64,000 nt of DNA from an uncultured Pseudomonadota bacterium. Lineage in GTDB: Bacteria; Pseudomonadota; Gammaproteobacteria; Burkholderiales; Eutrophovitaceae. Positions 1-64,000 of the stretch are shown piece after piece. The notes below the pieces were generated by a model. It had not been told where the DNA came from. It saw only the letters and a list, made by a program, of their open reading frames with translations, and made no database searches. The position numbers and the translations under genes are program-made. The stretch lies in contig CALJLA010000211.1 of NCBI GenBank assembly GCA_937983055.1, positions 12,414 to 76,413 of the forward strand, written 5' to 3'. How positions within the stretch are numbered: the stretch's first letter is position 1; every line of letters begins with the position of its first letter.

Positions 1-529
1 GCGATTTCTCCCAGGGTCTGAACACCATCGGATCGTGCACCTCGGCGATCCACGGCAACCGGAACCGCCGCGCCAGCAGGTAGCCCGCCCAGTGTGCCGA
101 GTTGGCGCCGCCGGTGGAATAGATCACCGAGCAACCGCGCTGCCGGATCAGCCGCGCGCCTCGCCAGTAGGCGGGAAACGCCCAGGACCATTGCGGCTCC
201 AGCCGCACGAACAGCTTCTCGATCAGGTAGAAGGGCAGCAACGCAAGCGTCATGGCGCCGACCGCCAGGCGGTAGACCGCCTGCGACCGGATGCGCCGGC
301 GCAGCACATGGCGCAGATCGAAGCGCAGCGCCACCGGCGACAGCGGCAGCAGCTGATGGTGCTCGAGCTTCGCGTCGCGCTGCCCGGTCACCGCGCTGAC
401 CACGATCGGCTCGATGCCTTGTGCGCAAAGATGCGGCATCTTGTCGGTGATGGTCTGGCTGGCCGCCCGCCCGTCCATGTTGAACGCGTGGGATAACACC
501 AGCCAGATGCCTTCAGCGCGCTCCCGCAC
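1..529 (-). CDS. glycosyltransferase, GT-B/GT4-like N-terminal part (3' end lies beyond window start)
   Basis: Hand translation of the minus strand from GTG at 529 gives MRERAEGIWLVLSHAFNMDGRAASQTITDKMPHL...IYSTGGANSAHWAGYLLARRFRLPWIAEVHDP, open to position 1. This resembles a GT4 N-terminal domain. The + strand ORFs 35..496 and 94..399 are R/A/P-rich antisense artefacts. Confidence 0.5.
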   Translation of the reverse strand, partial: MRERAEGIWLVLSHAFNMDGRAASQTITDKMPHLCAQGIEPIVVSAVTGQRDAKLEHHQLLPLSPVALRFDLRHVLRRRIRSQAVYRLAVGAMTLALLPFYLIEKLFVRLEPQWSWAFPAYWRGARLIRQRGCSVIYSTGGANSAHWAGYLLARRFRLPWIAEVHDPMVFRPWEKS

Positions 530-1907
530 GGTTGGCCTTCTCGTTGCGCGCTGACGCACCCAGGAGCACCCCTGACATCAAGATAAATTGCTCGAGAATG
601 TGATCGCGCATGATCGAGTCGACCAGTGAGCGCACTACATACATCAGCACGAGGAATATGAGCGCCCACCCGGCTACATCTGCAGCACCCCGGGTCGCCT
701 TCCATCCGGCCACGATCAGGGTAGCGACAAAACCAAACCAGATCGCCAAGCCCGGAAGCCCAACGTTCAAGCCGAAATCGATTACAGAGCTATGGGCATG
801 CGACATGGCGCCTCGGCCATATCGCTCGATCACTAGATCGCGGAACGTGTGTCGGCTGATCTCCAGACCAAGGGGATGCTCGAGCAGCATGGCCAGACCG
901 ACCTTGGCCCACGCAATACGTTGGTAAGCGGACTCTTCAACCGACTTGCCGTCTGCCGAAAGAGGCAATGCAGAGCCCGGCGGATCCAACCATTGCTGAT
1001 GCTGCTCGGTATCCAGTGCAACCGGCACGGTCCTGACGAACGCCTGCCAGCGCGGATCCCAGTGCACGCCGCCCCACAACACACCAGCAACAACTAACCC
1101 GAGCACAATCCCGAAAGCCGCTCGAACTCGCACGGAGTAATGCCTGCGGGCAGTGATCGCCAAAAAGGCCAGCCCGGCACCGCCAATCCCCAGTGCAACC
1201 ACTATCACGCCGTTCCGGGCGCCCGAAGTAACAGCGGCAGCCGTGCCGAGCAACCCGGCAACGACAATCAGGGCAGAGAATCGGCGCCCGAATGGGAGGA
1301 CCCGATTCGCTTGGACCAACGCGAAGCCGAAGACGACCGGGAGCAGCGTAGAGGCAGCGTAGGTTATGTTGGCCTTATGGTCGCTCAGCCCGGAGAAATG
1401 CGGAGAGATGGCACCTGCCCGCGCAAACTCCACAAGGACAAGAAGAATATGCGCCGCCATCAACGCACACAGCGGCAGGACCACGGCAAACCACATCCGC
1501 CGGCCCGACTCATCACAAGGTTCCGCACGTACGCAGTCAAACGCGGTAAACCCAAAAAGGAATGCGAGGATCACGGGGAGCCATTCGCCCCGCCACTCGG
1601 CCAACGAGGCCGCTGGATCGTCGGCAATGAACAAAGCGACGACAAGCGTCCAGAGAATCACTACGCCGAACATGGCAACCGCCCGCCTGGCATCCGGCGA
1701 CGATTCCTTCAGGAGCGGGAAAAGCAGTGGAGCTACGAGCACAAAGCCGGCAAAAGTCAGCATATTCCGCAACCCGATGACGTTCGGGAGCGAGTAGACG
1801 AGGAGGAGTGTTGCGGTCACGAAACAAACCATGACCGGTCGCCACCGCCGCAAGAACTCGATGGTTGAGCCGGCGCCAAGCGTGCCTTGACGTACGCTAT
1901 CCGACAT
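513..1907 (-). CDS. O-antigen ligase/polymerase-family integral membrane protein (WaaL/Wzy_C-like)
   Basis: 464-aa ORF with many hydrophobic segments and one large hydrophilic loop (DPRWQAFVRTVPVALDTEQHQQWLDPPGSALPLSADGK). It lies in the LPS cluster. The call rests on architecture and context only. Confidence 0.55.
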   Translation of the reverse strand: MSDSVRQGTLGAGSTIEFLRRWRPVMVCFVTATLLLVYSLPNVIGLRNMLTFAGFVLVAPLLFPLLKESSPDARRAVAMFGVVILWTLVVALFIADDPAASLAEWRGEWLPVILAFLFGFTAFDCVRAEPCDESGRRMWFAVVLPLCALMAAHILLVLVEFARAGAISPHFSGLSDHKANITYAASTLLPVVFGFALVQANRVLPFGRRFSALIVVAGLLGTAAAVTSGARNGVIVVALGIGGAGLAFLAITARRHYSVRVRAAFGIVLGLVVAGVLWGGVHWDPRWQAFVRTVPVALDTEQHQQWLDPPGSALPLSADGKSVEESAYQRIAWAKVGLAMLLEHPLGLEISRHTFRDLVIERYGRGAMSHAHSSVIDFGLNVGLPGLAIWFGFVATLIVAGWKATRGAADVAGWALIFLVLMYVVRSLVDSIMRDHILEQFILMSGVLLGASARNEKANRAGAR

Positions 1908-1942
1908 TGAGACCAGACCCGTGGTTACACATCATCACGCAG

Positions 1943-2989
1943 CTACCGTGCACGCAGCCGCCTGAGCAATCGTGCCAGCCGCCAAGCTTTCAGTGACGCA
2001 GCATATCCGATGCCGACAAACAGAATGAATCCATAGAACAGTATCCATTCGGGCACGCCAAAGCGCCACGCCAAAGTCGCGATGCCGGCAAGGCCGATTG
2101 CCATCGCCAAAGCAATGTAGACGACCTCCTCAGGCCGGTATCCGGCCACCTGGAGAATATGGTGCAGATGGTCGCGGCCCGCCGAAAAGGGGCTGCGACC
2201 CTTGCTCAGCCGCCGCAATATGACAACGCCCATGTCCAGTAGCGGGACCGCGAGGTACCACACGGCGACAATGGGTGGCAGACCATTCGTCGGGCGGCTG
2301 ATTTCGACGCTGAACCAGGTCAGAAGAAAGCCAAGCATCATGCTTCCGGAGTCGCCCATGAACACCGTCGCGCGATGCTGCCACGGGAACCGCATATTCA
2401 ACATCCAGAACGCAAGAATAACAGTGGCACAGACGGCGATCAGCTGGAACAGTGCGGTCTGCATGGTCATCAGTGCTGCCATCGCGAAAAAACAGAGCGC
2501 GACAAGGACCAGGCCGCCTGCCAGGCCGTCCATGCCGTCTGTCATGTTCACCGCATTGATGAGGCCAAGTACGCAAATCACCGTGAACGGAACTGCCCAG
2601 TCATGCAGCAGCAATTCCCCAGCACCAAAAAGATCTCCAAGGTTCATGACGGTGACACCGCCCCAGGAGGTCATGAATAGTGCCGCCGCAATCTGAGCAA
2701 TAAGTTTGCGTCGCGGGGACAGGTCTTTCAGGTCATCGAGAAGGCCTGCAATCAGCAGTATCGCAAGGCCGGCAAAAAGGGCTCGGTAGTCATAAAGCGA
2801 CTCGACGATCAGCAGCGCGCCGAAAACCAGCCCACCCATCATCGCGGGACCACCCACCAGAGGGATGGCGCCTTTATGCCGCTTGCGCCCCCCGGGATGG
2901 TCGACCAGCCCGACCGTCAGCGCTGGACGCGCAAGCAGCCGCACGAGCACAACGGTAGACACAAAGACAAGCACAAAATCGAATAGCAT
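1943..2989 (-). CDS. WecA/WbpL-type polyprenyl-phosphate N-acetylhexosamine-1-phosphate transferase (MraY family), paralog 1
   Basis: 348 aa with the motifs AGLLDDLKDL, NAVNMTDGMDGLAGG and VFMGDSGSMMLGF, typical of the MraY/WecA family. Confidence 0.85.
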   Translation of the reverse strand: MLFDFVLVFVSTVVLVRLLARPALTVGLVDHPGGRKRHKGAIPLVGGPAMMGGLVFGALLIVESLYDYRALFAGLAILLIAGLLDDLKDLSPRRKLIAQIAAALFMTSWGGVTVMNLGDLFGAGELLLHDWAVPFTVICVLGLINAVNMTDGMDGLAGGLVLVALCFFAMAALMTMQTALFQLIAVCATVILAFWMLNMRFPWQHRATVFMGDSGSMMLGFLLTWFSVEISRPTNGLPPIVAVWYLAVPLLDMGVVILRRLSKGRSPFSAGRDHLHHILQVAGYRPEEVVYIALAMAIGLAGIATLAWRFGVPEWILFYGFILFVGIGYAASLKAWRLARLLRRLRAR

Positions 2990-3017
2990 GCCGATTTACC
3001 CTGGGCCTGCGGGCTGA

Positions 3018-3446
3018 TCATGCTCTAGGTGACTCAATCTGGGAAACAATGCGTTCGAGCGCTCTTCCGTCTCGGCGCCCAAAGTTACGCATTGAGAAAC
3101 ATTCCAAACCAGCACTGTAGGCGGCACGAAGGTCTCGGTCCTCGAGCAGTCGCGCTATCTGTTCAGTCGCTTCACCCGGCGTAGACACAAGTACGCCCGC
3201 GCCCTCGTCTTCCGGCGCAGGGAAGATTCTGTGCCGATCACCGAGTCGCAGCACAACAGGCAGTACACCCATGGCAGCCGCCTCGGAGAGCACCGTCGAG
3301 TACAGTCCCAGCACTAGCGTCGACACCGTCAGCGCCTCCGCAACGGACGAGTCGACGCTCCTGGTACGAGCACACGGGCAACATGTAATTTGACCAGCTT
3401 CACAGATAACCGCAGTTGGTCCGCGGTGTACAACCGCACGACAGTC
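3018..3446 (-). pseudogene. C-terminal fragment of a GT-B glycosyltransferase (probable remnant)
   Basis: The listed ORF 3018..3326 (GTG start) covers only the last ~100 aa of a GT-B enzyme (STVLSEAAAMGVLPVVL...). The frame stays open upstream only to a stop at 3447..3449 and has no N-terminal domain. It is followed by a ~160-bp AT-richer non-coding gap up to 3606. Confidence 0.45.
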
Positions 3447-3606
3447 CTAAACGCATCGTGCTTACCGTTATATGATTACAATCATTTGCATGTACCACCA
3501 GAAAGTGGCGGTGTGGAATTCAGAATCGGTCACGCTCTATAGTTGCGGTGGAGATTGGTGCCGTCATATTTGACCCGCATTTCGGAAATCCGCGCCGACA
3601 TTAACT

Positions 3607-4452
3607 TCAGTTCGGTAACGCTCGCCGCAATACCTCCCTTACGAAGCGCGCCCAAACTCTTGCAACGTGATAGGGAATCAAAGGCCAGTCGCACGCCAGG
3701 ATTACGAAGGAAGTCCAGTACAAGGGATTCGCATGTGACTTATTCGAAAACACCAGCTTAAGGTACTCACCAAGTTTAGCCACCTTGGAGAAATCCCAGT
3801 ACCCAGATGCGCCCGTGTTCGGTGAATCAAGTACCAGACGATTGTCTGTAATGCATCTAAACCCCTTGCGTGCGGCCCTCATCGTCCACTCGTAGTCTGA
3901 TAGGTAATGAGGAAGGATGTGAGGATGAAAATCACCCACCTGCTTAACAACGGCCCAGCGCACAAAAAGGCCTCTCGTTGAGAGACAGTTGATACTTTCT
4001 GGACTTGTCGCAGTCACAAAATTCAGCCGCCGTACATCGGCATGGACACCGGTTTCAAGAATGCTGCCCGCGCCAGAATCGCGGATTCTTGACAGTAGCA
4101 AGCAATCCGGATTCTCCTGCAGTACACGCATACCAGCGGACAGGAAATCCGGCGCGAAAGTGACATCATCGTTTATGAACAGCACGACATCCGATGACGC
4201 TGGATTAAATTGACGCAGACAGTCGAGCCCCTTTTGCAGGCTGCCTGCCCACCACCATGTACCCGTTCCTCTAATCGCAGTCGCACTTGGGATCGAATTG
4301 AGCACCATTTCGGTGGTTCCGTCCGTCGATCCGTCGTCAATTAAGATCAGGTGAAAATTAGGATACGTTTGGCCGGTGAGGCAATGCACGAACAGCTTTG
4401 TTGTTTCCCTGCGGTTGTGGACCGGGAGCAAGACGTAAATCTTCTCTGTCAT
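3607..4452 (-). CDS. family 2 glycosyltransferase
   Basis: 281 aa with N-terminus YVLLPVHNRRETTKLFVHCLTGQTYPNFHLILIDDGSTDGT (GT-A DxD region). Full-length paralog of ORF 20680..21546. Confidence 0.8.
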   Translation of the reverse strand: MTEKIYVLLPVHNRRETTKLFVHCLTGQTYPNFHLILIDDGSTDGTTEMVLNSIPSATAIRGTGTWWWAGSLQKGLDCLRQFNPASSDVVLFINDDVTFAPDFLSAGMRVLQENPDCLLLSRIRDSGAGSILETGVHADVRRLNFVTATSPESINCLSTRGLFVRWAVVKQVGDFHPHILPHYLSDYEWTMRAARKGFRCITDNRLVLDSPNTGASGYWDFSKVAKLGEYLKLVFSNKSHANPLYWTSFVILACDWPLIPYHVARVWARFVREVLRRALPN

Positions 4453-5399
4453 GCTTTTCGCAGCTCGAAAAGCACCGAATCACCGATACCAGCAATGTCG
4501 AAAGCACGCGTGAGCAGATGATTCACCCGGCTTCGGTGCAATAGAGAAGCAACCTTCACTGCAATTCTCTCGGGCAGAGAGTACCCACCGATGCCAGACC
4601 AGAACGGAGATACTCTCTGCGACCCGCGTCGCGTCGCCAGATGAATCCACTGGTACCTGAGCCACTCGGACTGGGTGATGGTTCCCAACGGCCGGCACTT
4701 CAAGCCCGCTTGCTCCGCCGCAATTTGCATTGACTGCCGCGACAAGAAAGTCAGGTGATACAGTGCCTGCCAGTTTATCCAACGTTGGCGGAAGACTCGC
4801 GCGCCCCAGCCATGCACATTGGGTGTACTCAAGATTGCTACCCCTCCAGGCTTGAGCACTTTTCGGATGCCAGCCATTGTATGTACCGGGTCACGCATGT
4901 GCTCGATTACCTGGTCCAGAGTGACCACGTCAAAGTAACTCTCTGGAAAGTCCGCGGCATCAAAGACGCCAATGGTGACTTTGAAGCCAAAGCGTTCCGC
5001 CACGCGAAGGACGTTCTCGTCTGACTCCACGCCCCACACCTCGCATCCGCGCGAAGCGTGATACCCGAGGGCTTGCCCAAGACCGCTGCCGATATCGAGG
5101 ACACGAACGCCTTGAGGCACCCAACGGAAAGCGGATGCCCGTGCCCCATCCAACCAAGCGGCGAAGCCTCGAATTTCCCGGTGAGGGCGATAGTCATCAA
5201 TGCTCATCGCGCGGCGCGGGTAATAGCTGGTGTAGAGCTGCCTTATTTGCTCATCGGTGAAACCTGCGTTTTCAAGATAGCCATGTCCGCAGGAGTTGCA
5301 CTTATACAATGGAAAAATGCCAGGGTAACCGTAGCGGTCATCGTAAAGGATGAACTGCTCTGACGTATCCGGCCCAGCGCAGATAGGACAGTCACTCAC
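4449..5399 (-). CDS. class I SAM-dependent methyltransferase with N-terminal CxxC...CxxC zinc ribbon
   Basis: 316 aa with CPICAG...CNSCGH followed by VLDIGSGLGQALGY (SAM motif I). Its start overlaps the next gene by 4 nt. Confidence 0.75.
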   Translation of the reverse strand: MSDCPICAGPDTSEQFILYDDRYGYPGIFPLYKCNSCGHGYLENAGFTDEQIRQLYTSYYPRRAMSIDDYRPHREIRGFAAWLDGARASAFRWVPQGVRVLDIGSGLGQALGYHASRGCEVWGVESDENVLRVAERFGFKVTIGVFDAADFPESYFDVVTLDQVIEHMRDPVHTMAGIRKVLKPGGVAILSTPNVHGWGARVFRQRWINWQALYHLTFLSRQSMQIAAEQAGLKCRPLGTITQSEWLRYQWIHLATRRGSQRVSPFWSGIGGYSLPERIAVKVASLLHRSRVNHLLTRAFDIAGIGDSVLFELRKA

Positions 5400-6288
5400 A
5401 GCCCAGAACCATCAGCACGTGATCAGGATCTATCGAGGGCAAACCATCGTATTGACCCCGCACCAATGCTGGGCCAGCCCTTCGCACCACACGGTACCAA
5501 GACTCCCGATACGCTCTGGCCGCATAAGTTCGCACTTTTCGGCGTAGGACGAAATTTCCCGTGCCAAATCTGAAGAAGCGAGTGGATGGAAAGACCACAT
5601 GTTCGGGATAGCGCAGGTACCACCACCTTCCCCGACACAGTCGAGCCGAGATGGACGCGATGTCCCCGGTCAGGATAACTAGCGTTCCGTTTTCGGATAG
5701 CAATTCCCGGCATCTGCGAAAGAAGCCAGGAACGTCGTAAAGATGCTCGACTAGATCGAACGCCGTGATGAGATCAAACTGCCCTTTGACCTGGTCGATC
5801 GCAGAAAAGTATCGGTGTCCCTTCTTCTCGAGAATCTCACGGCATGCAGACGAGTACTCCACTCCCGCCGTGTCGCAGCCAACGGCCCTGAGGAAGTCCA
5901 GAAGCTGCCCCGTGCTGCTTCCGATATCAAGCGCACTGGAGGACTCCTTCGCGCACGCGCGCAGGGTTTCAATAACCTCCCGGCACTTGATGTGCTCGAC
6001 GTTTTCATTCGACCAGCGATTTCCACTTTCCCCGCTGCTGTACATCGCGGCTGCTTGCTCGGGGTGCACCACATTTTGTTTGAACCAAGAACCGCAGTCA
6101 GTACACTTCCAGAGTTCGGACTTGCGACTTGGCGCGATTTCGTGTGTTGAGAAGCCGATGTGCCGAACGACTGGTATTCCCCCGAGCTGACTGATTCGCG
6201 TCGACTCGCAGAGCGGGCAATTATGCCGCCGGAAATCATTGTCGATTGTCTCGATCACCAGAGGCTTCCGCCGCGCTCCCTGGCCCAA
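5392..6288 (-). CDS. class I SAM-dependent methyltransferase with N-terminal zinc ribbon
   Basis: 298 aa with CPLCES...CTDCGS followed by ALDIGSSTGQLLDFL. Same architecture as the downstream neighbour. Confidence 0.75.
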   Translation of the reverse strand: MGQGARRKPLVIETIDNDFRRHNCPLCESTRISQLGGIPVVRHIGFSTHEIAPSRKSELWKCTDCGSWFKQNVVHPEQAAAMYSSGESGNRWSNENVEHIKCREVIETLRACAKESSSALDIGSSTGQLLDFLRAVGCDTAGVEYSSACREILEKKGHRYFSAIDQVKGQFDLITAFDLVEHLYDVPGFFRRCRELLSENGTLVILTGDIASISARLCRGRWWYLRYPEHVVFPSTRFFRFGTGNFVLRRKVRTYAARAYRESWYRVVRRAGPALVRGQYDGLPSIDPDHVLMVLGCE

Positions 6289-6998
6289 CTCTCGTAAAGC
6301 TTCAGGTCGTTCTCGTTATCTACCTCAAACCAGCGGGCAGTAATTGGCACAGTGTCAATGCGCCTTCCGTCGGCGATCAACCGTTTCAATAGCGAGGTCA
6401 TGTCAAGCTTATCGCGTGTCTCGGGGCCAAGCAGGTCTAACAGGCCGGTGACCCAGCCCCAGGCTGCCGGCGAGAACTTAAGCAGCCCCATGTATTGGCC
6501 CTCGATCTCATGGAGACTGGTCACTCGGCTTCCAATCTCCGTCAAAGTGCCCCGACGGTCGACTCTCAGCGATTCGGCGTCGGACAGAGGGTCCGCAAAG
6601 CGCTCGCTCCACAAGTCTAGCCAGTTAACGTCATAGGTAATGGCAAGGTCACCGCGCACTGCAGCGAGTTTCGCCACAGTTTCTCCCGGATAAACGATAT
6701 CCGAATAACTTACGATACAGGCATCATTCGACAGCCATTCACTGGCACACACCAGCGACATGACCATGTTGGTTTCGGCCCAGCGCGGATTCTCGAATGT
6801 TGCCACGCCTGGATAGCTGATCTTCGCGGCCATGTAACCCCGTACCACACCGATCTCCGTAATACCGGCTTCGCGAAGAGCTTGGATTTGCCATTCGATG
6901 AGCGGCTTACCTGCCAAAATGGTCAAGCATTTGGGCGCATACTGCGTAAGCTGCCCCATGCGACTACCGCGTCCCGCAGCAAGAACAATTGCCTTCAT
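6255..6998 (-). CDS. LicC-like nucleotidyltransferase; candidate CTP:phosphoglutamine cytidylyltransferase (Cj1416-like)
   Basis: 247 aa with N-terminus MKAIVLAAGRGSRMG (nucleotidyltransferase P-loop). 4-nt overlap with the C26 hydrolase gene. The functional call comes from gene context. Confidence 0.6.
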   Translation of the reverse strand: MKAIVLAAGRGSRMGQLTQYAPKCLTILAGKPLIEWQIQALREAGITEIGVVRGYMAAKISYPGVATFENPRWAETNMVMSLVCASEWLSNDACIVSYSDIVYPGETVAKLAAVRGDLAITYDVNWLDLWSERFADPLSDAESLRVDRRGTLTEIGSRVTSLHEIEGQYMGLLKFSPAAWGWVTGLLDLLGPETRDKLDMTSLLKRLIADGRRIDTVPITARWFEVDNENDLKLYESWARERGGSLW

Positions 6999-7603
6999 TG
7001 TCCTTCGGATCCAAAAACACGGGCAAACATCTCCATATCAGGCGCACGAAATGGGGAAATGCGCTCCGGATGCCACATCACGCCATGAATGGCATGACGG
7101 CGATGCTGGACCGCCTTGATGACGCCATCCTGCGCGACAGCACGGACTTCGAGTTCCGGGACCGTGGCCGTCGAACCGAAGCTGTGATAGCTGTTTACAG
7201 ATTGCGGCGTGCCGTCCGCGATGACAATCTGTTCAGGAGCCACATGACCAGTAACAGCTTCGAGGCGAACACCGAAGAAATCCTGAACCGCTTGCATGCC
7301 CCGGCACACGCCGATCAGTGGAACTCGCTCGTCGATCGCGTAGCGGATCAATGCCGCCTCCGTTGCGTCGCGCTCCGGGGCGTTTCCTCCATAGGCCAAC
7401 AGATCGCCTCCACCGGTCAAAAGGATGCCATCGATCTGGAAATTCGCCAGCAGGCTGCGCAGTGTCGATGGATTGTTCGGCACTAGCAGCGGGACAACGT
7501 CCACGCGCGCGAGGAATTCCGTCCACCGCTGGTCAAGGGCGTCGCGGCGTTCGCCGTAGGTGGGCACGATTTCAACTCGCTGCGTGACCGCGACGCGCTT
7601 CAC
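6995..7603 (-). CDS. peptidase C26 / class I glutamine-amidotransferase-like hydrolase; candidate gamma-glutamyl-CDP-amidate hydrolase (Cj1417-like)
   Basis: 202 aa with the nucleophile motif GVCRGMQ and the His motif GVMWHPE. 4-nt overlaps on both sides. Confidence 0.65.
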   Translation of the reverse strand: MKRVAVTQRVEIVPTYGERRDALDQRWTEFLARVDVVPLLVPNNPSTLRSLLANFQIDGILLTGGGDLLAYGGNAPERDATEAALIRYAIDERVPLIGVCRGMQAVQDFFGVRLEAVTGHVAPEQIVIADGTPQSVNSYHSFGSTATVPELEVRAVAQDGVIKAVQHRRHAIHGVMWHPERISPFRAPDMEMFARVFGSEGQ

Positions 7604-9948
7604 CTGAGGATCCGGACCTGTTTGTTAGCGCAGTCAATTTCGAGCACTTTGGCCCGCGACCATTCCTGGAAGTAAGCTTCACCGGCACCGATTACGGCTG
7701 GAACGTTCAGTTCCGCGGCACGAATCGCCATGTGAGAATTGACGCCCCCGAACTTTGTAATGAAGCCAACGATGCCCTGCGCGAAGATCCAATCGAATCC
7801 AGGATCGGCACTTGGGATGAGCAAAATCTTTCCCCTGATACCCTCACGCCCCGCATCGGTTGAGGCCACCTCCCCATTCGCTCGGCCGAGCGTGATGAAG
7901 TTCGGCTCCGAACACGGTAGGTGGAACGCAAAGACTTCGTCAGGGGAGGTAATCAGCGGCGGCAGGTTGATACGCTGAGCAATCGCGTAGGCGGACTCGC
8001 CAGCTGACACTGATCTCAGCAGCACTTCGCCCGGGCTCGCGCTCGACGCATACAGATCCTTGATGCACGCAATATCAGAGAACGAGCATTGCTCGACCGT
8101 CAATCCGTGCTGGCGACCAAGTTCCCCGAACTCCACCAGCACATCACTCAGGCTTTTCGTGAAGACAAACTTCGCGTACTCGCGGCCTTCGATTGCACAC
8201 TTGATGAAATCGAACAGCCCCAGCACGTCATGCTCCAGCCCATGCTCGACCAGAAGCGCCTCGGTGCGACGGAGCTGGTCGAGCGACAACACAAATGGAG
8301 CCACGGAAGGGTTCGTGTGTACTGCCGCCTTCTCCCAGTCGAAATAAAGCTCGGGCTTCTCGTCGTATCGAGGAGAGAGGATGTCATATGTGCCCGGGCG
8401 AAGATGACCATAACGCTGCAAAAATTCTGCACGATCCAACTGGTAGTAATCTCGAGCCATGCGCGAGCTCACAGTCTCTAGCGACGCCATAAAGCGCTGA
8501 TAGTCTTCCGGGCTTAGAATGCCCACCGCCACCAGCGATTTCAGTAATTGGACGGCGATGAAGCCTGCGCGGGCCAGTCCGGCGAAAGGGAGCGTTCCGT
8601 AACGCTTGCAGTCCTCGATCAACCAATAGATCTTCGATACGCGTTCTAGGTCGCTTCCCAGTATCGCTGCGCGTCGTGATTCGAGTGCCTGGATTTTTTC
8701 CACGTCCTTCCGCCAGAGACCGCGCTCCCCATGGATAATGCCGTTGGTCAGTCGCCGCAGACTGCCAGCAAAGCCGTCGATCTCCGTATGTGTGAAGCCG
8801 GCTTCGGCGAGAACATTCAATCGCTCAGGGAGGTCCAATGTATAGCACGAGAAGATGATCTCGAATTCAACCTTGTCGTGATAGTTCGGCGATTGGACCA
8901 GGCGATCTATGTAGTAATTAGTCAGCTTTTCCGCCAATGCCGGCTCCACATCCGCGGGGATGAAGGAATTGAAGCTCACGCGCACATCGATGTAGGGTAA
9001 CCCGCCGAAGCTCACCAGCAGCGGAAAGCTGCGCAGGTTCCGGTATCCGTAGTTGTCCCGCTGGTAGGCCCAGATGCTGTCGGTGATCAATTCCTTGTAC
9101 AGCGACAAAGCTAGGGGCCTTGGCCGCACGCCAACGATCTCTGCTGGATTCCAGTCCGGCATGACGCCAAAGACACTTCGAGTGCCGTGAAGGTACGGAT
9201 GCGGGCGCATCATTGCGCGTACCCGTGCGTGAATTCTTTCAAGGGCAATACGATGCGACTCAGAGTCGGCGCAATGCGCAACTGCTGCCCCCAGCGGACG
9301 CACTTGTAGCAGAAACAATTGGCCTTCGGCATCGCATGCAAATTCGACATCAATCGCATCCGTACCGAGCAATGTTTCGAGTTCGCGCACAAGTTCGATT
9401 ACACGGACCAGCGATTGCGGAGCCTTTACGGGGCAATGCTTGCTGAAGTAGAACGTCTTGACGTGGTTAGTCCCTCCGGACGTGACCGTGCCCGTGGAGC
9501 CCGAGCTGTTGTCGTAATTCACCACGAAATAGGGTCCGGCGTTATTCGGATCTATGCTGAAGGCAACGCCGCTCAGCGCGACATTCTCCAGCATGGGCTG
9601 GATGAAGATCTGGTCCTTACCATCGCGTTCACCGTACGAATCGATGACGCGAGCTACCGCAGAGCTCAAAGCCTCCGCGCCGTACACATTGCTCACCGAA
9701 AGGAATTGCCCGGCGAGGCTTCCATTCGCCGCGTCTTCGGAGAGCGCCGATGATCGCACGATGAGCGCTTTATCGAACCAGCCGTGTGCCGCAATGCGCG
9801 CGAGCACTCCGGCCTCGTCTCTCTGCCAAGCCTCGATCGTGAAGCGTTCCTGCGGGAGAACCAATGCCGACCGAACTAGCGGCGCTAACCGCTCCAGCGT
9901 TTCGGCCTTTGTCCCGAAGAGCATCTCTATTTTGCCTGAACGATCCAT
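7600..9948 (-). CDS. PEP-utilising (PPDK/PpsA-like) phosphotransferase; candidate L-glutamine kinase (Cj1418-like)
   Basis: 782 aa. The N-terminus is a PEP/pyruvate-binding ATP-grasp region (IVRSSALSEDAANGSLAGQFLSVSNV). The C-terminus is a mobile His domain (FGGVNSHMAIRAAELNVPAVIGAG, His 44 residues from the end). An alternative ATG lies at 9924. Confidence 0.65.
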   Translation of the reverse strand: MDRSGKIEMLFGTKAETLERLAPLVRSALVLPQERFTIEAWQRDEAGVLARIAAHGWFDKALIVRSSALSEDAANGSLAGQFLSVSNVYGAEALSSAVARVIDSYGERDGKDQIFIQPMLENVALSGVAFSIDPNNAGPYFVVNYDNSSGSTGTVTSGGTNHVKTFYFSKHCPVKAPQSLVRVIELVRELETLLGTDAIDVEFACDAEGQLFLLQVRPLGAAVAHCADSESHRIALERIHARVRAMMRPHPYLHGTRSVFGVMPDWNPAEIVGVRPRPLALSLYKELITDSIWAYQRDNYGYRNLRSFPLLVSFGGLPYIDVRVSFNSFIPADVEPALAEKLTNYYIDRLVQSPNYHDKVEFEIIFSCYTLDLPERLNVLAEAGFTHTEIDGFAGSLRRLTNGIIHGERGLWRKDVEKIQALESRRAAILGSDLERVSKIYWLIEDCKRYGTLPFAGLARAGFIAVQLLKSLVAVGILSPEDYQRFMASLETVSSRMARDYYQLDRAEFLQRYGHLRPGTYDILSPRYDEKPELYFDWEKAAVHTNPSVAPFVLSLDQLRRTEALLVEHGLEHDVLGLFDFIKCAIEGREYAKFVFTKSLSDVLVEFGELGRQHGLTVEQCSFSDIACIKDLYASSASPGEVLLRSVSAGESAYAIAQRINLPPLITSPDEVFAFHLPCSEPNFITLGRANGEVASTDAGREGIRGKILLIPSADPGFDWIFAQGIVGFITKFGGVNSHMAIRAAELNVPAVIGAGEAYFQEWSRAKVLEIDCANKQVRILR

Positions 9949-10691
9949 GCCCTAGTCTTGTACGGTACAGGCACAACGTCTAGGTCGCGTATCTCTTCGG
10001 AGATTGCTTCCATTATCCTCGCAAATCGTTCCGGGCCGGCCTGTGCCTGGATATCGTTAACCGACCGCCATGCCCCGAGGTACCGCTCTTTCGTCATCAA
10101 CTCCTGATGCGGCGCTTCCAGAAAGAGGAGACGATGAAAGTGGCCAGTACTTAACATCGTCTCTTCGATGCCTTGTGTGTATTTTGCGGAACCCGACGAG
10201 ATTCTTGTGATTCCAGGCACCATGTTGTGAATTCGGGCTTCTATCCGTTTGTGCAATTCGCTGTGCTCCAAATCTCTAGGATTCCAGAGCGCCGTGAAAA
10301 AGCCGCCCGGTCTCAAAATGCGGTGAAATTCCGGTAGCGAGAGTTCCGGCTTGGTCCAGTGAAACGAAGAAGCCATCAAAACCCAGTCTACGCAGCGATC
10401 CGGCAGCCCGGTGCATTCTGCAGTTCCCGCGGCCCACTTAAAGGCTTCTGTCGTCGTTCGCTGGTTAATGGCCTCGCTGCGCATCGCAGCGTTGGGCTCC
10501 ACAGCGTATCCTCGCAAACCGAGTTCACAGAGATTCTCGGTGAGCTTGCCCGTGCCGGCTCCTACGTCGGCTACCGTGAATCCTTCCCTGAATGCGCCGA
10601 CGTAAGCGGCAATCGCACCCAGCACTCTCGAAGAGTAACCAGTGCGGTGAATATAATCCTTGGCCAAACTCGTAAAATCTCCACGTTCCAC
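9927..10691 (-). CDS. class I SAM-dependent methyltransferase
   Basis: 254 aa with VADVGAGTGKLTENL (motif I) and a downstream VDWVLMASSFHW segment. Confidence 0.75.
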   Translation of the reverse strand: MERGDFTSLAKDYIHRTGYSSRVLGAIAAYVGAFREGFTVADVGAGTGKLTENLCELGLRGYAVEPNAAMRSEAINQRTTTEAFKWAAGTAECTGLPDRCVDWVLMASSFHWTKPELSLPEFHRILRPGGFFTALWNPRDLEHSELHKRIEARIHNMVPGITRISSGSAKYTQGIEETMLSTGHFHRLLFLEAPHQELMTKERYLGAWRSVNDIQAQAGPERFARIMEAISEEIRDLDVVPVPYKTRAWIVQAK

Positions 10692-10700
10692 AATGGCTCC

Positions 10701-11237
10701 TCACGTAAAAACGAGCCGACCGAACTTTGCAGACAACATTGCCACAATTTCTTCAGGTGTCTTGCCGCCGTCGTTGTCTATGACGAGTTCTGGACTGACT
10801 GGCTCTTCAACTGGCAAATCGACGCCCATCACATCTTTCACCTCACCGCGCAGCGCCCGACTGTAAAGTTGTTTTTGGTCCCGCTCGATCAGCACTTTCA
10901 TCGGCGCGCGCAAGTAGATCTCATGGTAGCCAGGAATTTGGCCACGGTTCCACTCTTGGCATTCGCGAAATAGCGAAATCGTCGCGCAAACCACATCGAT
11001 GCCCTGATCAGAGAGCATCTTGCATAACCTCGAATTGCGCATCGCGCTCTTGAGGCGCTCCTCACGGGAATGGCCCAAGTCATTGCCGAACACTTCGCGC
11101 AGGATGTCCCCGTCGAGGAACACGGAGGCCGGATGGCGCTCGCGCAGCAGTCCAAAAAACAGTCTTCCGATCGTAGTCTTGCCCGCGCCCGACAGACCGG
11201 TGAACCAGAAGACTCTGCCCGTTTTGACATCCATCAC
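10701..11237 (-). CDS. adenylylsulfate-kinase-fold kinase (CysC-like, or Cj1415-like CDP-phosphoramidate 3'-kinase)
   Basis: 178 aa with P-loop VFWFTGLSGAGKTTIG and LDGDILR. It deviates from the canonical CysC LDGDN / FISP motifs as I remember them (DGDI, TISLF here). It abuts the sulfotransferase-fold gene with no gap. Confidence 0.6.
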   Translation of the reverse strand: MMDVKTGRVFWFTGLSGAGKTTIGRLFFGLLRERHPASVFLDGDILREVFGNDLGHSREERLKSAMRNSRLCKMLSDQGIDVVCATISLFRECQEWNRGQIPGYHEIYLRAPMKVLIERDQKQLYSRALRGEVKDVMGVDLPVEEPVSPELVIDNDGGKTPEEIVAMLSAKFGRLVFT

Positions 11238-12362
11238 CTAAGTCCCCGACCCGATCACGCGCCGCACCCGTCGCAACAGCCCTCGTTTCAGGCGCGCTAG
11301 CGGTATCAGCTCCGGATCGGGCGGAACTGTCGAAGGCGTCACCTGAGCAAAACAGTCTCGAATTCGAGATTCTATGCTGGCGAGGTACTCGGCCAGGCTG
11401 GCCTTGAGCTGGGCCAGTTCGTAGGCGGGCAGATTGGCCCGCGTAATGAGGTCAGAATTCAGGGCCATGGCGAAGTCGACGGTTTGGCGAAAAGCGTCTT
11501 CCATAAACGAACTGTTGCCGGCCCGTTCTAGTACTGCAGGATCCAGGGTGACTTGCTCGAAGAATCGCAAGCACGATATGTGTCGTTCAAGAGGAATCGC
11601 AACTTCTTGCATCGCAGGGGAAGGATAGCCGAGCCGAAAGAGTAGGCCGGAGCAAAGTCGTTCGATGCGAGCAACGACACTGGGATCGATTGTTCCCGCC
11701 TGCCATTCCATCGGTCTGCCGGAGCGGTTGATGAGCTGAGCGTCTTCCGGGTGGTCGGCTCGATAGGCACGCTCGGCGGCAGCGGCACGATCAAAGGTCG
11801 AGTTCCGCACGGCTCGATCGACGTCGGCCGTATCAAATTCAAGACCCATCGCATTCAGGACGTTACGGAGCGTCCGCCCGGCGTCCGCCTTGTAGTCTTC
11901 GAATCGCACCACGGTCACCCGCGGGTGAGAGAGCCATCCTTCGTTGAACAGTTTCCAGTTCAAAACCTTGTCTAGCAGAGTATTCACGTCCGGAAACGCT
12001 GCAAACTCGGAAAAACTCAGCTGCGACCCTTCTCGCTTGTAGCGAGAGTAGAGCGCATCGCGCGGGTCCCTTACGAAATAGATGATTTCCGAGCCCGCGT
12101 ATCTATCCGATCTCCACTCGTGCATCCACTGCACTTGAATATCGTCACGGAAATCGAAACTCTCATGGTCGCTCAAGGCGGGCAGCCATTTTCGGAGCAG
12201 GTTTTCATGGGGACTGAGCGACCAACGACCTCTCGCGCGACGCCACATTCCGTCGGGCGAGTAGCGGAAAGTCTTGATTCCCAGCTCAAGTAGGCAGTTG
12301 ATCAGCCATGTCGCCCCCGAGGGCTCTCTTGGCGAGGCGAGATATACCTTTCTGCTAGCCAT
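11238..12362 (-). CDS. sulfotransferase-fold protein with ~150-aa helical C-terminal extension
   Basis: 374 aa. LASPREPSGATWL resembles the 5'-phosphosulfate-binding loop (PKxGTTW). YFVRDPRDALYS resembles the 3'-phosphate-binding RDPRD motif. The C-terminal third is Ala/Leu-rich (AYELAQLKASLAEYLASIESRIRD). Confidence 0.6.
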   Translation of the reverse strand: MASRKVYLASPREPSGATWLINCLLELGIKTFRYSPDGMWRRARGRWSLSPHENLLRKWLPALSDHESFDFRDDIQVQWMHEWRSDRYAGSEIIYFVRDPRDALYSRYKREGSQLSFSEFAAFPDVNTLLDKVLNWKLFNEGWLSHPRVTVVRFEDYKADAGRTLRNVLNAMGLEFDTADVDRAVRNSTFDRAAAAERAYRADHPEDAQLINRSGRPMEWQAGTIDPSVVARIERLCSGLLFRLGYPSPAMQEVAIPLERHISCLRFFEQVTLDPAVLERAGNSSFMEDAFRQTVDFAMALNSDLITRANLPAYELAQLKASLAEYLASIESRIRDCFAQVTPSTVPPDPELIPLARLKRGLLRRVRRVIGSGT

Positions 12363-13614
12363 TGAGCGAAAGGGTCCAATCTGCAGCGAGGTTCACAGCT
12401 CCCCAGCGCCCGTCGAAGGGAATCCCGCTCTTGAACGACGGCAGGACTTCGAACTGCTGGCAATTGTCGACCCACTCCAGAAACGTCGGCTTTTGGTCAA
12501 ATGCGCCAGCGGAAATCGTGTAGTTTCCCGGCATCAAGCCAAGACCACGCGTGCGAAAGGCAAGCCGGAAACGCCCCGGCGCAATCGCGACCGTTTCAAC
12601 ATCACGCTGATGTGAACTAAGCAGCGGCCGTCCGGCGGAATCGAACACGATGAGCCAGAACGAAACTTGCTCTGACGTGCCCGACTCCAGCGTGAACTCC
12701 ACTGAAAAGTCCTCGCCGATCAGGAAGGAGTTTGCAGGCTGACCCTCGCCATTGAATATCGAGGCAGACAGAAACCGCACACGACCGTCACCTCGGTTGC
12801 GCATCGCGGGCGTGATATCGACTGTCGTGTGCTTTTCGGCAACGCGATTGTACTCGGCCACAACTTCCATAGTCGCGCCGACGGACTGAACCGTTCCGAC
12901 CGAAAGAAGGACACATCGATTGCATAGCGCTGCTATGGTCCCCAGGTTGTGGCTGACGAAGAGCACGGTGCGCCCGGACTTGCCAATCTGCTCCATCTTG
13001 GCAAGGCATTTCTTCTGGAATAGCAGATCACCCACGGCGAGCACTTCGTCGACCACGAGGATCTCCGACTCCAGATTTGCGGCCACTGAGAACGCAAGGC
13101 GCACATACATGCCCGTCGAGTAGCGCTTTACCGGCGTGTCGAGGAACTTCTCCACTTCGGAAAAGGCGACGATCTCGTCGAACTTGCGGCGAATCTCGGC
13201 GTTAGTCATTCCAAGAATGGCGCCATTGAGAAAGATATTCTCGCGTCCCGTTAGCTCCGGATGGAAACCTGTGCCGACCTCCAGCAGGCTTGCCACGCGC
13301 CCCCTAATGATCGCCCGCCCGCGGCTCGGGTCAGTAATGCGGCTAAGGATTTTCAGCAACGTAGACTTGCCGGCACCATTGCGACCGATGATCCCGATTC
13401 GCTCCCCTTGCGCCACCTCGAACGAGACATCCTTGAGAGCCCAGAAACGTTCGGTCGAATTCTGGCTCGGGGTCTGCCTTTCGTGACTCGCGCGCCGGAA
13501 CATTGCGCGAACCGAATCGCTCACCACGTCACGAAGCGCGACGTATCGGCGATCCCGCTGATGCCGAATCAGGTACTGCTTCCCCAGCCCTTCTACTTTG
13601 ATTGACCATGCCAT
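12355..13614 (-). CDS. wzt: O-antigen/teichoic-type ABC exporter ATP-binding protein Wzt with C-terminal extension
   Basis: 419 aa with Walker A GRNGAGKSTLLK, signature YSTGM and Walker B ILVVDE. About 170 extra beta-rich C-terminal residues sit where Wzt carbohydrate-binding domains occur. Confidence 0.8.
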   Translation of the reverse strand: MAWSIKVEGLGKQYLIRHQRDRRYVALRDVVSDSVRAMFRRASHERQTPSQNSTERFWALKDVSFEVAQGERIGIIGRNGAGKSTLLKILSRITDPSRGRAIIRGRVASLLEVGTGFHPELTGRENIFLNGAILGMTNAEIRRKFDEIVAFSEVEKFLDTPVKRYSTGMYVRLAFSVAANLESEILVVDEVLAVGDLLFQKKCLAKMEQIGKSGRTVLFVSHNLGTIAALCNRCVLLSVGTVQSVGATMEVVAEYNRVAEKHTTVDITPAMRNRGDGRVRFLSASIFNGEGQPANSFLIGEDFSVEFTLESGTSEQVSFWLIVFDSAGRPLLSSHQRDVETVAIAPGRFRLAFRTRGLGLMPGNYTISAGAFDQKPTFLEWVDNCQQFEVLPSFKSGIPFDGRWGAVNLAADWTLSLNG

Positions 13615-13619
13615 GTGAG

Positions 13620-14447
13620 TCAGATCACGTCCGCGAACGAACGCTCTGTCTGACGAAAATAGATCACACCGGCCGCGAGCATGATCGTCGAGACCAAGAT
13701 GCTGGACACGAGTACTCCGGGGTCGAGAACATAGTTCGGAAGTAGACTCCAGCGGAAGCCTTCAATTATGCCAACCATCGGGTTAAGCGAATAAAGCCAG
13801 CGCCAATGCTCGGGAATAACCGCGAGGCCGAACCCCACTGGCGAAATGAACAAGCCAAACTGAATCATGAAAGGTACAACATAGCGAAAATCCCGATAGC
13901 GCACGTTCAGGGCAGCCAACAAAAGCGTAAGCCCAATTGACACGAGTATCGCTAACACCAGGAACGCTGGTAACAAGAATGCGCGTGGGCTCGGCAAGAA
14001 CTGATACCAGACCAAAAGAACGGCAAGAAGGGCCAGCGAAATGAGAAAATCGACGAAGCTCACGACCACTGCGCTGGCCGGCACAATCAGCCTGGGAAAG
14101 TAGACTTTGGAAATAATGTTTGCATTCTGGATCAGGCTGTTGCTTCCCTCAGAAACCGCATTGGCAAAGAAATGCCACGGCAGCATCGCGCAGAACACCA
14201 GAATCGGATAGGGAACTCCGTCGGAAGGCAGCCGTGCGATGCGGCCGAACACTATGGTGAAGACGACCATTGTGAGGATCGGCCGCAGCACACTCCACGC
14301 CACGCCGATGACGGTCTGTTTATAGCGCACGAGAATATCGCGCCAGGCCAGGAAAGCGAACAACTCGCGGTACGCCCAGAGGTCACGCCAGTAACGACGC
14401 TCGGTGCGGCCTGCCTCGATTACGATTTCCTGTTGGCTACTTGCCAT
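13620..14447 (-). CDS. wzm: ABC-2 type polysaccharide exporter permease Wzm
   Basis: 275 aa with six predicted TM segments. The N-terminus RDLWAYRELFAFLAWRDILVRYKQTVIGVAW is typical of the ABC-2 family, and the gene is adjacent to wzt. Confidence 0.8.
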   Translation of the reverse strand: MASSQQEIVIEAGRTERRYWRDLWAYRELFAFLAWRDILVRYKQTVIGVAWSVLRPILTMVVFTIVFGRIARLPSDGVPYPILVFCAMLPWHFFANAVSEGSNSLIQNANIISKVYFPRLIVPASAVVVSFVDFLISLALLAVLLVWYQFLPSPRAFLLPAFLVLAILVSIGLTLLLAALNVRYRDFRYVVPFMIQFGLFISPVGFGLAVIPEHWRWLYSLNPMVGIIEGFRWSLLPNYVLDPGVLVSSILVSTIMLAAGVIYFRQTERSFADVI

Positions 14448-14761
14448 TCCCGGTCTGCACTAGATTCGTTCAGCTTTCCAGCCTCGCGCTCAATCTCTGC
14501 CAGCTCGCGCTCTAGGCTTTCGTATTCGTCGAGTTTCAACTGCAGAAATCGCATATTGACTCTTGCCTTGTCTTTTATCCCTTTCGGGGTCAAGAAATGG
14601 AGATGCGACGGCTTGCTTTTATTCTGGCTAAAGGTGTCCACTTTTGTCAGCCCGTTCTCTGTGATGGTCCGAGAGAGGCGAACCCCCGCCGATAGTCGCG
14701 CAGGAGCCTGGGCCGCAAACCTCGATAAGCGTCGATCAAGCCGCCAGCGGCCGGCGTCCAT
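14420..14761 (-). CDS. EPS-associated MarR-like small regulator, possibly N-terminally truncated remnant
   Basis: The C-terminal two thirds (GLTKVDTFSQNKSKPSHLHFLTPKGIKDKARVNMRFLQLKLDEYESLERELAEIE) resemble the small EPS-locus MarR family. The N-terminal ~35 aa is R/A-rich, overlaps the end of the wecA paralog, and lies on the high-GC side of a GC break. Confidence 0.4.
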   Translation of the reverse strand: MDAGRWRLDRRLSRFAAQAPARLSAGVRLSRTITENGLTKVDTFSQNKSKPSHLHFLTPKGIKDKARVNMRFLQLKLDEYESLERELAEIEREAGKLNESSADREWQVANRKS

Positions 14762-15824
14762 GACGGCCGCGACGCGTTCGCCGAAGCCGCCTGAGCAGCC
14801 AGCGCCACTGCACAGACATCAGCCAAGATGCCGCGAGCAGCCCAAGAAAACCGTAAAACAGCCAGTAGTCAGGCACGCCGGCGCGCCACGCCAGGAACGC
14901 CATGGTCGCCAGCCCCAGCGCCAGTGAAAGCATCGTGAGCACGGCTGCGCCGGGCGACAGGTCGGCGGCAAGTAGCATATGGTAGAAGTGGTCGCGTCCT
15001 CCGCGGAAAGGGCTGTGGCCACGTCCAAGGCGTCGCAGGATCACGACACCCATGTCGATCAGCGGCACGGCCAGGAACCAGACTGCGACAATCGGCGGCA
15101 TGCGGTGCTCGCCGGCGCGGGCGACCTCGATGCTAAGCCATGTAAGCAGGAAGCCCAGAATCATGCTGCCAGAATCTCCCAGGAACACCCGCGCATGAGG
15201 CTGCCAGGGAAAACGCATATTCATCACCCAGAAAGCGGCGAGTACGGCAATTACGGTCAGCAACAACTGCAGCGATACGACCCGGCCGGTGAGCATCGCA
15301 CCGAACGCGAGAAACGCGAATGCCAGCAGGGCCAGTCCGGCGGCAAGTCCGTCGGCCCCATCGACAAGATTTATTGCGTTGATGAGACCCAGTAAAGCGA
15401 CGAGCGTAAACGGCACCGCCCAGTTGGGCAGAGATACGGGGCCAAAACCGAACAAGTCGCCGAGATGGAATACCGTGGTATGACCCCATGACACCATGAT
15501 CAGGCCGGCCACAAGCTGCGCGGCAAATTTCTGCCACGGGCTCAGGTCTCGCAGGTCGTCCAGCAGCCCGGCGATCATCAGCACCGCGAGGCCAGCGAGC
15601 AACGCGCGGTAGGGATACAGTGTGTCCACTAGCATCGGCGCTGCAAACAGCAAGCCGGCGAAGATCGCCGGACCGCCGATCAGCGGGATAGCGCCGCGGT
15701 GGCGCTTGCGCCGGCAAGGATGATCGACCAGGCCGACCCGCTCCGCCAGGTGCGACAGCAGGCGCACAAAGAACAAGGTCACAACGAATGCGGCGCCGTA
15801 GCGGATAAGATCGTCAGTACTCAT
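14736..15824 (-). CDS. WecA/WbpL-type polyprenyl-phosphate HexNAc-1-phosphate transferase, paralog 2
   Basis: Start taken at ATG 15824 (MSTDDLIRYGAAF...), because the longer ORF to 15989 overlaps the upstream GT2. It has the same motifs as paralog 1 (AGLLDDLRDL, NAINLVDGADGLAAG, VFLGDSGSMILGF). Identity to paralog 1 is about 60% by eye. Confidence 0.85.
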   Translation of the reverse strand: MSTDDLIRYGAAFVVTLFFVRLLSHLAERVGLVDHPCRRKRHRGAIPLIGGPAIFAGLLFAAPMLVDTLYPYRALLAGLAVLMIAGLLDDLRDLSPWQKFAAQLVAGLIMVSWGHTTVFHLGDLFGFGPVSLPNWAVPFTLVALLGLINAINLVDGADGLAAGLALLAFAFLAFGAMLTGRVVSLQLLLTVIAVLAAFWVMNMRFPWQPHARVFLGDSGSMILGFLLTWLSIEVARAGEHRMPPIVAVWFLAVPLIDMGVVILRRLGRGHSPFRGGRDHFYHMLLAADLSPGAAVLTMLSLALGLATMAFLAWRAGVPDYWLFYGFLGLLAASWLMSVQWRWLLRRLRRTRRGRHGRRPLAA

Positions 15825-16575
15825 CGGGCCGCCGGAAAAATTGGCCAACACGCCAACCCAGCTTGCGCGCAATCCAGAGCGGGGTTCGGGCGATGCCGAA
15901 GCGTCGGGCGATCTGCCAGGACTCGTGATTTCCGCGATAGATATTGCGTAGCGACCGGGTAGACTGCCCGCCGCTGCGCATTCGCACAAGCACTTGGGGA
16001 ATGTGTACTGAGCGGATCTTGCGCTCGATGAACAGTCGCACCATCAGGTCGAAATCGGCATGGTAGCGGTAGCGCAGATCAAAGCCACCCATATCTCGTA
16101 GGAGTGAAGTGCGGACGAAGAGTGTCGGATGCGCCGGGTGCCACCCAGCTTCAAACATGCCGGGCGTGAAGGCTTTTGATCGCCAGTAACGCAGCACGCG
16201 CTGCGGATCGCTACGTTTAACATAGATTAAGTCCGCATGTGCAGCCTCGACGTCGCTCTCTGAAAGGGCCTCGGCGACTGCCTCTAAGGCACGATCGTGA
16301 TGATACACATCGTCCGCGTTCAGGAAACCAAGGTAGTCGCCACTCGCCGCCGCGATTCCCTTGTTCATGGCGTCGTACAGCCCGCGGTCCGGTTCCGAGA
16401 TCAAACGCGCGAAACTGCTGCGATAGCGCTCCAGGACCGCCAATGTGCCGTCGCTCGAGGCCCCGTCTACGACGATGTGCTCGACTTCGCGCCAGGTCTG
16501 GCAGCGCACCGACTCCACCGCCTCGGCGATGGTGTTCTGTGCATTCAGGCAGACCGTGACTACAGTTAGCTTCAT
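15814..16575 (-). CDS. family 2 glycosyltransferase
   Basis: 253 aa with LTVVTVCLNAQNTIAEAVESVRCQTWREVEHIVVDGASSDGT and NADDVY (DxD). Confidence 0.8.
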   Translation of the reverse strand: MKLTVVTVCLNAQNTIAEAVESVRCQTWREVEHIVVDGASSDGTLAVLERYRSSFARLISEPDRGLYDAMNKGIAAASGDYLGFLNADDVYHHDRALEAVAEALSESDVEAAHADLIYVKRSDPQRVLRYWRSKAFTPGMFEAGWHPAHPTLFVRTSLLRDMGGFDLRYRYHADFDLMVRLFIERKIRSVHIPQVLVRMRSGGQSTRSLRNIYRGNHESWQIARRFGIARTPLWIARKLGWRVGQFFRRPDEY

Positions 16576-16592
16576 GACAACTTTTCGGCAGT

Positions 16593-17945
16593 TCAGTCCG
16601 GTTGGGCGGGATCGCGCAGCCCGCGCTGCTGCCGACCGCCGTCGGCGTGCGCGGCAGCTGCGGCGTTCAGCACCGTCTCATACAGCGAGAGATGCCGGCG
16701 CGCGATCGTTTCCGGGCCAAACTCGGCCAGCACCTTTTCTCGTGCACGCGCCGCCAGGGTACGGCGGCGCGGCTCGTCTTCCAGCACCCACCTCAACCCA
16801 TGGGCGAGGTCCTCCACTTCAAAGGCCGCCGCCAGGTAACCGTTCGCCCGGTGCTCGATCATGTCCGGCATGCCGCCGATATCGAAAGCCACCGAGGGAG
16901 TGCCGCAGGCCAGTGCCTCCAGAACGGTATTCGACAGGTTTTCCTGCTCGGACGGCGCCACGAACACGTCGGCTGCGCTGTAGGCAATCGCCATCGAAAG
17001 GTCATCCCCCAGCGTGCCTAGGAAAGCACACGCCAGGCCAAGATCCGGAGGCGTCGCAGGCGGGCTGGCGCCGACCACCATCGCCATCGCCCCCGCACCG
17101 GCGGGTGATTTCGCCATACGCCTCAACGCCTCAACAAGGTAGCGGTACCCCTTTCGCGTCTCGCTGGTAGCCCGCAGCGCCCCGAACAGCACGATGCGCC
17201 GGTCCTTCGGCAAACCAAGCAGATCGCGCGCCATTGACTTGTCCAGCGGCCGGTAAACAGCCGTATCGATGGCGTTCGGTATTACACTGACCGGAAACTC
17301 ACCCAGCAACGGGCTGCGCATCGCCAAGTCGCCCAACCAGCGGCTAGGCGTCACCACGGCGAGCGGTAGCCTTGGGTAGGCCTTCGCCTTGCGCCGCCAG
17401 CCCAGGCGCGACAAATCCCACTCCCGCGACGAACCCAGCAGCGGGCAGCGCCCACAGCCTTCGGCAAAGCGGCCGCAGCCCTGGTCATAATGACAGCCGC
17501 CAGTGAACGCCCACATGTCATGCAGAGTCCACACCAGCGGACGGCCGAAGCGCCGGAAGTTTCCCACGTTGACCGCACCCCCGGTTATCCAGTGCAAATG
17601 CACCACGTCCGGCGCCAAACCGGCTGCCCGTCGCGGCATGCGGTCCGGCAGCCAACCTGGATAGAACGTCGCCTTGCTGCGCCGTCGGTAGGCAAGCACC
17701 GGCAACAGGTCAGCGGCCGGGCGCAGCGGTGCTGTCAGCAACTCCCAGGCGTTCGCTGGACCCACCACGCTGGCCTCGTCGCCGTGCTTGACCTGCACCA
17801 GCATCCGCGCGTCCACGCCGATCGCACGTAGCGCATGGTGCAGACGGTGCGCGGCACGCGCGGCGCCTCCGCGCCGGTCTTCGCTGTTGACGATGAGCGC
17901 TTTCACCGGCTCGCGTAGACCGGGTTCATCCAGCTTTGATCGCAC
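16593..17945 (-). CDS. GT-B (GT4/GT1) glycosyltransferase
   Basis: 450 aa with an N-terminal KALIVNSEDRRGGAARAAHRL and the C-terminal catalytic region APSEQENLSNTVLEALACGTPSVAFDIGG. Confidence 0.8.
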   Translation of the reverse strand: MRSKLDEPGLREPVKALIVNSEDRRGGAARAAHRLHHALRAIGVDARMLVQVKHGDEASVVGPANAWELLTAPLRPAADLLPVLAYRRRSKATFYPGWLPDRMPRRAAGLAPDVVHLHWITGGAVNVGNFRRFGRPLVWTLHDMWAFTGGCHYDQGCGRFAEGCGRCPLLGSSREWDLSRLGWRRKAKAYPRLPLAVVTPSRWLGDLAMRSPLLGEFPVSVIPNAIDTAVYRPLDKSMARDLLGLPKDRRIVLFGALRATSETRKGYRYLVEALRRMAKSPAGAGAMAMVVGASPPATPPDLGLACAFLGTLGDDLSMAIAYSAADVFVAPSEQENLSNTVLEALACGTPSVAFDIGGMPDMIEHRANGYLAAAFEVEDLAHGLRWVLEDEPRRRTLAARAREKVLAEFGPETIARRHLSLYETVLNAAAAAHADGGRQQRGLRDPAQPD

Positions 17946-18705
17946 ATCGGCCGGAATAGTCGATCCGGTGAAGCATCAGCGGCAGTCGGTGCCGGGAAAT
18001 ATACTCGTCGACCGCCCTGCGCGCTCCCTGCCAATGACCGTAATCGTCGATAATCAGGACGCCGCCCGGCACCAGGCGCGGATACAGATGCTCGAGCTCG
18101 TGGCTGGTCGATTCGTACCAGTCGGTGTCGAGCCGCAACATGGCGATGCGCCCGGGCGCCTGGCCGGGCAGGGTATCCTCCACCCTGCCCTGCACGAAGT
18201 GCAGCTTTTCTGCTGGGTAACCGGTGCCGGCCAACGCGCTGCGCACCGCCGCAAGTGGCGCTTCGCACCAGACCGACTCCGCGCTGGTGCGATCGCTTTG
18301 CGCAGCCAACAAATCCTCTGCACGCTCGCCGGTAAGCGACACGTCCAGGGCGCCCGGTGCGGTCATGCCCTCGAAGGTGTCGAACAGATACAACTCACGC
18401 GTCCGGTCGCCCAGCCGAACAAGCGTTTGGGCGACCGCCATCATGCTGCCGCCGCGCCAGACGCCGCACTCGACGAAGTCGCCGTCGATCCCGGCCTCGA
18501 CCAAGTAGCGTACCGACTCGCACAGCGCGGCGATGCGCAACGGCGAGGTCATCGTGTAATCGCGCACACGCTCCACAGTGCGTGCAATCTCTGGGTCCAG
18601 GTCGTGCGGCAGCGCACGATAGCGCACGAGGTCGTAGCCACTGGCACGCAAGCCACGGCGCAGCCAGTCGAATGGCTTTCTAAGAGCGGTGCTCAGCCGT
18701 TTCAT
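17926..18705 (-). CDS. TylF/MycF-family sugar O-methyltransferase
   Basis: 259 aa with DFVECGVWRGGS and LRLDTDWYESTSHELEHLYPRLVPGGVLIIDDYGHWQGA, typical of the macrocin-O-methyltransferase family. Confidence 0.75.
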   Translation of the reverse strand: MKRLSTALRKPFDWLRRGLRASGYDLVRYRALPHDLDPEIARTVERVRDYTMTSPLRIAALCESVRYLVEAGIDGDFVECGVWRGGSMMAVAQTLVRLGDRTRELYLFDTFEGMTAPGALDVSLTGERAEDLLAAQSDRTSAESVWCEAPLAAVRSALAGTGYPAEKLHFVQGRVEDTLPGQAPGRIAMLRLDTDWYESTSHELEHLYPRLVPGGVLIIDDYGHWQGARRAVDEYISRHRLPLMLHRIDYSGRCAIKAG

Positions 18706-18733
18706 TGCCCACCCCCCGCATCCTTGGACGACC

Positions 18734-19654
18734 TCATCGACGCCCGCTCAGCGCGCGCAGCAATCGGCCGGCGACGCGGCGCCACACCGGCGTCCGGAAC
18801 ATCGTCCGCTGAGTGAAATTGTCCGCCCGAGCATCGCGAATCAGATAAGGCGGGTGACGAAGGGGCAAAGCCATCGCTTCGCACGGCAAGGCCGCAAAGC
18901 GATTGCGGCGATTCAAGGTATGCGTCGCCATGTCGCCGAACCCTATGTTCGACACAAGGTTGACGCTCGGCAGCACGGTCAGCGCGCTGTGAACCCAGGC
19001 GGAGAAGGTCCAGCGATACGCCCATGAGGTATTCCGCCACGCCCAAGTGGCCTCGAAGATCCTCGACCAGTAGGCCGCGGCCGACCGATCCTGGAGTATA
19101 TCCATCAGCCAGCCGCCGTCGCGAAGCTCCGGCCACAGCGACATGCGGTGGTCGTACAACTGCCAGGCACGGCGCCAGCTCGCCCAGCCCCAGATGTGGG
19201 TGAAGCGGGAAAAGTAGTAACTGTAAGGCGTGCGCCGACGCCCGAACTGGAAGTTGTCGCCGGAGATCATGCACACACGGTCGTCGTCCCGGTAGCGCTC
19301 GAGCAACTCGGCGGCAAACGCAAAGAAGGTCGGATGGGCGACGCAATCGTCCTCCAGGATGATGCCGGCATCCACTTGCTCGAAAAACCACGTTATCGCC
19401 TCGCTGACCGCCCGCTTGCAGCCGAGATTTGCGCCGCGAAACAAAGTGTCGACCTGGCAGGGCCAGTCGACGGCGTCTGCCAGCCGCTGCACCGCCAGCA
19501 CTTGGTCGCGTTCGCCCGGCCGATCGGCACGCGGTCCGTCGACCGCAAGGAACAGCCTGCGCGGCCGCACCGGGCGGACTGCATCGATGACCGCCCGGGT
19601 GTTGTCCGGCCGGTTGAAGGCGAGAATCAGGACTGGCGCACAATCGCGTCGCAC
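18734..19654 (-). CDS. GT-A fold nucleotide-diphospho-sugar transferase (HlpA-like family)
   Basis: Conserved core PVLILAFNRPDNT...LFLAVDGPR...GIILEDDCVAHPTFF...RYRDDDRVCMISGDNF. The start is uncertain (GTG 19654, TTG 19663 or GTG 19726). The listed ATG at 19900 would overlap the upstream methyltransferase by 160 nt. Confidence 0.65.
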   Translation of the reverse strand: MRRDCAPVLILAFNRPDNTRAVIDAVRPVRPRRLFLAVDGPRADRPGERDQVLAVQRLADAVDWPCQVDTLFRGANLGCKRAVSEAITWFFEQVDAGIILEDDCVAHPTFFAFAAELLERYRDDDRVCMISGDNFQFGRRRTPYSYYFSRFTHIWGWASWRRAWQLYDHRMSLWPELRDGGWLMDILQDRSAAAYWSRIFEATWAWRNTSWAYRWTFSAWVHSALTVLPSVNLVSNIGFGDMATHTLNRRNRFAALPCEAMALPLRHPPYLIRDARADNFTQRTMFRTPVWRRVAGRLLRALSGRR

Positions 19655-19737
19655 AGCGGGCAATTCGCCCGCGACCGCGAGCGCGGCGGCAACACCCGGC
19701 GAGTTGGTAACGCGCAGTTGTTCCACGGCCTCGAATT

Positions 19738-20673
19738 CTACCCAAGCGCGCCGTCGTCCGGCTGCGCCGATGTCGGCCGCGCGGGCAGATCGACGACCTC
19801 GAAACCTTGCCGGAGCAGCGCGGCGCGCAGCGCCGGCTCCGGCGCCTGGCGCAGGATCACCGCACCGAGCAGGCCGAACTGATTGATGCCGAGCGCGCAC
19901 AGACGATCATACCGGGCGATCTGCCTGCGTACGCGCCGGAAGACAGCTGACGCCGGCTCAGCGCGCTCGAACTCCACCCGGGGAAAGTATGCGTCGTTGA
20001 TTCCCTTGAACGCGACCGTCGGGAAACCTGCGCCCAATGCCACCTTGGACAGCTCGCGACGCGAGATGCCGTAGACGTAATTGCCGAGCTCCTCAAAGCG
20101 ATGGCCGTGCACTGGACGTCCGAGCAGCCGCTTCGCCAGGTTTTTCAGCCAGCGGCTGGCGGCCGTAACCGGGGTATCCGGAATCTCGTGGTCGCAGGGT
20201 TCGATCAGAAGCACGCCGCGGCGCGCCACCCTCAGCATCTCGTACAGCGCCATCATCGGTCGCGGGAAGTGATGATAGGACTCCTTGCACAGCACGAAGT
20301 CAAAGGCGTTGTCGTCGAAGCTCAGCGCCTCGGCGTTCTCAACGCGATAATCGGAGATGAGGCCGGCCTGCTTCGCCTCCCCAAGCAGAGTGCCGGAAAT
20401 GTCGGTCGCCAGCGCCCGCGCGCCATGGGTGGCAAGATATGCGGCATCCAGCCCATAGCGCCCGTCACCCACCGTCAGCCATTGCGCGCCCGGAAAGGTA
20501 TCCAGCAGCGGCGCCGCCAGCTGGTACATGCGGCCCATGCGCCAGCCATTGACGGTGCCCGGCTGAAGCCAGGCGGCCGCCAATGCGGCTTTGCTGCCGT
20601 CGCGCGTATACGCATCGTAGGCGCCCTCGTGCGACCTGTAGCTGCGTTGCACGAACTCTGAATGATCAGTCAT
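19738..20673 (-). CDS. class I SAM-dependent methyltransferase
   Basis: 311 aa with WLTVGDGRYGLDAAYL and FDFVLCKESYHHFPRP (Methyltransf_11-like). Confidence 0.65.
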   Translation of the reverse strand: MTDHSEFVQRSYRSHEGAYDAYTRDGSKAALAAAWLQPGTVNGWRMGRMYQLAAPLLDTFPGAQWLTVGDGRYGLDAAYLATHGARALATDISGTLLGEAKQAGLISDYRVENAEALSFDDNAFDFVLCKESYHHFPRPMMALYEMLRVARRGVLLIEPCDHEIPDTPVTAASRWLKNLAKRLLGRPVHGHRFEELGNYVYGISRRELSKVALGAGFPTVAFKGINDAYFPRVEFERAEPASAVFRRVRRQIARYDRLCALGINQFGLLGAVILRQAPEPALRAALLRQGFEVVDLPARPTSAQPDDGALG

Positions 20674-20679
20674 ATTTCA

Positions 20680-21546
20680 TCAATCTCCTGGCGCGCGCCT
20701 CGGAAACGGCCGATGCGCGACGCCCTGCCAGACGATCCTGAGCAACGCTCGTGCCCAGACGTTAATGAGCGCCGGCAACTTCGCCAGCACCGGTGCGGCG
20801 AGCAGCACAAACGCGCTCCGATGTAACGGATTAAGCGGCGTCTTGATCGAGAACAGCCTGCGCACGAATTCCACTCCGACGAGCCGGTCGAGATCGTGAA
20901 AGCCCGTGGTCTGCGCGTTCGCACGCAGCGCAACCGCGGGGTCGGTCAGGCACCGGTAGCCCAGCCGGTGAGCGCGCAGAGTGTACTCATAGTCGGAGAA
21001 ATAGTGCGGGAGCAACCGCGGACGGAAGCCGCCGATGCGCCGCATGTCGCCCCAACGCAGGAACAGCCCGCGCGTGGGCAGGCAATTGATTTCGCTCGGC
21101 ACATCGGCAATGCGGAAACGGAAGCGCAGCAGATCAGCATGCACGCCGGTTTCGCGCACCTGCCCTAAGCGCTCGTCCTCCAGCTGCGCGCACAGTAGAG
21201 CGCCCGGTTGATCGGAGAGCAAGCGCACGCCACGAGCAATGAAGTCGGCTTGAAAACGCGTATCGTCATTGGCAATCACGACTGTATCGGTGTCCGGGGC
21301 ACCGATGCGCAGCAGATGCTCGTATCCGCGCTGCAGGCTGCCGGCCCACCACAGCCCCCCATCTCCGCGCAGCACGGTCGCTTGCGGCCACAACTCGAGC
21401 ACCATGTCCTTCGTACCGTCGCTGGAACCGTCGTCGATGACCAGCAACGATACCGCTGGGAATGTCTGCAAGCGCAGATCTTCGATGAACTGCCGAGTGA
21501 GCGCGCAGCGATTATGCACCGGCAGCAGCACATGCACAGTGCTCAT
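20680..21546 (-). CDS. family 2 glycosyltransferase (paralog of 3607..4452)
   Basis: 288 aa with VHVLLPVHNRCALTRQFIEDLRLQTFPAVSLLVIDDGSSDGT. Colinear with ORF 3607..4452 over its whole length. Confidence 0.8.
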   Translation of the reverse strand: MSTVHVLLPVHNRCALTRQFIEDLRLQTFPAVSLLVIDDGSSDGTKDMVLELWPQATVLRGDGGLWWAGSLQRGYEHLLRIGAPDTDTVVIANDDTRFQADFIARGVRLLSDQPGALLCAQLEDERLGQVRETGVHADLLRFRFRIADVPSEINCLPTRGLFLRWGDMRRIGGFRPRLLPHYFSDYEYTLRAHRLGYRCLTDPAVALRANAQTTGFHDLDRLVGVEFVRRLFSIKTPLNPLHRSAFVLLAAPVLAKLPALINVWARALLRIVWQGVAHRPFPRRAPGD

Positions 21547-21607
21547 TTCTGGATTGCCCTGGATGGCTTTGCCGGCAATCCCGCGATAGTGCTGTTACGC
21601 CACAAAA

Positions 21608-22570
21608 TCACTCCGGCGTTGCGCTATCCAGAAACGTCGCGTAAGCCGCCTCGATCCCGGGGCGCAATTGAATGCCGGGTTTCCAGCCCAGAGAAAACAT
21701 CCTCGAGACATCGAGCAGTTTTCGAGGCGTACCATCAGGTTTCGTCCGATCAAATCGCAGATCGCCATGGAAACCCACGACGCTGGCCACGAGCGTTGCC
21801 AAGTCGGCAACCGACAGGTCATGGCCTGCACCGATGTTGATCAGTGGCGGCCAGCTTTCAGTAATGGAAGCAAATGATTCGTCGGCGAGCTGCATAAGCA
21901 TTACGCAAGCATCGCCAAGGTCGTCGCTGTGAAGAAACTCCCTGCACGGCTTTCCCGATCCCCAGACGACGACTTCGGCATCGCCTCGTACTTTGCCTTC
22001 GTGCAGTTTCCTGATTAGCGCCGGCAAGACATGCGAAGTCTGCAAATCGTAGTTGTCGCCGGGACCGTACAGGTTTGTCGGCATAACGGCCAGAAAGCGC
22101 GTGCCGTACTGCCGGTTATAGGCCGAGCACATTTCGATGCCGGCGATCTTTGCGATGGCATAAGGGCGGTTGGTCGGTTCCAGCGGACCGGTCAGCAGAT
22201 ACTCCTCTTTCATCGGCTGCGGGCACTCGCGCGGATAGATGCAGGATGAGCCGAGAAACAGTAACCGCCTAACGCCGGCGCGCCAGGCCTGGTGAATAAC
22301 ATTGGTCTGGATTGCCAGATTCTGATGGATGAAATCGGCCGGATAGCTGTGATTGGCGAGAATCCCGCCGACCTTGGCCGCCGCCAGAAAAACATACTCC
22401 GGCTTCTCGCGCTCAAAGAAATCGCGCGTCGCATGCTGGTCGGTCAGATCCAGTTCGGCGTGCGTGCGCAGCACTAGATGACGGTAGCCGGCCGCAAGAA
22501 GCCGGCGAACGATCGCCGATCCAGCCAGTCCGCGGTGACCGGCGACATATATCCTGGCGTCGGCGCGCAT
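21608..22570 (-). CDS. fcl: GDP-L-fucose synthase (GDP-4-keto-6-deoxymannose 3,5-epimerase/4-reductase)
   Basis: 320 aa with IYVAGHRGLAGSAIVRRL and SSCIYP...YAIAK. Directly downstream of gmd. Confidence 0.9.
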   Translation of the reverse strand: MRADARIYVAGHRGLAGSAIVRRLLAAGYRHLVLRTHAELDLTDQHATRDFFEREKPEYVFLAAAKVGGILANHSYPADFIHQNLAIQTNVIHQAWRAGVRRLLFLGSSCIYPRECPQPMKEEYLLTGPLEPTNRPYAIAKIAGIEMCSAYNRQYGTRFLAVMPTNLYGPGDNYDLQTSHVLPALIRKLHEGKVRGDAEVVVWGSGKPCREFLHSDDLGDACVMLMQLADESFASITESWPPLINIGAGHDLSVADLATLVASVVGFHGDLRFDRTKPDGTPRKLLDVSRMFSLGWKPGIQLRPGIEAAYATFLDSATPE

Positions 22571-22571
22571 G

Positions 22572-23660
22572 CTATTCGTGGTAGTCGTACGCAGAGAAGC
22601 CGTGCTTCTTCACGAGCTCGTCGCGCTCCGCCGCCTTCAGGTCCTCGCGCACCATCTCCGACACCAGCTCGCCGAACCTGACCCGCGGTTGCCAACCCAG
22701 CGCTTTGCGCGCCCGTGAAGCGTCGCCCAGCAGACTGTCGACTTCCGCGGGACGGAAGTAGCGCGGGTCGACGCGCACGATCACCCGCCCCGCGGTGTCG
22801 ATGCCCTGCTCGTCGACACCCTTGCCCTTCCACTCGACCGCGATGCCCAGCTCTCGCGCCGCCTCGGTGACGAAATCTCGCACGCTGTGCTGAGCACCGG
22901 TGGCGATGACGTAGTCTTCCGGCGTGTCCTGCTGGAGCATCAGCCACATCGCCTCGACATAATCGCGGGCATGGCCCCAGTCGCGCCGCGCGTCCAGATT
23001 GCCCAGGTACAGGCAGTCCTGCAGCTGCAGCTTGATGCGCGCCAGCGCCCGGGTGATCTTGCGGGTGACGAAGGTTTCGCCGCGAATCGGCGATTCATGG
23101 TTGAACAAGATTCCGTTGCAGGCGTACAGCCCGTAGGCTTCGCGGTAGTTGACGGTAATCCAGTAGGCGTAGAGTTTGGCGACCGCGTAAGGCGAACGGG
23201 GATGAAAGGGCGTGGTCTCTTTCTGCGGCGTCTCGCGCACCAGGCCGTAGAGCTCGGAGCTGGAAGCCTGGTAGAAGCGGGTCTTCTTTTCCAGGCCGAG
23301 AATGCGGATCGCTTCCAGCACCCGCAGCGCGCCGAGGGCATCGGAGTTGGCGGTGTACTCCGGTTCCTCGAACGACACGGCCACATGGCTTTGGGCGGCG
23401 AGGTTGTAGATTTCGTCGGGCTGAACCTGCTGAATCACGCGCGTCAGGCTCATCGAGTCGGTCATGTCGCCGTAGTGCAGGATGAAGCGGCGCTGCGGCT
23501 CGTGCGGGTCCTGGTACAGGTGGTCGATGCGGTCGGTATTGAACAGCGAGGTGCGGCGCTTGATGCCATGCACGACGTAGTTCCTGGAGAGCAGGAACTC
23601 GGCGAGATAAGCGCCGTCCTGACCGGTGATTCCGGTGATCAGCGCAACTTTCTTCAGCAT
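22572..23660 (-). CDS. gmd: GDP-mannose 4,6-dehydratase
   Basis: 362 aa with [27 protein letters not shown] and [12 protein letters not shown]. Confidence 0.92.
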
Positions 23661-23814
23661 GAGTGAGAGCTGGGTTCGTTATACTCCGCCTGCTGAAGCG
23701 TCGATGGACCAAGGACTGGGCCAATGGCGGCGCGCTTCCGGGGCGAGTGGCGCCGATTCTAGACAATTACCGTCTGCCCGAAAAGAAAATCTCTTTGGTT
23801 GTCTGAACAGGGAA

Positions 23815-25233
23815 ATGCTGATACCGGTGATTCTGTCGGGCGGATCGGGCAGCCGGCTCTGGCCGCTGTCGCGCACGTTGCTGCCGAAGCAGTTCCTTCC
23901 GCTCACTTCGGCGGAGAGCTTGTTGCAGGATACGGTCAGGCGGCTGGACGGGCTGCAGGACGTTTCGCCGCCGCTCATCGTGTGCAGCAACGACCACCGG
24001 TTTCTGGCGGCAGAACAGTTGCGCAACATCGGGGTGGCGCCGCTTGCCCAGCTGCTCGAGCCCGTCGGACGCAACACCGCCCCTGCCATCGCGGTCGCGG
24101 CGCTGGAGGCACTGAGCCACGATGCTTCCGCCATGCTGATCGTGCTGCCCGCCGATCATCTGATCCGAGATGTGCCGCGCTTTCACGCGGCGGTGCTCAA
24201 AGCCGTGCAGCTCGCCGCGGCCGGGCGCCTGGTTACCTTCGGAATCGTGCCGACGGCGCCCGAAACCGGCTACGGCTATCTCGAGCGCGGCGCACCGGTC
24301 GAGCACGTCGCCGGCGGGTTCGAGGTCGCGCGCTTCGTCGAGAAGCCCGATGCCGAGACCGCCGCGCAGTTCGTCGCCGCGGGCCGCTTTTACTGGAACA
24401 GCGGCATGTTCGTGTTCGGCGCGCAGCGCTTTGTCGACGAGCTGGGGCGCCTGCATCCCGAAGTGCTGGAGGCCGCCAACCGCGCCTGGCAGGCGCGCAC
24501 GCGCGACCTCGACTTCTGCCGGCTGGAAGAGACTGCCTTCGCGCGCTGCCCGTCGATTTCCGTCGACTACGCGGTCATGGAAAAGACGCGGGGCGCCGCC
24601 ATGGTGGAAGCCGACATCGGCTGGAGCGACATTGGCTCGTGGTCTTCGCTCTGGCAGGCATCCGCGCCCGATCAGGACGGCAACGTCGCGGTAGGCGATG
24701 TGCACCTGGACAACGTCGGCAACAGCTACGTACGCGCCGATAGCCGGATGATCGCCGCCATCGGTATCCGCGACCTGATCGTGATTGAGACGGCCGATGC
24801 CGTGCTTGTGGCACGCAAGGAAGATGCGCAGCGGGTCAAGGACATGGTGGAATCGCTGAAGGCGAAGCAGCGCGACGAATACCTCAAGCACCGGCGTGTC
24901 TACCGTCCCTGGGGCTACTACGAAGGCCTCGACGGCGGCGAGCGCTTCCAGGTCAAGCGCATCATGGTCAAGCCGGGGGCGCGGCTGTCGATGCAGATGC
25001 ACCACCATCGTGCCGAGCACTGGGTGGTGGTATCCGGCACGGCAAAGGTTACCTGCGGGGAGGAGACGATACTGCTCTCCGAGAACCAGTCGACCTACAT
25101 TCCGCTCGGCACCCGTCACCGGCTGGAAAACGTCGGCAAGCTGCCGCTCTACCTGATCGAAGTCCAGTCCGGCAGCTATCTCGGCGAGGACGACATCGTG
25201 CGCTTTCAGGACGACTACAACCGGCAGGAATGA
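23815..25233 (+). CDS. manC: mannose-1-phosphate guanylyltransferase / mannose-6-phosphate isomerase
   Basis: Start taken at ATG 23815 (MLIPVILSGGSGSRLWPLSR), because the listed start 23626 overlaps gmd. The C-terminal cupin region is SMQMHHHRAEHWVVVSGTAKV. Confidence 0.9.
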   Translation: MLIPVILSGGSGSRLWPLSRTLLPKQFLPLTSAESLLQDTVRRLDGLQDVSPPLIVCSNDHRFLAAEQLRNIGVAPLAQLLEPVGRNTAPAIAVAALEALSHDASAMLIVLPADHLIRDVPRFHAAVLKAVQLAAAGRLVTFGIVPTAPETGYGYLERGAPVEHVAGGFEVARFVEKPDAETAAQFVAAGRFYWNSGMFVFGAQRFVDELGRLHPEVLEAANRAWQARTRDLDFCRLEETAFARCPSISVDYAVMEKTRGAAMVEADIGWSDIGSWSSLWQASAPDQDGNVAVGDVHLDNVGNSYVRADSRMIAAIGIRDLIVIETADAVLVARKEDAQRVKDMVESLKAKQRDEYLKHRRVYRPWGYYEGLDGGERFQVKRIMVKPGARLSMQMHHHRAEHWVVVSGTAKVTCGEETILLSENQSTYIPLGTRHRLENVGKLPLYLIEVQSGSYLGEDDIVRFQDDYNRQE

Positions 25234-26264
25234 CCGACACCAATAACCGCAATCTTCCGCCCGGCAGCGACGCCGCGCGCCGCATCCTGCTGGTAAAGAC
25301 CTCGTCGATGGGCGACGTGGTGCACAACTTCCCGGTGGTCAGCGATCTCGCGGTACAGTTTCCGCAGACCGAGATCGACTGGGTGGTGGAAGAGGCGTTT
25401 GCCGCTTTGCCGCCGTTGCATGCCATGGTCGGCCGCGTAATTCCGGTGGCTTTGCGCCGCTGGCGCCGGCAGCCGTTCACGGCGCAGACCTGGCGCGAGA
25501 TCCGCACCTGCCTGCGCCAGCTGCGCGGCCGCAGCTACGACGCAATCATCGACACCCAGGGGCTGCTGAAAAGCGCCGTGGTCGCCGCCTGTGCGCGGGG
25601 CCGCCGCTACGGCCTGAACTGGGCCAGCTCGCGCGAACCGATCGGCTGGTTTTATCACCGCGCGTTCTCGATACCCTGGGACCGGCACGCGGTAGAGCGC
25701 AACCGGGCGCTGGCGGCGGCGGCGCTGGGCTACCCGCTGTCGGGACCGGCGAGCTACGCGTTGCGTGTGCCAGACGAACTGACCGGGCGCCTGCGGCGAC
25801 GGCTGCCCGCGCATATTTCAGCAGCCCTCGACCGGCCGTATGCGGTGCTACTGCACGCCACCAGCGCCGCCGACAAGCAATGGCCGGAGCAGCGCTGGAT
25901 CCAGCTCGGCAAGGCGCTGTACGACACCGGCCTGATCTGCCTGCTGCCCCACGGCAGCGCCGCCGAGCAGCACCGTGCCGAGAGTCTCGCCAACGCGATT
26001 CCCGGCGCCCTGGTGCCGCCGAAGCTGGCGCTCGACGAGCTGGCGGCATTGCTCGCGGGCGCCGCGCTCGCCGTCGGCGTCGACACCGGCGCGCCCCACC
26101 GGGCGGCGGCCTTGGGACGCCCGACCGTGGGTATCTACTGCGCGACCGATCCCCGCGCGACCGGGCTGCACGGCGGCGCCCGTTCGATCAATGCGGGCAC
26201 CATCGGCCGCGCGCCCGACCTCGCGGACGTGCTGCCCTGCGTCGATCGCGTCAGGGCAGGCTGA
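25230..26264 (+). CDS. waaC: ADP-heptose:LPS heptosyltransferase I
   Basis: 344 aa with RILLVKTSSMGDVVHNFPVVSDL and the C-terminal VGVDTGAPHRAAALGRPTVGIY. Confidence 0.8.
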   Translation: MTDTNNRNLPPGSDAARRILLVKTSSMGDVVHNFPVVSDLAVQFPQTEIDWVVEEAFAALPPLHAMVGRVIPVALRRWRRQPFTAQTWREIRTCLRQLRGRSYDAIIDTQGLLKSAVVAACARGRRYGLNWASSREPIGWFYHRAFSIPWDRHAVERNRALAAAALGYPLSGPASYALRVPDELTGRLRRRLPAHISAALDRPYAVLLHATSAADKQWPEQRWIQLGKALYDTGLICLLPHGSAAEQHRAESLANAIPGALVPPKLALDELAALLAGAALAVGVDTGAPHRAAALGRPTVGIYCATDPRATGLHGGARSINAGTIGRAPDLADVLPCVDRVRAG

Positions 26265-26265
26265 A

Positions 26266-27501
26266 ATGCTGTACACGGCGGCGGTCTACGCCCTTCTGCC
26301 GTGGGCGCTGCTGCATCTGCTGTGGCGTGCGCGCCGGCAACCGGCATACCTCAAGCAGGTCGGCGAGCGGTTCGGCTTTTATCGGCTGACGCCCCGTCAG
26401 CCGCTGATCTGGATTCACGCGGTGTCGGTGGGCGAGACGCGGGCGGCCGAGCCGTTGATCGCGGCGCTCGGCCGGCGCCATCCCGATCACGCCATCCTGA
26501 TTACGCACATGACGCCGACCGGGCGGGAGACGTCCGAGGCCCTGCTGGGAGCGCGCGTGTCGCGCTGCTACCTGCCCTGGGATCTGCCCGGAGCGGTGGG
26601 CCGATTCCTGCGCCATTTCCGGCCGGTGGCCGGCATCATCATGGAAACCGAGCTGTGGCCCAATCTGCTTGCCGCGTGCGAGCGCCACGGCGTGCCGGTT
26701 CATCTCGTCAACGCGCGCCTGTCCGAGCGTTCCGCCCGGCGCTATGCGCGGCTGCCGGGACTCACCCGCCGCACTCTGGCGCGCCTCGCCTCGGTCGGCG
26801 CGCAGACCGAGCGCGACGCCCAGCGCCTGCAGGCCCTGGGCGCCGTGCGGCTGGAAGTTACCGGCAACGTGAAGTTCGACCGCCCGCCGCCGGAGGCGCA
26901 GCTTGCCCTCGGTGCCACCCTGCGCGAACGCTTCGGCGCGCAGCGCCGGGTGTTTCTGGCCGCCAGCACGCGCGACGGCGAAGAGGCCCTGATCCTCGAT
27001 GCATTGGCGGAAATCGCCGATCCCGCCCTGCTTACCGTGATCGTGCCGCGGCATCCACAGCGCTTCGACGCGGTCGCCGGCCTGCTGGCGCAGCGCCGCC
27101 TGCGCTTTCAGCGCCGCAGCGGGAATGCCCCGGTCGACGGCCAGACCCGCGTGTTGCTGGGCGATTCGATGGGCGAGATGTTTGCGTACTACGCCGCGTG
27201 CGACCTGGCGTTCATCGGCGGCAGCCTGCTGCCACTCGGCGGACAGAACCTGCTCGAGGCCTGCGCGGTCGGCCGCGCGGTGATCGTCGGCCCGCACACG
27301 TTTAATTTCGAAGAGGCCACCGAACAGGCGATCGCCGCCGGCGCTGCGCTCCGTGTAGCGGACGCCGCAGGACTTGCCCGAACGGCGGCGGAACTCCTTG
27401 CGCGGCCCGAGCGCCGCCAGGCCATGGCCGATGCCGGCCTGCGCTTCACCGCGCGCCACCGCGGCGCTACCGAGCGCACCTTGACTCTGATCGGGCTGTA
27501 G
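26266..27501 (+). CDS. waaA: 3-deoxy-D-manno-octulosonic acid (Kdo) transferase
   Basis: Start at ATG 26266 (MLYTAAVYALLPWALL...) right after the waaC stop. The motif WIHAVSVGETRAAEPL is present. Confidence 0.88.
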   Translation: MLYTAAVYALLPWALLHLLWRARRQPAYLKQVGERFGFYRLTPRQPLIWIHAVSVGETRAAEPLIAALGRRHPDHAILITHMTPTGRETSEALLGARVSRCYLPWDLPGAVGRFLRHFRPVAGIIMETELWPNLLAACERHGVPVHLVNARLSERSARRYARLPGLTRRTLARLASVGAQTERDAQRLQALGAVRLEVTGNVKFDRPPPEAQLALGATLRERFGAQRRVFLAASTRDGEEALILDALAEIADPALLTVIVPRHPQRFDAVAGLLAQRRLRFQRRSGNAPVDGQTRVLLGDSMGEMFAYYAACDLAFIGGSLLPLGGQNLLEACAVGRAVIVGPHTFNFEEATEQAIAAGAALRVADAAGLARTAAELLARPERRQAMADAGLRFTARHRGATERTLTLIGL

Positions 27502-27639
27502 CACGCGCGACCACCAGTCAACGACGGACGTGGGGCATGAGGAAGGGCGCCGCGGACGGCATCCGGGTGCCCGGTAAGCCAGCCATTGCCCGGTCACGCG
27601 CGCTCAAAACGCCGGTCATGGCGAATGAGGCATGCGCAG

Positions 27640-27884
27640 GACTCGCATCCCTTCGTGCCTTCGGGCCTTTGTGTTTCTCTTTTCGGGACGAGTTCCGCTC
27701 GGTGCCGGGTGCCCAGGTGTCGCCCGATCGAGTCTGCGGTCATTGCCAGAATCGCATAGTGTACGCGTTCTTCAGGCGCCAGTTCGAGGGCAAGTGCGTG
27801 CACCAAGTACGAGTTCGGCCCGCAACTGCTGCCAGACTGCGCTGCTCGCGTTAGACCGCCTGGACCGATTCCCGGATGCGAGTC
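27640..27884. repeat. hairpin-family element (degenerate) enclosing a possible four-helix-bundle gene remnant
   Basis: An 11-nt perfect inverted repeat, gactcgcatcc (27640..27650) and ggatgcgagtc (27874..27884). The left arm continues as cccttcgtgccttcg, and atcccttcgtgccttcg (17 nt, 27646..27662) recurs in reverse complement at 32531..32547. Confidence 0.4.
27708..27815 (-). pseudogene. possible 3'-half remnant of a four-helix-bundle (23S rRNA IVS protein family) gene
   Basis: The minus-frame translation NSYLVHALALELAPEERVHYAILAMTADSIGRHLGT resembles the C-terminal helix pair of that family as I remember its consensus (..THLLLA.DLGYL.E.....L......IGRML.GL). There is no N-terminal half and no start codon. 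Confidence 0.3.
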
Positions 27885-27942
27885 GGCGCCACGCGCCACA
27901 GCGCATCCCGAGAGGCCGCGGCATCGACGCGCACGCCTGCCT

Positions 27943-28623
27943 TCAAGGTCGCTGTTTCTGGCTGCCTGCGGTTTCCGCTGGTGGCGCAGCGTCGGCGTGG
28001 GAGTAGCAGCCTGCCTCGGTGAGCACGGCGTCGAGTCGCTGGTCGTGCGGCCCGAGCGGCAGCGATTCGAGCACCTGCACCGAGAACGCGCCGGCCGCCT
28101 TGAAGACCCCATGCCCGAGCGTGGCAATCAGCCCGTCGTAATAGCCCCCGCCGTAACCCAACCGCTCGCCGCGCGCGGTGAAAGCCACACCGGGCACCAG
28201 CATGAACTCCAAGCTTGCCGCATCGACCGGCTCACAGCGCGTCGGGTCCGGTTCGAGAATACCCCACACACCGGGCCGCAGCTCGGCGTCCGGATCCGCC
28301 ACCCTGCACAGCTCCAGCCGCCGCCGGGAACGATCGACCCTCGGCAGCAGCAGCGCCTTGCCGTCGCCGAGCACCGACCGGATGAACGCGCCCGTGTCGA
28401 ACTCGGTGCCGAATGCGCTGTAGGCCGCCACGCAGCGCGCGGCCCGGTAGCGCGGGTGGCCAAGCAGCAAACCGGTGATGACGCCGCTCGCCGCCGCACG
28501 CGCCGCGCCGGACAGCGCCGCGCGCGCCGCGAGCACCTGCTCCCGCAGCGCGTGCTTCGCCTGAGCCAGCCGCTCGTCCCGCGCCGATGGCGTCGTGGCC
28601 GCGCGTGCATCACCCGCATGCAT
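27943..28623 (-). CDS. 5-formyltetrahydrofolate cyclo-ligase
   Basis: Start taken at ATG 28623. The C-terminus VPGVAFTARGERLGYGGGYYD is typical of the family. Confidence 0.8.
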   Translation of the reverse strand: MHAGDARAATTPSARDERLAQAKHALREQVLAARAALSGAARAAASGVITGLLLGHPRYRAARCVAAYSAFGTEFDTGAFIRSVLGDGKALLLPRVDRSRRRLELCRVADPDAELRPGVWGILEPDPTRCEPVDAASLEFMLVPGVAFTARGERLGYGGGYYDGLIATLGHGVFKAAGAFSVQVLESLPLGPHDQRLDAVLTEAGCYSHADAAPPAETAGSQKQRP

Positions 28624-28681
28624 CGTCTGCTCTTCGCTCCCCCGCTGCCCGGCGTTGCCCCGCATGGCGCATGGACCGCCG

Positions 28682-29335
28682 TCAGAAAACAAACCGCTCC
28701 GGCTGTCGAATGTTGCGAAGCGGTGGAATACAGGTCTCGAACAGGCCCGCGCTGTTCCAGGCCGTGTCGGTGAGCCGGGTGATCAGCGTCGCGGTCATCA
28801 CCGGAGGTTCGCCGATCACCGCAAGCAGCCGCCCGCCCAGCGCCAGCTGCGCCTTGAACGCCTCGGGCAGCAGCGGCACCGACCCGGTCAACAGAATGGC
28901 GTCGTAAGGCGCGAACGGCGACCAGCCCGAGGCCGCATCGCCGACTTCCAGTGTGACGTTGCGCAGGTCATGGCCGGCCAGCCTGCGCGCCGCGGCGTGA
29001 CTGAACTCGGCGATTCGCTCGACGCTGACCACATGCCCTGCCTGTCCGGCAAGCAGCGCAGTGACATAGCCGCTGCCGGTGCCGACTTCCAGCACCTTGT
29101 CCGCCGTCGTCAGCGCCAGCGACTGAAGCATCCGCGCCTCGAGCTTCGGTGTCAGCATGACTTCGCCATGGCCGAGCGGAATTTCCATGTCGGCAAAGGC
29201 CAGCGAGCGGTACTGCGGCGGCACGAATTCCTCGCGCTTCACCGTGAACAGCAGATCCAGCACCGCCTGGTCGAGCACGTCCCACGTGCGAATCTGGCTT
29301 TCGATCATGTTGAACCGCGCCTTCTCGACATCCAT
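28682..29335 (-). CDS. pcm: protein-L-isoaspartate O-methyltransferase family protein
   Basis: 217 aa from ATG 29335 (MDVEKARFNMIESQIRTW), with motif VLEVGTGSGYVTALLA. The longer listed ORF to 29752 runs into the thiC leader. Confidence 0.7.
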   Translation of the reverse strand: MDVEKARFNMIESQIRTWDVLDQAVLDLLFTVKREEFVPPQYRSLAFADMEIPLGHGEVMLTPKLEARMLQSLALTTADKVLEVGTGSGYVTALLAGQAGHVVSVERIAEFSHAAARRLAGHDLRNVTLEVGDAASGWSPFAPYDAILLTGSVPLLPEAFKAQLALGGRLLAVIGEPPVMTATLITRLTDTAWNSAGLFETCIPPLRNIRQPERFVF

Positions 29336-29435
29336 CGGAACGTGACGACCCCGGGGCGTTGAACGTGGCGTTAATGATACAGATGCTTTACCATCGGTAC
29401 TGCGTTGGGGGTCCTTCTGACGCTGCGCTTGCATG

Positions 29436-31475
<2,040 letters not shown>

Positions 31476-31502
31476 AATCGCCGCGTCTCCTACAGGCGGT
31501 CG

Positions 31503-31537
31503 GAAGCGGTGGGCCGATGACTCACCGCTTCTTTTTT
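31503..31537 (+). terminator. rho-independent terminator after thiC
   Basis: The stem gaagcggtg (31503..31511) pairs with caccgcttc (31523..31531) and is followed by tttttt. Confidence 0.75.
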
Positions 31538-31550
31538 GCACACGATTTCA

Positions 31551-32363
31551 ATGGATCTGATTAAGGCACTGCTGCTGGGCATCCTCGAGGGACTGACCGA
31601 GTTCATTCCAGTCTCCAGCACCGGACATCTGATCATCGCTTCCAGCCTGCTCGACTTCACCGATGAGCGTGCCAAGGTATTCGCCATCGTCATCCAGCTC
31701 GGCGCCATCTGCGCGGTGTGCTGGGCCTACCGCGACAAGCTGCTGGAGGTAACGCGGGGGCTGGGCCGCAACGCGGCGGCCAACCGCTTCGTCACGAACC
31801 TGCTGATCGCTTTTCTGCCGGCAGTAGTGATCGGCCTGCTGTTCCACCGTGTCATCAAGACCTACCTGTTCTCGCCGCTGACCGTGGCCGGCGCCCTGGT
31901 GGTCGGCGGCCTGGTCATCCTGTGGGCGGAGTCGCGATCGCACACCGCACGCCTGAACCATGTCGACGAGCTGCGCTGGCATGACGCGCTCAAGGTAGGC
32001 CTGGCGCAGACCGTCGCAATGTTTCCGGGCGTCTCGCGTGCCGGCGCCACCATCATCGGCGGCATGCTACTGGGCTTGTCGAGGGAGACCGCGACGCGCT
32101 TCTCGTTCTTTCTGGCCATTCCCACCATGCTGGGCGCCGCGGTCTACGACCTGTACCGGAACTGGTCGCTGTTGAATGCCGCCGACCTGCCGGTGTTCTG
32201 CGTCGGCTTTGCGGCGGCCTTTGCCGCCGCACTGCCGACGGTGCGGGCCCTGTTGAACTATGTGGCCCGACACAGTTTCCGGCCCTTTGCCTGGTACCGG
32301 ATTGCCTTCGGCGGGCTGGTGCTGCTGACCTGGCAGCTCGGCTGGGTGGATTGGTCAGATTAG
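31551..32363 (+). CDS. uppP: undecaprenyl-diphosphate phosphatase
   Basis: Start at ATG 31551 ([27 protein letters not shown]), because the listed TTG start 31536 lies inside the thiC terminator. Confidence 0.9.
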
Positions 32364-32390
32364 TTTTTTTCGCGCGAGCAAAACCTCGGT

Positions 32391-32467
32391 CGAACCACCC
32401 AGTCACCAGGAGAACCCCTCACCCGGTTTGCCCTGCCGTTTTGGCGTCTCGGTGTCTTGGTGGTTCG
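32391..32467. repeat. empty hairpin-family element
   Basis: The left arm cgaaccacccagtcaccaggaga pairs with the right arm tctcggtgtcttggtggttcg (9 perfect terminal bp, then imperfect pairing), with a ~33-nt loop. Confidence 0.6.
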
Positions 32468-32514
32468 CCCTATCTTTTCGCTTTAGAACGCACCCGGTGC
32501 GGACCCAAAGACAA

Positions 32515-32664
32515 GAACCAGAAGCGATACACGAAGGCACGAAGGGATCCAGATTTCCTTGTCTCGCCGCCAGATTATCGTCGGCGCCCTCTGCGTTGAG
32601 CGCCTTGCGCCGTCCAACGGCCGGCTTACCGAGCACTAAGCACTGAGCACCGAGCAACGAGCAC
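32515..32664. repeat. unpaired hairpin-family arms (gaaccagaagcgatacacgaaggcacgaaggg; tandem gagcac 7-9-mers)
   Basis: 32515..32546 carries a left-type terminal motif plus cgaaggcac repeats. 32631..32664 is gagcactaagcactgagcaccgagcaacgagcac. I saw no complementary partner nearby. Confidence 0.45.
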
Positions 32665-32670
32665 TGCTTT

Positions 32671-33123
32671 TCAGCTTTGCACCCAAGGCAATCCGGCCGC
32701 GCGCCAGCCACCGATCGTATTGCGATGGCCCTGGCTGTCCTTGTCGCCCTCGAAACCCTCGAGCACGTTGAATGCCTGCGCATAGCCCGCGGCGGCCGCG
32801 GCGGCCGCGGCCGCGTGCGAGCGGGCGCCGCTGCGACAGATGAACATGACCAACGCCTCCGGATCGACCCGCGCCTTGAGCTCGGCGATGAAGTCAGGGT
32901 TGAGCTGCCCTCCGGGGTATCGCTGCCATTCGATCTGCACCGCACCGGGTATGCGCCCGACGTAATCCCATTCAGCGCGAGTGCGCACATCGACAAGGCA
33001 CGCCCCGGGCGCCTTGCGCAGCACTTCGGCCGCTTCCGCGGGCAATAGTGCACCGTTGTAGGGCAGGGTTTGCGCTTCGCCACGCTGCTCGGCGGCGCTG
33101 ATGATATCGCTGAGTGAAGCCAT
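32671..33123 (-). CDS. rhodanese-domain sulfurtransferase
   Basis: 150 aa with the active-site loop FICRSGARS and a typical single-domain rhodanese layout. Confidence 0.8.
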   Translation of the reverse strand: MASLSDIISAAEQRGEAQTLPYNGALLPAEAAEVLRKAPGACLVDVRTRAEWDYVGRIPGAVQIEWQRYPGGQLNPDFIAELKARVDPEALVMFICRSGARSHAAAAAAAAAGYAQAFNVLEGFEGDKDSQGHRNTIGGWRAAGLPWVQS

Positions 33124-33242
33124 ATTCAGTCCTTAATTTAGATAGTTGTCTATTACTCCGGGCGCCCTGCCAAGAGCGACTGGCAAGTGTGCCCGGCTGT
33201 GGCGACGATCATCGCCCTGATTTGGGGCGGTATAATCCCGCC

Positions 33243-33259
33243 TGCACTATAAATGTGCA
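33243..33259 (+). promoter_or_regulatory. NtrC enhancer-type binding site
   Basis: tgcactataaatgtgca has the form TGCAC-N7-GTGCA (consensus TGCACCA-N3-TGGTGCA). It lies ~65 bp upstream of the sigma-54 promoter. Confidence 0.6.
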
Positions 33260-33321
33260 TCAAAGCCGCACTTCCATTCGATTTTATCTCTCAACTCTTT
33301 GTTTATTAGTAATTATTTGAC

Positions 33322-33337
33322 GGGCACGCTTCCTGCT
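33322..33337 (+). promoter_or_regulatory. sigma-54 (-24/-12) promoter of glnA
   Basis: gGGCACGcttccTGCT compared with the consensus TGGCACG-N4-TTGCT. The GG-N10-GC spacing is exact, and the site is ~50 nt upstream of the glnA ATG. Confidence 0.7.
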
Positions 33338-33389
33338 CATCTGCGTTTCCGATTTTCTACACCCAACCCGATAGTCCCAGGAGAACAAG

Positions 33390-34802
33390 ATGGCTTCACC
33401 AGCCGAAGTACTTAAGTTGATCAAGGACAAGGAGGTCAAGTTCGTCGACCTGCGGTTCACCGATACGCGTGGCAAGGAGCAGCACGTGTCCGTCCCGGCC
33501 AAGCAATTCGATGCTTCGAAGTTCGAAGACGGACATGCCTTCGACGGTTCATCGATCGCCGGCTGGAAAGGCATTCAGGCCTCCGACATGCTGCTGATGC
33601 CGGACGCGGATTCTGCGCGGATGGATCCTTTCAGCGATGAGCCCGTGCTGAACATCAGTTGCGACGTGATCGAGCCGTCCGACGGCAAGGGATACGACCG
33701 CGACCCGCGCTCGATTGCCAAGCGCGCCGAAGCCTACCTGAAGTCCAGCGGCCTGGGCGACATCGCCTACTTCGGACCAGAACCCGAGTTCTTCGTCTTC
33801 GACAGCATCACCTGGAAGGTGGACATGCAGGGCTGCTTCGTCAAGATCAACTCCGAAGAGGCCCCGTGGTCGACCGGCATCGAATTCGAGGGCGGCAACA
33901 TGGGCCACCGCGCTCCCGTCAAAGGCGGCTATTTCCCGGTGCCGCCGGTCGATTCCCTGCAGGATATCCGCAACGCGATGTGTCTTGCGCTGGAGGCCCA
34001 GGGCGTCGAAGTGGAAGTGCATCACCATGAAGTCGCCGCACCCGGCCAGTGCGAAATCGGCACCAAGTTCAACAGCCTGGTGAAGCGCGCCGACTGGATG
34101 CAGATCCTGAAGTACACCGTCTGGAATGTCGCGGCTTCCTACGGCAAGACGGCGACCTTCATGCCCAAGCCGGTCGTGGGCGACAACGGCTCGGGCATGC
34201 ACGTGCACCAGTCGGTGTGGAAGGGCGGCCAGAACCTGTTCGCGGGCAACGGCTATGCCGGGCTGTCGGAGTTCGCGCTCTACTACATCGGCGGGATCAT
34301 CAAGCACGCGCGTGCGCTGAACGCCATTACCAATCCCGGCACCAACTCCTACAAGCGACTGGTTCCCGGCTTCGAGGCGCCGATCAACCTGGCCTACTCG
34401 GCGCGAAACCGTTCCGCCGCCTGCCGGATTCCCCACGTGTCGAGCCCGAAAGCGCGCCGCGTTGAAGTGCGCTTCCCCGACCCGACGGCCAACCCGTATC
34501 TGGCATTCTCGGCGCTGCTGATGGCCGGCCTCGACGGCGTGCAGAACAAGATCCACCCGGGCGACCCGATTGACAAGAACCTCTACGACCTGCCGCCGGA
34601 AGAAGCGAAGAAGGTGCCGACGGTGTGCGCCTCGCTCGAGCAGGCCCTGGAGCACCTGGACAAGGAGCGCGCCTTCCTCACCAAGGGCGGCGTGTTCACC
34701 GACGACATGATCGACGCCTACATCGCGCTGAAGATGGAAGAGGTCACCCGGTTCCGGATGACCTCCCACCCGGTCGAGTTCGACATGTACTACAGCTCCT
34801 GA
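33390..34802 (+). CDS. glnA: glutamine synthetase type I
   Basis: 470 aa with [34 protein letters not shown] and the adenylylation-site region NLYDLPPEE. Confidence 0.95.
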
Positions 34803-34828
34803 CCCGCGCGCGGGCCGCGGGCCGAGAA

Positions 34829-34853
34829 AGGGCGGGCCTCCCCGCCCTTTTTT
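34829..34853 (+). terminator. rho-independent terminator after glnA
   Basis: The hairpin gggcggg-cctc-cccgccc is followed by tttttt. Confidence 0.8.
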
Positions 34854-34952
34854 GTCTGCGCGCTTCGCGCTGGGCCGTCACCTTCAACGTTGATCCGTCC
34901 CTACAGCTAGCTTAGACTCCGGTGCCGAAAACTGCCGAACTGATCCGGGTCG

Positions 34953-35471
34953 ATGCGGGCCCGAACCTGCCGGATGTCAAGACTTCCGTTCCAGGCTGCC
35001 TGCCTCGCGATCCTTGCCACTATCTTCGCCCGCGACGCGCTTGCGGAGATCTGCATGTATCGCGACGCCGATGGCCACATCACTTACTCGAACATCACCG
35101 AGCTGCCGCCAAAGGGCGCCGAGAAGATCCGCTGCTTCGAGGAAGCGCGCAAGCCCCGGGCAGCGGCGCCGGAGGCGGAGCGCGCGAACACGCCGCGGTC
35201 GGCGAACACCGACGCCTTTCCCAAGGTCGACGGCGAAACCCAGCGCCGCAGGGACGATGGCCGGCGCCGGATTCTGGAGCAGGAGCTTGCCGACGAAACA
35301 CAGCGCCTGCAGGATGCCCAGCAGGCGCTGGCCGCCCAGGAGTCGGTGCGCGCCGGCGACGAACGAAATTACCAGCGCTATCTGGACCGCGTTCAACCCT
35401 TCCGCGAAGCGGTCGAAAACCATCAACCCAACGTAGCAGCGATCCGGCGCGACCTCGCCTACATGCGCTGA
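34953..35471 (+). CDS. DUF4124-domain secreted protein
   Basis: A signal-like N-terminus is followed by MYRDADGHITYSNITELP (DUF4124 signature) and a charged coiled region. The start may be ATG 34974. Confidence 0.6.
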   Translation: MRARTCRMSRLPFQAACLAILATIFARDALAEICMYRDADGHITYSNITELPPKGAEKIRCFEEARKPRAAAPEAERANTPRSANTDAFPKVDGETQRRRDDGRRRILEQELADETQRLQDAQQALAAQESVRAGDERNYQRYLDRVQPFREAVENHQPNVAAIRRDLAYMR

Positions 35472-35520
35472 TCGGGCGCGGGCGCGCGGCGCCGCGCGAA
35501 ATGCTTCACGGCGGACGGCC

Positions 35521-36570
35521 GTGGATATCCTGAGATTTCCGGGGCTGGAGGCCCTCGCCACGGCGGTCGTGCTGCTCGAAGCGCGGCGCGTCGTGCGCTA
35601 CATCAATCCAGCGGCGGAAAACCTTTTCGCGATAAGCGCAAAGAACATCGTCGGTCAGCCCATCGAGCGGGTCTTCGCCGAGCCAGCCCCGGTGTCGACC
35701 GTCGTGGACTACGCCGAAAGTCACAGCTGCAGCTACACCCAGCACGAGTTGGCGTTAGTCATGCCCAGCGGCGCAAGGCTGGAGCTTTCCTGTACGGTCA
35801 CTCCGGCGGAAATCGGTGGCCTTGGCGGCTTCCTGCTGGAGTTCAATCCGCTCAGCCAGCAGCTGCGCGTCGCCCGCGAGGAGCGACTGCTTGACCAGAG
35901 CGCCCGCAATCGCGAGCTGATCCGCAACCTGGCCCACGAAATCAAGAATCCGCTGGGCGCGCTGCGCGGGGCCGCCCAGCTGCTCGACCGCGAGCTGGAC
36001 CGGCCGGAGCTGCACGAATACACGCAGGTGATCATGGCCGAGGCCGACCGGCTTCAGTTGCTGATGGACCGTCTGCTCACGCCGCATCGCATTCCGCAGT
36101 ATGTGCAGTTCAACATTCACGAAGCGCTGGAGCGCGTGCGCAGCCTGATCCTCGCCGAGTTTCCGCGCACGCTGAAAGTGCGCCGCGACTACGACGTCAG
36201 CCTCCCGCCTCTGACCGCCGACCGGGAACAGATCATCCAGGCGCTTCTCAACATCTCGCGCAATGCCGCGGTGGCAATGCAGTGCCGCGGCGAGCTCAGG
36301 CGGTTCACTCGGTTCTCCCGGCAACTCCCCCTGCCGAACAAGGTCCCCCCACTGGCGACCGCGGTGCACATCGAGGACGACGGACCCGGTATTCCGGCGG
36401 AGCTGCAGGACCGCATTTTCTTTCCGCTGGTGTCGGGCCGCGAAGGCGGCAGCGGCCTGGGGCTGACGCTCGCCCAGACCTTTGTCAGCCAGCACCACGG
36501 CACCATCGAACTCGACACACGGCCGGGACGCACCTGCTTCTCGGTGCTGCTGCCCGTCGAGGAGCACTGA
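35521..36570 (+). CDS. glnL: nitrogen regulation sensor histidine kinase NtrB
   Basis: PAS region, H-box NLAHEIKNPLGALRGAAQLL, and ATPase region DDGPGIP...GGSGLGLTLAQ. Located upstream of ntrC and downstream of glnA. Confidence 0.9.
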   Translation: MDILRFPGLEALATAVVLLEARRVVRYINPAAENLFAISAKNIVGQPIERVFAEPAPVSTVVDYAESHSCSYTQHELALVMPSGARLELSCTVTPAEIGGLGGFLLEFNPLSQQLRVAREERLLDQSARNRELIRNLAHEIKNPLGALRGAAQLLDRELDRPELHEYTQVIMAEADRLQLLMDRLLTPHRIPQYVQFNIHEALERVRSLILAEFPRTLKVRRDYDVSLPPLTADREQIIQALLNISRNAAVAMQCRGELRRFTRFSRQLPLPNKVPPLATAVHIEDDGPGIPAELQDRIFFPLVSGREGGSGLGLTLAQTFVSQHHGTIELDTRPGRTCFSVLLPVEEH

Positions 36571-36634
36571 CAGGCACCTGGATCGCCAGGCACCACAAGT
36601 ACCAACAGGTTGACGAGACATCGCCAGGAACATC

Positions 36635-38038
36635 ATGAAACCGATCTGGATCATCGACGACGACCGCTCCATCCGCTGGGTTTTCGAGAAAGCCTTGTCT
36701 CGGGAAGGCATCCCGTTCAAGGTCTTCTCATCCACGCAGGAGGCGCTCGCAGCCCTCGGCGAATCGTTGCCGCAGGTAGTGGTCAGCGACATCCGCATGC
36801 CGGGCGGCTCGGGCCTCGAGCTCCTGCAGCGCATGAAGGAAAGCCATCCGACGCTGCCGGTCATCATCATGACCGCCTATTCCGACCTGGAGAGCGCGGT
36901 CGCGGCGTTTCAGGGCGGCGCGTTCGAGTATCTGCCGAAACCCTTCGACGTGGACCAGGCGGTCGATCTCATCCGCCGCGCGATGGACGAGAGCCTGCGC
37001 CAGGACGAAGTTGGCGACGCCGTCGACGAAGCGCCGGAGATACTGGGCCAGGCACCTTCGATGCAGGAGGTGTTTCGCGCCATCGGGCGCCTGACCCAGT
37101 CGCACGCGACGGTGCTGATCAACGGCGAATCCGGCACCGGCAAGGAACTGGTGGCGCGCGCGCTCCATCGCCACAGCCCGCGGGCGGCCAAGCCTTTCAT
37201 CGCCATCAACACCGCGGCCATTCCCAAGGACCTGCTGGAATCCGAGCTCTTCGGCCACGAACGCGGCGCCTTTACCGGCGCCCAGGCGATGCGCCGCGGC
37301 CGATTCGAGCAGGCGGAGGGCGGCACCCTGTTTCTGGACGAGATCGGCGATATGCCGCCGGATCTTCAGACCCGCCTGCTGCGGGTGATTTCGGATGGAC
37401 ACTTCTATCGGGTGGGCGGCCACCAGCCGATCAAGGCGAACGTGCGAATCATCGCCGCGACCCATCAGGATCTCGAAAACCGGGTGAAACAGGGTCTGTT
37501 CCGCGAAGACCTGTTTCATCGGCTGAACGTGATTCGGGTGCGCCTGCCGAGCCTGCGCGAACGGCGTGAGGACATTCCCCTGCTTGCCCGCCACTTCTTG
37601 CAGAAGAGCGCGCGCGAGCTCAGCGTCGAGCCGAAGCGGCTGACGCCGGCCGCCATGAAGTATCTCGGATCGCTCGACTGGCCGGGCAACGTGCGGCAGC
37701 TGGAGAACCTCTGCCACTGGGTGACCGTAATGGCGCCCGGCAGCAACGTCGATGTGAAAGATCTGCCGCCGGAGTTGCGCGAAGAGGCACGCGCGGGAGC
37801 GACGGAGAGCTGGGTCTCGGCGCTGGAGCGCGAAGCGGAAAGCCAGCTGAAGGGCGGCCAGACCGGCATCCTCGACGAGCTGACCCGCCAGTTCGAGCGC
37901 GCGCTGATCATGCGCGCGCTGGCGCACACCGGCGGCCGACGCATCGAAGCCTCGCAGCTGCTCGGCATGGGCCGCAATACGCTGACCCGCAAGATCCAGG
38001 AACTCGGTCTGGACGAGGAACTGCAGAAGGACAGATAA
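36635..38038 (+). CDS. glnG: nitrogen regulation response regulator NtrC (sigma-54 activator)
   Basis: Receiver domain ([13 protein letters not shown]...DIRMPG), AAA+ region ([21 protein letters not shown]) and a C-terminal Fis-type HTH. Confidence 0.93.
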
Positions 38039-38050
38039 CGCCGCCGGGCG

Positions 38051-38812
38051 TCAGAACTCGGCGACGACCGGCGCGTGATCGGAGGGACGTTCCAGGCTGC
38101 GCAGCTCGCGCACGATCTCGACCCGGCGGCAGCGCTGCGCAAGCGCGGGAGACACCAGGATGTGGTCGATGCGAAGACCCAGGCCGCGCTTGAACGCGTT
38201 CAAGCGGTAATCCCACCACGTGAACGATTTGTCCGGCTGCTCGAACAGGCGGAAGGCATCCACGAATCCAAGGTCGAGCAGGCGGCGAAACGCCGTCCGC
38301 TCCGGCTCGCTGAAGAGCACCTGCCCCTCCCACGCCTTCGGGTCGTGTACATCGCGCGGCTCGGGCGCGATGTTGAAATCTCCGACCACCGCGAGCGCCG
38401 GATGGCTGGACAACTCGGCCTCGATCCAGCGCGTGAAACGCTCAAGCCAGTCCATCTTGTACCGGTATTTGTCCGAATCCACGCTCTGGCCATTGGGCAC
38501 ATAGGCATTCACCACCCGGATATCGCCCGCGCTCGCCGCGATCACCCGCCGCTGCTCGTCGCCGAAATCCGGAATGCCCTTGAGCACCCGCGCCAGCGGC
38601 GTGCGCGATGCGATCGCCACGCCGTTGTAAGTCTTCTGACCCGAACAGACAGTCTCGTAACCCGCGTTGCGCAGCGCCTCGGCCGGGAAGTTCGCGTCCT
38701 CGAGCTTGGTTTCCTGCAGGCAAACGATATCGATCGGCTCGCGCGCCAGCCAGTCGAGCAGATGCGGCAGCCGCACCTTGAGCGAATTGACGTTCCAGGT
38801 TGCGAGCTTCAA
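38051..38812 (-). CDS. xthA: exodeoxyribonuclease III
   Basis: 253 aa with MKLATWNVNSLKVRL...CLQETK and the C-terminal SDHAPVVAEF. Confidence 0.92.
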   Translation of the reverse strand: MKLATWNVNSLKVRLPHLLDWLAREPIDIVCLQETKLEDANFPAEALRNAGYETVCSGQKTYNGVAIASRTPLARVLKGIPDFGDEQRRVIAASAGDIRVVNAYVPNGQSVDSDKYRYKMDWLERFTRWIEAELSSHPALAVVGDFNIAPEPRDVHDPKAWEGQVLFSEPERTAFRRLLDLGFVDAFRLFEQPDKSFTWWDYRLNAFKRGLGLRIDHILVSPALAQRCRRVEIVRELRSLERPSDHAPVVAEF

Positions 38813-39381
38813 TTCTCTTCTGCGGGCTCACCCGTTTCGGCCGGCGGCTGCTCCGCTCCGGCCTGCGCCTCGGGCGGTGCCGGTGGCGCCGGCGGCGTCG
38901 CCTGTTCGGGCGTGACCTTCACCAGCGCCGTCGCCGGATAGCCTGCCGCGTCGAGGGCGGTATTCCACTGGCCTGCCTCGAAACCGCGCAGCACGCTCTG
39001 GCCGACCTGCAGCACCGGCACCACGAGCTGGCCGCCCGCGAGCTCCTTCAGGCGATCCTGGAATGCCGGCTGCGTCGCGTCGTACACCGTGTGCGGGATG
39101 CCGCGCCGCGCCAGCAGCTCCGAGGCCCTGGCGCAGCCCTCTCCACAGCTGCTGGTGTACAACGCCACCGGAAAATTGCGCACCGCCCTGTCCAGTGCGT
39201 ACGGCAGCGGTTGGTCCGCAGGCTTGCCGGCGCCACGCCGTTCCTCGACATCGCGCGCATCCGGCGGGGGCGGCTGGTCGCTGTAGTTCACGTTGCCGTC
39301 CTTGTCCACCCAGCGATACATCTGCGCATGCGCCGCGCTCGCCAGCACGATCAGTCCAAGCAATACGCTCCGAGTCAACAT
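38809..39381 (-). CDS. DUF4124 + glutaredoxin-like domain secreted protein with Pro/Ala-rich tail
   Basis: A signal peptide, then MYRWVDKDGNVNYSDQPP (DUF4124), then VALYTSSCGEGCARASELLARRGIPHTVYD (thioredoxin-fold-like), then PPAPPAPPEAQAGAEQPPAE. Confidence 0.6.
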   Translation of the reverse strand: MLTRSVLLGLIVLASAAHAQMYRWVDKDGNVNYSDQPPPPDARDVEERRGAGKPADQPLPYALDRAVRNFPVALYTSSCGEGCARASELLARRGIPHTVYDATQPAFQDRLKELAGGQLVVPVLQVGQSVLRGFEAGQWNTALDAAGYPATALVKVTPEQATPPAPPAPPEAQAGAEQPPAETGEPAEEN

Positions 39382-39401
39382 GGCACCTCCCCAGGTGATG
39401 T

Positions 39402-41465
39402 TCAGGCCGCCTCCAGCATTCCGCTGTGCCGCAGCAGCGCATCGATCTTAGGTTCGCGTCCGCGAAAGGCGACGAACGATTCCAGTGCCGGCCGGCTGCC
39501 GCCGCGCGCGAGAATCTCGTCGAGAAACCGTGATCCGACGGCAGGATGGAGCACCCCGCCCTCTTCGAACAGGCTGTAGGCGTCGGCGGACAGCACCTCC
39601 GCCCATTTATAGCTGTAGTAACCGGCGGCGTAACCGCCACCGAAGATGTGCGAAAAACTGTTGGCGAACCGGTTGAACGCCGGCGGCACCAGCACCGCCA
39701 CCTGCCGGCGCACCCGGTCCAGCACCTGCATCGGCGTTTCGCCGCCGTCCGGGTCGAAGTCGTAGTGCAGGTGCATGTCGAACAGCGCGAATTCCAGCTG
39801 GCGGACGGTATGCATGCCGCTCTGGAAATTCTTCGCGGCCAGCATCTTGTCGAACAAGGCCCTCGGCAACGGGGCGCCGCTGTCGACGTGTCCGCTCATG
39901 TCCTTGAGCACATCCCATTCCCAGCAGAAATTCTCCATGAACTGGCTGGGCAGCTCGACCGCGTCCCACTCGACGCCGTTGATGCCCGATACGCCAAGCT
40001 CGTCGACCTGCGTGAGCAGATGGTGCAGGCCGTGGCCGAATTCATGAAACAGGGTGATGACTTCGTCGTGCGTGAGCAGGGCCGGCTTGCCGCCCACCGG
40101 GCGGGAGAAATTACAGTTCAGGTACGCGACCGGCGTTTGCACGCCGTCCGGCTTTCGGCGGCGCGTGATCGCGTCGTCCATCCAGGCACCGCCGCGCTTC
40201 GACGTGCGCGCATAGAGGTCGACATAAAAGCGCCCGACCAGGCTGCCCGCGTGATCGTGGATGGCGAAAAAACGCACGTCGTCGTGCCAGCGCGGCGCAT
40301 CGGCCGCGCTGATTTTCACCCCGTACAGCGTTTCGACCACCTTGAACATGCCCGCCAGCACCTTGTGCTCGGCGAAGTACTGCTTAACCTCCTGGTCGGA
40401 GAAGGCATACCGTGCGGCACGCAGTTTCTCCGACGCAAAGGGAATATCCCAGGCTTCCAGTGCCGGCAAGCCAAGCTGCTCTCGCGCGAAGCCGCGCAAT
40501 TCGTCCAGATCGCGCAGCGCATAAGGCTTCGCGCGCGCCCCGAGCTCCCCAAGAAACGCAAGCACCTGATCCGGCGTCTCCGCCATCTTCGGCGCCAGGG
40601 ACACTTCGGCGTAGTTGCCAAGGCCGAGCAGCCGGGCCTGCGCGCGCCGCAGGCGGAGGATGTCGACGATGATCGAGGTGTTGTCCCATTCGGACCGACC
40701 GAACTCCGAGGCCCGCGTGGCGTAGGCGCGATACATCTGTTCGCGCAGGCTGCGGTCTTGCGCATACTGCATCAACGGCATGTACGAGGGCGCGTGCAAA
40801 GTGAATTTCCAGCCCTTCCGGCCTTCCTGCTCGGCATTCTGGCGGGCACCCTCGACCACGTCGTCGGGGATGCCATGCAGCCGCGCCTCGTCCTCCACGA
40901 CCAGCTCGAAGGTGTTGGTGGCATCGAGCACGTTATCATTGAAGCGGGACGACAGCCTGGCCAGCGCCTCGGCGTTCGCTTTGAACTGCGCCTTGCGCTC
41001 GTCGGGCAGTTCCGCGCCGCCAAGCCGGAAATCGCGCAACTCGTTTTCGACGACCTTGCGCCGCGGGGCATCGAGCGCCGCGAACGCCGGCGACGCGGCG
41101 AGCGCCTTGTAGCGCCGGTACAACCCTTCGTTCTGCGCCATCTCGGTGAAGAACTGCGTGACCTTCGGAAGATTCGCGTTATAGGTTTCGCGCAGCTCCG
41201 GCGTGTTCATCACCGCATTGAGATGGGCGACCTGGCCCCAGGCGCGCCGCAGCCGCTCGATGGCATCGTCGAGCGGTCTCGCGACCTCCGCCGACTCCGG
41301 CGGCGCCCCGTCGTCAACGCCACGCCCCCCGCAGTCACCGCCCTCGGACGGCAACGGATCGACGGCAGGCGTGACATGGGCCGGCTCGATGTCGGCAAAT
41401 CGCGGCAGCCCGGAAAGGTCCAGCAGGGGATTCATCGTTTCGCTATGGGTACGGGTTTCAGACAC
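39402..41465 (-). CDS. prlC: oligopeptidase A (M3 metallopeptidase)
   Basis: 687 aa with the zinc motif FHEFGHGLHH and family-wide similarity. Confidence 0.9.
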   Translation of the reverse strand: MSETRTHSETMNPLLDLSGLPRFADIEPAHVTPAVDPLPSEGGDCGGRGVDDGAPPESAEVARPLDDAIERLRRAWGQVAHLNAVMNTPELRETYNANLPKVTQFFTEMAQNEGLYRRYKALAASPAFAALDAPRRKVVENELRDFRLGGAELPDERKAQFKANAEALARLSSRFNDNVLDATNTFELVVEDEARLHGIPDDVVEGARQNAEQEGRKGWKFTLHAPSYMPLMQYAQDRSLREQMYRAYATRASEFGRSEWDNTSIIVDILRLRRAQARLLGLGNYAEVSLAPKMAETPDQVLAFLGELGARAKPYALRDLDELRGFAREQLGLPALEAWDIPFASEKLRAARYAFSDQEVKQYFAEHKVLAGMFKVVETLYGVKISAADAPRWHDDVRFFAIHDHAGSLVGRFYVDLYARTSKRGGAWMDDAITRRRKPDGVQTPVAYLNCNFSRPVGGKPALLTHDEVITLFHEFGHGLHHLLTQVDELGVSGINGVEWDAVELPSQFMENFCWEWDVLKDMSGHVDSGAPLPRALFDKMLAAKNFQSGMHTVRQLEFALFDMHLHYDFDPDGGETPMQVLDRVRRQVAVLVPPAFNRFANSFSHIFGGGYAAGYYSYKWAEVLSADAYSLFEEGGVLHPAVGSRFLDEILARGGSRPALESFVAFRGREPKIDALLRHSGMLEAA

Positions 41466-41495
41466 GGCGTTTGGACCGCGAAAACGGCGCGGCGA

Positions 41496-42776
41496 TCACG
41501 ACCGCAGTTCGTGGACGATGCTGCCGGCCACGACAGTGAACAGCGCCCGTCCGGTCATCTCGAGGCCGTAGAACGGGGTGTTCTTGCCTTGGCTGTGCAG
41601 GGTGTCGTGGCCGACGGTCCACCGCGCCTGCGGATCGAACAGGCACAAATCGGCCGGCGCACCGACTTCGATGCGCCCGGAATCGAGCCCGAGCAATCGC
41701 GCCGGCTGCAGGGTGACCCGGGCAAGGGCCGAAGGCAGGGGCACCTTGGCCTGCTCGGCCCATTTCAGGGTGAGCGGCAGCAGCAGCTCGACCCCGCTCG
41801 CCCCCGGCGCCGCCTCGCCGAATGGCAGCTGCTTGGCATCGTCGTCGACCGGCGTGTGGTCGGAACAGAGGACGTCGATCGTCCCGTCGGCCAGCCCCCG
41901 TCGCAAAGCTTCGCGGTCGCGGGCGTCTCGCAACGGCGGCACCACGTTGCAATTGCTGTCGAAGTAGCCGATATCCATCTCGCTCAGGTGCAGATGATTC
42001 GCCGACACGTCCGCCGTGACGTCGAGACCCTTCGCCTTGGCTTGGCGTACCATCTCGACGGCCTCCGCGCTCGACAGGCGACACAGGTGGACACGGGCGC
42101 CGGTTCCCTCCGTAAGCCGCAGGATCGTGGCGAGCGCGACCGTCTCGGCCGCGACCGGCACCGGCGCCAGGCCGAGGCGGGTTGCCACCTGCCCGTCGTG
42201 GGCCACCCCGCCCCGGCCCAGCGCGGCATCCTGCGGGCGCAGCCACAGCGAGTAGCCGAACGTGCCGGCGTACTGCAGCGTACGCAACAGCACCTGATGA
42301 TCGGCAAGAGCAAAATCGGCCTGCGAGAAGGCCACGCATCCGGCGTCGGTGAGTTCGGCCATCTCGGTCAGGCGCTCTCCGCGAAGCCCGCGGGTCGCCG
42401 CGCCGACCGGAAACAGGCGCGCCAGTTGAAGGCTGCGGGCGCGATGCTTGAGCATCTCCACCAGGCCCGGCTCGTCCAGCGGCGGGTCGGTATCGGGCGG
42501 GCAGCAGAGCGCGGTGACGCCCCCCGCCACCGCCGCCGCCAGCTCGCTCTCCAGCGTGGCACGATGTTCCTCCCCCGGCTCGCGCACCCGCACCGACAGA
42601 TCCACCAGTCCGGGGCACACGACCAGGCCCGCGGCATCGATTATCCGGTCGGCCCGGAAGCCGGCCGGCGCCTGCCCCAGGGCGGCAATGCAACCTCCGG
42701 AAACAAACACGTCCTGGCGCCGGTCGCCGCCGCTGGCGGGGTCGATCACCCGGCCGCCACGCAGGTGCAGGTTCAC
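41496..42776 (-). CDS. dihydroorotase-like non-catalytic subunit (PyrC')
   Basis: 426 aa of amidohydrolase fold, but [14 protein letters not shown] replaces the metal-binding DxHxH motif (PGxIDxHVHxREPG). It overlaps pyrB by 4 nt, as in the Pseudomonas pyrB-pyrC' arrangement. Confidence 0.75.
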
Positions 42777-43729
42777 GGGGCGCTCCCGGCCAGAATCGAC
42801 ATCACCGCCATGCGCACGGCGATGCCAAAGGTCACCTGCGGCAGAATCACCGACTGCCTGCCGTCCGCGACCATGGAATCGATCTCGACGCCGCGATTCA
42901 TCGGCCCCGGATGCATCACGATGGCGTCCGGGCTCGCGACCGCGAGCTTCTCCGGCGTAAGACCATAGGTCTTGAAATACTCATGCGCGCTTGGCAGCAG
43001 CGCGCCGCCCATGCGCTCGTTCTGCAGTCTGAGCATCATCACCACGTCAACGTCGGCCAGCGCCTCGCGCATGTCGTGGAACACCTGAACGCCGAGCTCG
43101 GATACATGGTTGGGCAGCAACGTGCGCGGCGCCACCACCCGCACCTCGGCCACGCCCAGCGTGGTCAGCGCATGGATCTGCGAGCGCGCCACGCGAGAAT
43201 GCAGCACATCGCCGACAATGGCCACGCGCAGACCCTGAAATTCCTGCTTGTAGTGCCGAATGGTGAACATGTCGAGCAGCGCCTGCGTGGGGTGCGCATG
43301 GCGGCCGTCGCCCGCATTGATGACATGGATGTGCGGCGCGGCATGCTGCGCGATCAGGTGCGCCGCGCCGCTTTGAGCGTGGCGCACGACGAACATGTCG
43401 GCGTGCATCGCCGAGAGATTCGCAACCGTGTCGAGAAGCGTCTCCCCCTTGGACTGGGACGAGGTACCGATGCTGAGATTGATGACGTCCGCCGACAGCC
43501 GCTTGGCCGCGATCTCGAACGTGGTGCGGGTGCGGGTACTGGGCTCGAAGAAAAGATTGAATACCGCCTTGCCGCGCAGCAGAGGCACTTTCTTGATCTC
43601 GCGCTCTGTGACCGACAGGAAGGAACGCGCGGTGTCGAGGATGCGCAGCAGGATCTCCCGCGGCAGCCCCTCGGTTGTCAACAGATGGCGCAGTTCGCCC
43701 TTGTCGCCGAGCTGGGGATTGCGCGTCAC
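42773..43729 (-). CDS. pyrB: aspartate carbamoyltransferase catalytic subunit
   Basis: 318 aa with [13 protein letters not shown] and HPTQALLD. Confidence 0.95.
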
Positions 43730-44247
43730 CGGCCGTCGCCTTCCTGCGACCGGGATTCGATCGCCAGGTGAAGCCGGCCGTCGCCGGCCCGGCTCAACAC
43801 GATGCGCTCATCGTCCGCCACCGGTAGTGTCGCCCCGAGGAACTGCGGCGAAATGGGGAGCTGGCGCCCGCCCCGGTCGACCAGCGCCGCCAGCATGACC
43901 TTGCCGGGCCGGCCGTAGTCGAAGATCTCGTTCATCGCGGCGCGGATGGTGCGCCCGGTATAGAGCACATCGTCCACCAGCACGATATCGCGTCCCGCGA
44001 CGTCGAACGAAATGTCGGAAGGCCGTACGTTGGCGTTAAGCCCTCGGTGGGCATAGTCGTCGCGGTAAAACGCAACGTCGATGGTACCCAGCGGCACCTG
44101 AAGGTCGAGCAGAGAATGCAGCCGTTGCGCCACCCACACGCCACCGGTATGTATGCCGACCAGTGCGGTGTCCGGCTTGAGCGCCGGACGCAACTGCTCG
44201 GTGAGCACCAGCAGCAGCTTTTCTGCGTCAGGCGTCGGTGTCGTCAT
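43726..44247 (-). CDS. pyrR: pyrimidine operon regulator / uracil phosphoribosyltransferase PyrR
   Basis: Start taken at ATG 44247, with PRPP motif [17 protein letters not shown]. The longer ORF to 44286 is also possible. Confidence 0.85.
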
Positions 44248-44731
44248 GCCGCGCGAAATAGTCGTCGAGAATGGCCGAAGCGGCAACCTGGTCGAGGTAG
44301 GCCTTTTGCGCGCGCCCGCGAACCCCGGCGGCGCTCAACCGCTCGCCGGCCTCGGCAGAGGTGAAGCGCTCGTCCACCGAAGCCGTCGGCAGCCCGAAAC
44401 GCCGCTCAAGCTGCCGGCAGAAGGCGCGTACGCGCGGCGCAAGGGCATGCGGACTGCCCTCAACCGTGACCGGCATGCCAACCACCGCCAGCACCGGCCG
44501 CCATTCGGCGACCAGGGCCGCGATACGTTCGAACCGGCGACCGGGGTCGGCCGCGTCGATGGTTTCCAGCGGATGCGAGATTTTCAGCGCAAGGTCTCCC
44601 ACCGCCACGCCCAGCCGGCGCTCACCGAAATCGAACGCCAGCACCACGCCTGAGGAACGGCCAGCATTGGGAACCGGGGACGGGCCTGACGGGGAACTGC
44701 GGCCGGCGCCCATCGCCCGAGCCGTCACCAC
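44228..44731 (-). CDS. ruvX: Holliday-junction-resolvase-like nuclease YqgF/RuvX
   Basis: Contains VLAFDFGERRLGVAVGD. The start is uncertain, since the family is usually ~140 aa and an internal ATG 44713 or GTG near 44647 is possible. Confidence 0.85.
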   Translation of the reverse strand: MVTARAMGAGRSSPSGPSPVPNAGRSSGVVLAFDFGERRLGVAVGDLALKISHPLETIDAADPGRRFERIAALVAEWRPVLAVVGMPVTVEGSPHALAPRVRAFCRQLERRFGLPTASVDERFTSAEAGERLSAAGVRGRAQKAYLDQVAASAILDDYFARHDDTDA

Positions 44732-44752
44732 CGGGGACCGGTTGCCCTGGCG

Positions 44753-45319
44753 TCAGGCATGACCCACGTCCTCCGACAGGCTGGCGGGATCGACGCCGAG
44801 CAGGTCCAGCGCGGCGGGCAGGCGATCCTCGGCCGGCATGTCGAACATGACAGCGGCCTGCGCACCCACCGTGAGCCAGGCGTTTTGCTTCAGCTCTTGC
44901 TCGAGCTGACCCGGTGCCCAGCCCGCGTAACCAAGAGACACAAGGATGTCGCCAGGCTTGGGCCCATGACCGTCGCTCAAGGCCTGGAGAATGTCCTTCG
45001 ACGTGGTCAGCCCCACTTCATCGTTGACCGACAGGGTCGACTGCCACTCGCCGACCGGCCGGTGCAGCACGAAGCCGCGATCGACCTGCACCGGTCCGCC
45101 GAAGTAGACCGGCAGCTTGGCCAGGGCAGGGTCCGCCAATGCGATTTCGACTTGCTCGAACAGGGCGCCCAGCGTCATGTCGGTCGGCCGATTGACGACC
45201 ACGCCAAGCGCCCCCTGCTCGTTGTGCTCGCAGATGAAGGTCAGGGACTTGGCGAAGTAGGGATCGACCATGTTGGGCATGGCGATCAGAAAATGATTCG
45301 TGAGGTTCACGCTTTGCAT
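44753..45319 (-). CDS. YqgE/AlgH family protein
   Basis: 188 aa with [38 protein letters not shown]. Confidence 0.88.
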
Positions 45320-45428
45320 CGGCGCACCGGAGACATTCTAAACCGCGCGGTCTGCGGCGCCAATGTCCGCACGTATAATGCCTTCAGGTAACCGTCATTG
45401 ACGCGCTCGCTGCCGGAGCGGATCTCCC

Positions 45429-45989
45429 CTGGCCACCGAACAGGAACTTTCCAGCTTTCTTGCGGATGTCGAACGCCGCGCCTTCAGACAGGCAATGTTC
45501 GCAGTGCGGGATGAGCACTCGGCGCTGGACATCGTGCAGGACGCCATGCTGAAGCTGGCGGATCGCTACTCGCAGCGGCCCGCCGCAGAACTGCCGTTGC
45601 TGTTCCAGCGCATCCTGCAGAACACGATCCGCGATTATTATCGCCGCCAGAAAGTCCGCTCGACCTGGACGACGTTGTTTTCGTCGTTCAAGTCCGGGGA
45701 CGACGGCGAGGATTTCGACTTCCTCGAGAACCTGGAAACCGAGGCCGGACAGGCGGCCAGCCCCGCCAACCTGATGGAGCGCAGCCAGCTCGGCGCTCTC
45801 ATCGAACAGGCGCTGCAGCGGCTGCCGCCGCGTCAACGCGAGGCTTTTTTGCTGCGTTACTGGGAGGAGTTGGACGTGGCCGAAACCGCGGTCGCAATGG
45901 GCTGTTCGCAGGGTAGCGTGAAGACTCACTGTTCCCGGGCGACGCACGCGATAGCGGCCTTTCTGAAAGCCCAGGGGATCGAGTCATGA
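45429..45989 (+). CDS. ECF-type sigma-70 family sigma factor (apparent CTG start)
   Basis: Region 2 DIVQDAMLKLADRY and region 4 EAFLLRYWEELDVAETAVAMGCSQGSVKTHCSRA. The conserved-looking N-terminus ATEQELSSFLADVERRAFRQA lies upstream of the first ATG (45495). See the finding on this start. Confidence 0.7.
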   Translation: MATEQELSSFLADVERRAFRQAMFAVRDEHSALDIVQDAMLKLADRYSQRPAAELPLLFQRILQNTIRDYYRRQKVRSTWTTLFSSFKSGDDGEDFDFLENLETEAGQAASPANLMERSQLGALIEQALQRLPPRQREAFLLRYWEELDVAETAVAMGCSQGSVKTHCSRATHAIAAFLKAQGIES

Positions 45990-46372
45990 ACGAGCACGAT
46001 CTTGCCAGGCAGATCGTCAGTGAACTCGATCGACGCCTGGCAGACATTTCGCCCAATACCTCGACGCGACTGGCCGAGGCGCGAGCGGCCGCGCTGGCGG
46101 CTCATCGCCGGCGGCGCAGCGCGTCTCCGCGCCGGGCCGCCGCCATGGACTGGCTGCGCAGCCAGGTGGCAATGCATCGTACCGCCTTCAAGGTGGGCAT
46201 TCCGGTCGCCGTCGCCGCCCTGCTTGCGGCCAGCGTGCTGTACGTGGACAACACGATGCGGCGTGATGCCCTGGAAGTCGAGGCCGCCCTGCTGGCGGAC
46301 GAACTGCCCATCCACGCCTATACCGACCCGGGATTCGATGCATGGCTCAGACACACCTCGGACGAGCAGTAG
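45986..46372 (+). CDS. DUF3619 membrane protein (putative anti-sigma partner)
   Basis: 128 aa with one TM segment (VGIPVAVAALLAASVLYV) and the C-terminal ELPIHAYTDPGFDAWL. 4-nt overlap with the sigma gene. Confidence 0.7.
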   Translation: MNEHDLARQIVSELDRRLADISPNTSTRLAEARAAALAAHRRRRSASPRRAAAMDWLRSQVAMHRTAFKVGIPVAVAALLAASVLYVDNTMRRDALEVEAALLADELPIHAYTDPGFDAWLRHTSDEQ

Positions 46373-46782
46373 CGCTCGGCGTCTTGTTGCACCTGTTCTC
46401 CGGCGCGGGCGCGGAACCGGCGCGTGCCCAGGCGGCACCAAGCTGGGTGCAGTTAAGCGCCCAGCAACGCGAAATTCTGGCGCCACTGGCGGCGGAATGG
46501 GATGCGATCGAGCCGCAGCGCCGGGAGCGCTGGCTGGAGCTGGCGGCCCGCTATCCCGACATGCCGGTGGAACGCCAGCAACGCGTCCAGGCGCGCATGC
46601 GCGAGTGGGCGCAGCTGACCCCCGAGCAGAAGGCCCGCGCCCGCGAACGCTACCGCGCGCTGCAGGAACTGCCGCCCGAGCGGCGCGAGGAGCTGCGCCG
46701 TCGCTGGCATGAGTACCAGCAGCTGCCCGAGGACCAGCGGCGCGAATTCCGGCAGAGGTACCAGCTGCGCGATGCCGACTGA
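46342..46782 (+). CDS. DUF3106 protein
   Basis: A signal-like N-terminus is followed by repeated W..L...QRE/ERR..W helical motifs (WVQLSAQQREILAPLAAEWDAIEPQRRERWLELA...). Confidence 0.65.
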   Translation: MAQTHLGRAVALGVLLHLFSGAGAEPARAQAAPSWVQLSAQQREILAPLAAEWDAIEPQRRERWLELAARYPDMPVERQQRVQARMREWAQLTPEQKARARERYRALQELPPERREELRRRWHEYQQLPEDQRREFRQRYQLRDAD

Positions 46783-46791
46783 GGCGCCCCG

Positions 46792-47247
46792 GTGAACGGG
46801 CCGCAACGGCCGGTCGGCGCCGGGCTGCCACGGCGCATGGCGGCAATGGCCTACGAGGCCGTACTGCTGTTCGGCCTGCTGTTCGTCGCCGGCTATCTGT
46901 TCGTGGCCTTGGCGCGCGACGCCCAGTCCGGGCTGCCGCGACTGGCGTTCCAGGTCTACCTGTTCGCGGTGTGCGGCGCCTATCTGTTGTATTGCTGGCT
47001 GCGCACCGGTCAGACCCTGGCGATGAAGACCTGGGGCATCCGCCTGGTTGCACGCGACGGCGCACCGCTGCCCCCGACCCGGGCACTGCTGCGATACCTG
47101 CTGGCAATTCCAAGCGTCTTGAGCGGCATCGGGCTGGCGTGGGCGCTGCTCGATCGCGAAGGCCTGTTCCTGCACGACAGGCTCGCCGGCACCCGGCTGA
47201 TCAGCGTCGACCGGATCGCCGGCGGCGGAGCGGCGGACGCCGGCTGA
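46792..47247 (+). CDS. RDD family membrane protein
   Basis: 151 aa with RRMAAMAYEAVLLFGLLFVAGYLF and the RDD-like LHDRLAGTRLI. Confidence 0.7.
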   Translation: MNGPQRPVGAGLPRRMAAMAYEAVLLFGLLFVAGYLFVALARDAQSGLPRLAFQVYLFAVCGAYLLYCWLRTGQTLAMKTWGIRLVARDGAPLPPTRALLRYLLAIPSVLSGIGLAWALLDREGLFLHDRLAGTRLISVDRIAGGGAADAG

Positions 47248-47268
47248 CAGCCCCGGAGCGCCAGCGCA

Positions 47269-48345
47269 CTAACGCTGCTCGGCCTTCCACATCATCCAGA
47301 CGGCCGTTGCGAGGAATACCAGGGTCGGCATCACGGCGCTGAACAGCGGCGGCCAGGCGTTCAGCAAGCCGAGGTGGCCGAACAGCCGGTTTGCCAGGTG
47401 AAAGCCGAGTCCGAGCATGATGCCGGCGAAGATCTTCGAACTGATGCCGCCCTCGCGCACCTGGAAGTTGGCGAATGGCAGCGCCAGCACCATCATCACC
47501 AGCACCGCGAACGGGTAGATGATCTTCTGCCACAGGGCGATTTCGTAGCGGGCGGTCTCCTGCTTGTTGTCGCGCAGGTGCCCGATGTAGGAGTAGAGGT
47601 CCCAAAGCGACATCTGTTCCGGCACCACCATCAGCACGTTCAGGATCGACGGGCTCAGCACCGAACGCCAGAACGCCTCGGGTATCTTGCTGACGGAGGT
47701 TCGGTTGCTCTCGAACCGGGTCTGCACCACATCCTTGAGCCGCCAAAGATTGTCCCGCTGGTACTCGCCGCGCTTTGCATGACTGATGGCGCGCAGGCGA
47801 TAGTCCGCGTCGAATTCATAGATATTCACGTCGTGAATCACGGTTTCCGGCATGATTCTCGACACATTGACGAAGTTGGTGTCGTCCTTCACCCACAGGC
47901 CGGATCGGAACGCCTGCGCGACGACGTTGCTGGTGGTGGCCTTCAGGCGCAGGCGCTGCGCCGCCTGCTCGCTGATGGGCGCCACGAACTCGCCGAGCAC
48001 GAAAGTCAGCACCGACAGCGCAACGCCGATCTGAACCAGGGCAACGGCCATCGCGCGCATCGACACGCCGGATACCCGCATCACCGTGTACTCCGAGCTC
48101 GACACCAGCTGCGCCAGCGAGAACAGCGTCCCGATCAGCGCGGCCACCGGCAGAATCTCGTAAGCGCGCCCCGGAAGGCTGAGCCCGACGTATACCGCCG
48201 CTACCGTCAGGCTGTACCTTCCTCGGCCGAGATCGGACAGCTCCTGGATGAAATCGAAGAACCCGAACAGCAGCAACAGAGCGGAAAATACCAGCGCGGT
48301 TGCGCCGAATACCTGCTTCGCGACATAGCGACGGATCGTCCTCAT
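47269..48345 (-). CDS. lptG: LPS export ABC permease LptG
   Basis: Start at ATG 48345 (MRTIRRYVAKQVFGAT...), overlapping the lptF stop by 4 nt. The listed start 48441 overlaps lptF. Confidence 0.88.
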   Translation of the reverse strand: MRTIRRYVAKQVFGATALVFSALLLLFGFFDFIQELSDLGRGRYSLTVAAVYVGLSLPGRAYEILPVAALIGTLFSLAQLVSSSEYTVMRVSGVSMRAMAVALVQIGVALSVLTFVLGEFVAPISEQAAQRLRLKATTSNVVAQAFRSGLWVKDDTNFVNVSRIMPETVIHDVNIYEFDADYRLRAISHAKRGEYQRDNLWRLKDVVQTRFESNRTSVSKIPEAFWRSVLSPSILNVLMVVPEQMSLWDLYSYIGHLRDNKQETARYEIALWQKIIYPFAVLVMMVLALPFANFQVREGGISSKIFAGIMLGLGFHLANRLFGHLGLLNAWPPLFSAVMPTLVFLATAVWMMWKAEQR

Positions 48346-49430
48346 GCGCGCGCGCGCCTCAGGCGAAACAGCGGGCGCACCGCCAGCCGCCGGTGAAACA
48401 GGGCAACAACCAGCGCGAGCATGATCAGATGCATCGACCACATGCCGACGACGGGGGGCACTTTCTGCTGGGCAACCCAGGCCTGCATGATGCTCAGCAT
48501 GTTGCTGTAGACCATGTACACCAGCGCGGCGACCATCAGGTTAAGCGAACGGCCGGCGCGCGGATTGACGAAAGAAAGCGGGATCGCGAGCAGGCACAAC
48601 ATCAGCGCGCTGAGCGGAAAGCCGGCGCGCCAGATCAGCTCGGCCTTGGCCTCCGCATTGTTCTCATTGAGCAGATCCAGCGACGGTCGCGATTTCGTCG
48701 AGGGGAGGTATTCCTTCATCTCCCGCGCTTCGATGCGCAACGCGTACTTGTCGAACTCGATGATCTTGTATTCCGCCGAGCCCGGCGGCCCGATGTAGCG
48801 CCGCCCGTTCTCGAGTACCAGGAAGCGGTCGCCGTTCGGGGCCGTTTCCTGATAGCCGCGCTTCGCGACGGTGGTCCCGATTTCCTTGTTCTCTTCCGAA
48901 TACACGAAGATGTTGGCCACCACGGACAGATCCATGGTGAGCTTTTCGACGAAGAATACCCGGTCTCCGCCGCGCGATTCCTTGAACACGCCGGGCGAGA
49001 TCGCGGCGACGTCGTCACGACTTTCCAGCTGGCGCCGGAACTCTTCCGTCTTGGCCGTGGCCCAGGGCGACAGCAGCATGCTGAGCAGGCCGATAGTGAA
49101 GATGAACGGCGCCGCATAGTACAGGGTCGGCCTGATCCATTTTGTCAGCCCCTGGCCGGAGGTGAACCACACGACCATCTCCGAATCCCGGTAGCTGCGC
49201 GTCAACACCATCAGCACCGAAATGAACAAGGTCAGCGACAGCAGAATCGGCAGATAACGCAGCGCCGCGAAGCCCAGAAAAGTCAGCACCGCATCGGTGG
49301 AGATGCTGCCGCGGGCGGCATAGCCAAGAAAGCGGATGAACTGCGTCGTAAAGGTTATCGCCAGGAGCACCAGCAGCGTCGCAACACCCGTCGAGGCGAA
49401 TTCTCGCAGTAACGCCCGCTGGAAGATCAT
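48342..49430 (-). CDS. lptF: LPS export ABC permease LptF
   Basis: 362 aa starting MIFQRALLREFASTG. YjgP/YjgQ family, paired with lptG and divergent from pepA. Confidence 0.88.
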   Translation of the reverse strand: MIFQRALLREFASTGVATLLVLLAITFTTQFIRFLGYAARGSISTDAVLTFLGFAALRYLPILLSLTLFISVLMVLTRSYRDSEMVVWFTSGQGLTKWIRPTLYYAAPFIFTIGLLSMLLSPWATAKTEEFRRQLESRDDVAAISPGVFKESRGGDRVFFVEKLTMDLSVVANIFVYSEENKEIGTTVAKRGYQETAPNGDRFLVLENGRRYIGPPGSAEYKIIEFDKYALRIEAREMKEYLPSTKSRPSLDLLNENNAEAKAELIWRAGFPLSALMLCLLAIPLSFVNPRAGRSLNLMVAALVYMVYSNMLSIMQAWVAQQKVPPVVGMWSMHLIMLALVVALFHRRLAVRPLFRLRRARA

Positions 49431-49435
49431 TGCTT

Positions 49436-49465
49436 TTGACTTTTGCTTCGGCGCGAAGAGATAAT
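49436..49465 (+). promoter_or_regulatory. candidate sigma-70 promoter for pepA
   Basis: TTGACT-N18-GATAAT, ~40 nt upstream of the pepA start. Found by motif inspection only. Confidence 0.3.
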
Positions 49466-49506
49466 TCTAAGTGGTTGAAAAAAATGAATCATTGAAGGAG
49501 AGTCGC

Positions 49507-50994
49507 GTGGACTTTAGCACAAAAGAAGCGCACCCGGAGTCACTGAAATCCGATTGCGTGGCCGTCGTCGTGTTTTCCGACGGCAAGCTCTCGGCCTCTG
49601 CCAAGCGGATCGACAGCGCCGCCCGCGGACGCATCGTCAGGCTGCTGAAGAACGGCGACTTCGAGCCGCGGCCCGGGGCCACGGCAATGCTCTACGACCT
49701 GGAAGGGGTCGCCGCGCCGCGCGTAATGCTGGTCGGCGCCGGCAAGAATGCGAAAGTGTCTGCAAAAGATTACCGCGATATGGTGCGGGGCGCCGTGCGC
49801 ACCGTGGCAGACAGCGGCATCGCGGAACTCGCGCTGTACCTGACCGACTGCGACGTCGACGGGCGCGACGCCGCCTGGGCGGCGATGCAGGTGCCGGTAG
49901 GCGCCCTGGAGGTTACCTACCGGTTCAGCCGGCTGAAGAGCGACAAGCCGCGCAGCCGCGGCGGGCTTAAGCGCGTCGTTGTGGCAGCCAGCGCCAAGGG
50001 CGCGCGCCACCTGGATGCGGCGGTCAAGCGCGGCGCCGCGATTGGCGACGGCGTGAACTTCGCGCGAGAGCTCGGCAACCTGCCGCCCAACGTGTGCACG
50101 CCAAGCTACCTTGCCGACCAGGCCAGGCAGCTTGCCCGGCACGGCAAAATGAGCGTCAGCGTGCTCGGCGAAAAGGAAATGCGCAAGCTGGGCATGGGCG
50201 CCCTGCTGGCAGTGGCTCAGGGCAGCCGGCAGCCGCCGAAGTTCATCGTGCTCGAGCACCGCGGCGGAACGCGCACGCAGAAACCGGTGGTGCTGGTCGG
50301 CAAGGGCATCACCTTCGACACCGGCGGCATCTCGCTGAAGCCCTCGGCCGAGATGGACGAGATGAAGTACGACATGTCCGGGGCCGGCAGCGTGCTCGGC
50401 ACTCTCCATGCGATCTCGGCAATGAAGCTGCCGCTCAACGTAGTGGGGCTTGTACCGACGACAGAGAACATGCCCGGCGGCAATGCCACCCGGCCCGGCG
50501 ACATCGTCACCAGCATGTCGGGACAGACCGTCGAGGTTCTCAACACCGACGCAGAAGGCAGACTGATTCTGTGCGACGCGCTCACGTATGCCGAGCGGTA
50601 TCAGCCGTCGGCCGTGGTGGACATCGCCACGCTGACCGGCGCCTGCGTCATCGCGCTGGGCCATGTCGCCACCGGGCTGTTCAGCCCGGACGACGGATTG
50701 GCGCAGGAACTGCTGGATGCCGGCCAAACTGCCTGGGACCGGGCCTGGCGTATGCCGGTGTGGGAGGACTATCAGGACCAGCTGAAGAGCAATTTCGCCG
50801 ACATGGCGAATATCGGCGGCCGGCCCGCCGGCAGCGTAACCGCAGCCTGTTTTCTGGAACGCTATGCGCGAAAGTATCCTTGGGCGCATCTGGACATCGC
50901 AGGCACCGCCTGGCGCTCGGGCAAGGAAAAGGGCTCGACCGGTCGCCCGGTTCCGCTGCTTACCCAGTTTCTGATGACGCGGGCTGGGTGGTGA
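49507..50994 (+). CDS. pepA: leucyl aminopeptidase
   Basis: GTG 49507 preceded by aaggag (MDFSTKEAHPESL...), while the listed start 49471 lacks an SD. The motif NTDAEGRLILCDAL is present. Confidence 0.92.
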   Translation: MDFSTKEAHPESLKSDCVAVVVFSDGKLSASAKRIDSAARGRIVRLLKNGDFEPRPGATAMLYDLEGVAAPRVMLVGAGKNAKVSAKDYRDMVRGAVRTVADSGIAELALYLTDCDVDGRDAAWAAMQVPVGALEVTYRFSRLKSDKPRSRGGLKRVVVAASAKGARHLDAAVKRGAAIGDGVNFARELGNLPPNVCTPSYLADQARQLARHGKMSVSVLGEKEMRKLGMGALLAVAQGSRQPPKFIVLEHRGGTRTQKPVVLVGKGITFDTGGISLKPSAEMDEMKYDMSGAGSVLGTLHAISAMKLPLNVVGLVPTTENMPGGNATRPGDIVTSMSGQTVEVLNTDAEGRLILCDALTYAERYQPSAVVDIATLTGACVIALGHVATGLFSPDDGLAQELLDAGQTAWDRAWRMPVWEDYQDQLKSNFADMANIGGRPAGSVTAACFLERYARKYPWAHLDIAGTAWRSGKEKGSTGRPVPLLTQFLMTRAGW

Positions 50995-51049
50995 GGCATC
51001 GGAGCATGCCTGCCGCTGATGCGACAATGCACACCATGAGCGCACGGCG

Positions 51050-51478
51050 ATGACCGAAGTCCTGTTCTACACCCACAGCGCAGACCGTTTTCACACCGCC
51101 TGCCAGGTGACGGCGAAAGCGCATTCGCTCAGAAAACGAGTCATGTTGCTGACACCGGATGCCGCCACGACCGACAAGGTTTCGCGGCTGTTATGGACGA
51201 CGCCGGCCATCGGCTTCTTTCCGCATTGCCGGAGCGGCGATCGGTTGGCCGCAGTCACGCCGATCATCGTCGACCATCTGAGCGACCCGCTGGTGCACGA
51301 CGAAGTGCTTATCAATCTCTGCGACCAGACACCTGAATGCTTCAGCCGTTTTCACCGGCTGGTCGAGATCGTCGGCATCGACGAGGCGGCGCGGGCTGCG
51401 GCCCGCGAGCGCTACCGGTTCTATCGGGACCGCGGCTATCAAATCCGCACCCATCCGCTTGCCAAGGGCGAAGACTGA
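51050..51478 (+). CDS. holC: DNA polymerase III subunit chi
   Basis: 142 aa. Call rests on the conserved pepA-holC-valS context, the size, and the N-terminus VLFYTHSADRFHTACQVTAKAH. Confidence 0.8.
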   Translation: MTEVLFYTHSADRFHTACQVTAKAHSLRKRVMLLTPDAATTDKVSRLLWTTPAIGFFPHCRSGDRLAAVTPIIVDHLSDPLVHDEVLINLCDQTPECFSRFHRLVEIVGIDEAARAAARERYRFYRDRGYQIRTHPLAKGED

Positions 51479-51482
51479 GCCA

Positions 51483-51896
51483 ATGGCCGACCAAAGGCGC
51501 AATCGGGACGCCCTGTTCGACAAGCTCGACAGTCTCATCAAGCGGCAGCGAGCGCAGCCGTCAGCCGAGGTACCGGTCCTCTCGCGGCCGACCCAGGCCG
51601 GTACGGGGGAAGGCATCCCGACACTGACCGAGGCGGTGTCCGGCCCGGGCCGAAGTCGCCAGCTCTCCCGAAGCGAACTGGAACAGGCGATATCGATGCG
51701 CCTGGCCGAGAGCATCGAGCGCGAAATCAGAAACCTCGGTGTCGAGTTTCCCTCAATCGCCTCTTCGCTCGATCTGCTCGGCCGTTCGATGGTGCGCAGC
51801 CTGCCGGCGCTGGCGCACATCGCCTGCGCGGACGCGCCGGACAAGCCGGCCCCGGCAGACGGATCGGCGCCGCAGCCCGCGGACAGCGAGGACTGA
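51483..51896 (+). CDS. hypothetical protein
   Basis: 137 aa from ATG 51483 ([22 protein letters not shown]...). I recognise no motif. Coding status is supported only by ORF length and its position between holC and valS. Confidence 0.45.
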
Positions 51897-51955
51897 GCCG
51901 CTATAATCCTGCGCTTTCGAGTTGCCCCGGGCGTTCGCCCCGGGATTCAGGCCCC

Positions 51956-54757
51956 ATGGAATTAGCCAAGAGCTTCGAGCCGAAAGCCATCGAGCAGCGC
52001 TGGTACCCGTTCTGGGAGTCGCGCGGATACTTTAGCGCCGATCCGAAGCGCAAGGGGCCCGCGTACTGCATCCAGCTGCCGCCGCCCAACGTCACCGGCA
52101 CGCTGCACATGGGCCATGCGTTCCAGCAGACGTTGATGGACGCGCTGATCCGTTATCACCGGATGCGCGGGCACAACACTAACTGGGTGGTCGGCACCGA
52201 TCATGCCGGTATCGCGACCCAGATAGTGGTCGAGCGCCAGCGCGAGGCGGAAGGCAAGGCGCGGCACGACCTCGGGCGCGAGGCATTTGTCGAGCGGGTG
52301 TGGGGCTGGAAACAACAGTCCGGGTCCACCATCACCCGCCAGATGCGTCGGCTGGGCACGTCCGCCAACTGGACCTACGCCGACACCGAGGGGCAGCGCG
52401 GCGGCTATTTCACCATGGATGCGCGCATGTCCCGCGCGGTATCCGAAGTGTTCGTTCGATTGCACGAGCAGGGCCTGATCTACCGCGGCAAGCGCCTGGT
52501 GAACTGGGACCCGGTGCTCGGGACCGCGGTATCGGATCTCGAGGTCGACAGCGAGGAAGAAGACGGCCGCCTTTGGGAAATCCGCTACCCTGGCGCCGAC
52601 GGCTCGGCCGGCGTAGTCGTTGCCACGACCCGGCCGGAGACGATGCTTGGTGACGTGGCCGTGGCGGTGCATCCGGAGGATGCGCGCTACCGAAACCTCG
52701 TCGGCAAGCAGCTCGTCCTGCCGCTGACCGGTCGAAGCATCCCGGTAATCGCCGACGAGTATGTCGATCCGGACTTCGGCACCGGCTGCGTCAAGATCAC
52801 GCCGGCCCATGATTTCAACGACTACCGGGTAGGTCAGCGGCACCACCTCGACGCGATCAGCGTCCTGACGCTCGACGCGAAGATCAGCGATGCCGCGCCC
52901 GAAGCCTATCGAGCGCTCGACCGCTTCGAAGCAAGAAAGCGCGTCCTGGAAGATCTCAAGACCCAGGGCCTCCTGGTGTCGGAGAAACCGCACAAGCTCA
53001 AGGTTCCACGCTCCGGGCGCACCGGCGTGGTGGTCGAGCCGATGCTCACCGACCAATGGTTCGTGCAGATGGAGGGCCTGGCGCGGCGCGGACTGGAGGC
53101 AGTTGCCAGCGGCGAGGTGAAGTTTTTTCCGGAACACTGGTCGGCGACCTACAACCACTGGCTGGAGAACATCCAGGACTGGTGCATTTCCCGGCAGCTC
53201 TGGTGGGGCCACCAGATTCCTGCGTGGTACGACGATGCGGGCAATATTTATGTTGCGCGCACCGAGGAAGCCGCGCGTCAGCAGGCCGCTGCCCGCGGTT
53301 ATCGCGGCGAACTGCGGCGCGACCCCGACGTGCTCGATACCTGGTTTTCCTCGGCGCTGGTGCCGTTCACCTCGCTGGGCTGGCCCGAACAGACACCCGA
53401 CCTCAAGGCTTTCCTGCCGTCCAACGTGCTGGTCACCGGCTTCGACATCATTTTCTTCTGGGTTGCCCGGATGATCATGATGACGCTGCATTTCACCGAT
53501 CAGGTGCCGTTCCGGCATGTCTACATCAATGCCCTGGTAAGAGACGCCGAGGGGCAGAAGATGTCCAAGTCCAAGGGGAACACGCTGGATCCGCTTGATC
53601 TGATCGACGGCATCACGCTGCCCGCGTTGCTGGAGAAGTCGACCGTTGGCCTGCTGCGCGCCGAACACAAGGCCAAGATCGAAAAGTACGTGCGCCGCAA
53701 TTACCCGGAGGGCATTCCGGCTTTCGGTGCCGATGCGCTGCGTTTCACCTTTGCGTCGCTGGCAACTTTTGCACGCACGCTCAACTTCGATTTGAATCGC
53801 TGCGAAGGCTACCGCAACTTCTGCAACAAGCTCTGGAATGCCACCCGCTTCGTGCTGATGAACTGCGAGGGGCAGGATTGCGGTCTCGAGCCGCACGACA
53901 CCTCGGAATGCGCGCCGGGTGGTTACCTGGAATTCTCCGCCGCCGACCGTTGGATCGTCAGCCAGCTCCAGCGCACCGAGGCCGAGGTGGAAAAGGGCTT
54001 TGCCGAGTACCGCTTCGACAATGCGGCCGGAGCGATCTACCGCTTCGTCTGGGACGAATATTGCGACTGGTACCTGGAGCTGGCAAAAGTCCAGCTACAG
54101 GGCGGCACTCCGGCGCAGCAGCGGGCCACCCGCCGCACGCTGCTGCGGGTGCTCGAGACGACGCTGCGGCTTGCACACCCGATCATTCCCTTCATCACCG
54201 AAGAGCTGTGGCAGAAGGTTGCGCCGATGGCCGGCCGAGAAGGCGAAACCATCATGCTCGCCCCCTATCCTCAAAGCGAGCCCGGCAAGATCGACGAGGC
54301 TGCGGAAGCGACGGTTCGCGAGCTGAAGGAACTCACAACCGCCTGTCGCAGCCTGCGTTCCGAGATGGGGTTGTCGCCCGCACAGCGCGTGCCGTTGCTG
54401 ATCAGCACCGACGAATCGCGCGCCGCCCGGCTGCGACCTTACCTCGTTGCGCTCGCGCGCCTGTCGGAGGTCACCGCCCTTGGCGGCGAACTGCCCAGGG
54501 CGGAGGCACCGGTTGCCATCGTCGGCGAGCACCGGCTGATGCTCAAAGTCGAAGTCGACGTTGCCGCCGAGCGCGAGCGCCTGGGCAAGGAAGTTGCGCG
54601 CCTCGAAGGCGAGATCGCCAAAGCCAACGCCAAGTTGGCGAACAAAAGCTTCGTCGAGCGCGCCCCCGCGAACGTCGTCGCCCAGGAAAAAGAACGACTC
54701 GACACCTTCAGCTCCACCCTGGAGAAGATACGGGGGCAACTGGCGCGGCTGCAATAG
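51956..54757 (+). CDS. valS: valine--tRNA ligase
   Basis: 933 aa with [14 protein letters not shown] (HIGH), KMSKSKGN (KMSKS) and a C-terminal coiled coil. Confidence 0.97.
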
Positions 54758-54782
54758 TGGCCGGTCTTCAACGAGGTAAGGC

Positions 54783-55369
54783 AAAAGCGAGGCGAACCAC
54801 CAAGGCACTAAGAAGGGTTCGAATCCTTGTCTACTCGACAAATCCTTGAGGGCGGCGATTGCCCGGGGAGTAAGTACTCGAATGCCTCAAGACGATGGTA
54901 GCGAGGCGATAGGCGTTCCTCTTGCGCATGCCCCGATCGGTGCAGACCTCGACTTCCTGGCAAAAAAAGGTCATCGATGCCGCGTTCAAGGTGCATCGGG
55001 TCCTCGGACCGGGCTTACTCGAGTCGGTCTACGAGGTGTGCTTATGCGAAGAACTGAGTATTCGGGGAATTTCCTTCACGCGGCAGCATCCGATTCCCAT
55101 TGTCTACGAGAGCGCCGTAATTGAGGCAGGACTGAGAATTGATCTCTTGATTCGCGATCAGTTGGTCGTTGAACTGAAGGCGGTCGAGCACCTCTTGCCA
55201 ATTCATGAAGCCCAGGTCCTCACCTATCTGAAGCTAGCCAAACTGCGGCTCGGACTGCTGATCAACTTCAACGTGCGGTCGTTCAAGCAAGGCATCCGAA
55301 GACTGATCTTATAGATGTTCAGAATTTTCTTGGTGTCCTTGGTGCCTTGGTGGTTCGATCAAAGCTTTT
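54783..55369 (+). mobile_element. hairpin-bounded cassette carrying a GxxExxY gene
   Basis: A perfect 16-nt inverted repeat, cgaaccaccaaggcac (54793..54808) and gtgccttggtggttcg (55342..55357), extended imperfectly outward to aaaagc (54783..54788) and gctttt (55364..55369). It encloses ORF 54922..55314. Mobility is inferred, not shown. Confidence 0.5.
54922..55314 (+). CDS. GxxExxY protein (PD-(D/E)XK nuclease-fold, PDDEXK_3-like)
   Basis: 130 aa with VIDAAFKVHRVLGPGLLESVYEVCL (the GxxExxY motif), DLLIRDQLVVELKAVEHLLPIHEAQVLTYLKL and LGLLINFN. Confidence 0.85.
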   Translation: MRMPRSVQTSTSWQKKVIDAAFKVHRVLGPGLLESVYEVCLCEELSIRGISFTRQHPIPIVYESAVIEAGLRIDLLIRDQLVVELKAVEHLLPIHEAQVLTYLKLAKLRLGLLINFNVRSFKQGIRRLIL

Positions 55370-56564
55370 CAGCGCGCTAAAACACCCCAGTTATCGCCGA
55401 TTCTTCTCCGGCCAGGCCGTCTCCATCCTCGGCAGCTGGCTTCAGCAGATCGCGCTTTCCTGGCTGGTGTACCGGACTACCGGGTCGGCGCTGTTGCTGG
55501 GCGTCGTAGCGTTTGCCAACCAGGCGCCGATACTCTTTATCGCGCCCTTTTCCGGGCTGCTCGCCGACCGGTTCGATCGGCGCAAACTCCTGATCGCCAC
55601 CCAGAGCTTCGCCGCGCTGCAAGCGCTGCTGCTGGCAGTGCTGACGCTCGGCGGCTGGATCGAGTCGTGGCACATCGTTTTGCTCGCGCTGGTGTACGGC
55701 GTGGCGATGGGTCTCGACACGCCGGTGCGGCACTCGCTGTTCGTGCATCTGCTGAACGACCGTGCCGATCTGCCGAACGCGATCGCGCTGAATTCCTTTC
55801 TGATGAACAGCGGGCGACTGGTCGGCCCCTCAATCGCGGGGGTGGCACTGATCTTCGTCGACGAAGGGGTGTGCTTTCTGCTCAATGCGCTGAGCTACCT
55901 GGCAATGCTGTGGGTAGCTTGGACGCTGACGCCCCCGCCGGCAAAGACTCAGGCAGCGATCACGTCATGGCTGGAATCGTTGAAAGAGGGGTTCGCCTAC
56001 GCATGGCGCACCCGCGAAATCCGCCTGCTGCTTGCGATGGTCGCCTCCATCGGATTCTTTGGCTCTTCCTACCTGGTGCTGATGCCCGTCTTCGCCAAGG
56101 ACGTTTTCGCCGGCGGGTCGGAAACGCTGGGCTTTCTGGTCGGGTGCGCCGGTTTCGGCGCGGTGATCGGCACCGGCTACCTGGCAGCCTGCGGCGATCC
56201 TCGGCAACTGAGCCGCCGGCTGGCGTGTTCCAGTTTCATCGCCGGCGTCGCGCTACTAGGCGTCGGCCTGTCGCCGTCGCTGTGGATCGCCTATCCGGTG
56301 ATGGTGTTCCTCGGGTTCGGCATTATCGTCACCGCGGCCTCGGTCAACATCCTGCTGCAATCAAAGGTCGACGACGACAAGCGCGGCCGTGTAGTGAGCT
56401 TCTACGCCATGGCTTTCATGGGCATCATGCCCTTCGGCTCGCTAACCGCAGGCAGTCTCGCCAACCAGATCGGCGCCCCGGCCACCGCCGTCACTTTCGG
56501 CCTCTGCTGCCTGACGATTGGCACCCTGATCGGCCTGCGCATCCGGAGCGCATCAGCTCCCTGA
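55347..56564 (+). CDS. MFS transporter (EntS/DUF894-like)
   Basis: 405 aa with ~12 TM segments and the N-terminus LFSALKHPSYRRFFSGQAVSILGSWLQQIALSWLVY. The only in-frame starts are TTG 55347 and GTG 55350, both inside the right hairpin arm. Confidence 0.85.
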   Translation: MVVRSKLFSALKHPSYRRFFSGQAVSILGSWLQQIALSWLVYRTTGSALLLGVVAFANQAPILFIAPFSGLLADRFDRRKLLIATQSFAALQALLLAVLTLGGWIESWHIVLLALVYGVAMGLDTPVRHSLFVHLLNDRADLPNAIALNSFLMNSGRLVGPSIAGVALIFVDEGVCFLLNALSYLAMLWVAWTLTPPPAKTQAAITSWLESLKEGFAYAWRTREIRLLLAMVASIGFFGSSYLVLMPVFAKDVFAGGSETLGFLVGCAGFGAVIGTGYLAACGDPRQLSRRLACSSFIAGVALLGVGLSPSLWIAYPVMVFLGFGIIVTAASVNILLQSKVDDDKRGRVVSFYAMAFMGIMPFGSLTAGSLANQIGAPATAVTFGLCCLTIGTLIGLRIRSASAP

Positions 56565-56617
56565 TCCCTCTTCGCGCCAGACTTCTCCGCGCAGCATGCT
56601 GCCCGAACGCATTCCTG

Positions 56618-56642
56618 GGTGCCTTCGTGCCTTCGTGTTGCG
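56618..56642. repeat. solo right-type hairpin-family arm
   Basis: ggtgccttcgtgccttcgtgttgcg. Its reverse complement matches the left-arm core at 54793..54808 in 13 of 16 positions. Confidence 0.5.
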
Positions 56643-56663
56643 CTTTGAGCTTTTGAAAAGCAC

Positions 56664-56695
56664 TCAAAAGAAAACGGGCGCCCGAAGGCGCCCGT
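56664..56695 (-). terminator. rho-independent terminator of the porin gene
   Basis: The hairpin acgggcgcc-cgaa-ggcgcccgt is followed on the minus strand by a T-rich run (ttttctttt). Confidence 0.75.
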
Positions 56696-56726
56696 CCTGA
56701 TGCCGTGCTGCCTGACCTAAGTCAGA

Positions 56727-57902
56727 TCAGAACGTGTGCTTGATGCCGACGTACAGACCTTTGTGATCCGCACCATTGACCACATTGGTGCCGCCAACCG
56801 CGAGGTAGCTCGCGTTGGCGTCGTTGCTGGTCTGGTTGTAGATCACCTGGATCTGGGACTGCTTCGACAGATTGTGGAAGTAGCCGATTCCGATGTGGTC
56901 GGCACCGGTGTCAGGCGCCGTGCACGCGCCACCGACAGCGGTACAGTCCGCCTCGTCCGCCCAGCCGTACTGAACCGCGGCGTATCCGGTGGGCAGGTTC
57001 CACTTCACGCCCAGCCAGAACGCGTCGCGCTCCCACTCGGTCAGCGAACCAACCAGCGCGGTCGAGCCTTCGTACGTCAGCCGCTCCCAACGCGCGTTGA
57101 ACTGCCAGTCGCCGAAGGTGTAGCCGCCACCGATCTGGATGCCGGTGTCGTCGGTGCTGGTGTACGCGCCGGTCGCCGCACCCTTGTTGGCGCCAATCTG
57201 GTTGATGCCGCCGAAGTCGTCGTGGGTCTCATAAGCGACGTCGACGAAGAAGGGCATGCCTTCCGGCGCGTACTTGCCGCCAATCGAGAGTACCTTCGGG
57301 TCCGAGCCTGGGGTCTTGTACGCGCTAAGGGTGTAATCGACTTCGAAGCTGAAGCCGTTCCAGTTCGGGGACTCGTACCAGATGGTGTGGTCGGTGCGGC
57401 GATAGAAGCCCGCGCAGTTGCTGGTCGCATTCGGACCGCAACCAGACTGGCCAGCGTCAAACGCGGTGCCCACGCCCGGGTTGGAGAGGATCATCAGATT
57501 GCCGCCCGGCCCGAGCGCGCCGTCCAGGAAGTCGGACGAGTACTGCATGCGCTCATACACGTTTTCGTTCGTGCCGTACTTGAAACCACCCCAGTTGCCG
57601 ACGATACCGAGGAAGCTGTTACGGTTGAAGGGGTTTGCACCCGGGGTCGCGTCCTGGATGTTCACCTGGAGCTGCAGGTGGAACACGACCTTGTTGCCGT
57701 TGCCGATGTCATCCACCGACTCGATGTCTACGTGCGAATAGTTGCTGGCCAGCGAAGTCCTGGTGACGTCGTTGGCACCGCCGCCGCTGGACTTGCCGTA
57801 CAACAGGCCAGTCGCGATCGCACCGCTGATCGTGACGTCGGCCATCGCGGCCGGTGCGGCGAACAGGCCCGCCACCGCCACTGCGATAAGGCTCTTCTTC
57901 AT
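56727..57902 (-). CDS. outer-membrane porin (Gram-negative porin, Porin_4-like)
   Basis: 391 aa with signal peptide MKKSLIAVAVAGLFAAPAAMA, Gly/Tyr-rich beta-strand periodicity and a C-terminal ...VGIKHTF. Confidence 0.85.
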   Translation of the reverse strand: MKKSLIAVAVAGLFAAPAAMADVTISGAIATGLLYGKSSGGGANDVTRTSLASNYSHVDIESVDDIGNGNKVVFHLQLQVNIQDATPGANPFNRNSFLGIVGNWGGFKYGTNENVYERMQYSSDFLDGALGPGGNLMILSNPGVGTAFDAGQSGCGPNATSNCAGFYRRTDHTIWYESPNWNGFSFEVDYTLSAYKTPGSDPKVLSIGGKYAPEGMPFFVDVAYETHDDFGGINQIGANKGAATGAYTSTDDTGIQIGGGYTFGDWQFNARWERLTYEGSTALVGSLTEWERDAFWLGVKWNLPTGYAAVQYGWADEADCTAVGGACTAPDTGADHIGIGYFHNLSKQSQIQVIYNQTSNDANASYLAVGGTNVVNGADHKGLYVGIKHTF

Positions 57903-58207
57903 GCTATCTCCTTAATGGTTAGCTCAAGCCGGTCGGGCGAAAAGTCCGCCCTCCCTGAGGAGCGCCGGGCTTGTCCCGCCCGGATCACCCCACCCTTTTT
58001 CTTAACCTCTCCCGGGAAAGAAGAAGTCGCGTCGATTGTGCCAAAGCGCAACAAAGCGAAGCAAGCATCAACCGTCTGAAAGAAGGCGTCTTCCGAATTG
58101 GGTGTTGCGAAATAGATACATCGCAGCGCACAATAACTCGGCTTATCCACAGCCGACGTAGTTTTCGCCTCGGTTTAGGAACTTACGCCCCTGACTTAAT
58201 CCGGGTT

Positions 58208-59044
58208 CTAACTTTTCGGGGCAACTTGTTTGCCGGGCACCGGAGGCACCTCCGAAACACCGAAAAGCCTGGCCAGCGCGGCACCCGGGTCATCCGCACG
58301 CATGAACGCTTCGCCCACGAGAAAGGCGTTGACGCCGGCCGCGCGCATGCGCGCCACATCGTCTGGCGCCAGAATCCCGCTCTCGGTCACCACCAGCTTG
58401 CCGTCGGGAATGTCCGCCAGCAGGTCGAGCGTGGTCTCGAGGCGGGTGTCGAAAGTACGCAGATTGCGGTTATTGATGCCGACAAGCGGCGTCTTCAGCC
58501 TGAGCGCGCGCGCAAGCTCCGCCGCGTCATGCGCTTCCACCAGCGTCGCCATCCCCAGCGCCGTCGCGGTCGCTTCCAGCTCGGCCATTTGCGCATCGGT
58601 CAGCGCCGCAACGATCAGCAGGATGCAGTCGGCCCCCATCGCCCGCGCCTCGAATACCTGGTAGGCATCGATCATGAAGTCCTTTCGCAGCACCGGCAGG
58701 CCACTCGCCTCGCGCGCGCGCGCCAGGTACGACGGATGGCCCTGAAAGAACTGCACGTCAGTCAGCACGGAAAGGCATGCCGCCCCGTGCTTCGCATACG
58801 ACGCCCCGATTGCAGCAGGGTCGAAGTGTTCGCGCAGGACGCCCTTGCTCGGACTCGCCTTCTTCACCTCTGCGATGACGGCCGGCAGCCCGGCGCCGAT
58901 CTTTTCCCGGAGCGCGCCGACGAAATCACGCGGCGCGGGCATGCGCTCCGCGTCTGCACGAATTGCCGTCAACGGGGCGGCTTTCGCCGCCACAGCAACT
59001 TCATCGCGCTTGACGGCGAGGATTCTGTCGAGGATGTCAGGCAT
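58208..59044 (-). CDS. trpC: indole-3-glycerol phosphate synthase
   Basis: 278 aa with [13 protein letters not shown] and [13 protein letters not shown]. Confidence 0.93.
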
Positions 59045-59099
59045 TCACGGGTTCGACGAGGGCAGACGGGGTTCGGGCGCAAACGCAGCTTCGCGAGGG

Positions 59100-60125
59100 T
59101 TACGCACTGAGCGCCCTGGTATAGGCGATGAACTCTTCCAGTTTCCTGGCGGCCGCGCCGCTGCGCAGGAGATCGCGCGCGATCCTGACCCCGCCGCCGT
59201 GGTCCTCCGCCAGACCCGCGACATAGATGGCCGCGCCGGCGTTCAACGCGACGATGTCGGATGCCGGGCCATCGCCTCCATTGAGCGCGGTCAGCAGCAT
59301 GTCCTTCGCCTGGCCGGCGTCGCTCACCTGAATGGCTTCCAGAGACGCCTCCCTGAGGCCAAACTTGCGGGGATGCACGCTGTACTCGCGGATCACGCCA
59401 TCGCGCAGCTCGCCGACCGCGGTCTCGCCGCCGATGGAAATCTCGTCGAGGCCTTCGGCCCCATGCACCACCATCACATGCCGGCTGCCCAGGCGCTGCA
59501 GCACGCGCACCTGGATGCCAACCAGGTCGGGATGGAACACGCCCATGACCTGGTTTCTGGCGCCAGCAGGGTTGGTCAGCGGGCCGAGAATGTTGAACAG
59601 CGTGCGCACCCCGAGCTCACGGCGCACCGGCGCCGCATGCTTCATCGCGGAATGATGGCTGGGCGCGAACATGAAGCCCACACCCACTTCGTCGATGCAC
59701 CGGGCGACCTGCGCCGGGGTCACGTTCAGGTTCGCACCCAGCGACTCGAGCACGTCGGCGCTGCCCGACTTGCTCGATACCGACCGGCCGCCATGCTTCG
59801 CGACCCGAGCGCCGGCGGCGGCGGCCACGAACGCCGCCGCAGTGGATATATTGAAGGTGTGCGCGCTGTCGCCGCCGGTGCCGCAGGTATCGAGCAGATG
59901 GGCATCGTCAGATACCGGCACCTTGGTCGAGAACTCGCGCATCACCTGGGCGGCGGCCGCAATTTCGCCGATGGTCTCTTTCTTGACCCGCAGGCCGACA
60001 ATCAGCGCCGCGATCAGCGTCGGAGACATCTCGCCGCTCATGATCTGCCGCATCAGGTCCAGCATCTCCTCGTGAAAAATCTCCCGATGCTCGATCACGC
60101 GAACCAGCGCTTCCTGGGGCGTCAT
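59100..60125 (-). CDS. trpD: anthranilate phosphoribosyltransferase
   Basis: 341 aa with [27 protein letters not shown]. Confidence 0.95.
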
Positions 60126-60694
60126 TACCGCTTCTCCTCCAGGAAATTCTTCAGCAGTTCATGGCCGTGTTCGGTAAGAATCGACTCCGGATGAAACTGC
60201 ACGCCCTCGATCGGCAGGCTCTTGTGGCGCACGCCCATGATTTCGCCGTCGTCGGTCCAGGCCGTTACTTCCAGACAGTCGGGCATCGACGAGCGCTCGA
60301 TCACCAGGGAGTGGTAGCGCGTGGCGATCAGCGGATCGGGCAACGCCCTGAACACGCCTTTACCCTCATGCCTGACAGGCGAGGTCTTGCCGTGCATCAG
60401 CGTCGCGGCATGCACGATGCGCCCGCCAAAGGCCTGGCCGATGCTCTGGTGGCCGAGGCACACGCCGAGAATCGGGACCCGCCCGGCAAACGCCTTGATC
60501 AGCGGCACCGACACCCCGGCCTCGTTCGGCGTGCAGGGCCCGGGCGACACCACGATGCGCTCCGGCGTCAGTCGCTCGACCTGCTCCAGCGAGATCTCGT
60601 CGTTCCGGTACACCCGCACCTCCTCGCCCAGTTCTCCGAAGTACTGGACAAGGTTGTAAGTGAACGAGTCGTAGTTGTCGATCATCAGGAGCAT
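60125..60694 (-). CDS. trpG: anthranilate synthase component II (glutamine amidotransferase)
   Basis: 189 aa with [26 protein letters not shown] and GVQFHPES. Confidence 0.93.
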
Positions 60695-60710
60695 TTTCTC
60701 GGTCCTAGGA

Positions 60711-60877
60711 TTTGACCACGGAGGACACGGAGGGAAATCGAAACAAAACGGCGAACCACCAAGGCACCAGGTGATCTGATCTGAGGAATCTTTATTCTTT
60801 GGTGCTCTTGGTGAACTTGGTGTCCGTGGTGGTTCGCCTTCGCCCTTGGTTGTCCTCCGCGTCCTCCGTGGTTCAAA
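60711..60877. repeat. empty ~167-nt hairpin-family element between trpE and trpG
   Basis: The outer stem is tttgaccacggaggacacggagg with cctccgcgtcctccgtggttcaaa. The inner stem is ggcgaaccaccaaggcaccagg (60750..60771) with cttggtgtccgtggtggttcgcc (60816..60838). There is no ORF inside. Confidence 0.75.
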
Positions 60878-60884
60878 CTCGCCC

Positions 60885-62360
60885 TTAGTTGATCCTGGCG
60901 TTCAAGCCAGCCTGCGCCATCTCGGCTGCGCGCAACAGCGCGCGGGCCTTGTTCTGGGTCTCGATCCATTCGTTCTTGGGCACAGAGTCGGCGACAATGC
61001 CGGCACCCGCCTGAACGTACAGCATGCCATCCTTGATCACGGCGGTGCGAATCGCGATGGCCAGATCCATGTCCCCGCCGAACCCGAGGTAACCGACGGC
61101 CCCGGCATAGATGCCGCGCTTGGACGGCTCCAGCTCTTCGATGATCTCCATCGCGCGAATCTTCGGTGCGCCGGACACCGTGCCGGCCGGAAACGTCGCC
61201 TTGAGCACCGCCATCGCGTCCAGCCCCGGCTTCAGCCGCCCTTCAACGTTGGAGACGATGTGCATCACGTGCGAGTAGCGTTCGATCACCATGCTGTCGG
61301 ACACCTTGACCGAACCGATGTCCGCCACCCGGCCGACATCGTTGCGGCCGAGGTCCATCAGCATGACGTGCTCGGCGCGCTCCTTGGGGTCGGCCAGCAG
61401 ATCCTGCTCCAGCGCGAGATCCTCCTCGCGCGTCCCGCCGCGCGGCCGGCTGCCGGCAATCGGCCCCAGCGTGACCACACCGCTTTCCAAGCGAACCAGG
61501 ATCTCCGGCGATGCGCCGACCACATGAAAGCCGCCCATGTCGAAATAGAACATGTAGGGCGAGGGATTCAGCGCGCGCAGTGCGCGGTACAGGGACAGGG
61601 GCGAAGCGCTGAAGGGCGCGCTCATCCGCTGGGACAGCACCACCTGCATGATGTCGCCGTCGTAGATGTAGCGCTTGGCCCGATCCACCGCCGCCATGAA
61701 GTCCGCTTCGGCAAACTCCGACCGCGCAACGGCCGCGACAGACGGCGCCTCGGGCGGCACCACCACCGGCTGCCTGAGCATCCAGAGCAGCTCTTCCAGC
61801 CGCTTCTGGGCGCGGGCCCAGGTTCCTTCTTCGCCCGGGTCCGCGTAGACCACCAGAAACAGTTTGCCCGACAGGTTATCGAGCACCACCAGCTGGTCGG
61901 ACAGCAGCAGCAGGATATCGGGCGTGTGCAGCACATCCGGCTTGTCGACTGCGGCAACGCGCCTCTCGATGTACTTGACCGTTTCGTAACCGAAGCAGCC
62001 GACCAGCCCCCCGAGAAACCTCGGCAGCCCTGGGCGCGGCGCCGCGCGAAGCCGCGCATGCTGGGCGGCGATCCAGTCGAGTGGATTGTCCTGTTCGCTG
62101 TCGGACACTACGGTGTCGCCGCGCAGTTCGCGGCAACGCCTGCCCCGCACCTCAAACCTTGTGTGCGCCGGCAGCCCGATGAAGGAATAGCGTCCGAAGC
62201 GCTCCCCACCCTGCACCGACTCCAGAAGATAGGAGTAAGGCTTGTTGGCAAGCTTCAGATAGACGGACAGCGGGGTGTCGAGATCGGCAAAGGTTTCCAG
62301 AACGACCGGAACCCGGTTGAAACCCTGCGCGGCAAGCTGCTTGAACTCCTGCTCAGTCAT
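60885..62360 (-). CDS. trpE: anthranilate synthase component I
   Basis: 491 aa with [18 protein letters not shown] and the C-terminal [20 protein letters not shown]. Confidence 0.95.
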
Positions 62361-62492
62361 GACGAACTCCGGAAACGCTGAAAAACGAGAGGGCTTTGCG
62401 TGTCAGACGCGACGCCAGCAGGCGCTCTGGCGCCACCAGCGCCAGCCGGCCCACTGCGCAAACCTCAGGCTCTCATGCGTGTGGAGTTTCAT
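62361..62492 (-). promoter_or_regulatory. trp leader: 29-codon Trp-rich leader peptide (62403..62492) plus structured region and U-run
   Basis: The minus-strand ORF ATG AAA CTC ... encodes MKLHTHESLRFAQWAGWRWWRQSACWRRV* (5 Trp). The segments CUGGCGC, GCGCCAG and CUGGCGU can pair in mutually exclusive ways. A UUUUU run lies at 62381..62385, 20 nt before the trpE ATG. Confidence 0.65.
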
Positions 62493-63190
62493 GACCGGAA
62501 GGGTCTTGTCAGATCGAGCACTTCGGAAACGGTCGCTACTATAGCATCGCAGTCGAGATCCGTTAGCGCCATGCCGCCGCGATATCCATAGGGCACGCAG
62601 AAGACCGGGCAGCCGGCCGCCCGGGCCGCGGCGATATCGGTTTGCGAGTCGCCCACCATCAGCAGCCGCTCAGCGGACACCCCGAAGCTTTGCGCGCAGT
62701 GAAGCAATGGCAAGGCATCCGGCTTCTTGCGAGGCAGCGTATCGCCCGCGACGACGAGGTCGAGCCTCGCGCGCAGGCCGACCGCCTCGAGCAGGGGCAG
62801 GGTAAAGGCCTCCGGTTTGTTCGTAACGCAGGCGAGCTTCTGACCCCGGGCCCGCAGCGCATCCAGCGCCGGCACGACGCCCGGAAACGGCCTGGACGCC
62901 CTCACCAGGACCTCCCGGTAGTGCTCGCGGAACCTGGAGCGCGCCTGCTCGAACACGTCGGTATCGGGCTCTCCGGTCATCGTGCCGGTCAGCATTCGCT
63001 TCACCAGCCGGTCGACGCCCTCGCCGACATACGAACGCACCTTCTCCACGCCGATCGGCGAACGGCCAAGGTCCTTGAGGGTGCGATTGGCCGCCTCGTG
63101 CAGATCCGGCAGCGTCTCGACCAGGGTGCCGTCGAGATCGAAGGCCACCGCGGCGATCTCGATTGGAAAGGCGACGCTCGACTTAACCAC
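62489..63190 (-). CDS. gph: phosphoglycolate phosphatase (HAD family)
   Basis: Contains AVAFDLDGTLVETLPDL plus HAD motifs. The start is uncertain: GTG 63190 lies in the hairpin arm, and a downstream GTG just before AFDLDGT is possible. The listed ATG 63274 lies inside the hairpin element. Confidence 0.85.
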   Translation of the reverse strand: MVKSSVAFPIEIAAVAFDLDGTLVETLPDLHEAANRTLKDLGRSPIGVEKVRSYVGEGVDRLVKRMLTGTMTGEPDTDVFEQARSRFREHYREVLVRASRPFPGVVPALDALRARGQKLACVTNKPEAFTLPLLEAVGLRARLDLVVAGDTLPRKKPDALPLLHCAQSFGVSAERLLMVGDSQTDIAAARAAGCPVFCVPYGYRGGMALTDLDCDAIVATVSEVLDLTRPFRS

Positions 63191-63330
63191 GGAGACGCAG
63201 AGACACAGAGGAAATCTCGCAGGAAAGGCAACTCGCTCGACTCGCAAACCGGCACGCGCCCGGCAAGCACGCAACCGACACAGAAGACATTCAGCCCTTT
63301 CTCTGTGCCTCTGTGTTTCTGTGGTTCAAG
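63182..63330. repeat. empty hairpin-family element between rpe and gph
   Basis: The left arm cttaaccacggagacgcagagacacagaggaaa (63182..63214) pairs with the right arm tttctctgtgcctctgtgtttctgtggttcaag (63298..63330). In the 26-position core, 22 are Watson-Crick. There is no ORF inside. Confidence 0.7.
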
Positions 63331-63994
63331 CTTTACCTCCCAGCTCGGCCCGCATCGCGGCGATCGTTGCTTTGTAGTCCTTGCTGCCGAAGATGGCCGA
63401 GCCCGCAACGAAGGTGTCGGCGCCCGCGCGGGCCACCTCGCCGATGTTGTCGACCTTGATGCCGCCATCGACCTCGAGCCAGATGTCGCGGCCGCTCGCG
63501 TCGATACGGCGCCGCACCTCGCGCACCTTGTCGAGGGCATGCCGGATGAACGACTGCCCCCCGAAGCCCGGGTTGACCGACATGATCAGGACCAGGTCGA
63601 GCTTGTCCAGCGTCCAGTCCAGCCAGTGCAGCGGCGTCGAGGGATTGAACACCAGCCCCGGCCTGCAGCCGCTGTCGCGGATCAGCCCGATGGTACGGTC
63701 GACATGCGCGCTGGCCTCGGGGTGGAAGCTGATGATATTGGCGCCCGCCCGGGCGAAGTCCGGAACGATGCGATCGACCGGGCTCACCATCAGGTGCACG
63801 TCGATGGGCGCCTCGGTCAGGGGGCGAATCGCCTCGCACACCAGGGGGCCGACCGTCAGGTTCGGCACGTAATGGTTGTCCATGACGTCGAAGTGCACGA
63901 CGTCGGCGCCGGCAGCTATCACTGACTGCACCTCCTCGCCCAGCTTGGCGAAGTTCGCCGACAGCAGGCTCGGTGCGATACGGTAGGTTTTCAT
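63326..63994 (-). CDS. rpe: ribulose-phosphate 3-epimerase
   Basis: 222 aa with [17 protein letters not shown] and [14 protein letters not shown]. Its stop codon (tca at 63326..63328) lies inside the terminal gtggttca of the hairpin arm. Confidence 0.95.
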
Positions 63995-64000
63995 CGACGA

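Follow-up and report, generated by a model that had tools for sequence, protein, structure and literature searches.

In the 64,000-nt stretch of DNA analysed here (the window), the spacer between trpE and trpG (60695..60884, 190 nt) is occupied nearly throughout by a palindrome at 60711..60877, and the question raised by this locus is whether the hairpin serves the trp operon or merely resides in it. A first-pass annotation had described a two-tier hairpin filling the spacer and had expected it to act on the TrpE:TrpGDC ratio by way of a processing site, a decay barrier or a polarity effect. The explanation preferred here, which is considered probable, is that the hairpin belongs, as a composite form lacking the gene, to a dispersed family of palindromic GxxExxY cassettes, and that its effects at the RNA level are tolerated by-products, with no purpose-built control of trp expression.

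Anatomy and folding of the spacer hairpin

The surrounding genes were identified with NCBIfam models and form a co-directional trpE-G-D-C cluster, as the first-pass annotation had it, with all four genes on the - strand. The upstream cistron is trpE (anthranilate synthase component I, 60885..62360; TIGR00564, E = 9e-167) and the downstream cistron is trpG (glutamine amidotransferase component II, 60125..60694; TIGR00566, E = 2e-84). The trpG stop overlaps the start of trpD (59100..60125), and trpC is located at 58208..59044.

The composite two-tier palindromic repeat element (60711..60877, no strand assigned) was defined by direct reading, by folding and by its identical occurrence in a second assembly, L001. 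It is 167 nt long, has arms of ~23 nt and is without a family-matching ORF. The outer stem pairs 60711-60733 with 60854-60877 through 19 perfect pairs, or ~23 if extended with one bulge, and a single mismatch interrupts it, read as A.C on the + strand and as G.U on the mRNA. The inner stem pairs 60750-60771 with 60816-60838; 12 pairs are perfect (GGCGAACCACCA / UGGUGGUUCGCC), and ~8 further pairs beyond these are broken by a bulge and a mismatch. On the mRNA, which corresponds to the - strand, the outer 5' arm UUUGAACCACGGAGGACGCGGAGG (60854..60877) consists of two tandem 9-mers with an SD-like GGAGGA in each, and the outer 3' arm CCUCCGUGUCCUCCGUGGUCAAA (60711..60733) contains two CCUCC motifs; both were delimited by inverted repeat and fold. 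The inner 5' arm GGCGAACCACCACGGACACCAAG (60816..60838, - strand), which is of the CACCAAGG arm type, and the inner 3' arm CCUGGUGCCUUGGUGGUUCGCC (60750..60771, - strand) were placed by fold and motif search. A purine-rich linker, ACAACCAAGGGCGAA (60839..60853, - strand), was read directly and from the fold between the outer and inner 5' arms, and a U-rich linker, GUUUUGUUUCGAUUUC (60734..60749, - strand), was picked out 3' of the inner hairpin on the mRNA by a terminator consensus scan. The apical loop (60772..60815, no strand assigned) is AT-rich and has short sub-stems in the folds of both strands. The element is separated from the trpE stop by 7 nt and from the trpG ATG by 16 nt. The coordinates, the sequences, the stems (an outer one with one mismatch and one bulge, an inner one of ~22 bp), the AT-rich loop and the two distances given at first pass all agree with the DNA.

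The stability that had been expected of this structure was confirmed on both strands by comparison with shuffled sequences. The mRNA strand folds at -87.2 kcal/mol, against -55.3 +/- 3.8 for the shuffles (z = -8.38; 0/200 as stable), and the + strand folds at -95.3 kcal/mol (z = -7.74). In a 350-nt mRNA context, the predicted unpaired probabilities of the outer and inner arms are 0.02-0.14, with 0.02 for the outer 3' arm. The spacer of L001, a separate metagenome assembly represented by one short contig and the sole match to an exact look-up of TrpG, is identical to that of the window, and the hairpin is therefore not an assembly artefact. Exact-sequence look-ups of the window's TrpE and of its GxxExxY protein, which is described below, found neither on record. 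Across the window, rRNA included, Rfam gave 0 matches at the gathering threshold, and a permissive search returned only generic miRNA-hairpin models with E of at least 0.4.

An AGGA at 60703..60706 (- strand, read directly), placed 8 nt before the trpG ATG and 4 nt after the element, is the candidate Shine-Dalgarno sequence of trpG. The first-pass annotation had regarded it as left free by the hairpin; the motif is indeed present outside the element, but its freedom is not robust, since the fold predicted for the 350-nt context places it mostly within a small, weak stem formed with trpG codons 2-3, at an unpaired probability of 0.11. The 94-aa ORF that runs through the hairpin (60685..60969, - strand) had been called an artefact and is spurious, because it matches no NCBIfam or Pfam family and overlaps the 3' end of trpE in another frame.

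A dispersed family of palindromic GxxExxY cassettes

The GxxExxY hairpin-cassette repeat family is defined in the present analysis. Its arms are tandem 8-9-mers (CACGGAGGA, CACCAAGG, CACGAAGG and CGCAGAGGA) built from units that follow C(A/G)C-NN-AGG(A) or, as the defining pattern for at least two such units in tandem, C(A/G)C-NN-A(A/G)G; the purine-rich arm lies 5', the termini read ..CC(A/G)C / G(T/C)GG.., and A-rich and U-rich sub-terminal segments are a symmetric feature of the family. Full-length forms enclose one small GxxExxY gene (PD-(D/E)XK, TIGR04256), which runs parallel to the host genes on either side of the cassette. The trp element has arms of this kind in both tiers (outer ACCACGGAGGACRCGGAGG / CCTCCGYGTCCTCCGTGGT, inner GGCGAACCACCAAGGCACC / ..GGTGGTTCGCC) and, at the 7-nt and 16-nt distances given above, is an intergenic member of a multi-copy family.

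One full-length member is present in the window. This hairpin cassette (54791..55360, + strand), which has CACCAAGG-type arms, is located between valS and an MFS transporter gene in the same orientation as both, and encloses a GxxExxY gene at 54922..55314 (+ strand; TIGR04256, E = 1e-43; PF13366, E = 7e-43). The inner arm of the trp element is identical to the cassette arm at 18/18 positions (GGCGAACCACCAAGGCAC), in agreement with the shared stem core reported at first pass. The same core is found in the cassette arms at 54791 and 55338 and in a gene-less hairpin of 81 nt (GGTCGAACCACC...GGTGGTTCGCC; 32389..32469, no strand assigned), the third copy of this arm type, detected by motif search. 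At <=1 mismatch the core GGCGAACCACC has 7 sites in the window, the cassette arms and the third hairpin among them, where 1.9 were expected, and 0/100 shuffles reach 7. The outer-arm type occurs once in the 64-kb window; multi-copy status in this genome is shown for the inner type only, and no gene-carrying partner for the outer type was found there. A sequence-level search of the PDB with the GxxExxY protein gave no match. Derivation of the apical loop from the 3' end of the cassette ORF was considered and rejected; a CTGATCT 7-mer and TTCTT are all that the loop has in common with that end and the stretch downstream of it, which is too weak a likeness.

The comparison set consisted of 80 loci with a TrpE relative from related uncultured Burkholderiales (1.13 Mb), in which 71 elements were counted. 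All of them are intergenic (71/71), mostly 0-40 nt away from each neighbouring gene. By the calls of a crude GC3-based gene caller, co-directional and convergent junctions are occupied at rates of 23% and 25%, respectively, and divergent ones at 8% (p = 0.027); 47/66 elements sit between co-directional genes. The 13 GxxExxY ORFs that were found, one of which is a truncated remnant within a 307-nt hairpin, are co-oriented with the upstream gene in 13/13 cases and with the downstream call in 12/13. In the exceptional locus, L004, the downstream call runs 1 nt into the GxxExxY match and seems to be an error of the gene caller. Members of TIGR04256/PF13366 comprise the window cassette ORF and ORFs in L004, L009, L013, L017 and L062. 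The arm type CRCGGAGGA, to which the outer 5' arm of the trp element belongs, is also found in elements of L002, L007, L008, L009, L012, L020, L023 and L027. Arm dialects are genome-specific and are held in common by the gene-carrying and gene-less copies of a genome.

Over the 71 elements no target-site duplication was detected, identical flanks numbering 8 at k = 2 (5.2 expected), 1 at k = 3 (1.4 expected) and 0 at k = 5. No transposase was recognised and no IS with family arms was found in the DNA examined, where the GxxExxY PD-(D/E)XK ORF was the only cargo. The distribution of the family suggests that it is mobile, and the GxxExxY nuclease acting on the arms would be the obvious candidate for its mover. 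A search across metagenomes for the two-tier pattern CGGAGGN{5,35}GGCGAACCACC returned at least 120 stretches, essentially all of them chance matches in coding DNA, with no partner arm among the matches listed; the pattern was too loose.

Beyond the Burkholderiales, in Sphingomonas (fabD-X-fabG), Bacteroides and Bernardetia, GxxExxY genes located between co-oriented neighbours have the same arm architecture on either side, and in Gemmatirosa a gene-less mini-hairpin is adjacent. Conservation of the arm motif across phyla in unrelated operons points to the biology of the element itself, not to that of trp. RefSeq annotation covers the GxxExxY protein only and records neither arms nor hairpin nor gene-less derivatives.

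Descent at the trp junction and alternative readings

Within the comparison set, the trpE-trpG spacer measures 1-16 nt in many loci, which belong to sister lineages, and 170-305 nt with a family hairpin in all of the closest relatives. In L030 the spacer is about 10 nt (ggagctcacc). Orthologous elements are present at this junction in more than 12 genomes and end 12-16 nt ahead of trpG. The outer-plus-inner arrangement is likewise seen at the trp junction of L002, L005 and L007, the last of which has a second two-tier copy with linkers in common. A second two-tier copy in L002 is located in the trpG-trpD spacer and includes a perfect 54-nt match; the same junction carries a family element in L008 and L013. 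Among more distant relatives, the trpE-trpG junction holds an intact GxxExxY ORF in L062 and a frameshifted one in L032. Spacers of 0.6-1.2 kb (L017, L028, L039, L055 and L061) were set aside; they hold other ORFs and almost no family arms and are therefore uninformative on the hairpin.

The hairpin is kept at the trp junction throughout two clades despite saturated synonymous sites. Between the window and L002, identity at four-fold degenerate sites is only 0.55, and the outer 3' arm with its linker is ~89% identical. A CAC/GTG to CGC/GCG switch, which divides the genomes 6 versus 5, is compensated at both unit positions. That the arms were kept while synonymous sites saturated could reflect selection on the hairpin by the host, in which case a functional reading would gain weight. 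The interior of the element in L008 is the reverse complement of that in L009 (alignment score 62 versus 12; null maximum 13), and only the interior defines an orientation, because the palindrome reads alike on both strands. An apparent orientation bias of the arms (5'-CCAC..AGG ... CCT..GTGG-3' toward trp), taken as a sign of RNA-level selection, was withdrawn on these grounds. When sense and antisense folding were compared for 40 elements between co-directional genes, the outcome was 19 versus 20 (p = 0.62), and in the window element the antisense strand is more stable than the sense strand.

Four other readings were weighed against the cassette explanation. The one that survives best, though unlikely, places the activity at the DNA level, the element being a binding or cleavage site for the GxxExxY nuclease or for a host protein, in the manner of the REP/BIME sites that bind gyrase or IHF, or else a cruciform or recombination site, and the mRNA hairpin being incidental. 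The symmetry of the two strands in folding, the inversion of interiors between arms, the conservation of the arm motif across phyla along with a nuclease-family gene and the dialects common to both kinds of copy within a genome are all consistent with such an activity. Binding and cleavage are putative, and the PDB sequence search returned no solved homologue of the protein; activity on DNA is compatible with the cassette explanation and concerns the spread and maintenance of the family, not the expression of trp.

Quite unlikely is a host-selected cis-regulatory hairpin that would set TrpE:TrpGDC through a processing site, a barrier to 3' decay of trpE or lost translational coupling. Such a device would agree with retention in two clades whose synonymous sites are saturated, with arm pairing preserved by compensated changes, and with the halting of the element 16 nt before the ATG (12-16 nt in relatives), which leaves room for a Shine-Dalgarno sequence. 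The control of the TrpE:TrpGDC ratio proposed in the first-pass annotation is nevertheless unsupported. Like hairpins fill about one quarter of the other junctions in relatives, co-directional and convergent ones alike, trpG-trpD in L002, L008 and L013 included, and the sister lineages manage with spacers of 1-16 nt. Two relatives carry the interior of the orthologous element in opposite orientations, the transcribed strand has no folding advantage over the antisense strand, and operons unrelated to trp share the conserved arm motif across phyla. Any hairpin of this kind within an mRNA could plausibly have side-effects on processing, decay and polarity.

Little weight is given to a partial intrinsic terminator, in which the inner GC-rich stem and GUUUUGUUU would free some polymerases before the outer 3' arm and thereby lower trpGDC relative to trpE. 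The consensus scan marks the - strand at 60761..60749 with the tail TTTTGTTTCG, the stem base GGUUCGCC abuts the U-rich tract, and L002 and L005 also have the U-rich linker. Although the inner stem and GUUUUGUUU are flagged, the loop is large and terminator-like matches in the region are not in excess (7, against 3.5 +/- 2.2 in shuffles). Downstream, 0 promoter-like sites were found for trpGDC, though these genes are needed for tryptophan synthesis. The A-rich and U-rich sub-terminal segments are, furthermore, symmetric parts of the palindrome, and the 47/66 elements between co-directional genes occupy positions where strong termination would be costly. An element-made promoter for trpGDC was rejected, no sigma-70-like site having been found within 58000-63000.

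That the element is a chance palindrome or an artefact of assembly, or else a small coding or leader-peptide region, can be dismissed almost entirely: UGGUGG, read as the tandem Trp codons of an attenuator, does stand just upstream of the terminator-like tail and the ORF at 60685..60969 spans the region, but none of the 200 shuffles folds as well, L001 is identical, more than 12 genomes have orthologues, no family matches the ORF, and a trp attenuator is rejected because the spacer has no AUG on the mRNA strand and GGTGG is the terminus of a family arm.

Origin, comparison with known systems and meaning

Under the cassette explanation, the two arm types suggest that the two tiers arose by nested insertion, a CACCAAGG-type hairpin having become embedded within the loop of a CRCGGAGG-type hairpin. 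Arrival of the composite at the trpE-trpG junction would date to an ancestor of this Burkholderiales lineage; it has been inherited since then, its arms being kept intact in descent and its loops not. Because the element is presumably transcribed with trpEGDC, two stacked helices of ~20 bp would form in the trp mRNA. RNase III may cleave these stems to give separate trpE and trpGDC messages, trpG would be translated from its own AGGA after cleavage, and the stable 3' hairpin may slow exonucleolytic decay of trpE. By analogy with Correia elements and rRNA intervening sequences (IVS), RNase III cleavage or a decay barrier is the likely consequence at the RNA level.

Correia elements of Neisseria (CREE/NEMIS) are inverted repeats of ~100-160 bp that are present in many copies, mostly intergenic and co-transcribed, and their mRNA hairpins are cleaved or bound by RNase III, with altered transcript levels (PMC2649163, PMC10969869). 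The family at the trp junction is similar in consisting of intergenic, multi-copy, inverted-repeat hairpins within transcripts. In Correia elements the target duplication is TA, IHF sites are present and the ends form promoters, whereas no duplication was found for the trp family and no promoter-like site at the trp element; unlike Correia elements, the latter has arms of tandem 8-9-mers and full-length members with a PD-(D/E)XK gene inside the hairpin.

IVS of 23S rRNA are flanked by complementary sequences, which pair into a long stem, and are excised by RNase III (PMC4990558). They share with the trp element the character of a selfish insert with a long stem in a host transcript, and may carry a small ORF in the direction of the host. 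They are located, however, in rRNA helices 9, 25 or 45, and the trp element is located between protein-coding cistrons; IVS ORFs encode four-helix-bundle S23p proteins, and the cargo here is GxxExxY. MITEs (for example Chunjie of Geobacter uraniireducens) and the nested BOX, RUP and SPRITE elements of pneumococci sit in operons without breaking them and insert into one another (PMC10969869). The gene-less members of the trp family are likewise small, non-coding and multi-copy, with terminal inverted repeats and no transposase, but MITEs descend from IS elements and are flanked by target-site duplications, and neither trait was seen for the trp family.

In REP/REPIN systems, a single protein gene is flanked by repeats that also form gene-less copies (PMC3116915). 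The trp family agrees with these in comprising over-represented palindromes outside genes, with hairpins in ssDNA or mRNA and with genome-specific groups. The associated genes differ, RAYT being a Y1 transposase flanked by REPs and the gene of the trp family being a multi-copy GxxExxY PD-(D/E)XK gene inside the hairpin, and the arms are 20-40 nt of tandem units, compared with ~20-35 nt for REPs. REPs in operon spacers such as malE-malF were reportedly found by Newbury et al. in 1987 to stabilise upstream mRNA. As for the GxxExxY genes of RefSeq (TIGR04256/PF13366), the window cassette has the same arms and co-oriented position, and the trp element itself is without an ORF.

No published description of GxxExxY hairpin cassettes was found in the literature searchable here. 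It is a tentative possibility, and a doubtful one, that the trp hairpin is the tip of an undescribed-looking, pan-bacterial class of mobile hairpin cassettes with SD-like (GGAGG/AAGG) 5' and anti-SD-like (CCUCC/CCUU) 3' arm arrays and a GxxExxY nuclease. Such cassettes would insert precisely, in sense and without target duplication between cistrons, would live off read-through and would be rendered harmless by RNase III excision, as an mRNA counterpart of rRNA IVS; their gene-less derivatives would saturate junctions and be kept palindromic well beyond the saturation of synonymous sites.

For the trp operon the outcome is deflationary, the hairpin being a resident repeat and no sign of a new tryptophan control. 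For annotation it serves as a warning, as family hairpins yield spurious ORFs (such as 60685..60969), inflate intergenic distances and can thereby mislead operon prediction. For the family, the gene annotated as 'GxxExxY protein' is the cargo of a palindromic cassette whose arm grammar is conserved from Burkholderiales to Bacteroides, and gene-less derivatives occupy up to one quarter of junctions in some uncultured Burkholderiales. Occupied junctions include those within essential biosynthetic operons (trpE-trpG, trpG-trpD and fabD-fabG). The family poses the problem of how an element with neither transposase nor target duplication is moved. The family also provides a testable system for the tolerance by bacteria of 40-60 bp of double-stranded RNA between cistrons, through RNase III processing, differential decay and translational coupling.

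Anatomy and folding of the trpE-trpG spacer

The trp genes were assigned with NCBIfam models, all on the minus strand: trpE (60885..62360), trpG (60125..60694), trpD (59100..60125, its start overlapping the trpG stop), and trpC (58208..59044). The 190-nt trpE-trpG spacer (60695..60884) was re-read on the mRNA strand, where the trpE stop UAA is followed by GGGCGAG, the outer 5' arm (UUUGAACCACGGAGGACGCGGAGG), a linker (ACAACCAAGGGCGAA), the inner 5' arm (GGCGAACCACCACGGACACCAAG), an AT-rich loop, the inner 3' arm (CCUGGUGCCUUGGUGGUUCGCC), a second linker (GUUUUGUUUCGAUUUC), the outer 3' arm (CCUCCGUGUCCUCCGUGGUCAAA), and UCCU-AGGA-CCGAGAAA ahead of the trpG AUG. All structural details that the first-pass annotation had described for this two-tier palindrome (60711-60877) were correct, and the spacer was identical in L001, a metagenome contig of independent assembly. 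The stability claimed for it was borne out using RNAfold, which gave -87.2 kcal/mol for the mRNA strand (z = -8.4), whereas dinucleotide shuffles averaged -55.3 +/- 3.8 and none of 200 was equally stable; the plus strand gave -95.3 (z = -7.7). In a 350-nt context the arms had pairing probabilities of 0.86-0.98. The ORF at 60685..60969, previously dismissed as an artefact of the hairpin, had no match in protein-family searches.

A family of hairpin cassettes

The inner-arm core GGCGAACCACC was located at three places in the window (sites with at most one mismatch, 7; expected, 1.9): at 32389/32459 in a gene-less 81-nt hairpin (32389-32469), at 54791 in a 570-nt cassette (54791-55360; arms GGCGAACCACCAAGGCACTAAG / CTTGGTGCCTTGGTGGTTCG), and at 60750/60838 in the trp element, whose inner stem does share its core with the cassette arms, as had been proposed. 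The cassette encloses an ORF for a GxxExxY protein (54922..55314; TIGR04256, E = 1e-43; PF13366 PDDEXK_3, E = 7e-43), and its neighbours, valS and an MFS transporter gene, are both co-oriented with this ORF; approximately 140 nt of unexplained sequence (54815-54960) separate its 5' arm from the conserved portion of this reading frame. In the trp element, the outer arms consist of CACGGAGGA units, another dialect (arm sequence type) of the same arm grammar, and because outer and inner arms differ in dialect the element was interpreted as one hairpin type in the loop of another. Solitary CACGAAGG-type half-arms with no recognised partner, at 32530-32548 (plus strand) and 56619-56637 (minus-strand arm; GTGCCTTCGTGCCTTCGTG on the plus strand), are probably what is left of third-dialect elements that have decayed; the latter directly precedes a GC-rich terminator-like hairpin with convergent MFS transporter and porin-like genes on either side.

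A genome-collection scan with TrpE yielded 80 loci (L numbers), every one from an uncultured Burkholderiales or Betaproteobacteria MAG, with a best TrpE match of 88% identity. In many loci the spacer was only 1-16 nt (e.g., TAG-ggagctcacc-ATG), and in all closest relatives it was 170-305 nt. Every spacer in the latter range was a long hairpin whose arms consist of tandem units (CACGGAGGA, CGCGGAGGA, CGCAGAGGA, CACGAAGG, or CACCAAGG), with energies of -64 to -112 kcal/mol. The spacer of L062 (419 nt; 11480-11898) contained a GxxExxY ORF that is intact and runs the same way as the trp genes (E = 8e-46), and that of L032 (409 nt) a frameshifted one; the L062 frame opens within the 5' arm, with no ATG, GTG, or TTG ahead of the conserved N-terminal region. 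In a TrpE neighbour-joining tree, the hairpin was found in every member of two clades, the window among them, and sporadically on other branches (L020 next to the empty L029, L032 next to the empty L038, also L062 and L065), a distribution that points to several independent gains or transfers. More distant relatives (L017, L019, L028, L039, L040, L046, L051-L053, L055, L059, L061, L071, L076, and L081) had spacers of 0.6-7 kb with unrelated inserts bearing their own ORFs, and the junction seems to be generally insertion-tolerant in Burkholderiales. By eye, two small ORFs of the L039 insert resemble a toxin-antitoxin pair.

Besides being inherited, the two-tier composite is a repeat unit in its own right. 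At the trp junction of L002, L005, and L007, a CRCGGAGG outer hairpin encloses a CACCAAGG inner hairpin, as in the window. A second composite with common linkers as well as arms lies 3.5 kb away in L007, and the trpG-trpD spacer of L002 (12226-12537) holds a second two-tier copy in which a 54-nt stretch (outer arm, linker, inner arm) is a perfect match, in inverted orientation, to the copy between trpE and trpG. The trpG gene of L002 is thus flanked by two copies with this perfect stretch in common. Hairpins also occur at the trpG-trpD junction of L008 (12262-12471) and L013 (4164-4413), which in the window is a 1-nt overlap. A short module containing GATGGCTTCGCCAACGCCGTGTCG was seen in the loops of several hairpin elements from two genomes (L002 12343-12370 and, tandemly duplicated, 16399-16774; L007 about 6600-6700), and may be a further small repeat that settles at such sites.

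A census of the window and 80 loci (1.13 Mb) was performed using a seed-and-extend inverted-repeat search and a simple GC3-based gene caller, which recovered known genes. After merging, 71 elements were obtained, all intergenic, most of them 150-250 nt long and 0-40 nt from each neighbouring gene. Within the 25 loci with any element, occupancy was 47/201 (23%) for co-directional, 14/57 (25%) for convergent, and 5/61 (8%) for divergent junctions (chi-square p = 0.027); like REPs, the elements keep clear of promoter regions and reside in 3' and intercistronic space that is transcribed. All 13 GxxExxY ORFs detected by tblastn were co-oriented with the upstream gene and 12 also with the downstream call; the gene caller probably erred in the one exception (L004). 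Another of these ORFs is a truncated remnant in a 307-nt hairpin (L007 12214-12384), which indicates that gene-less hairpins arise through decay of gene-carrying cassettes.

Comparison of the window's GxxExxY protein with PLSDB plasmids and chromids (tblastn) returned 7 records in 5 phyla. The gene lies within the fab operon of Sphingomonas parapaucimobilis, where fabD and fabG are its neighbours (arms TTCACGCGAAGGCGCGAGGACGCGA / TCGCGTCTTCGCGGCTTCGCGTGAA), and between radA and the following gene in Bacteroides finegoldii (arms TTCACCACAGAGGACGCAGAGGACACGGAG / complement); it has CACAGAGA-type arms in Bernardetia, adjoins a perfect 21-bp CGCAGAGGA mini-hairpin in Gemmatirosa, and has only a weak 16-nt pair in Treponema, and a search of its flanks in Prevotella found no arms. 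It was co-oriented with both neighbours in 5/5 annotated cases, and RefSeq annotates only the protein. The cassette in the Sphingomonas fatty-acid synthesis operon (L202; NZ_CP155749, 482837-483265) has 25-nt arms, and since its annotated CDS continues through the 3' arm, RefSeq protein ends for this family may be inflated by arm sequence. Whichever strand is read, every 5' arm unit carries a Shine-Dalgarno-like motif, which is GGAGG(A) in the outer arms of the window element (60854-60877 and 60711-60733) and AAGG or GAGG in other dialects, and every 3' arm unit has the anti-SD core of 16S rRNA, CCUCC. In L202 (1459-1476) a GAGGA, the final arm unit, is found 8 nt ahead of the GxxExxY ATG.

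The trp element functionally resembles Correia elements, REP/ERIC hairpins in operon spacers, and rRNA intervening sequences (IVS). Its family differs from classical MITEs in having no target duplication (none was detectable around the census elements) and no IS parent, from IVS in not being located in rRNA, and from REPINs in the associated gene found, which encodes a PD-(D/E)XK protein inside the hairpin. No Rfam family covers the element, and an incomplete literature search found no paper on the cassette or its arms, so that "undescribed" is provisional.

RNA tuning and arm maintenance

Three tests speak against RNA-level tuning of the hairpin in the trp message. Of 40 gene-less elements flanked by co-directional genes, 19 were stabler on the sense strand and 20 on the antisense strand (Wilcoxon p = 0.62), with values of -80.9 (sense) and -89.9 (antisense) for the trp element. 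The interiors of the orthologous trpE-trpG hairpins of L008 (11477-11689) and L009 (6033-6246) are mutual reverse complements (local alignment score 62, versus 12 direct; shuffle maximum 13), with L012 oriented as L009, an arrangement that could have arisen by recombination between the inverted arms, flipping the interior, or by re-insertion in the opposite orientation. The comparison of relatives proposed in the first-pass annotation recovered a long hairpin in all closest relatives; sister lineages manage without the element. The constant 5'-CCAC..AGG / CCT..GTGG-3' polarity was rejected as an orientation bias, as a palindrome has the same polarity on either strand.

The arms are actively maintained, motif and pairing both being kept. 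In a comparison of the window with L002, trpE is saturated at four-fold degenerate sites (only 0.55 identical) and the loops of the element are not alignable; the outer 3' arm and linker are identical at 25/28 positions. Across 11 orthologous trp elements, CAC/GTG (6 genomes) and CGC/GCG (5) alternate, the switch being compensated in both arms and at both unit positions. This upkeep could be due to selection for a function of the element itself, to gene conversion between copies, or to selection at the host level.

Proposed consequence for the trp message

The trp hairpin was shown to be a composite, gene-less copy of the family, transcribed within a co-directional gene cluster. Two stacked helices of ~20 bp each are a classical RNase III substrate. 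IVS, inserts with complementary stems at their borders and in some cases a small ORF, are excised by RNase III (PMC4990558), and Correia-element hairpins in Neisseria mRNAs are cleaved or bound by it (PMC2649163; reviewed in PMC10969869). On the basis of the stacked helices and these precedents, the most likely fate of the trp element would be RNase III cleavage in its stems. Such cleavage would split the transcript into a trpE and a trpGDC message, trpG then initiating from its own AGGA. In the 350-nt context a small local stem is predicted to occlude this AGGA in part, and initiation may therefore be less free than it appears. If left uncleaved, the hairpin would shield trpE from 3' exonucleases. 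A terminator-like role for the inner stem with GUUUUGUUU is possible but weak, and a search for a promoter-like site for trpGDC found none. The trp hairpin is a striking structure with an ordinary cause, namely a repeat element in an operon spacer.
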